DNA of 25,756 nucleotides, from positions 1 through 25,756 of the IMG/VR virus record IMGVR_UViG_3300010206_000001, one strand, 5' to 3'. Every line of letters starts with the position of its first letter. Position 1 is the first letter of the stretch. Under the pieces are notes generated by a model that made no database searches, had not been told where the DNA came from, and saw only the letters and a program-made list of their open reading frames with translations. Positions 1 to 25,756 of this stretch are shown in pieces. The stretch comes from a virus (taxonomy: Duplodnaviria; Caudoviricetes). The position numbers and the translations under genes are program-made.

Positions 1-1141
1 TATGACCTGCCGTGTTAAGATGCGTGCCTGCCGCGTCGCAATAAACATCGTTATTGCCGATCCCCGTTGGAGCGCTGACGGTGCCTGTGCCGGTCATCGG
101 AGAGCCGTCCGCCGCCCGCACGACTGGGATGAATATCACGCCCGGATCGGCAAAGGACGCCACCGCCGCGCCGATGGCGTCCTCGGCGGCAAGCGTGGCC
201 GCATAAGTTTCGCCGTTGTTGCCGGGCCAGCAACCGAAAACGAATAACGGAGCGGTCGGGATCGCGACGCGATACGCCGCGAGCGCCAGCGATACCTCAG
301 TCTGGATCGCCGGGCCGCCAACCCCTCTGTCATTGATGCCGTTGGCCCAAAAATTCACGTCCGCGCCAACCGCCGCCATGTCGGGGCCGAGACGCTGGCG
401 GAGCGTTAGCCCGGCTCCGCCCGACGTGGCGAGATACCCAGTGCCGCCGGAGCCTGACTGCCACATATCTCCGATACCGAGATGGTCAGCCATGACCGAC
501 GCAAATCCATCGCCCGCCCGCGTCGCAGCAGAGCCGGCAGTGTAGCTGTCGCCCAAGATGCAGCCGCGCACCGAGACGCCCTCGGTGCGACAAGCGCCCT
601 CAGTCGGGCCGACGTAGACCCCCCAAAATGCCTGTGCCTGCTCGCCCTCAATAGTGATGCGGCGCACATCGCGGCTGCCAAAATCCAGCGTGATCCAGTT
701 ATCACCGCCGCCGAGATAGCAGACAGTGCCGGCGGTCGAGACGTACTGCCCATCGACGATGAATCGGTACGGGAGCACGCTGCTCAAAATGCGGAACACC
801 GGCTTTTGTGCATCGACCAGTATTTCGACCCGCCAGACAGTGGCATGCTGGGTAGTGCTGACATTGCCACCCGATACAAGCGTAACGCAAGGGAATTGCC
901 AAAAATTTACGCCATAAGACGTTGTTTTTCCGCCAAACACGCGGAAGGCGCTCGGGGTGGAGAGGACCGTGTACCCCTTGGTCATCCCGGCAGGCTGAGA
1001 GGCCGACGTGGTGATAGTCGGCGGCGATGCCATCACACCGGTTTTGCGCGGGTTGGAGATACGGGCGGCAGCGGCTGCGCGGCGCAGCCGCGCCCCGGTG
1101 CTGTCGAACATGTCGCGGGGAGCAATCAGACGTCCCACCAT
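1..1141 (-). CDS. SGNH/GDSL hydrolase family protein, 3' end beyond the window (>=380 aa); not in the supplied ORF track
   Basis: Manual translation from ATG 1141 (TGATG overlap with upstream gene): MVGRLIAPRDMFDSTGARLRR... with ILGDSYTAG (GDS at 545-553), SGSGGTGY, NGIND and CDAAGTHLNTAGH at the edge, matching SGNH blocks I, II, III and V. Confidence 0.88.
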   Translation of the reverse strand, partial: MVGRLIAPRDMFDSTGARLRRAAAAARISNPRKTGVMASPPTITTSASQPAGMTKGYTVLSTPSAFRVFGGKTTSYGVNFWQFPCVTLVSGGNVSTTQHATVWRVEILVDAQKPVFRILSSVLPYRFIVDGQYVSTAGTVCYLGGGDNWITLDFGSRDVRRITIEGEQAQAFWGVYVGPTEGACRTEGVSVRGCILGDSYTAGSAATRAGDGFASVMADHLGIGDMWQSGSGGTGYLATSGGAGLTLRQRLGPDMAAVGADVNFWANGINDRGVGGPAIQTEVSLALAAYRVAIPTAPLFVFGCWPGNNGETYAATLAAEDAIGAAVASFADPGVIFIPVVRAADGSPMTGTGTVSAPTGIGNNDVYCDAAGTHLNTAGH

Positions 1142-1296
1142 CAAACCCTCCCATAGAGATACTGACCGTCTAAGCCCATGAGCGGCTGTCCGTCAGCGCC
1201 GACCAGAAGGCGAGCGCGCCCGCCGTTGATCGTGAGGTATTCCCCCGCGCTCTGATTTAACCCCGTCACCCCCAGCCGTGTCGCTCTCAGCCGCAT
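1141..1296 (-). CDS. Small 51-aa hypothetical phage protein (below the ORF-track cutoff)
   Basis: MRLRATRLGVTGLNQSAGEYLTINGGRARLLVGADGQPLMGLDGQYLYGRV*; fills the gap exactly, with TGATG overlaps at both ends; two G-x-D-G-Q-x-L units. Confidence 0.75.
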   Translation of the reverse strand: MRLRATRLGVTGLNQSAGEYLTINGGRARLLVGADGQPLMGLDGQYLYGRV

Positions 1297-1838
1297 CAGA
1301 CCAGCTCCGTCACATGGATGACCGCCTCCGCCGCCGATGGGCCGTAAATCACGGCGATATGAGGGGTGGCATAACCGGACACGTCGAAATCAAGGCGTTC
1401 CTTCATGTCAATGATTGCAGTCGAGGCAGACGCCGTCTGCTCGCCATCGCCGAGTTTGATGTAGGCGTCCGAATTGCGGGCGAAGATCGTGACCGCTTTG
1501 ATGCCGGGCGTAAGGGCCGTACTGACGCTGGTGTTGGTCGTGGGCAGGGCCTTGGATGCGCCCATGGCGAGGAGCACCTTGACTGGCTGGGCTGCCTGCG
1601 GCGTCACCCCCACTTTCGCCGTAGGCGCACCCTGCCCAGGCAGCGCCCAGAGCGTCTCCGTGGGCGTGATCATCTTGGATTCCAAACCCTCCAGATTGAT
1701 CGCGCCGGACAGCACGCTCGCGTCGGGCCGTGTGGCGGCGTCGATGATCCAGACGCCGCAGGTCGAGAAGCACTCGATGAGGGCCGGCGCAGACCCCAGC
1801 GAGGTCCAGCCGCTCACCGTGACGGTGAAGGATGCCAT
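1296..1838 (-). CDS. Hypothetical phage protein, 180 aa, beta-strand-rich composition
   Basis: GGAG Shine-Dalgarno upstream of ATG, co-oriented with the operon, coupled to the next gene. Confidence 0.8.
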   Translation of the reverse strand: MASFTVTVSGWTSLGSAPALIECFSTCGVWIIDAATRPDASVLSGAINLEGLESKMITPTETLWALPGQGAPTAKVGVTPQAAQPVKVLLAMGASKALPTTNTSVSTALTPGIKAVTIFARNSDAYIKLGDGEQTASASTAIIDMKERLDFDVSGYATPHIAVIYGPSAAEAVIHVTELV

Positions 1839-1862
1839 TTCAGATGCTCCAGATTTTGGGGA

Positions 1863-2909
1863 TTACTTCGCAGCCTTGCGGCTATCCGACCCAGCGCCGC
1901 CGCTCGGCTGCTCCAGCGTCAATTCGGTGTCATAGCCGCCGCCGCGCGAAACGGTGTGCGAGGCGTCCGTGATCCTGTAGGCGCCGTCGATGCCTGCCCG
2001 AATGCCCGACACGTCGCAGGGCGCCTGCGCCCGCGCAGCGGGGTCGCCGATGATCCGCACCGTTCCGCCGCCCTTCTTGCGATCCGCCTCGTCTTTGTTG
2101 CTCTTGCCGAGCTGCTTGGCGTGATCCTTGTCGGCCGCCTTGAACCGATGCGTCAGAGCAGCCTTGGCGTCGCCGTCGCCCGCCGACACCTTCTCCGTCA
2201 TCCATCGGGCCTTCTTCGGGTCGTACCACCGGACCTTGAAGCTCTCGTAAGCCATCCGATCAAAATTCGGCGTCAGATCCCACGAGATGATGTTGCCCGG
2301 CCGCGTCGCCTTGACCGCCGCCAGCGCCGCGCCGCTGGCGGCATTCGACCCGCCACGCGGCACGAAGACAGCGTTGCTCCCCGACACTTTGAACGTCGCG
2401 CCCAGCTCGCGCGCGATCCGCGCGCCCCAGGCGTGGAAACTTTCGTTCGCCAGCTCCCAATAATCGCGCTCGACCGACCCCAGCGAGGAATCGACTTTTA
2501 CGGAATAGCCGGCCTTCTGGCCCCATTCCTTGGCCACCTCGCCGAATTTGGCCTTGTCTTTGTGCCGCGATTGCGGCTCCTTGCCTTTGCCCTTCGGATC
2601 GGCCGATTTGGCGTTGATCGAGAGCGTCATGCCTTCGCCGCGCGCGCCGCGCGAATGCGGCTCGTCGGTCTTGCCCTCGAAGGTGACGCAGCCGCCGCCT
2701 TTCCACCCGATTTCGGCGTATATGCTGGCGCCGGTGCGCGGCAGGATGATTTGACCGCCCTCGTCGTCGAGTTCGATGTCGAGGCTGTCCGATTTGCCGC
2801 CCTCGCTGTCCCTGATCGTCATCGAGATCAGCAGCGGCGCGAACGCCGACGTCACCGGCTTCCCATCGATCGCGATCAGGTAATAGGCGCCGCCAGAGAC
2901 GTCAGTCAT
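1863..2909 (-). CDS. Phage late control D family protein (P2 gpD-like baseplate hub)
   Basis: SMTIRDSEGGKSDSLDIELDD, NESF...RIARELGATFKV and GIRAGIDGAYRITDASHT motifs; follows U and X. Confidence 0.9.
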   Translation of the reverse strand: MTDVSGGAYYLIAIDGKPVTSAFAPLLISMTIRDSEGGKSDSLDIELDDEGGQIILPRTGASIYAEIGWKGGGCVTFEGKTDEPHSRGARGEGMTLSINAKSADPKGKGKEPQSRHKDKAKFGEVAKEWGQKAGYSVKVDSSLGSVERDYWELANESFHAWGARIARELGATFKVSGSNAVFVPRGGSNAASGAALAAVKATRPGNIISWDLTPNFDRMAYESFKVRWYDPKKARWMTEKVSAGDGDAKAALTHRFKAADKDHAKQLGKSNKDEADRKKGGGTVRIIGDPAARAQAPCDVSGIRAGIDGAYRITDASHTVSRGGGYDTELTLEQPSGGAGSDSRKAAK

Positions 2910-3123
2910 AGAGCGAAACCGTCGGCCTGGCGGGCGTCGGCGCGGCCTGGGGGATCGTCACGACGATCTTGGTCCCCATCGGCGGCAGAACGCCAAGATC
3001 GGCCAGCCCCTGGTTGGCCGACAAGGTCTGTTCGACCAGGCCGGCGACCTCGCGTCCATAGCGCCGCCAGAGCAGCAGATCGAGCGGCGTCGAGCCGTTA
3101 AATGTGAGCGTTTCCGTGGCCAT
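2902..3123 (-). CDS. Phage tail protein X (P2 gpX-like)
   Basis: LDLLLWRRYG...VEQTLSANQGLADLGVLPPMGTKIVV...VSLYD; size and position typical. Confidence 0.9.
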   Translation of the reverse strand: MATETLTFNGSTPLDLLLWRRYGREVAGLVEQTLSANQGLADLGVLPPMGTKIVVTIPQAAPTPARPTVSLYD

Positions 3124-3126
3124 GCG

Positions 3127-3552
3127 TCACCCAAACAACGACATGAGCGTCGACAAGATCGAGGCGGCGTTGGCGGCGGCAGGCGACCGCACCAAAGTGA
3201 TGGACACCTCGATTTGCCGGCCGATGCCCCTGGCGTTCAAAAAACTTTCTTTTTCCGTCACCTTTTCGATCAGGAACCATCCGCGATTGAGCCCGTCGCC
3301 GCGCACGAGGATCTGCGGCTGTCCGCTGGCGCGCATGGCGTCGAGCGCCGACAATTCGGACAGGCCTCCGAAGCGGTGCGGGAACAGGCGACATTCGAAG
3401 GTGATCTTTTCGTCCGCCTCGCCGACCGGCTCGCGCGGCTTCATGGCGCCGACGATTTCTTTGGCCGCGAAGTCGTGGCCGGTTTCGCGCGACACCTCGT
3501 GCGCGTTGAACGGGGTCACGTCCAACGTGAGCGATCCGAGCTGGTACAGCAT
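3127..3552 (-). CDS. Phage tail protein (P2 gpU-like)
   Basis: MLYQLG..., FPHRFGG, LVRGDG...GWFLIEKVTE; directly after tape measure with TGATG overlap. Confidence 0.9.
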   Translation of the reverse strand: MLYQLGSLTLDVTPFNAHEVSRETGHDFAAKEIVGAMKPREPVGEADEKITFECRLFPHRFGGLSELSALDAMRASGQPQILVRGDGLNRGWFLIEKVTEKESFLNARGIGRQIEVSITLVRSPAAANAASILSTLMSLFG

Positions 3553-6035
3553 CACTCACCCTGAGGCCCAGTGTGGAACGAATTACGGTGGATGGCGCCA
3601 AATCCCGAAGGCTGCGCATGAACAGGGATGTTCACCGGGGTCGCGAGCTTCGCCTTCAGCGCCTCGATCTGGTTCAATTGCGCAATCGTCGTCGCCAGAT
3701 TAGCAACGCCGAGACTGATCGTCGTTGGCTCGCTAAGTTTTTGTTTGACCTGATCTATCTCCTGTAATTTTGTTTTGGCCGCATCCGCCTCACCTGCCTT
3801 GAGCCCCCACCCCGCGGGCTGCGAGGGGAACCACTCCGGCGCGGCAGCCTTGGGAGACGTCGGAACCCACGTCTGCCCTTGGACTCCGCGACCGATGCCC
3901 TGCCGCCAATATCCAGCATCGGCGGCAAATCCGCTGAGCGAGTGGGCGTCGCCATCGTGGATCCCCTCACCGGAAATGCCACGGAATGGATCTGCGTAAA
4001 TCCGCCCTGGACCTCGCCCACTCGCTGGGGCGCGCCGCGGCCCAATCTGATCAATCCCGTAAATGATGGCGGCGCCTGCGCCAATGCCAAGCCCTATGAG
4101 CCCAAGTCGCGCCAACCCTCCCAATTTACTGGCGGAGCCAGCGGCGCCAGCCGCTCCTGCCGCTCCACTGGCGACGCCGCCAGCCCCCAACTTGCCCGCA
4201 GCAAGGTTAAGCGCGCCGGCCGCCGCCGAGAGCTCTCCCGCCGCCGTCGACAACCCGAAGCCGGTCTTCAATCCTTCAAATGCGCCATACATCAGGGCGG
4301 CGCCGCCGGCGCCCATGCCAGCGATGGCGGCGCCAGAACCAATCTTCGCCAGCTCCGGATTATTTTTTTGCCATTCAGCGACCGCCTGCGAAAAACTGGC
4401 AATTCCTCGAGCCATACTGTCCAGCGTACCGCTAACAGATGCAATCGCCGGGTCACCCATCACGGTGGCGAATGTCTGCAGCGATTCCGTCAATTCTTTC
4501 CAAGTCGCGACCGGGTTTTGCGCGATGCGATCACCGGCGCCCAGGCCAGACGCCTGGTTCATTGCCTGCGTGTCGCGCTCAAGCAAATGCTCGTTGCCGA
4601 TCAAGTGCGCAAGATTATCGATCACCGTCGATCGGAAACCGGACTTGGCAAGGTGCGCGGAAATCAGGCCTTCGGTGGCGCGGTGTCGCAGATAATTCTC
4701 ATCGATCTGCGCGTTAGGGTTCGCCTTCAACTCTTGGTCGCGCAGCATTTTCATGCGTGCGGCGACCTTGTCTTCGCTGAGAACCCCCTTTTTCTCAATC
4801 GCGTTTTTCAGGACGGTCCTGGCCCAAGTCCCCTGCTGCGTTTCCAACAGGTCTGAGCCTTTGAAACCATTTTTGAACCGGACGGCGCCGCCGCCCATGT
4901 TTTCCATGTCCTCGGGTTTCGCAATTCCCAGCTCCACCAGCCATTTGCCCGCCGATTTCTTCATGCTGCCTTTTAGGCTCGCGAGCGTCTGATTCACCTC
5001 GTTGCCGAGCCGCGACGCATTGCCCTCCGACATGCGCACCAAGTTTTCTCGGAAGAACTGTTCGTCGCCGACGCTGAAATTCGCCGCCTTGGCATTGGCG
5101 GTGTAGTCGCGCACCATCTGCGATGCGATGGCCGAACCGAAGACTTGCTTGGCGCGTAAATAGGCGTCCGTGATTTTCTCGACCGCCTTGGGATCGTCGG
5201 CTCGGCCCGACCCCTCAACGCCTTTCAGCAGGTTTTGCATGTCGGTCGGGGTCAGGTCGTAGCCGAGCGCCAAAGCCGCATTTTGCGCGCGCGACGCAGC
5301 CAGGACGTTCCGGCGCGCGATCGTCTGATCGACATGGCCGTGATGATCAACCGAATTGGCGCGCGTTTCGATATAGGTGTCGAGCGCCTTGTCCAGCCCG
5401 ATGCCGGGATATTTCGCCGCAACCTCTGCCGCCAGCTTGTCGGCAAAACCCGCTTCATTTGGGTCGCTGCGCGAGAGTTCCCGAATGCGGAAGCGAAGCT
5501 GCTCAACCTCCGCCGCCTTATGAACCATCGTGTGGGCAGCTTTCTCAGCGCCCGCGCCGGCGACAAAATTAGCCCCCGTTGCGCCGGCGAGCGTTGAGAC
5601 AGCCCCTCTCAACCGCCCCTTACCAGCGACCGCCGCGGGCGCAAGAGGCATGATCTGTTTCTTCGCCGCTTGCGCGATGCTGCGATTGTAAGCCGCTTGC
5701 TCGCTCTTGACCTTGCGCAGCGCCGCAACGGTCTGGCTTTCCCAAGCCCTGACCTGCGCAGCTTGCGTTTTAGTCCAGTTTGCCGAACCCGCCGCGAGCC
5801 CCGCCGATTTAGCATACTCCTGCCAAGCTTTCGCGACCTGCTCGATATCCTTTTTTGATAGGCTGAGCTTGGAAAGGCTTTTCTGCAAGCGATCGGACGC
5901 GCCCGTGTTCGCCATCCCCTTGGCGACATCTTTCGCCGCGCGCTCAGCCTCCTTTAAGCTTTGTGCGACTGACCGCGCAGGCTTAGACACATCGTCGACG
6001 AGAGCGACGGTGAGCGTCGATTTCAAATTCGCCAT
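3552..6035 (-). CDS. Tail tape measure protein (827 aa)
   Basis: N-terminus MANLKSTLTVALVDDVSKPAR, long Ala/Gly-rich helical composition, hydrophobic segments in the C-terminal third, position between chaperone and gpU. Confidence 0.88.
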   Translation of the reverse strand: MANLKSTLTVALVDDVSKPARSVAQSLKEAERAAKDVAKGMANTGASDRLQKSLSKLSLSKKDIEQVAKAWQEYAKSAGLAAGSANWTKTQAAQVRAWESQTVAALRKVKSEQAAYNRSIAQAAKKQIMPLAPAAVAGKGRLRGAVSTLAGATGANFVAGAGAEKAAHTMVHKAAEVEQLRFRIRELSRSDPNEAGFADKLAAEVAAKYPGIGLDKALDTYIETRANSVDHHGHVDQTIARRNVLAASRAQNAALALGYDLTPTDMQNLLKGVEGSGRADDPKAVEKITDAYLRAKQVFGSAIASQMVRDYTANAKAANFSVGDEQFFRENLVRMSEGNASRLGNEVNQTLASLKGSMKKSAGKWLVELGIAKPEDMENMGGGAVRFKNGFKGSDLLETQQGTWARTVLKNAIEKKGVLSEDKVAARMKMLRDQELKANPNAQIDENYLRHRATEGLISAHLAKSGFRSTVIDNLAHLIGNEHLLERDTQAMNQASGLGAGDRIAQNPVATWKELTESLQTFATVMGDPAIASVSGTLDSMARGIASFSQAVAEWQKNNPELAKIGSGAAIAGMGAGGAALMYGAFEGLKTGFGLSTAAGELSAAAGALNLAAGKLGAGGVASGAAGAAGAAGSASKLGGLARLGLIGLGIGAGAAIIYGIDQIGPRRAPASGRGPGRIYADPFRGISGEGIHDGDAHSLSGFAADAGYWRQGIGRGVQGQTWVPTSPKAAAPEWFPSQPAGWGLKAGEADAAKTKLQEIDQVKQKLSEPTTISLGVANLATTIAQLNQIEALKAKLATPVNIPVHAQPSGFGAIHRNSFHTGPQGE

Positions 6036-6229
6036 CAGTCAGAGCCCTCAAGCCGTCGCGCCTCGAAAACCTCGAGGCAGAACTCGCGCCAATCCATGGC
6101 CATAATTTCAGCCATGGACCAGCCAATCACACGCTTGACGAACGCGCGGTACATTCGCCAGCCAAATGGACTCAGACGCTGCTGCTCTCTTCCGCCTCCG
6201 GTTTTCCCCGGAAGCGCCGGGGCAAAAAA
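6035..6229 (-). CDS. P2 gpE'-like C-terminal extension of the tail assembly chaperone (-1 frame)
   Basis: -1 frame open from the slippery sites to TGA at 6035-6037: ...LSPFGWRMYRAFVKRVIGWSMAEIMAMDWREFCLEVFEARRLEGSD*; stop overlaps the tape measure ATG. Confidence 0.8.
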   Translation of the reverse strand, partial: FFAPALPGKTGGGREQQRLSPFGWRMYRAFVKRVIGWSMAEIMAMDWREFCLEVFEARRLEGSD

Positions 6230-6531
6230 TCGAGCAACACTTTCTGAAGCGACATATTGTCGTCATCGTCCAGCGCATCCAACACAACATCAGGAACGGC
6301 CACGCCATCACCGTCGATAAAGATCGGCCACCGCAAGCGGCCATCCTCCGTCGCCTCCAATTTTTCCATGAACTCAGCCACTTCGCGCGTGGTCAGGCGT
6401 TTGATGGTGATGGCGCCATAGACCTTTCCGCCATACTCGACCGGCCATTCGAGCGGGACAGTCGCGATGCGCGGCTTGCCGCCAACGTAGTTCGGGGCTT
6501 GTTTTTCTTCCGACGCAGCGTTTGTATTCAT
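6172..6531 (-). CDS. Tail assembly chaperone (P2 gpE-like)
   Basis: VPLEWPVEYGGKVYGAITIKRLT...LDALDDDD...DFLPRRF; sits between tube and tape measure; ATG 6531 chosen as the start. Confidence 0.85.
   Translation of the reverse strand: MNTNAASEEKQAPNYVGGKPRIATVPLEWPVEYGGKVYGAITIKRLTTREVAEFMEKLEATEDGRLRWPIFIDGDGVAVPDVVLDALDDDDNMSLQKVLLDFLPRRFRGKPEAEESSSV
6202..6229 (-). promoter_or_regulatory. Two candidate -1 ribosomal frameshift heptamers: T TTT TTG (6223-6229) and G GGA AAA (6202-6208)
   Basis: Both are X XXY YYZ in the chaperone frame and both lead into the open E' frame. Confidence 0.75.
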
Positions 6532-6557
6532 GTGTTTCCACCAATGGGGGCTTGAGG

Positions 6558-6761
6558 ATGACAATCGTTTTCATTGGCGCAGCGATCGGCGCTGCATTTT
6601 TCGTTCTGCGCTGGGCGCTGTCCGCCATTGTGCCTGAGCACAACTTGCGACAAGCCGACCGCGCAATCAGCAAATCCGGGAAAACAATTGCCCTGATTTG
6701 GCTTGTTGGGATGGTTATGTTCTTCCTCTACATCGTCTTTATCTATACGCCGTCGCGTTAA
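6558..6761 (+). CDS. Small two-transmembrane-helix protein, antisense moron (67 aa)
   Basis: MTIVFIGAAIGAAFFVLRWALSAIV...TIALIWLVGMVMFFLYIVFIYTPSR*; fills the tube-chaperone gap; AT-richer than flanks; stop overlaps the tube stop (TTAA 6758-6761). Confidence 0.7.
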   Translation: MTIVFIGAAIGAAFFVLRWALSAIVPEHNLRQADRAISKSGKTIALIWLVGMVMFFLYIVFIYTPSR

Positions 6762-7288
6762 GAGATCCTCAGAATAGAATTCGCGTCCGCGTTTTGGTCC
6801 TTGCCGTTCACGCGCCAGACCGACGAGAAGAAGTCGAAGAAATAAATCTCCGATCCGTCCTCGTAATATTCGTAGTGCGTGATCTCCTTGATCTCGTGGT
6901 CCTGCTCCGTGAGATTGCCGGACTGGAATTCGCTCGGGTCGAGCTTGGTCATCCGGCCCCAGGCGATCGCCTTGATCTCGATCGCGCGATTCCCGGCCTT
7001 GTCGCGAGCGAGGCCGTACATCGTGTAGGGAACCTGATTGCGCGCGCCGATGCCGAACAGGGACATGGTCTGCGGGTCCGACCCGATCAGCTTGAAGGTG
7101 ATGTTCAGCGCATTGATGCCGAGGCCGCCGATTTCGATCTCGCCGATGCTGCCGCCGGCATGATGCTGCGCGGTTTTTTCCTCCAAGCTCGGGAGCTTGA
7201 GGGATTGCAACGACAGATGCTTCGACCGATCGGTCCCCGTGTCGCCCGGAAAAATATTGGCCCTTTCGAGCACGCGAATGGTGGCCAT
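6758..7288 (-). CDS. Major tail tube protein (P2 FII-like)
   Basis: LKLPSLEEK...HHAGG...YEYYEDGSEIYFFDFF...VNGKDQ; AGGAG SD; follows sheath. Confidence 0.92.
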   Translation of the reverse strand: MATIRVLERANIFPGDTGTDRSKHLSLQSLKLPSLEEKTAQHHAGGSIGEIEIGGLGINALNITFKLIGSDPQTMSLFGIGARNQVPYTMYGLARDKAGNRAIEIKAIAWGRMTKLDPSEFQSGNLTEQDHEIKEITHYEYYEDGSEIYFFDFFSSVWRVNGKDQNADANSILRIS

Positions 7289-7321
7289 GGTGCAAGCTCC
7301 TGAAAATGCGAGGGAACGGCG

Positions 7322-8797
7322 TTAAACGCCCAGATATTGCGGCAGGTAGGTCGCGGCCTGCGACACCAGCGTCGCCAGCTCGACTTCCAAGGCCTCGTAA
7401 TAGGGGCGGCTGTCGATGGTCACTTGGGTGATCGGCGCCGGCTCTTCCTGCGCGTAACTGACCGTGAATTTGCCCTGGCGCAGATTGTCGGCGCTGTTGC
7501 GCGCCCGCTCGAACCCCACCTTGAACCCGAGCACGGCCTTCTGCCTGATCAGCTCGGAGCCGATGGCCTTCATGTCGTTGAGCACATCCTCGACGCCCTG
7601 CGGCGTGACATTCTCGACGCCGAGGCGCAGGCGGATGGATTTCAGCAGCGCCAGCCAGGTCCAGTCGCGGCCGCGGGTCTTGTTGTAGAACCAGGCCAGC
7701 GGATCGTCGCTCGCGTTCCAGACGCCGGCGAAGACGAAACCGCTCTCGGAAATCGCGGTTTCGACGCCCGCCTCGCCGCGCTCGGTCACGCCGATATGAG
7801 CGGCGAGCAGCTCCTGCCCTTGGGTGGCGCCGTCGACCAGCGAGAACGTATAGACATTCTTGAGCCCGAGGATGCCCTGCACCGGCTGTCCCGACACGGA
7901 CCAGAACGGCATCCCGGAATGCTTGAAATCGACGCGGGCGAACAGGCCGAGCACCGAGGCGGCGCCGTCGCGATAGGCGGCCGATTCCCCGGCCTGCACG
8001 ATCTCCCAATTGTCGACGGGGATCAGGCGCTTGTCGGACAAAACCTCGCGCCAGGCCTGCGCATCGGCCATTGTCGTGCCGGGCGACCCGACCACGGCAT
8101 GGGCCAGCAGCGCGTTGAGAATGGACGGCAGCGCCGCGCAGACCGGGTCTTGCAACAGCCCGACGGTCACGGTCGCGGTCGCGCCGGTCCCGTCGCCGGA
8201 AATCGTGGCCGTGACATTCGCGCCGGCGGCATAGCTTCCCGGGTTGGTCAGCGTGACCCCGGTGACCTTGCCCGCGGAGAGCGTCACCGTGCCCGTGGCG
8301 CCGGCCGGCGAGAACGACACGGTCGCGGCGGTGTAGCCGGAGCCGGCGGTGGTGGCGACGGACTGGACGCCATATTTCATCTGCCCGGTATAGCCGGGCG
8401 CGCCGATCAGGCGCGGGACGACGCCCAACGTCGGCCCGGCTTTCAGCAGCGCGTACAGGCCGGTTCCCTGCGCGCGATCGCCGACGATGTTGACCGCCGT
8501 CTCCGCCAGACTGGCGCCCTTGGCCACGCGCACGGCGACGATTCGCGCCGAGGTTTGCAGATCGGCCATCTGGCTGTCGATCGCGAGCACGGCCTGATAC
8601 AGATCGCCGGTCCCGATCTTGGAAAGATACGATGCGTCCGACGAGTCGAACACAACCGGCGTGTCGAGCGGGAAATGCCCGGCGTCCGCGTCTTCCGACG
8701 GCAGCACGAGGCCGATGACCGAAAGGTCCGAAGCCTGTGCGGGCCTCGGGTCGGTGTTGTCGGCGTTGAAAATAATGCCATAGGCCGGCATGGTCAT
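7322..8797 (-). CDS. Contractile tail sheath protein (P2 FI-like)
   Basis: SVIGLV...FPLDTPV, TGLYALL, GVVPRLIGAPGYT, FWSVSGQ, NSADNLRQGK motifs; GGAG 9 nt upstream of ATG 8797. Confidence 0.93.
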   Translation of the reverse strand: MTMPAYGIIFNADNTDPRPAQASDLSVIGLVLPSEDADAGHFPLDTPVVFDSSDASYLSKIGTGDLYQAVLAIDSQMADLQTSARIVAVRVAKGASLAETAVNIVGDRAQGTGLYALLKAGPTLGVVPRLIGAPGYTGQMKYGVQSVATTAGSGYTAATVSFSPAGATGTVTLSAGKVTGVTLTNPGSYAAGANVTATISGDGTGATATVTVGLLQDPVCAALPSILNALLAHAVVGSPGTTMADAQAWREVLSDKRLIPVDNWEIVQAGESAAYRDGAASVLGLFARVDFKHSGMPFWSVSGQPVQGILGLKNVYTFSLVDGATQGQELLAAHIGVTERGEAGVETAISESGFVFAGVWNASDDPLAWFYNKTRGRDWTWLALLKSIRLRLGVENVTPQGVEDVLNDMKAIGSELIRQKAVLGFKVGFERARNSADNLRQGKFTVSYAQEEPAPITQVTIDSRPYYEALEVELATLVSQAATYLPQYLGV

Positions 8798-8815
8798 GTG
8801 CTTGCGCTCCATAGT

Positions 8816-8840
8816 GAGGCGCGCCCGAAAGCCGCGCTTC
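8816..8840. promoter_or_regulatory. Imperfect GC-rich stem-loop upstream of the sheath gene
   Basis: GAGGCGCG-CCCGAAAGC-CGCGCTTC; no U-tract follows, so not called a terminator. Confidence 0.4.
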
Positions 8841-8843
8841 GAG

Positions 8844-8851
8844 GTAAAAAA
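8844..8851. repeat. Target-site duplication, left copy (GTAAAAAA)
   Basis: Identical 8-mer at 11263-11270; both copies abut the inverted repeats. Confidence 0.93.
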
Positions 8852-8875
8852 GGCTATCCGTCATTTGAGGTTTAT
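8852..8875 (+). repeat. Left terminal inverted repeat
   Basis: GGCTATCCGTCATTTGAGGTTTAT versus right-end reverse complement GGCTATCCGTCATACGGGGTTGAT. Confidence 0.92.
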
Positions 8876-9249
8876 GGCTGAACGACGGGGCTGAAACGCG
8901 CTCCGTCATTTGGGGTTGATGAGCCGCCTTCGTCGTCTTGGACACGGACCCATTTTCCACCCTCAAACGACATTGCTCCACCGGGCATCCGTTCATAGCG
9001 GTGCGCCCAGCCAAATTCCCACCTGGTGAAGACCACCGTGGCGGGAAGTCCGTCGATCATCTGCAACTCGGCGGCGATCTGACGGCGCCTCCCTACACCA
9101 ACGAACGACGCTGAGACGATCTCCCGGAATGCTGGTGGGACATTCGGCGGCAAAACCCCGATCAGCGTGCCGAATGCTATTCGGGCGGCGGAACTGGCCG
9201 CGCCTTTCGGCTCGATCAGCTTGGATTTGTCGCCTTCGCGGTCAGCCAT
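8872..9249 (-). CDS. IS passenger gene 2, hypothetical protein (about 125 aa)
   Basis: Starts immediately after the passenger 1 stop (TGA GTG ATG) with GGAGG SD; stop lies inside the left inverted repeat. Confidence 0.65.
   Translation of the reverse strand: MADREGDKSKLIEPKGAASSAARIAFGTLIGVLPPNVPPAFREIVSASFVGVGRRRQIAAELQMIDGLPATVVFTRWEFGWAHRYERMPGGAMSFEGGKWVRVQDDEGGSSTPNDGARFSPVVQP
8902..8920 (+). repeat. Subterminal copy of the IR core at the left end
   Basis: TCCGTCATTTGGGGTTGAT, 17/19 identical to 8857-8875, offset 45 bp. Confidence 0.85.
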
Positions 9250-9252
9250 CAC

Positions 9253-9642
9253 TCACGCCTCCTTGAGGGCGGCGATGTCGTCGCTCGCGTACTTGCGCCA
9301 GTCTGCGCCGTACTTGAGAGCAAAGCCGATAAAACGATGCAGGACAAACGCTTGCTCATCCTCGCATTTCGTCGGGATCGCATGACCGGCGCGGCGGTAG
9401 GCGTGCGCCAGCGGAACGGTCCGAAAGTTCATCAACCCAAGCACTTCACCAAGTTCTGGCGTCAGAGCTTCAGGCCAGCCTGCTTTAGGCGGGATGTTTC
9501 CGCTCTCCCAGTCAAAGCCCGCGCCTTCAGCACAACTCTCGCAGAGCCAACGGCCATCAGGGGCAACCATTAACTCGTTTCGCGGGTGGCCACATTGCTC
9601 ATCGGAGCAGCTATCACAGCAATACATGATGCCGCGCGTCAT
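9253..9642 (-). CDS. IS passenger gene 1, Cys-rich hypothetical protein (129 aa)
   Basis: GGAGG SD before ATG 9642; CCDSC...CESC at the N-terminus; C-terminal EVLGLMNF...AGHAIPTKCEDEQAFVLH...KYGADWR region. Confidence 0.8.
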   Translation of the reverse strand: MTRGIMYCCDSCSDEQCGHPRNELMVAPDGRWLCESCAEGAGFDWESGNIPPKAGWPEALTPELGEVLGLMNFRTVPLAHAYRRAGHAIPTKCEDEQAFVLHRFIGFALKYGADWRKYASDDIAALKEA

Positions 9643-9651
9643 ATCGTCCTC

Positions 9652-9749
9652 CAATCTCATATGAGATTGACGTTTTATCACATACGAGATACGCGACAAT
9701 ATCTCATATGCGAAAAAGGTGCAGTTTGACTCCGAAACTCATATCAGGT
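9652..9749. promoter_or_regulatory. Divergent control region with four copies of palindromic ATCTCATATGAGAT
   Basis: Copies start at 9654 (perfect, inside the 18-bp palindrome 9652-9669), 9677 (2 mismatches), 9701 (2) and 9736 (3). Confidence 0.8.
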
Positions 9750-9754
9750 AGCGC
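9726..9754 (+). promoter_or_regulatory. Candidate sigma70-type promoter for a leaderless RHH/transposase transcript
   Basis: TTGACT-N17-TAGCGC-N7-ATG(9762); -10 is degenerate; no SD before the ATG. Confidence 0.5.
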
Positions 9755-9761
9755 CCAAAAG

Positions 9762-9959
9762 ATGGGGCGGACGAAGAAATGGGCAGAGGACATGCAAGCG
9801 AGGTTCCCGGCTGGAACGTTCGCCCGCATCGCCGTTGTCCTCGGCGACGGTGAAGACCGGACCGACTTTGTTCGCGAGGCTGTCGAGCGAGAGCTTAAGC
9901 GCCGTGAACGAAAAGACATTTCTGGTCGGAAACCAGACCGATCTTCTTCATCTGAATAA
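9762..9959 (+). CDS. Small ribbon-helix-helix-like DNA-binding protein (65 aa)
   Basis: MGRTKKWAEDMQARFPAGTFARIAVVLGDGEDRTDFVREAVERELKRRE: strand-helix-turn-helix pattern with RHH-like R-T-D-F-V-R-E-A-V second helix. Confidence 0.75.
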   Translation: MGRTKKWAEDMQARFPAGTFARIAVVLGDGEDRTDFVREAVERELKRRERKDISGRKPDRSSSSE

Positions 9960-11232
9960 TTTGCACGCGTCTTCAACGTACAAGGAAGGTGACAGCCTTA
10001 TCGTTGAAGCATCGACCCTAACGCCTCGCGTCCACAAATGCGGGTTGTTCTGCGAACTGGTCAAGAGCGGAACGAAGAAGGTCAGGTATCGTGACTTTCC
10101 TATTCAAGCTCAACCAACATGGCTTGAGATTTCAAGGCAGCGCTTTCGCTGTAAAGACCACGGCAAGACGATCTATGAAGACCTGCCGGATATCGACACA
10201 GCCGCTAGACTGACAGTCAGGTTCAAGGAACACCTTGAAAAGGAAGCTGTCGCACGCACGTTCATCGACGCGGCGCGGACGAATGGCGTTGATGAGAACC
10301 TTGTCCGCCGCCTCTTTGCCACCTACGCCAAGCTGCAACTCTCGAACTATACGGTTCGGATGCCTCGCGTCTTAGGGATGGATGAGAAGTACATCGCCAA
10401 AATCCCCCGGTTCGTGATCGGCGACGTTGAGAACAGGAAGCTTCTCGACATCCGAGAGAACCGCCTGAGCATGAACCTCGACACCTATTTCGAGAAGATG
10501 GAAGGGAAGGACGCGGTCGAGATCGTTTGCCAGGACATGTACAAGGGCTATCTGACGCTCACGAAACGCCACTTCCGCCGCGCCGCAACGGTCGTTGACA
10601 AGTTCCATGTCCTTGCGCTGTCCAACACCGCCGTTGAAATGGTTAGGCGCGACCTCAACAAGAGTTTAGGGAATAGGGAAAGGATAAAGCTTAAGAGCCG
10701 AAACAAGCTGTTTCTGGCCCGCTGGGACACATGCAAGGCGGAAACGCGCTCTCAGCTTGAGAAATTCTTTTCCCTATACCCTTTATTGGGGCAAGCTTAC
10801 TGGCTGAAAGAGCAGCTTTATGGCGTCTACGATTGCGAGAACAGGGCGCAGGCTGAACAGGCATTGACCGAATGGATGGGCAGCATCCCTCCCGAACTCG
10901 TCAAGCCGTTTACGGTCGTCACCACGGCAGTCAAGAACTGGCGACCCTACATGCTCCGCTACTTCGAGCACCCGCTGACCAACGCCTACACCGAATCGCT
11001 GAACGGCCTGGTCTCGGAGATCAACCGCGTGGGGCGCGGCTATTCGTTCGAGACACTCCGCGCCAAGGCGCTGCTCAAATACGGCGACGCCAAGCGGCTC
11101 ATCGACCTGTACGACTTCGACCTGATGAGCTGCCAGTCCGACGAGGAAATGGAGTTCCTGACGACGGCTGTCGTGTCCTCTGGCGTGGACATATCAACCC
11201 TGACCGACGCTTTGAAGCAGGGGACGCTTTAG
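9904..11232 (+). CDS. ISL3-family DDE transposase (start uncertain; GTG 9904 chosen)
   Basis: RYRDFP...RQRFRCKDH (zinc-finger region), RLTVRF, VLGMDE, CQDM, VDKFHV, TNAYTESLN motifs characteristic of ISL3 transposases; frame intact. Confidence 0.93.
   Translation: MNEKTFLVGNQTDLLHLNNLHASSTYKEGDSLIVEASTLTPRVHKCGLFCELVKSGTKKVRYRDFPIQAQPTWLEISRQRFRCKDHGKTIYEDLPDIDTAARLTVRFKEHLEKEAVARTFIDAARTNGVDENLVRRLFATYAKLQLSNYTVRMPRVLGMDEKYIAKIPRFVIGDVENRKLLDIRENRLSMNLDTYFEKMEGKDAVEIVCQDMYKGYLTLTKRHFRRAATVVDKFHVLALSNTAVEMVRRDLNKSLGNRERIKLKSRNKLFLARWDTCKAETRSQLEKFFSLYPLLGQAYWLKEQLYGVYDCENRAQAEQALTEWMGSIPPELVKPFTVVTTAVKNWRPYMLRYFEHPLTNAYTESLNGLVSEINRVGRGYSFETLRAKALLKYGDAKRLIDLYDFDLMSCQSDEEMEFLTTAVVSSGVDISTLTDALKQGTL
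11191..11209 (-). repeat. Subterminal copy of the IR core at the right end
   Basis: ATATCAACCC-N5-GACG at 11191 and at 11237, offset 46 bp. Confidence 0.7.
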
Positions 11233-11238
11233 GCCGAT

Positions 11239-11262
11239 ATCAACCCCGTATGACGGATAGCC
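11239..11262 (-). repeat. Right terminal inverted repeat
   Basis: ATCAACCCCGTATGACGGATAGCC. Confidence 0.92.
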
Positions 11263-11270
11263 GTAAAAAA
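11263..11270. repeat. Target-site duplication, right copy (GTAAAAAA)
   Basis: Identical to 8844-8851. Confidence 0.93.
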
Positions 11271-11298
11271 TCACAATGTTTCGGGGAGGCGTTCGCGT

Positions 11299-11736
11299 TC
11301 AGAGCGTCGCGGCGAGCGCAAACAGCGCGTCAATCTCGGCGGCAGTCTTGCCCATGGCGGACGCGAGCGCCGCCAGGATTGAATTGGACCTTTGGAATTC
11401 CTGCGCGAATTTGACCGCCATTTTCGCTGCGAACTGGTCGGCGACGGGAAGCGAGGAGATCGCCGTCAGAAGCGCGGCCGGGATCGAGGAATCCGTGGCG
11501 AGCGCCTCGTCTTCGGTGATGATCCCGATTTGCGCGGCGGCCTGAAAAAACTGCCGGCGACTGACGGACTGCGGGACGGGCGCCGGCGGCGGCGTGTATG
11601 GCGTCGGCGTGTTGCCGTCGGCGCGCCAGGCGCAATATGCGGCATAGTCGCTGTTGGTTGGATCGGACGGGATGAAAACGCCATCCGATCTGACGACAAT
11701 TTGCGGATTTTCCGTAAGCGCATAGTGAATCGTCAT
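11299..11736 (-). CDS. Tail fibre assembly/chaperone-like protein
   Basis: RSDGVFIPSDPTNSDYAAYCAWRADGNTP, VPQSVSRRQF, EIDALFALAATL; ATGA overlap with the fibre stop. Confidence 0.8.
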   Translation of the reverse strand: MTIHYALTENPQIVVRSDGVFIPSDPTNSDYAAYCAWRADGNTPTPYTPPPAPVPQSVSRRQFFQAAAQIGIITEDEALATDSSIPAALLTAISSLPVADQFAAKMAVKFAQEFQRSNSILAALASAMGKTAAEIDALFALAATL

Positions 11737-13229
11737 GCCAGCTCCGCGCTCGCCGTCCATGTCCCCACGCCGGTCCAGCCGTTCCAATTCGAAAGTCCGG
11801 TTCCGTTGAACCCAAATCTCGACGACGAAATAGCCGCCGCAACCGGCGTAAACGCGACATCGGTTCCAAAACTATAGTATCGCCATCCGCTCATAGCTAT
11901 CGATGGCGTGGCGCGCTTTGTCACGGTGAATCGCACATCCCCGTATCCAGCGGACGCGGTCAGCCCGCCGCCCAGCCACATATAGGGCTCGGGGCCGGTT
12001 TCGAAATATCGTTGGCACAAGGCCAATTCAACTCCATGCGGTCGGCGCTCAAACGCTTTTGCTGTCGTTCCCGATTCGAATTGCGGGAGCAACACTGTCC
12101 CGGGGCCCGCGAACTCGACATTGGTCTGCACGCCCGCCGCCAGCCCCGACACAGTCAGCGGCGCCGCGGCATACGAGCCGGAGCCGCTGTTTCCTGTTCC
12201 CTGCCAGACGCGGGCCTGCGCGGTTCCGGCTTGAGACAAAGTATAGGCGCCCCCCTCGATCAGCGCGCCCTCAATCGGCAGGATGATGGACGATCCTGCG
12301 CCGAGCAGGATCGTCGTGTCGATCCCGGCGACCGAAAAAGCGTAGGTCGCGCCGGCCGCGCCCGCCTTGACGCCGTCATGACCATAAACGCCGGCAGCGA
12401 GCGTCACCGTCCCCGAGACGCCGCGCTGATTGATCGCAAATGAGGCGTTGCGCAACAAATTGCGCAAAGCGGCAGGGTCGCCGGGCAATTGATCTGCGGT
12501 CGCCTTGCCGGACAGGTCTGTAAATGCTGGCTGCCTGTAAGACAGAGCGCCGAGCGCATCGATCCCGATGGCGAATTTTTTCGCCGGGGCCGCGGACACG
12601 ACGACGCCACCCATCGACGTCTCGGTCGGTGTAGGCAGCCGCGCCGCCGGCAGCGTCCCAGAGGTCATGTTCGACGCGTCGGAGATCGCGGCCAGCCCGT
12701 CGACCACCTGCTCCGCCAGCCCGTCGACTACGGCCTGGAAAATCGTGCCGTCCACCGACGCCGACACCCGCCAGTCGGCATAGGTCCCGGCGCCGGAGAC
12801 GTGATCGACATCGATGACGAGGACGCCGGCGCCGCGATCGTAGGAGACGAGCCGCCCCGACATCTGCACCGACGCGTCGCCGGTTTTCATCACGCCGATA
12901 TAGGCCGCGGCGGCGAAGCGCGCGCGATCCTCCTCCGCGAGGATCATCGTCTGCGCCCCGACGGCCACGGTCAGCTCGGAAGCCGACGAAGCCGAAAAAA
13001 TGACGCCGACCTGCGAGATTGCAACGACCTGCTCGTAGACGGGCCGCAGCGCATCGTCGAGCCGCTTCAGGCCAAACGATTGCAGCTCCGAAATCGCGGT
13101 CTCCCACGAGGGCGAGAACGGCTCGATCGCGCGCAGCCGCGCATCGAGCACGTTCATCGCCGCATTGAGCCGTCTCTCGTCGAACGCCTCGTCCGCGGAG
13201 AAGGTCAGCTCAGGATAGCTGCTGGCCAT
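11733..13229 (-). CDS. Tail fibre protein
   Basis: SGTLPAARLP, RNLLRNASFAINQRG, FERRPHGVELALCQRYF and terminal WTASAEL; position after baseplate genes. Confidence 0.8.
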   Translation of the reverse strand: MASSYPELTFSADEAFDERRLNAAMNVLDARLRAIEPFSPSWETAISELQSFGLKRLDDALRPVYEQVVAISQVGVIFSASSASELTVAVGAQTMILAEEDRARFAAAAYIGVMKTGDASVQMSGRLVSYDRGAGVLVIDVDHVSGAGTYADWRVSASVDGTIFQAVVDGLAEQVVDGLAAISDASNMTSGTLPAARLPTPTETSMGGVVVSAAPAKKFAIGIDALGALSYRQPAFTDLSGKATADQLPGDPAALRNLLRNASFAINQRGVSGTVTLAAGVYGHDGVKAGAAGATYAFSVAGIDTTILLGAGSSIILPIEGALIEGGAYTLSQAGTAQARVWQGTGNSGSGSYAAAPLTVSGLAAGVQTNVEFAGPGTVLLPQFESGTTAKAFERRPHGVELALCQRYFETGPEPYMWLGGGLTASAGYGDVRFTVTKRATPSIAMSGWRYYSFGTDVAFTPVAAAISSSRFGFNGTGLSNWNGWTGVGTWTASAELA

Positions 13230-13401
13230 CGGCCACAACTCCCGCTGCCGTCATCGCATCGAAAATGGTCTGATCGACCTCGTGATGCCGCCCCGGCAGA
13301 TAAGTGAAGCCCATATGCTCGAACCTGGCGGAGAGCCGCACTTCATAGCGGGCCGAGGATTGCGCCGGCGCTCCGCCGGCCTGATTGGGTTTGCTGGCCA
13401 T
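13210..13401 (-). CDS. Small hypothetical tail-region protein (63 aa)
   Basis: GAGGAG SD; fills the gap between the 760-aa gene and the fibre gene. Confidence 0.75.
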   Translation of the reverse strand: MASKPNQAGGAPAQSSARYEVRLSARFEHMGFTYLPGRHHEVDQTIFDAMTAAGVVADGQQLS

Positions 13402-13411
13402 TTCGGTCTCC

Positions 13412-15694
13412 TCAGAGCGCGTAATCCTTCGACCACGCGACGTGACAGGTCTTTTGCGACGTGCTCGACGAAATCTCCGTGTCTTTTCTGAACGTCGTCA
13501 CCGCGGACCCGAGATTGAAAACATAGGTCCGCTCATAGGCGCCATCGAGCGGATCGATCGCGGTCGAAACGCTCGACGGCGCCGTGACCGTCGCGAACCC
13601 GGCGCCCGTCCTCAGATGCACGCTGGCGGTGTGATAGGTCGGGTCGAAATATTCGTAGCGCTGGATCACGCGGATCTGCGACGAGGCCGCCGGCAGCGTG
13701 CGCGTCTTCGAGATGTGCCGCAGCGCCGTCGCCGGCCGCGACGCCTTGCACAGCGAATCCGTGAGGGACAGGCAGGGCATCACATCGCCGGTGCCGTTGA
13801 AAACGGCGCGGAACGGCAGCAGCGGCGGGATCACGCCGCCCTGGCCCAGCACGTAGGTGTCCACGTCGTGGAGATTGTACCAGGTCGAGCCGACCTGCAC
13901 CTCGTAGGACAGCGTCGTGCCGGGAGGCGAGATCGCGCCGGCCGTGATGTCGATCGAGAGGATGCCCCCGGCGAGCTGAAGCGGTTGCAGGTTGATGACG
14001 GTGCGTTGCGCGCGCGGCTTGGCGCGATAGAGCTTCATCCACAGATCGCGCGTGGCGTCGCCCTGCGCATAGGCGCCGTCGAGCACGTAAAAGAACGTGC
14101 CCTGGGTGAAATTGGCGCCGTTAACGGTGGCCACCCAATGGTCGGCCGCCGTCGTCAGCACCAAAGCGTAGCGCTTGCCCGCGCGCAGGAAGGTCGGCTG
14201 GAGGGCGACAACGGTCTCTGCGGCGAGCGCCAGGGCGGCGCGCTGAACCGTGGTTGAGGCGATGACGTTGCCGAGGTCCGGCAATCCGAAATTCGAGACT
14301 TCGACCACCGCCACATGCACCGTTCCCGCCGCCGCGAGCCGCGAGAACCAAAGCCCGACCGCATCGAGCCACATGTCCTGGCCCTGAAGCCAGGTTTCGA
14401 CGATCTGCGCCCCCGTCACCGTGATCGGGGTGGTGATATTGTCCCAATAGGGCTCGGTCACCGTGTCGGTCCAGATTTGGCGCAACCGCACCGCCGTATG
14501 CAGGAAATTGTCGCCGGTATAAACGGGCGGCAGACCGTTCAAATCGAGGCCCGCCTGGAAAGTCTCGCCGTTCGGCAGTTTGAAAATGCCGGTGAGCGCA
14601 TCATATTGCCCGGACTGCCACCACGCCGAATTCGTGCAGACCGTAAACTCCTCACCGTAGCGGATGCGCTGGCGCGACATGGTCTTTTGGACCATCTGGA
14701 ACGACGCCTGCGAGAACGACATGATCTGCGTCTCGCCGGCCCAGGATCCGGTGGCGAGCCACGCCTCGCGCGTGTAGGCCGGGAACAGCACGCCATTCTT
14801 GATCGTCGCGTACGGATCGAGCGGATTGAAAATCTGCAAGGCGGCCGACGCCGCCGCGCCATCGGGAAACCGCATGCCTTCCTGAATTTTCACGCTCGAC
14901 AACGGATCGTCGAGTTGGGATTTGGAGGCGTCGAGGAAAAAATTGGCGTCGCTGTCGATCGCGCTCGACGAAATGCCCACCTTGCTTTCGAGCACAGCGA
15001 GCCGCAGCAGCGACCGGCTGTATTGCTCGGGCGTCACACCGCGGGACTGACCCGCCTTCAGGCCGGCGATATCGGACGTCAGCGTTTTGATCTGGAATGC
15101 GGTCAGAGCATCGAATTCCTCCAGAGACCCGACGCGCGCGTCGAGGCTCTCGACGCTCGGGAGCCGGTTGGCGTCTTGCATGACGATCTGATCGACGCCC
15201 GTGGTCGACAGCGTGACCAGCGCCACGATCGTATAGCCCACATCGACCAGCGGAGCCGTGGGGTCCGGCGCTTCCTGTCCGAGCTGCGCCGCGACATTCG
15301 CGATGCGGGCATGCACCAAGGCCACGGCCTGCGGCTCCGCCTGCCGCGTTTCCGCGTTGATCAGAAACTGGCGCTCGCGCACATCGGTGTCGCCTTCCGA
15401 GCCCCAGGTGACGACGGCGGCGATCCGCTTGCCGGCCACCGGCAGATTGGTGATGAAGTCCTTGGACCAGCCGGCGCCCGCCGCATAGATTCTCCCGCCC
15501 GAATAGAGCCGGCCCGCCGCCACCGAAATCTGCGTCGGCGCGCTCTTCGTCACCTCGAAGCCGATGAATTTTGTCCCCGAATGGATGCCGTCGGCGACGA
15601 CATGGTCGATCGCGGCCTCGACAAAATCGAACCCACGCACGAAGTCGCTGGGATCGTCGTCGATGTTGTCGAGGAAAATGATTTTGTTTTCCAA
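13412..15694 (-). CDS. Large baseplate/tail structural protein (760 aa)
   Basis: AGGAG SD before a TTG start; located between gpI and fibre; ETWLQGQDMWLDAVGLWF and FLRAGKRYALVL beta-rich segments; exact family not established. Confidence 0.75.
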   Translation of the reverse strand: MENKIIFLDNIDDDPSDFVRGFDFVEAAIDHVVADGIHSGTKFIGFEVTKSAPTQISVAAGRLYSGGRIYAAGAGWSKDFITNLPVAGKRIAAVVTWGSEGDTDVRERQFLINAETRQAEPQAVALVHARIANVAAQLGQEAPDPTAPLVDVGYTIVALVTLSTTGVDQIVMQDANRLPSVESLDARVGSLEEFDALTAFQIKTLTSDIAGLKAGQSRGVTPEQYSRSLLRLAVLESKVGISSSAIDSDANFFLDASKSQLDDPLSSVKIQEGMRFPDGAAASAALQIFNPLDPYATIKNGVLFPAYTREAWLATGSWAGETQIMSFSQASFQMVQKTMSRQRIRYGEEFTVCTNSAWWQSGQYDALTGIFKLPNGETFQAGLDLNGLPPVYTGDNFLHTAVRLRQIWTDTVTEPYWDNITTPITVTGAQIVETWLQGQDMWLDAVGLWFSRLAAAGTVHVAVVEVSNFGLPDLGNVIASTTVQRAALALAAETVVALQPTFLRAGKRYALVLTTAADHWVATVNGANFTQGTFFYVLDGAYAQGDATRDLWMKLYRAKPRAQRTVINLQPLQLAGGILSIDITAGAISPPGTTLSYEVQVGSTWYNLHDVDTYVLGQGGVIPPLLPFRAVFNGTGDVMPCLSLTDSLCKASRPATALRHISKTRTLPAASSQIRVIQRYEYFDPTYHTASVHLRTGAGFATVTAPSSVSTAIDPLDGAYERTYVFNLGSAVTTFRKDTEISSSTSQKTCHVAWSKDYAL

Positions 15695-15721
15695 GGTGCT
15701 GCTCCTGAGCAGAGGGAGGGG

Positions 15722-16963
15722 TCAGGCGACGCGGATGATTTCGCCGAGCTGGAATTCGCCGAGTTTTTTGCCGTCACCCAATCGAACGACGCGATGCGTC
15801 ACAGTGTTGACCAGCACGGTGTCGCGCAACGCCTTCGCCACGACGATGGCGTCGAGCGCCTGATCGAGCCGGCTCATGTCCGTATCGAGCCGGCTCATGT
15901 CCGTGGGAACGCGAAACCCGTTGCGGAATTTTCCGCCGAAGCCGCGCGCATAAGGACGCTTCATCGGCACTTCGACGGTGAGGATCGCGGTATAGTCCGG
16001 GATGCCGTAGCGCTTGGCGCCGCGATAATATTTGGCCTTAAGCCCGGCGGGCACGGCGGCTGGGTCATGCAGAGCGATCCGGTCGTAGACCCAATATTCC
16101 GCGTCGGTGGCGCGGCGGAACCCGTCGCCACGGAACGCCGGCGCCCATGAGCGGAATCTCTGCGCCGGATAGGCCGCATGGCGCTCCGCGACGCGCACCG
16201 GCTGCACGGTGCGCGGCGTCAGACCGGGCGCGACCGAGATCGCGCTCGGCGCCGCGAGGTCGAAAGCGAGCGTGACGACCGAGCCATCGGCCTGCGTCGG
16301 CTCCCGCCATTCATGCCCGCGAAAACCGCTGGCGCGGAAGCCGCGCACCGTCCGTCCGCCGATGAAGATGCGGCTGACGGCGCGCCCCTCGAAGCCGTCG
16401 ACATTCTCGATCCGCGCCGGCGTTTCCACGCCGTTCTGGCGCAACGTCGCGCGCTTGCCGAGCAGCTTGGGCCCAAGCGAGGCCTCGCGGAAATTGTCGG
16501 AGCGGAACGTCTTCGCCGGCATGCGGAAATCGCGCGGCCCGGCCGGCGTTTTGGTCACGAACGGATAGACGCGGATTTGCGGCAGACGGTCGAGCCAGGC
16601 CTGCCATTCCTCGGCGGTGAAGGCGGGAATGCGGAAACCGCGCGCCGGCGGACGCACGATCGAGCGCACCTCGCAATCGACCAGACCGATATAAGCCTTG
16701 ATCCCGGCGGGCCGCGTCTTTTGCCGCTTCAGCAACAGCGTGTTGGCGACCGTCGTGCGCTGTTTCGCCTCGGGCCAGCTCGCATCCCAGATTTCGAGGC
16801 CGAGCGCCCAGGCGAGATAGGGCAACAGGTCGAGCGGGCAGGTCCACGGATTCCACACCGCTTTGACGAGCTGCGCCGGCAACGGGCGGCGCACCGCCTC
16901 CGTCAGCGACTGCGCGCGCTCCCAGGGCGTCGAATTCGGGGGCAGAAGCGACCGCTCAGCCAT
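15722..16963 (-). CDS. Phage tail protein I (P2 gpI-like N-terminus with long extension)
   Basis: SLLPPNSTPWER, WNPWTCPLDLLPYLAWALGLEIWD...WPEAKQR. Confidence 0.9.
   Translation of the reverse strand: MAERSLLPPNSTPWERAQSLTEAVRRPLPAQLVKAVWNPWTCPLDLLPYLAWALGLEIWDASWPEAKQRTTVANTLLLKRQKTRPAGIKAYIGLVDCEVRSIVRPPARGFRIPAFTAEEWQAWLDRLPQIRVYPFVTKTPAGPRDFRMPAKTFRSDNFREASLGPKLLGKRATLRQNGVETPARIENVDGFEGRAVSRIFIGGRTVRGFRASGFRGHEWREPTQADGSVVTLAFDLAAPSAISVAPGLTPRTVQPVRVAERHAAYPAQRFRSWAPAFRGDGFRRATDAEYWVYDRIALHDPAAVPAGLKAKYYRGAKRYGIPDYTAILTVEVPMKRPYARGFGGKFRNGFRVPTDMSRLDTDMSRLDQALDAIVVAKALRDTVLVNTVTHRVVRLGDGKKLGEFQLGEIIRVA
15863..15904. repeat. Perfect 21-bp tandem duplication in gpI
   Basis: ATCGAGCCGGCTCATGTCCGT x2, encoding TDMSRLD twice in frame. 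Confidence 0.95.
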
Positions 16964-17867
16964 CGACAACCTCCGGGGTGACGGTGATCTGCGCGCAGAC
17001 GGCGACCTGATCCGCCGCAACAGCGATATCGGCCGCGGGCGACAGCAGTTCGAATTTCACCGCCGAAGGCACGCGGCCGGCGGCGATCAGCGCGTCGGTG
17101 GCGACGGCCCACCCCTTCGCCTTGATCTCCTCGGCGGCGGTGTAAAGCCGCTCGGCGGAAAGGTCGCGCGCGAGCGTGATCGAGGGCCCACGCGGCAATT
17201 TCAGACGAACGTCAATCTCGTAAGAAACCGGCGCAACCGAACGGGCCGAAATCACGTCGGTCAGCTGGCCGCCCTTGTCGTCTTCAAGCGCCGCGACCAC
17301 CTTGGCGACCACAGCGTCGGACACCGTGCCGTCGCCGGTGCGGCCTTGAAGGATCAAAGCGATCCGGCCGCCGGCGCTTTTGATCAGCGCGACGCGGCTG
17401 ACTTCGGGGGCGGCCAGCTTGGCGAGATGCGCATAGCCGCCGCCCGTCAGCCCTTCGGCGAGACCCTCCGGCGCGATGCGGACGCGGGCCCGCAACTCAT
17501 CGTCATTCTCATAGACAGCGGCCGTCGGCGGCAACGTCGTCTCATCCGCCGGCGTGATGAGGCGGCGCGTGATGCCGTAGAAGGCGGCGAGCACATCGAG
17601 GTCGGCGCCGCGCGAGAACGGGATCATAACGGCCTTGGCGGCGTCATTGATGGCCGAAAGGTCGAGCGTCTCGAAATACGCCCCTTCTTCCTGAAGGATG
17701 ACGCCCGGGTCGGTTTCGATGGAGCCGACATCGTAGGGGATGCCGGCCGCCGCCAGACGAGCCTGGAGATCGGCGAGCCGCTCGGCCCGGATGGCCTCAT
17801 AAGAAATGGTCTTGATGACGAGCGGCGCCGGCAGCGCTGACAGGTCGATCGTGTCGTAGCGGCTCAT
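16956..17867 (-). CDS. Baseplate assembly protein J (P2 gpJ-like)
   Basis: IDLSALPAP, INDAAKAVM...GADLDVLAAFYGITR, ENDDELRAR. Confidence 0.93.
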   Translation of the reverse strand: MSRYDTIDLSALPAPLVIKTISYEAIRAERLADLQARLAAAGIPYDVGSIETDPGVILQEEGAYFETLDLSAINDAAKAVMIPFSRGADLDVLAAFYGITRRLITPADETTLPPTAAVYENDDELRARVRIAPEGLAEGLTGGGYAHLAKLAAPEVSRVALIKSAGGRIALILQGRTGDGTVSDAVVAKVVAALEDDKGGQLTDVISARSVAPVSYEIDVRLKLPRGPSITLARDLSAERLYTAAEEIKAKGWAVATDALIAAGRVPSAVKFELLSPAADIAVAADQVAVCAQITVTPEVVDG

Positions 17868-17884
17868 TTTGGGGACCGTCAGGC

Positions 17885-18259
17885 TCAGAGCACGAAGTCT
17901 TTTGCGACGGCGACGGTGAAATCGCCTGTCAGGGCGTTAGGCCGATAATCGCCGAACAGGCGGAACCCGAATTTGCCTTGCGCCATTTTGTCGGCGCCGT
18001 TGGTCGAGGCCGGATAAGCAATCTGCCGCACGCGAAAACGCGGCTCCCAAAGCTCAACGGCCAGAATGATGGCCGTGTAGAATCGCGCCAGCGTATCAGG
18101 CGTCAGGTTCTGGCCAAGCAGGCCGGGCACGGCAGACCCGAAAACGCGGCGCATGATCCGGTCGCCGAAGCGCGTCGAGAAAATGACGCCGAGCGATTGC
18201 ATCACATGGGGCCAGCCCTCAAGTGGGCGACCGGTCTGACGATTGAGGCCCAGGCTCAT
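17885..18259 (-). CDS. Baseplate assembly protein W / gp25 family
   Basis: GLNRQTG...HVMQSL..IFSTRFGDRIMRRVFGS...WEPRFRV. Confidence 0.93.
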   Translation of the reverse strand: MSLGLNRQTGRPLEGWPHVMQSLGVIFSTRFGDRIMRRVFGSAVPGLLGQNLTPDTLARFYTAIILAVELWEPRFRVRQIAYPASTNGADKMAQGKFGFRLFGDYRPNALTGDFTVAVAKDFVL

Positions 18260-18801
18260 ACCGGCACGCCCGTCTGACCGGCGCCCGGCTCGACGTCCTT
18301 GTGCTTGTGCGAAGAGCCTATATCGTGATCGTCGTGCTGGACCTTGCCGCCCTTCACGGCAAGGCCACCCTCGGAGACCACGACAGTCACGCCCTTGACG
18401 GCCATCGTAATGGACTTCCCGTCATTCGTGATCTTCACATCCCCGCGCACGTCGACATCTTCGTCCTTGTCCGAGGGCGATGGATTGTCATCCGACCAGC
18501 CGTGCGGAATGCCGAGCGCGCTGCGAAACTCGCCATCAGGCGAAATCATCAGCATCTGCTGCCCCTTGGACGGTGGCGTATGATGCTTCCGCGCGCCGGC
18601 CATCTGGCTGTAGCGAATCCATGGCGATTTGACCGGCTGACCGTCGGGGTCTTCGCCGATTTCCTGCCGATACACCTGCTTTTTCGTATCGACATCCGTG
18701 ACTTTGCCGACGCGGAACATGCGTTCGTGGCGCTTCTCCAGCTCGGCGATGCGCCCGAGCGCCGCCGACAGCGCCTCTTGCAATTCGCGTAGCGGGTCCA
18801 T
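18256..18801 (-). CDS. Baseplate assembly protein V (spike)
   Basis: GKVTDVD, SPWI, PPSKGQQM and C-terminal HKH (HxH) motif followed by GAGQTGVP. Confidence 0.92.
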   Translation of the reverse strand: MDPLRELQEALSAALGRIAELEKRHERMFRVGKVTDVDTKKQVYRQEIGEDPDGQPVKSPWIRYSQMAGARKHHTPPSKGQQMLMISPDGEFRSALGIPHGWSDDNPSPSDKDEDVDVRGDVKITNDGKSITMAVKGVTVVVSEGGLAVKGGKVQHDDHDIGSSHKHKDVEPGAGQTGVPV

Positions 18802-19568
18802 CAAAACGGCTCCATCGGCGTCGGCTCGCCGGCCTGCATAGTGACGGTCGGCTCGCTGCCGTCCGCGTCTTCAAGCGTCGCCTGATCCATGAGAGGCGGC
18901 GCGGACCCGTCGGCGGCGAGCGATCCGAGACCGAGGGCGGCCAGCGTCCGGTTTGACACGCCGAGCGTCGCTGCGAGCGCCGGAAACTCAGCCATCCCGC
19001 TGCGGATCGCCGCTTCGATCAGGTCGGCGACCGAAGACAGTTCGCCGCCGGAGGCGCGCATTTGCGCCAAAAGGTCTGCCCATGCCTGCGTCGGCTCGCC
19101 GAACAGCGGCGACGCGAGCGCGGAAATCGTGAGCCCCACGACCTGCGCGGCGACTTTCACGCCTTTTTCCGTCTCGAAAAGCGGCATGGAAAACATTTCG
19201 CCGTCAAGATCGAGGCGGAATTGCTCCCAAAGCGCGCCCCAAGCGCCAGAGGACGGCGCCAGGGCGGCTTCGATCTCGCGCCACACGAACCACAGCGCGG
19301 CCGATCCATGCAGCATTTGCGCCGCCGGCGATGCCGCAATCTCGGCGTCGACCGGCGCGAACATTTCAACGCGCATCACGCAATTGAACACGCCATCCCC
19401 GAAACCGCCGCGCGGCTTACCGCTCGCGCGTTCGATGAACAGGCAGACGGTTTTTTGCGTAATTTCGACAGCGGCGTCGGGCTGTTGGCGCACGATGACG
19501 TCGGAACCGAAGCGCGCGCGCAGCGCCTGCGTCGCGATGATCAGGAGGGCGAGGCCGGGGAGTCCCAT
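18801..19568 (-). CDS. Hypothetical neck/tail-completion region protein
   Basis: Position between head and baseplate genes; TGATG overlap with V; function not recognised. Confidence 0.7.
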   Translation of the reverse strand: MGLPGLALLIIATQALRARFGSDVIVRQQPDAAVEITQKTVCLFIERASGKPRGGFGDGVFNCVMRVEMFAPVDAEIAASPAAQMLHGSAALWFVWREIEAALAPSSGAWGALWEQFRLDLDGEMFSMPLFETEKGVKVAAQVVGLTISALASPLFGEPTQAWADLLAQMRASGGELSSVADLIEAAIRSGMAEFPALAATLGVSNRTLAALGLGSLAADGSAPPLMDQATLEDADGSEPTVTMQAGEPTPMEPF

Positions 19569-19570
19569 GG

Positions 19571-19963
19571 TCAAGCCTTGATGAGAGATAGCTCGACGCG
19601 GCCGAGTCCGTCAGGCTCGACCGACTTGACGACATAGACCGGCTCGCCGGCCTGCTCGGCGGCTTGGAGCCTCCAGCCTTCTTTTGGCATGGGCCTTTCA
19701 CCGAGCGCCGAGGCGGCAAAATCGAACTTCACGGCCTGCATGATTGTGTCCGCGCGGGCCCCGGTCACTGCCGCAGATCCCTGAACGCGCTGAATGCGGG
19801 TCGGGATGTCTAGAATGCCGAACAACTCGTATGACGGCGTGGCCGGGTCCGGCGCGCCAGCGAGCATGTCGCCGGCGAGCCAGGGTTTGATTGTGACGCG
19901 CTCGCCGAATTCGCGATCCATCCGGGGCTGGCGCGCGGCAAGGCGGCGGGCGTAGGCGGTCAT
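19571..19963 (-). CDS. Putative head-tail joining protein (130 aa)
   Basis: True start likely ATG 19963 (TGATG overlap with capsid stop): MTAYARR...DREFGERV...YVVKSVEPDGLGRVELSL. Confidence 0.75.
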   Translation of the reverse strand: MTAYARRLAARQPRMDREFGERVTIKPWLAGDMLAGAPDPATPSYELFGILDIPTRIQRVQGSAAVTGARADTIMQAVKFDFAASALGERPMPKEGWRLQAAEQAGEPVYVVKSVEPDGLGRVELSLIKA

Positions 19964-20988
19964 CAGAGGCTTGCGACCAGCTTGCGGAGGGCGGCCGGGC
20001 GCGTGCAGTACGACAGCGGATTGGTCTGCATTTCCAGACGCACGCCCTTGTTGTTGTCGCTCGGGATCGCCTTTGCATAACGCGGAAGGCCGATGGTGTT
20101 GACCGTCTCCATGTAATCCGCCGGCGCAAAGACCGTGCGGAAGAAGTTCGGCACGCCGAGCGGGAACAGGCGCGCCTCGCCGGTCGCGATGAACGGCGTG
20201 ACGTTGCCGGTCCCGTCGTTGTTCGGGACATAGCCCTTGTAGTTCTCGAAGACGATGCCGCCATAGGTCAGCGTCTGATAGGCAATGCCGTTTCGGAGCT
20301 GCTGACCTTCCTGGTAGAGATAGGTCTTTTCGACGTCCGGATGGGTGATCAGCGCATCCCAGAAAGAATCGCCGCACAGGGCGTAGATGCCGCTGTAGGC
20401 GATGCCGCCGAGGCTCTTGGCGACATCGCGGACGATGGCGGCGCAAGTCTTGCGGGGCTTGTCGGTGGCGGTCAGGCCGAACGTCACATCCGCAGCGGCC
20501 GAAATGCCGAATTCGGAATACAGGTCATAGACCGTGTTCCCTGCGGCGTCGAGGATCACGCCTTTGACGGCGCCGATGCGCTGGTGTTCGAGCGTCGCGT
20601 CGAAGTTCGGCGTGATTTCGCCCATGCGCTGGCCAAGATAGGTTTCGACCGTGCGCGGCTGAGCCGGCGTGCCAAACTCTCGGATATTCTGCACTTCCTC
20701 GGCGAGAATATAGTCGTCGATTTGAAAGTGCGAGGTCGCGAGCTTGCGCGCATTGCGCAAGATTTTCGGCCGAGCTTCGCCAGGGCCGCCGCGGCGGGTC
20801 GGCGAGATCAGCGAAAGATAGCCGTCCTTGGCCTCGATCGCGACGTCGGTCGTGATGATGCCGGTTTCGGGGAACAAGCCCAGCTCGCCGATGCGCCCAG
20901 GGACAAAAGGCAGGTTGTTGATACTGTCGGTGAGCGACACGAACGAAAAGGCGCTCGTGTCGAAGACGTTGAGAATAAGGTCGGGCAT
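19963..20988 (-). CDS. Major capsid protein (lambda gpE family)
   Basis: AFSFVSLTDSINNLPFVPGRIGELGLF, TLEHQRIGAVKG, FAPADYMETVNTIGLPRY, QTNPLSYCTRP. Confidence 0.95.
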   Translation of the reverse strand: MPDLILNVFDTSAFSFVSLTDSINNLPFVPGRIGELGLFPETGIITTDVAIEAKDGYLSLISPTRRGGPGEARPKILRNARKLATSHFQIDDYILAEEVQNIREFGTPAQPRTVETYLGQRMGEITPNFDATLEHQRIGAVKGVILDAAGNTVYDLYSEFGISAAADVTFGLTATDKPRKTCAAIVRDVAKSLGGIAYSGIYALCGDSFWDALITHPDVEKTYLYQEGQQLRNGIAYQTLTYGGIVFENYKGYVPNNDGTGNVTPFIATGEARLFPLGVPNFFRTVFAPADYMETVNTIGLPRYAKAIPSDNNKGVRLEMQTNPLSYCTRPAALRKLVASL

Positions 20989-20998
20989 TGACGGCTCC

Positions 20999-21673
20999 TC
21001 AGCGCGCGATGATCATGGACGACGCGAGCTGAGCCAGGCCGGCGGTCTTGGCGGCAGCGTTGTCGGTGCTTTTCCAGATGAGAGCGGACGAACGCACCTC
21101 GGCATGGCGGGCGACTGAAACGCCCTTCGCGTCCGCCAAAGTGGCGTCGATACGGTCGTAAAGGACGCCGGCGGCGACCTGTGACCCATCGACGGCGGCA
21201 GCGTCGCGCAGCGCGAATTTGCCCGAGCCGGCGGCGACGGTGATGTCGAAGCCATCCCCGACGATGAAGTCGGCGCTGTGGATCGTCGTGACCTTGAACT
21301 TGATCTGGTTCGAAAAAGTCGCGCCGATGGTGATAGCGGACACGATGTCGCCGATAACGCGGCCGTCGGGGCCGGTCACGCGAAACGTCCCGGCATCCGT
21401 GGCGGCGGCGATGCATCGCACCGAATAAACGCCGACCTGAGCATTGGCCAGAATCGGCGTCGTGGCGTCGAGAACAAGCGTCCCCGTGCCGGTGTTGCCT
21501 CCGCTTTTGACGGCGGATGAAGCCGCGCCGAGGGTGATCTTGCCCAGAACCGCGCCGGGCTTCAGGACGCCCTGGCCAGAAGCGACGGTGATATTGTCGC
21601 GCGAAAGGTTGCCGTCGTCGTCGATCGAGAGGATGAACGACCCGGCGTGCGGCTCTTCGTAAAAGATGGTCAT
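20999..21673 (-). CDS. Head decoration protein (lambda gpD-like, long form)
   Basis: SRDNITVASG...GAVLGKIT...DGSQVAAGVLY...ARHAEV, with a central Gly/Thr-rich insert; between protease and capsid. Confidence 0.88.
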   Translation of the reverse strand: MTIFYEEPHAGSFILSIDDDGNLSRDNITVASGQGVLKPGAVLGKITLGAASSAVKSGGNTGTGTLVLDATTPILANAQVGVYSVRCIAAATDAGTFRVTGPDGRVIGDIVSAITIGATFSNQIKFKVTTIHSADFIVGDGFDITVAAGSGKFALRDAAAVDGSQVAAGVLYDRIDATLADAKGVSVARHAEVRSSALIWKSTDNAAAKTAGLAQLASSMIIAR

Positions 21674-21691
21674 GTGCGGAGGCTCCTGCGA

Positions 21692-22102
21692 TCAGTTGCG
21701 ACGGCTGGCCGCAGCACGGCGGGCGTAAATGTCGGCGGCGTCGATGGTCTTGGGCGGCGTCACGGCGGCGTTGCGCTCACCGCCCGGCCCGAGCGAGGCC
21801 GGTTTGTGAATGGACATCGCGGCGGCCAGCGGCGAGGCCGGCGGCGCGGCGGCTTCTTCGGCCGACGCGGACAGCGCGGCGCGCGCGTCGTCGGCGCTCA
21901 TGCCGGTCTTGAAAGCGAAATGACGCGCGAGCGAACCGCGGCCCTTGGCCTCTTCGCTGTCCAGAATGGCCAAAACGCGAGCGCGCTCGGCGGCGGTCGC
22001 CTGTTCGGACGCCTCGCGGCGGGCCGAAGCCAGCGCCGCTTCGTGCTGCGCCTTGGTAAAGACCGGATCATTGGCGCCGGTCGCGCCCTGGTTGTCGCTC
22101 AT
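21692..22102 (-). CDS. Nested in-frame scaffold protein (lambda Nu3-like, 136 aa)
   Basis: Internal AAGGAG (22108-22113) 5 nt before in-frame ATG 22102; Ala-rich helical AERARVLAILDSEEAKGR segment. Confidence 0.7.
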   Translation of the reverse strand: MSDNQGATGANDPVFTKAQHEAALASARREASEQATAAERARVLAILDSEEAKGRGSLARHFAFKTGMSADDARAALSASAEEAAAPPASPLAAAMSIHKPASLGPGGERNAAVTPPKTIDAADIYARRAAASRRN

Positions 22103-22954
22103 CGGAACTCCTTTGCGAGCGAGGACGCGCCCGGGACGGACGCTGGAAAGCGAGAGAACGCTGTCGAGTGAGCCGATACGGTCGGCCAGACCTTCCTTGA
22201 CCGCCGTTTGCGCGTCGAACATGCGCGCCTCGGTGGACATGGCTTTCGCGGCGTCAAACTTCCCGCCACGACCGCCACCCACGGCGTTCGCGAACGCGAG
22301 ACGCAGTCGGTCAATGTCGGCTTGGATATCGGCGCGCGAGGCTTCCGACAGCGGCTCATACGGATTGCCGTCGACCTTGTGCCGGCCGGCATGGATGAGC
22401 GAAATGGACAAGCCCATCTTTTCCAGAGCCGCACTCATGTCGACGTGCATGGCGACGACGCCAATCGACCCGACTTCGGAAAGAGGCGAGAGCACGATCT
22501 CATTGGCTTGAGACGCCAGCCAATAAGCGGCGCTGGCGGCCATGCCCTCGACCATGGCGCAAACCGGCTTGGCCGACTTCGCGTCAGCGATAGCCGCCGC
22601 CGCATTGTCGACACCCGCCACCATGCCGCCCGGCGAATTGATCGCCAGCACGATGCGCGAGACCTTTGGATCGGAGGTCGCCCGGCGCAACTCGGCGCGG
22701 AAGCCCTCATAAGAAGTCACGCCCCAAGCCGAACCGACGAAAGGCCCATCGGTGATGAGTGAGCCGCGAACAGGGATGATGGCAGCGCCATTCTCGACGC
22801 GATAGCCGCGCCATTGGTCCGGGTCACGCTCGCCGCGCATGGTCGTGTCGGCGTGCGGCGCAGCGCGCATATAGTCCGCGATCAGCGCGCCGAGGTGCGC
22901 CTCATGGACCAGCGCGACGCGGCCAAGCGCGTTGGTGAAAACCGGGTCCGTCAT
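21692..22954 (-). CDS. S49 family prohead protease (lambda gpC-like)
   Basis: IIPVRGSL, INSPGG, AASAAYWLAS, VGSIGVV, GRHKVDGNPYEPLS, GLADRI. Confidence 0.95.
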   Translation of the reverse strand: MTDPVFTNALGRVALVHEAHLGALIADYMRAAPHADTTMRGERDPDQWRGYRVENGAAIIPVRGSLITDGPFVGSAWGVTSYEGFRAELRRATSDPKVSRIVLAINSPGGMVAGVDNAAAAIADAKSAKPVCAMVEGMAASAAYWLASQANEIVLSPLSEVGSIGVVAMHVDMSAALEKMGLSISLIHAGRHKVDGNPYEPLSEASRADIQADIDRLRLAFANAVGGGRGGKFDAAKAMSTEARMFDAQTAVKEGLADRIGSLDSVLSLSSVRPGRVLARKGVPMSDNQGATGANDPVFTKAQHEAALASARREASEQATAAERARVLAILDSEEAKGRGSLARHFAFKTGMSADDARAALSASAEEAAAPPASPLAAAMSIHKPASLGPGGERNAAVTPPKTIDAADIYARRAAASRRN

Positions 22955-24618
22955 TCCTGCCTGTCCTTCCGCGGCTTGGCGGGCGCCTGATCGTCATCAG
23001 CCGGCATGGCCGCGAGCTGCTTCGCCGCCTGTTGCGGGACGGCCGCCGGCAGGCCAAGCGCCTCGCGCATCTTGGTTTCGCGCGCGGTCTGGATCAGCAC
23101 TTCGACCCAGTCTTTGCCCTGTTCGGCGCATTCGTCTTCGAGCGTGGAAAGGCCCGCCTCGATCCGAGCTATGGCCGCCAACGCTTCCTTCTGCGGGTCG
23201 ACCCAGCCGCGGCCGGGGCCAATCCATTTTGACGCAACGTAGGCTGTCTTCGCCGCGTAAAACGACGGCGCGCCCTTTGGCAGTTTCACATCGCCCTTGT
23301 CGATCGCTTCCTCAAGCCAAGCCGAGAAGATCGGCTGAGCGAAAGACGCTGCGAAATTCTCTTTGCGGGCCGTGAACCCGCGCCAGATTTCGATGAGGGC
23401 GGCCCGCGCAGACGAATAATTCACCTGCGACCAGTCCATCGACATCTGTTCGTAGGTCACGCCGATGGCGGTCGCGATGTTGCGCAGGACGGTCCGTTCG
23501 AACGCCTCGAAAACACTGTTCGGATGGTTCGGGTTGGTCAGCTCGACCTTTTCGCCCGACGCCAGGAAGTTGACCTTGACGCCCGGGACGGAGATCGGCG
23601 CGGCCTCATGCCACTCGCGGCGCTGGTTCTGATAGGCGGACAGGCTCCCTTCGTCGCTCATCGCTTCAGCAAGCTGCTCGCCGTCGAATGGCGACGTGAT
23701 GAATGCAGCCATAACCGCATTCAGGATCGCCGCCTGAAGCTCCGCCTCGTCATACCGGCCGAGCATCCTGATCTTCTTCAGGATCGGCGCAAGCGGAGAA
23801 ATTCCGCGGAACTGGCCCGCCGCCTGCTTCTCGAAGGCGTGGACCATGACCGGTCGCCCCCAAGGTGTGCGGCGCGGAATGCGCTCCCAGGTCCAGACCT
23901 TGAGGTTCGCGAAATAGGCTTCGCCCGGGTGGGCGCCGCGCACCCAGTAGGCGACGGGCTCACCGCGCGAGCGGCCGGCGGCGTCCATGTCCAATTCCAC
24001 GCCGCCGCGCAGCGCATAATGATCAGGCGCGTTGTTCTGGTTCGACAGTCGGTCGGGGTGAACGACTTGCACGGCCGTCGCATAGGCCCAATCACGTTCG
24101 ACCCAATCGATCTGAGCCAGCGCCTCGCCGTCCCAAATCCGATGCCGGAACGCCAGCGCCAGGATGCCGCCGAAGTTCATCTGGCCGCCCGCATCGCAAG
24201 TGAAGTCGACGCATTCGGCCCAAAGTTTGAATTTTGCCTCGATTTGGTCGGCAAGTTCCGCCGCCGCGTCGGGATCTATGCCAAGAGCGCGCGCGTTGGG
24301 CTTGGACGAAAGCCGCCAGCTCGCGCCGATAACCGCGTCGACGATGCGCGCCACGCCGCCCGAGGCCCAGCCGTCGTTTCGCGCGAGGTCGTGGATGCGC
24401 GCCGACAGGATGTTGCGGTCGGCGGCGATGGCGACTTGCGGCGCCGGGTTCCACGCCGACCATGTCGAAAGTTCCGGATCGGTCAGCGACGCGCCATGAA
24501 ACGCGCGGCCCATGCCCCAACCGAACATGCCAGCAGCAGACGCACCCGCGCGCGGACGCGCCGGGAGAGCGCGCGGCAACGGATCGCCGGTCGGGCCGAG
24601 GATCGCAGGGGCTGTCAT
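22951..24618 (-). CDS. Portal protein, lambda family
   Basis: ARIHDLARNDGWASG, HPDRLSN, GQFRGI, DWSQVNYSSARAAL, WIGPGRGWVDPQKE. Confidence 0.96.
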   Translation of the reverse strand: MTAPAILGPTGDPLPRALPARPRAGASAAGMFGWGMGRAFHGASLTDPELSTWSAWNPAPQVAIAADRNILSARIHDLARNDGWASGGVARIVDAVIGASWRLSSKPNARALGIDPDAAAELADQIEAKFKLWAECVDFTCDAGGQMNFGGILALAFRHRIWDGEALAQIDWVERDWAYATAVQVVHPDRLSNQNNAPDHYALRGGVELDMDAAGRSRGEPVAYWVRGAHPGEAYFANLKVWTWERIPRRTPWGRPVMVHAFEKQAAGQFRGISPLAPILKKIRMLGRYDEAELQAAILNAVMAAFITSPFDGEQLAEAMSDEGSLSAYQNQRREWHEAAPISVPGVKVNFLASGEKVELTNPNHPNSVFEAFERTVLRNIATAIGVTYEQMSMDWSQVNYSSARAALIEIWRGFTARKENFAASFAQPIFSAWLEEAIDKGDVKLPKGAPSFYAAKTAYVASKWIGPGRGWVDPQKEALAAIARIEAGLSTLEDECAEQGKDWVEVLIQTARETKMREALGLPAAVPQQAAKQLAAMPADDDQAPAKPRKDRQE

Positions 24619-24855
24619 TTAGAACGCAATTCTCCGGCCGCGCGGGCGGCCCTGAACGGTCAGATCGCCGGCCGCGCGAAGCTGGCCGCGCAGGTCGTTG
24701 ATGTAGGCGCGCAGATTGCCGATGGTGGCCGGGCTGAATTCCGTCCACTTCTCACCGTGGCGAAGGCGCGTGACGCCGCCATTCACGGTCACCTCGTGCA
24801 GCGCCTGCTCAGCCTCGGCGAGCCATTGGCGGATCGTATCGATGTCAGTCGCCAT
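24619..24855 (-). CDS. Head-tail joining protein (lambda gpW-like)
   Basis: LAEAEQALHE...EFSPATIGNLRAYINDL; just upstream of portal; start ATG 24855. Confidence 0.85.
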   Translation of the reverse strand: MATDIDTIRQWLAEAEQALHEVTVNGGVTRLRHGEKWTEFSPATIGNLRAYINDLRGQLRAAGDLTVQGRPRGRRIAF

Positions 24856-25081
24856 CGACAGGAGCCTCGACATAATCAGCGGCGGCCTCGCCTTCGGCTT
24901 CCGGCTCCTCTGGCGCAGGTTCAGCGGCGGGCGCCGGCGCTTCCACCGGCGCGGACGCCTCAACGGGATCGGCGGCCAGCAGCAATTCAGCGGCGCGCGT
25001 CAGTAGCACGCGATCATGATGAAAATCGCCATTGGCGGCCAGCCCGGTCAGATAGGCGGCAAGTTCAGCGTGTTCGCTCAC
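24845..25081 (-). CDS. Small acidic Pro/Ala-rich hypothetical protein (78 aa)
   Basis: GGGAG SD before GTG; fills the terminase-gpW gap. Confidence 0.65.
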   Translation of the reverse strand: MSEHAELAAYLTGLAANGDFHHDRVLLTRAAELLLAADPVEASAPVEAPAPAAEPAPEEPEAEGEAAADYVEAPVDGD

Positions 25082-25084
25082 GTA

Positions 25085-25679
25085 TCAACTCCCATGAAGG
25101 CGACGAGCCAAATCTGCCAGCGTATTGCGCGGCTTCGGCGCGGGCGCTTCTGGCTTCAGGGCCGACGGCGCCGCGTCCTCTTTCGGCAACGGTTCCGCGA
25201 ACAAATCCGGCGGCACATCGGATGCGGCGTGCCTCTCTGAGAGGATGCCGGCCCATTTGCGAGGATCGAAACGATCGACGCCAAGGCCATTAGGATGCGC
25301 TCCAAAGGCGCCGGCCCGGGCGTAAACCGCGAGATCGAGCGCCTCGTTGCGCGGCCTGATCTTGTGCCATTCCTTGACGACCATGCCGTCGCGCCGCTCG
25401 CGAGGAACCAGCACTTCAGCAGTCATCTGCTCCAGATAGGTCTCGTCGGCGATGTCCTTCGTCATGCGAAGGCCGCCGAGCAGTTCCTTGTCGATTTCGA
25501 TGCACTTCAGCGCATGCGACAGCCACAGTTTGAGATCATAGGTCCCGACAAAAAACAGCGGGACACGGAAAAGGAGCCGCCCGTAGCTGTTCTTCACCTC
25601 CACTCGGCGCGGGATCGAAAGCAGCAAGGCGCGACCCTGATCGCCACGACCACCGAATGACCGCGCGCCAGCGCGATTG
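25085..25679 (-). pseudogene. Terminase large subunit (lambda gpA-type), 3' fragment; frame broken upstream
   Basis: VGTYDLK, YLEQMTAE, WHKIRPRNEALDLAVYARA; in-frame stops at 25706-25708 (TAG) and 25715-25717 (TGA) leave only about 200 codons. The 5' boundary is approximate. Confidence 0.75.
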
Positions 25680-25756
25680 CAGGGCTCCGAACAAATCCAG
25701 CTGCTCTATGCCCATCAAGCGAAATACCCCTCGTATCCATTCACCGCAAGCAAACC

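Follow-up and report, generated by a model that had tools for sequence, protein, structure and literature searches.

A probable phage-clade ISL3 transporter element with a captured phage cassette in a swappable slot upstream of its transposase

The locus raises the question of why an ISL3 element inserted in phage DNA holds a regulator and two divergent genes ahead of its transposase, and whether these parts belong together. The element lies in the window, i.e., the whole 25.7-kb stretch of viral DNA that was analysed. A previous sequence-only reading had described it as a cargo-carrying ISL3 element, in which an element-encoded regulator controls both the cargo and the transposase. The explanation we favour, with moderate confidence, is that of an intact transporter insertion sequence (IS) from a mostly phage-resident clade of elements, whose swappable slot holds a captured cassette and whose putative RHH protein likely represses the cargo and the co-transcribed transposase. 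The features are presented in Table 1.

Table 1. Features of the element and of its phage neighbours in the window.
Feature	Position	Strand	Basis
Host phage tail sheath gene, left neighbour	7322..8812	-	phrog_23
Left target duplication GTAAAAAA	8844..8851	.	sequence
Left terminal inverted repeat, 24 bp	8852..8875	+	repeat comparison
Cargo gene B, 125 aa	8872..9249	-	homologues P0132, L013, L143-L145
Inner copy of end motif, 45 bp in; left edge of cargo slot	8897..8920	+	repeat comparison
Cargo gene A, 129 aa	9253..9642	-	9 homologues
Four palindromic CTCATATGAG-type sites, predicted RHH operators	9656..9747	.	motif scan
Predicted leftward promoter TTGTCG-16-TAAAAC	9672..9699	-	read by eye against free cassettes
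Predicted rightward promoter TTGACT-17-TAGCGC	9726..9754	+	same spacing in free cassettes, e.g. L084, L109
Putative RHH-type regulator, 65 aa, YlcI/YnfO-like	9762..9959	+	homologues, weak profile matches
ISL3 transposase, 442 aa, open frame	9904..11232	+	profile matches, alignment
Inner copy of right-end motif	11191..11209	-	repeat comparison
Right terminal inverted repeat	11239..11262	-	repeat comparison
Right target duplication GTAAAAAA	11263..11270	.	sequence
Host phage gene after tail fibre, right neighbour	11299..11787	-	phrog_6034

The mobile unit spans 8852-11262 (2411 bp) between exact 8-bp duplications of GTAAAAAA, which has no other occurrence in the window on either strand. The element has a GC content of 0.563, against 0.640 for the rest of the window, and its 24-bp terminal inverted repeats begin with GG and are complementary at 20 of 24 positions. 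Imperfect terminal repeats beginning with GG and an 8-bp target duplication characterise ISL3 elements, and genes without a role in transposition that lie between the inverted repeats and move with the unit characterise transporter ISs. The transposase matches DDE_Tnp_ISL3 (E 3e-50), Zn_ribbon_ISL3 and HTH_Tnp_ISL3, as well as NCBIfam NF033550 above its cut-off, and residues D160, D232 and E364, which we take to be catalytic, are invariant in the alignment. The size, the exact ends and the ISL3 identity claimed by the sequence-only reading are thus confirmed, and its estimate of about 1 kb before the transposase corresponds to 1052 bp measured from GTG 9904. This codon is the likely start, as it is in the nearest relative, L002; a start at 9835 was ruled out by homologues.

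The insertion is intergenic and splits the late tail operon. An empty site, which would have supported the earlier reading, was found only in inexact form: the element is absent from two sheath relatives (88-89%), yet they are not exact empty sites, because similarity ends at the duplication. The empty-site search among GenBank phages returned no close relative of Caulobacter phage DMCA. Circular intermediates with joined ends occur in some ISL3 members; neither such an end-to-end joint nor an empty site was present in the contigs of four sequencing runs, from which rare forms are dropped. Contigs of run X2 do contain relatives approximately 85-95% alike, which cover the left end with a portion of gene B, the RHH with its operator region, and the transposase.

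An insert of 387-2010 bp precedes the transposase in every one of the 32 non-redundant members of the clade whose left end is visible, and 24 of these have exact 8-bp duplications at different sites. The clade has a support of 100/99 in the tree, and the family sizes are lower bounds. The slot turns over its content more quickly than the transposase diverges, and the unit moves as a whole. The left end of the window element is 93% identical to that of L002 over 69 bp, ending with the inner motif copy at element position 69, and is unrelated beyond; L002, the nearest relative at 88%, holds a different cassette and shares 87% with the window element but no cargo. L014 and L055 have 99.8% identical transposase DNA and no common cargo core, whereas L018 and L055 are 99.4% identical over 1.8 kb, yet their transposase DNA is only 74.5% identical. 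In Caulobacter phage DMCA, an element of 2606 bp with the duplication GAGAAACC has the layout of the window element.

Hence, a cargo-carrying ISL3 family with constant ends and transposase and variable, mostly divergent cargo exists as predicted. The RHH, expected to be an equally constant part, is not one: the same RHH family is present in 14 of the 32 elements, while 12 have no regulator at all and L002 has another cassette. Since 12 elements do without a regulator, the clade does not depend on RHH control.

Residence in phages, also predicted, was observed for most of the clade. Nineteen viral loci carry clade members, and none was found in 400 other bacterial genomes in each of three samples. 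Phage-type neighbours or an IMG/VR contig origin were recorded for 17 of 23 scanned metagenome loci, a count in which PHROG matches are not phage-specific and two calls depend on one integrase or HNH match each. L032, a distant control locus, is likewise in a phage. Outside phages are L002, among conjugation-like genes, and L010, in a bacterial gene. Scans of viral contigs with the end motif and with a single protein gave 0 matches each.

The content of the slot is itself a phage module. Among 67 viral loci with the RHH, 63 have no ISL3 transposase within 2.5 kb, and a divergent gene adjoins the RHH at 57 of 60 loci. Given that the RHH/operator/divergent-gene cassette exists as a free phage module, the element captured it, and the RHH is part of the cargo. 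At L144, for instance, no transposase accompanies the RHH and its divergent operon, the last gene of which is a homologue of gene B. The two coupled leftward cargo genes of the sequence-only reading are upheld as abutting frames with homologues, each preceded by a GGAGG site. Gene A consists of a Cys-rich N-terminal part followed by a conserved three-helix phage domain, and its free copies lie among small phage genes arranged in runs, with methyltransferases or integrases close by. It matched nothing in Pfam, PHROG, NCBIfam or PDB sequences, nor any fold at Z >=5 (best Z 4.6), and one match (E 0.002) was to an uncharacterised protein of Caulobacter phage Sansa. Gene B is a complete domain in which read-through into the left end replaces the natural stop; it had no Pfam, PHROG or NCBIfam match, and the other function search gave nothing usable.

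The assignment of the regulator to the RHH fold is supported by weak but concordant profile matches. The protein scores 29.1 bits against NF041551, with a cut-off of 30, and the DMCA copy scores 33; Pfam RHH_1 is matched by 10 of 36 family members, the window protein not being among them. The best PDB profile matches are AmrZ and CopG (E 0.014-0.6), and a single-chain model has a pLDDT of 60. Comparison with homologues places the start at ATG 9762 and rules out 9708. Free RHHs end a few codons past RRE, while the window frame continues into transposase DNA, so that the last ~15 residues are read-through. The rightward RHH-like gene overlapping the transposase start is as described earlier, with an overlap of 56 nt. 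Against the favoured reading, the transposase starts within the RHH gene in another frame rather than at a stop-start overlap, and has a weak ribosome site. A fusion of the two proteins by -1 frameshift was rejected: the frames would need +1 rather than the shift usual in ISs.

The operator-rich divergent control region of the sequence-only reading was recovered. Sites resembling CTCATATGAG (0-2 mismatches) start at 9656, 9679, 9703 and 9738, so that four of the 12 in the whole window lie within 92 bp, and these predicted operators overlap both predicted promoters. At least two such sites accompany every one of the 18 free RHHs that belong to the window subtype and none of 21 of the other subtype, a co-variation that is partly shared descent. 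A consensus promoter scan returned 0 sites, and both promoters were read from homologues. As the rightward promoter lies 7 nt before the RHH ATG, its message is likely leaderless. The predicted sites and the layout would fit Aca-type regulation.

From this layout alone we infer co-repression of cargo and transposase. In the proposed mechanism, the 69-bp left end and the transposase would frame an exchangeable slot. On arrival in a repressor-free cell, both promoters would fire, giving a burst of cargo proteins and transposase, after which the RHH would shut both, much as Aca regulators do for anti-defence operons. The slot may be refilled by phage-type recombination through short homologies, located on one side at the 3' end of the RHH gene or the start of the transposase, and on the other in or close to the end motif GGTTGAT. 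Useful cargo, often DNA-modifying or counter-defence, would offset the cost to the phage.

Another account, which we judge unlikely though worth weighing, is that any phage fragment bringing a promoter for the transposase is kept, the leftward genes being neutral passengers and phage DNA simply the nearest source. Consistent with this, the frames of outermost cargo genes frequently extend into the left end, the window cargo has no function match, and several copies, such as L002 and L067, are decayed. However, 11 of the 12 elements in the regulator-less subclade have a TTGAC motif of their own, 28-49 nt ahead of the estimated transposase start, and the subclade still keeps cargo, which in nine of 12 includes a methyltransferase or PAPS-reductase-like gene. 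A methyltransferase also adjoins the transposase in related ISL3s of Vibrio, Lysinibacillus and Bacillus phages, within proven ends for the Vibrio one.

The promoter motif of the regulator-less relatives, together with the 56-nt overlap and the GTG start in another frame, could also mean that the RHH controls the cassette but not the transposase, which would use a weak internal promoter of its own, the overlap being a scar of capture. We give this little credence: there is no TTGAC in the 110 nt before the window transposase start, in 13 other elements the RHH frame terminates where the transposase starts or next to that point, and L002 has a stop-start overlap of its transposase with a different regulator. 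Least probable is that the leftward promoter mainly restarts transcription of the downstream host operon, letting the element sit in phage operons with cargo secondary: host genes follow the cargo direction at 16 of 24 insertion sites, oppose it at two and are mixed at six (P 0.0013 from 18 sites and a crude gene caller), and a late tail operon is split here, yet selection against host-driven transposase, or targeting, would produce the same bias, and a repressed early promoter is a poor fit for late tail genes.

Returning to the favoured transporter with a captured cassette, several of its parts have precedents. An ISL3 transposase preceded by passengers and a divergent regulator is already on record in ISPpu12, which also has 24-bp imperfect ends and 8-bp duplications (NZ_CP030755.1; PMC3735179). 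ISPpu12 has fixed metal-resistance cargo (cadR, a cation transporter and lspA) co-directional with the transposase, a regulator pointing away, and several copies on plasmids and chromosomes. In the window element, the regulator is co-directional with the transposase, and the cargo is divergent, phage-type and exchanged. ISPst2 (2985 bp) shares ends, of about 24 bp, of the form GG..ATCC....GGTTGAT, an 8-bp AT-rich duplication and two passengers including a regulator, but these are an ArsR regulator and a permease in near-identical isoforms across hosts, and the portion of the report consulted describes no swappable phage cassette (PMC6305408). The window element is none of the named ISPpu12, ISPst2 or ISStma11: its transposase is 35-36% identical to those of ISPpu12 and ISStma11 (36% to ISPpu12), and its cargo is other. 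In the tree, the window clade is separate from L032, which has ISPst2-type ends. The ISL3 element of Burkholderia phage Bcep22 (2158 bp, exact 8-bp duplication, from GenBank features) is also phage-borne and holds two unknown genes upstream of its transposase, inside the left end; it differs in a 35% identical transposase, co-directional cargo and no RHH cassette seen, and is a single recorded case. Integrons and mobile insertion cassettes likewise combine a fixed frame with an exchangeable gene slot, whereas here no integrase or attC-type sites were seen, the unit includes its transposase, and the junctions vary by some bases.

For the regulation, Aca14 is an RHH precedent that represses two anti-defence operons; as in acr-aca operons, the small RHH binds inverted repeats over promoters and represses, besides its own operon, an adjoining one made up of small phage genes (PMC13551039). 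The window cassette has no recognised acr gene, and its predicted regulated partners include a transposase. The suggestion that the system is undescribed may hold in part: passenger-carrying ISL3s are already known from ISPpu12 and ISPst2, while literature searches, with ISfinder outside the comparison, turned up no branch that resides in phages and has a swappable slot for phage cassettes.

Homologous or illegitimate recombination is the usual explanation for the movement of small accessory and counter-defence genes between unrelated phages. In this case, genes of this kind are carried by a transposon with exact ends, which exchanges them within a very short time and appears to borrow infection-timed phage regulation for its own transposase. 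The element likely ferries counter-defence genes between phages, the benefit to the phage being our inference. More tentatively, and with some doubt, these phage-specialist transposons might be gene-capture shuttles for counter-defence, plugging their transposase into early self-repressing cassettes, jumping only on cell entry, and moving methyltransferases, Tad2, antirepressors and small unknown genes between unrelated phages. If so, new anti-defence genes could be listed directly from the cargo, and in Alphaproteobacteria the RHH family would serve as a new Aca-like marker. The clade gives a sharply bounded set of candidates, and phage DMCA on Caulobacter vibrioides CB15 offers a cultured test system. 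Nearly all of the 102 free-cassette genes, as well as genes A and B, matched no named anti-defence family in searches made without a dedicated anti-defence library. Among the cargo of the 32 elements are C5-methyltransferases (five), PAPS-reductase-like genes (four), antirepressor-like Rha/Ant genes (three), and one case each of ASCH, Vut_1 and Tad2, the last in L068, where it stands under an RHH of the same family as that of the window.

The element in the window lies in a linear virus record that is 45% complete, and the portal, head, baseplate, tail fibre, sheath and tube genes are all on the minus strand of the window. Its features are presented in the table. All observations of the sequence-only reading were borne out, i.e., the size of the unit, its ends and exact duplication, the ISL3 transposase, the gene for a ribbon-helix-helix-like regulator (RHH), the two leftward genes and the palindromes. 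Directly left of the target site, at 8815-8843, there is a GC-rich hairpin-like sequence, which is kept upstream of the sheath gene in two related phages.

Features of the ISL3 element in the window and its predicted promoters
Feature	Position	Strand	Size or number	Remarks
ISL3 unit	8852-11262		2411 bp	between sheath gene and gene after tail fibre
Terminal inverted ends			24 bp each	at both tips of the element
Target duplication GTAAAAAA				exact; flanks the element; within the window at these two places only
ISL3 transposase	likely start GTG 9904			open frame
RHH-like protein	start ATG 9762		65 aa
Leftward gene A	9253-9642	minus
Leftward gene B	8872-9249	minus
CTCATATGAG-type palindromes			4	in the 120 bp separating the leftward genes from the RHH gene
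Predicted leftward promoter	9699-9672	minus
Predicted rightward promoter	9726-9754	plus		7 nt before the RHH ATG

Searches with an aligned set of 55 transposases yielded 44 metagenome loci and 20 viral ones. With a cut-off of 37% identity, 47 rows were obtained, including the window and its nearest relative (L002). Ten without a visible left end (nine begin at most 370 bp from the transposase) and five duplicates were left out, and the 32 elements kept form one clade with a support of 100/99. All 32 present an insert between the left end and the transposase, of 387-2010 bp; L039, a distant simple ISL3 of the same scan, has 132 bp at this position. The end calls are partly circular, given the end profile was derived from the first confident ends, yet the exact 8-bp duplications, present in 24 of the 32, are free of that circularity. 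The element is more than one odd copy: it is a phage-specialised variant of the ISL3 transporter IS with a fast-swapped slot.

Counted from the left tip, related elements of one group are alike for 69-83 bp and those of another for about 140-190 bp; similarity returns at the transposase start. The transposase DNA of loci L014 and L055 agrees at 99.8%, with no cargo core in common, while L018 and L055 have 1.8 kb of cargo that is 99.4% alike and a transposase identity of only 74.5%. The left end of L053 is chimeric (L053:4231-4345), with the left end of one subfamily and the inner half of another joined at a shared GAGGTTGAT motif. These comparisons therefore establish that cargo is exchanged between elements; we infer short-homology recombination among phages as the mechanism.

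The nearest relative, in Rhodoblastus sphagnicola, was the sole match among species-representative genomes (88% for the transposase protein). Its left end matches that of the window element over 69 bp (93%) and its right end is the same; the copy is flanked by a duplication of its own, CAAAAAGA, but its 760-bp insert is unrelated to the window's cargo. Two rightward genes make up this insert; the stop of the second, which appears HTH-like from its motif, overlaps the transposase GTG. The relative occurs as a single copy with a frameshift, and an IS21-type element disrupts it a short way inside the right end (L002:3181-7902). The cassette of this copy has TTGACA-17-TAATTT, the -10 of which is overlain by a palindrome, and the copy is surrounded by conjugation-like genes.

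The cargo survey considered 76 chosen cargo ORFs of relatives. C5-methyltransferases were found in five elements (L008, L023, L061, L063 and L066), each with an overlapping out-of-frame ORF that matches phrog_1008, an arrangement like that of two-polypeptide methyltransferases. PAPS-reductase-like genes were found in four elements, Rha/Ant-like genes in three, and Tad2, ASCH, Vut_1 and an exoribonuclease in one each; the remaining ORFs are mostly without a named family. The Vut_1 queuosine-precursor transporter is accompanied by an unnamed 200-aa gene (phrog_15826) in cargo that is possibly deazaguanine-related (L062:3697-4923). Cargo genes are directed toward the left end in 30 of the 32 elements.

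The sequence-only reading had proposed a family with a constant element-encoded RHH and variable cargo. The common ends, the insert in every element and the exchanged cargo agree with this proposal, but only 14 of the 32 elements have a member of the window's RHH family, its gene ending at the transposase start. Other regulators are an Arc-like RHH (two elements), a repressor plus a DUF4160/DUF2442 pair (one) and an HTH-like gene (one). Twelve elements have no regulator; eleven of these have a TTGAC motif at a distance of 28-49 nt upstream of the estimated transposase start. L006 and L067 match neither pattern. A constant regulator is thus not upheld; the regulator is a captured, exchangeable phage switch. 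In L051 (4462-5001), an RHH fused to a GIY-YIG/T5orf172-like domain directly precedes the transposase.

The window's RHH family is carried by 67 viral loci, 63 of which have no ISL3 within 2.5 kb. Seven loci, which were element copies, duplicates or of insufficient length, were set aside; in 57 of the 60 examined, the gene next upstream of the RHH is divergent and mostly short. Among 102 divergent genes at free RHH loci, seven match PHROGs (all of unknown function) and four match Pfam families. Free RHHs end a few codons past RRE, whereas the window's RHH frame continues into transposase DNA. All 18 free RHHs of the window's subtype have at least two CTCATATGAG sites. None of the 21 belonging to the other subtype reach this number, and 15 of these have at least two TGATATCA-type sites; counts are near zero in downstream control windows, and shared descent accounts for part of this co-variation. 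L144 is a donor-type case: besides the RHH and its operators, it has a divergent operon whose last gene is homologous to gene B, and the transposase is absent. Free gene A homologues (seven loci) lie within runs of small phage genes, two adjoining methyltransferases and two adjoining integrases. The window element moves as one unit, and its cassette, of free origin, was borrowed from phage. The free module is widespread in these viral contigs (L073-L139; e.g., L084:2350-2700, L144:385-1322), with a small YlcI/YnfO-like RHH, 2-4 subtype-specific palindromes and divergent short unknown genes; its layout is Aca-like, a possible marker for new anti-defence genes.

In the proposed working, the four palindromes would cover both predicted, overlapping divergent promoters, the RHH would repress both, and the transposase would be the second gene on the rightward message. 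Given the repressor is absent from a newly entered cell, entry would produce a burst of cargo and transposase synthesis. Three results count against this working: a consensus scan found no promoter, twelve relatives manage without a regulator, and searches gave a function assignment for neither gene A nor gene B.

ISL3 elements with passenger genes are already established. In ISPpu12, cargo and a divergent regulator both lie upstream of the transposase (annotation of NZ_CP030755.1; PMC3735179), and ISPst2 carries ArsR plus a permease (PMC6305408). For Aca14, control of anti-defence operons of phages by an RHH is demonstrated (PMC13551039), and outward promoters and YlcI/YnfO in phage satellites are mentioned (bioRxiv 2025.03.16.643550, PMC13612085). 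ISStma11, also an ISL3, has mer genes downstream, and the Bcep22 record annotates an ISL3 holding two unknown genes. Full-text literature searches, which covered few subscription papers and had ISfinder/TnCentral outside their scope, listed no paper on an ISL3 branch that resides in phages and has a slot for swappable phage cassettes.

Nineteen clade loci are on viral contigs. The 23 scanned metagenome loci had been found by transposase alone; 16 present phage-type neighbours (two weakly) and one further locus is also an IMG/VR contig, while L010 lies inside a bacterial gene, L011 adjoins IS21 and four are uninformative. In each of three samples, 400 alphaproteobacterial genomes other than genome G001 gave no match, a result that describes samples and not absence. 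Host genes at 24 insertion sites are opposed to the transposase in 16, in the same direction in two and mixed in six. In the GenBank phage set (33 records), the Caulobacter phage DMCA element has the layout of the window element, with 2606 bp, duplication GAGAAACC, an RHH and three leftward genes. More distant elements, in which the duplications are exact and the cargo runs in the direction of the transposase, are present in Bcep22, Vibrio phages K256 (an adenine methyltransferase) and Val-yong3, and Escherichia phage Fraca. More distant ISL3s in cultured Burkholderia, Vibrio, Escherichia, Lysinibacillus and Bacillus phages (L147, L150, L151, L152, L148, L154) carry co-directional small genes or methyltransferases, with ends and duplications located for the first four.
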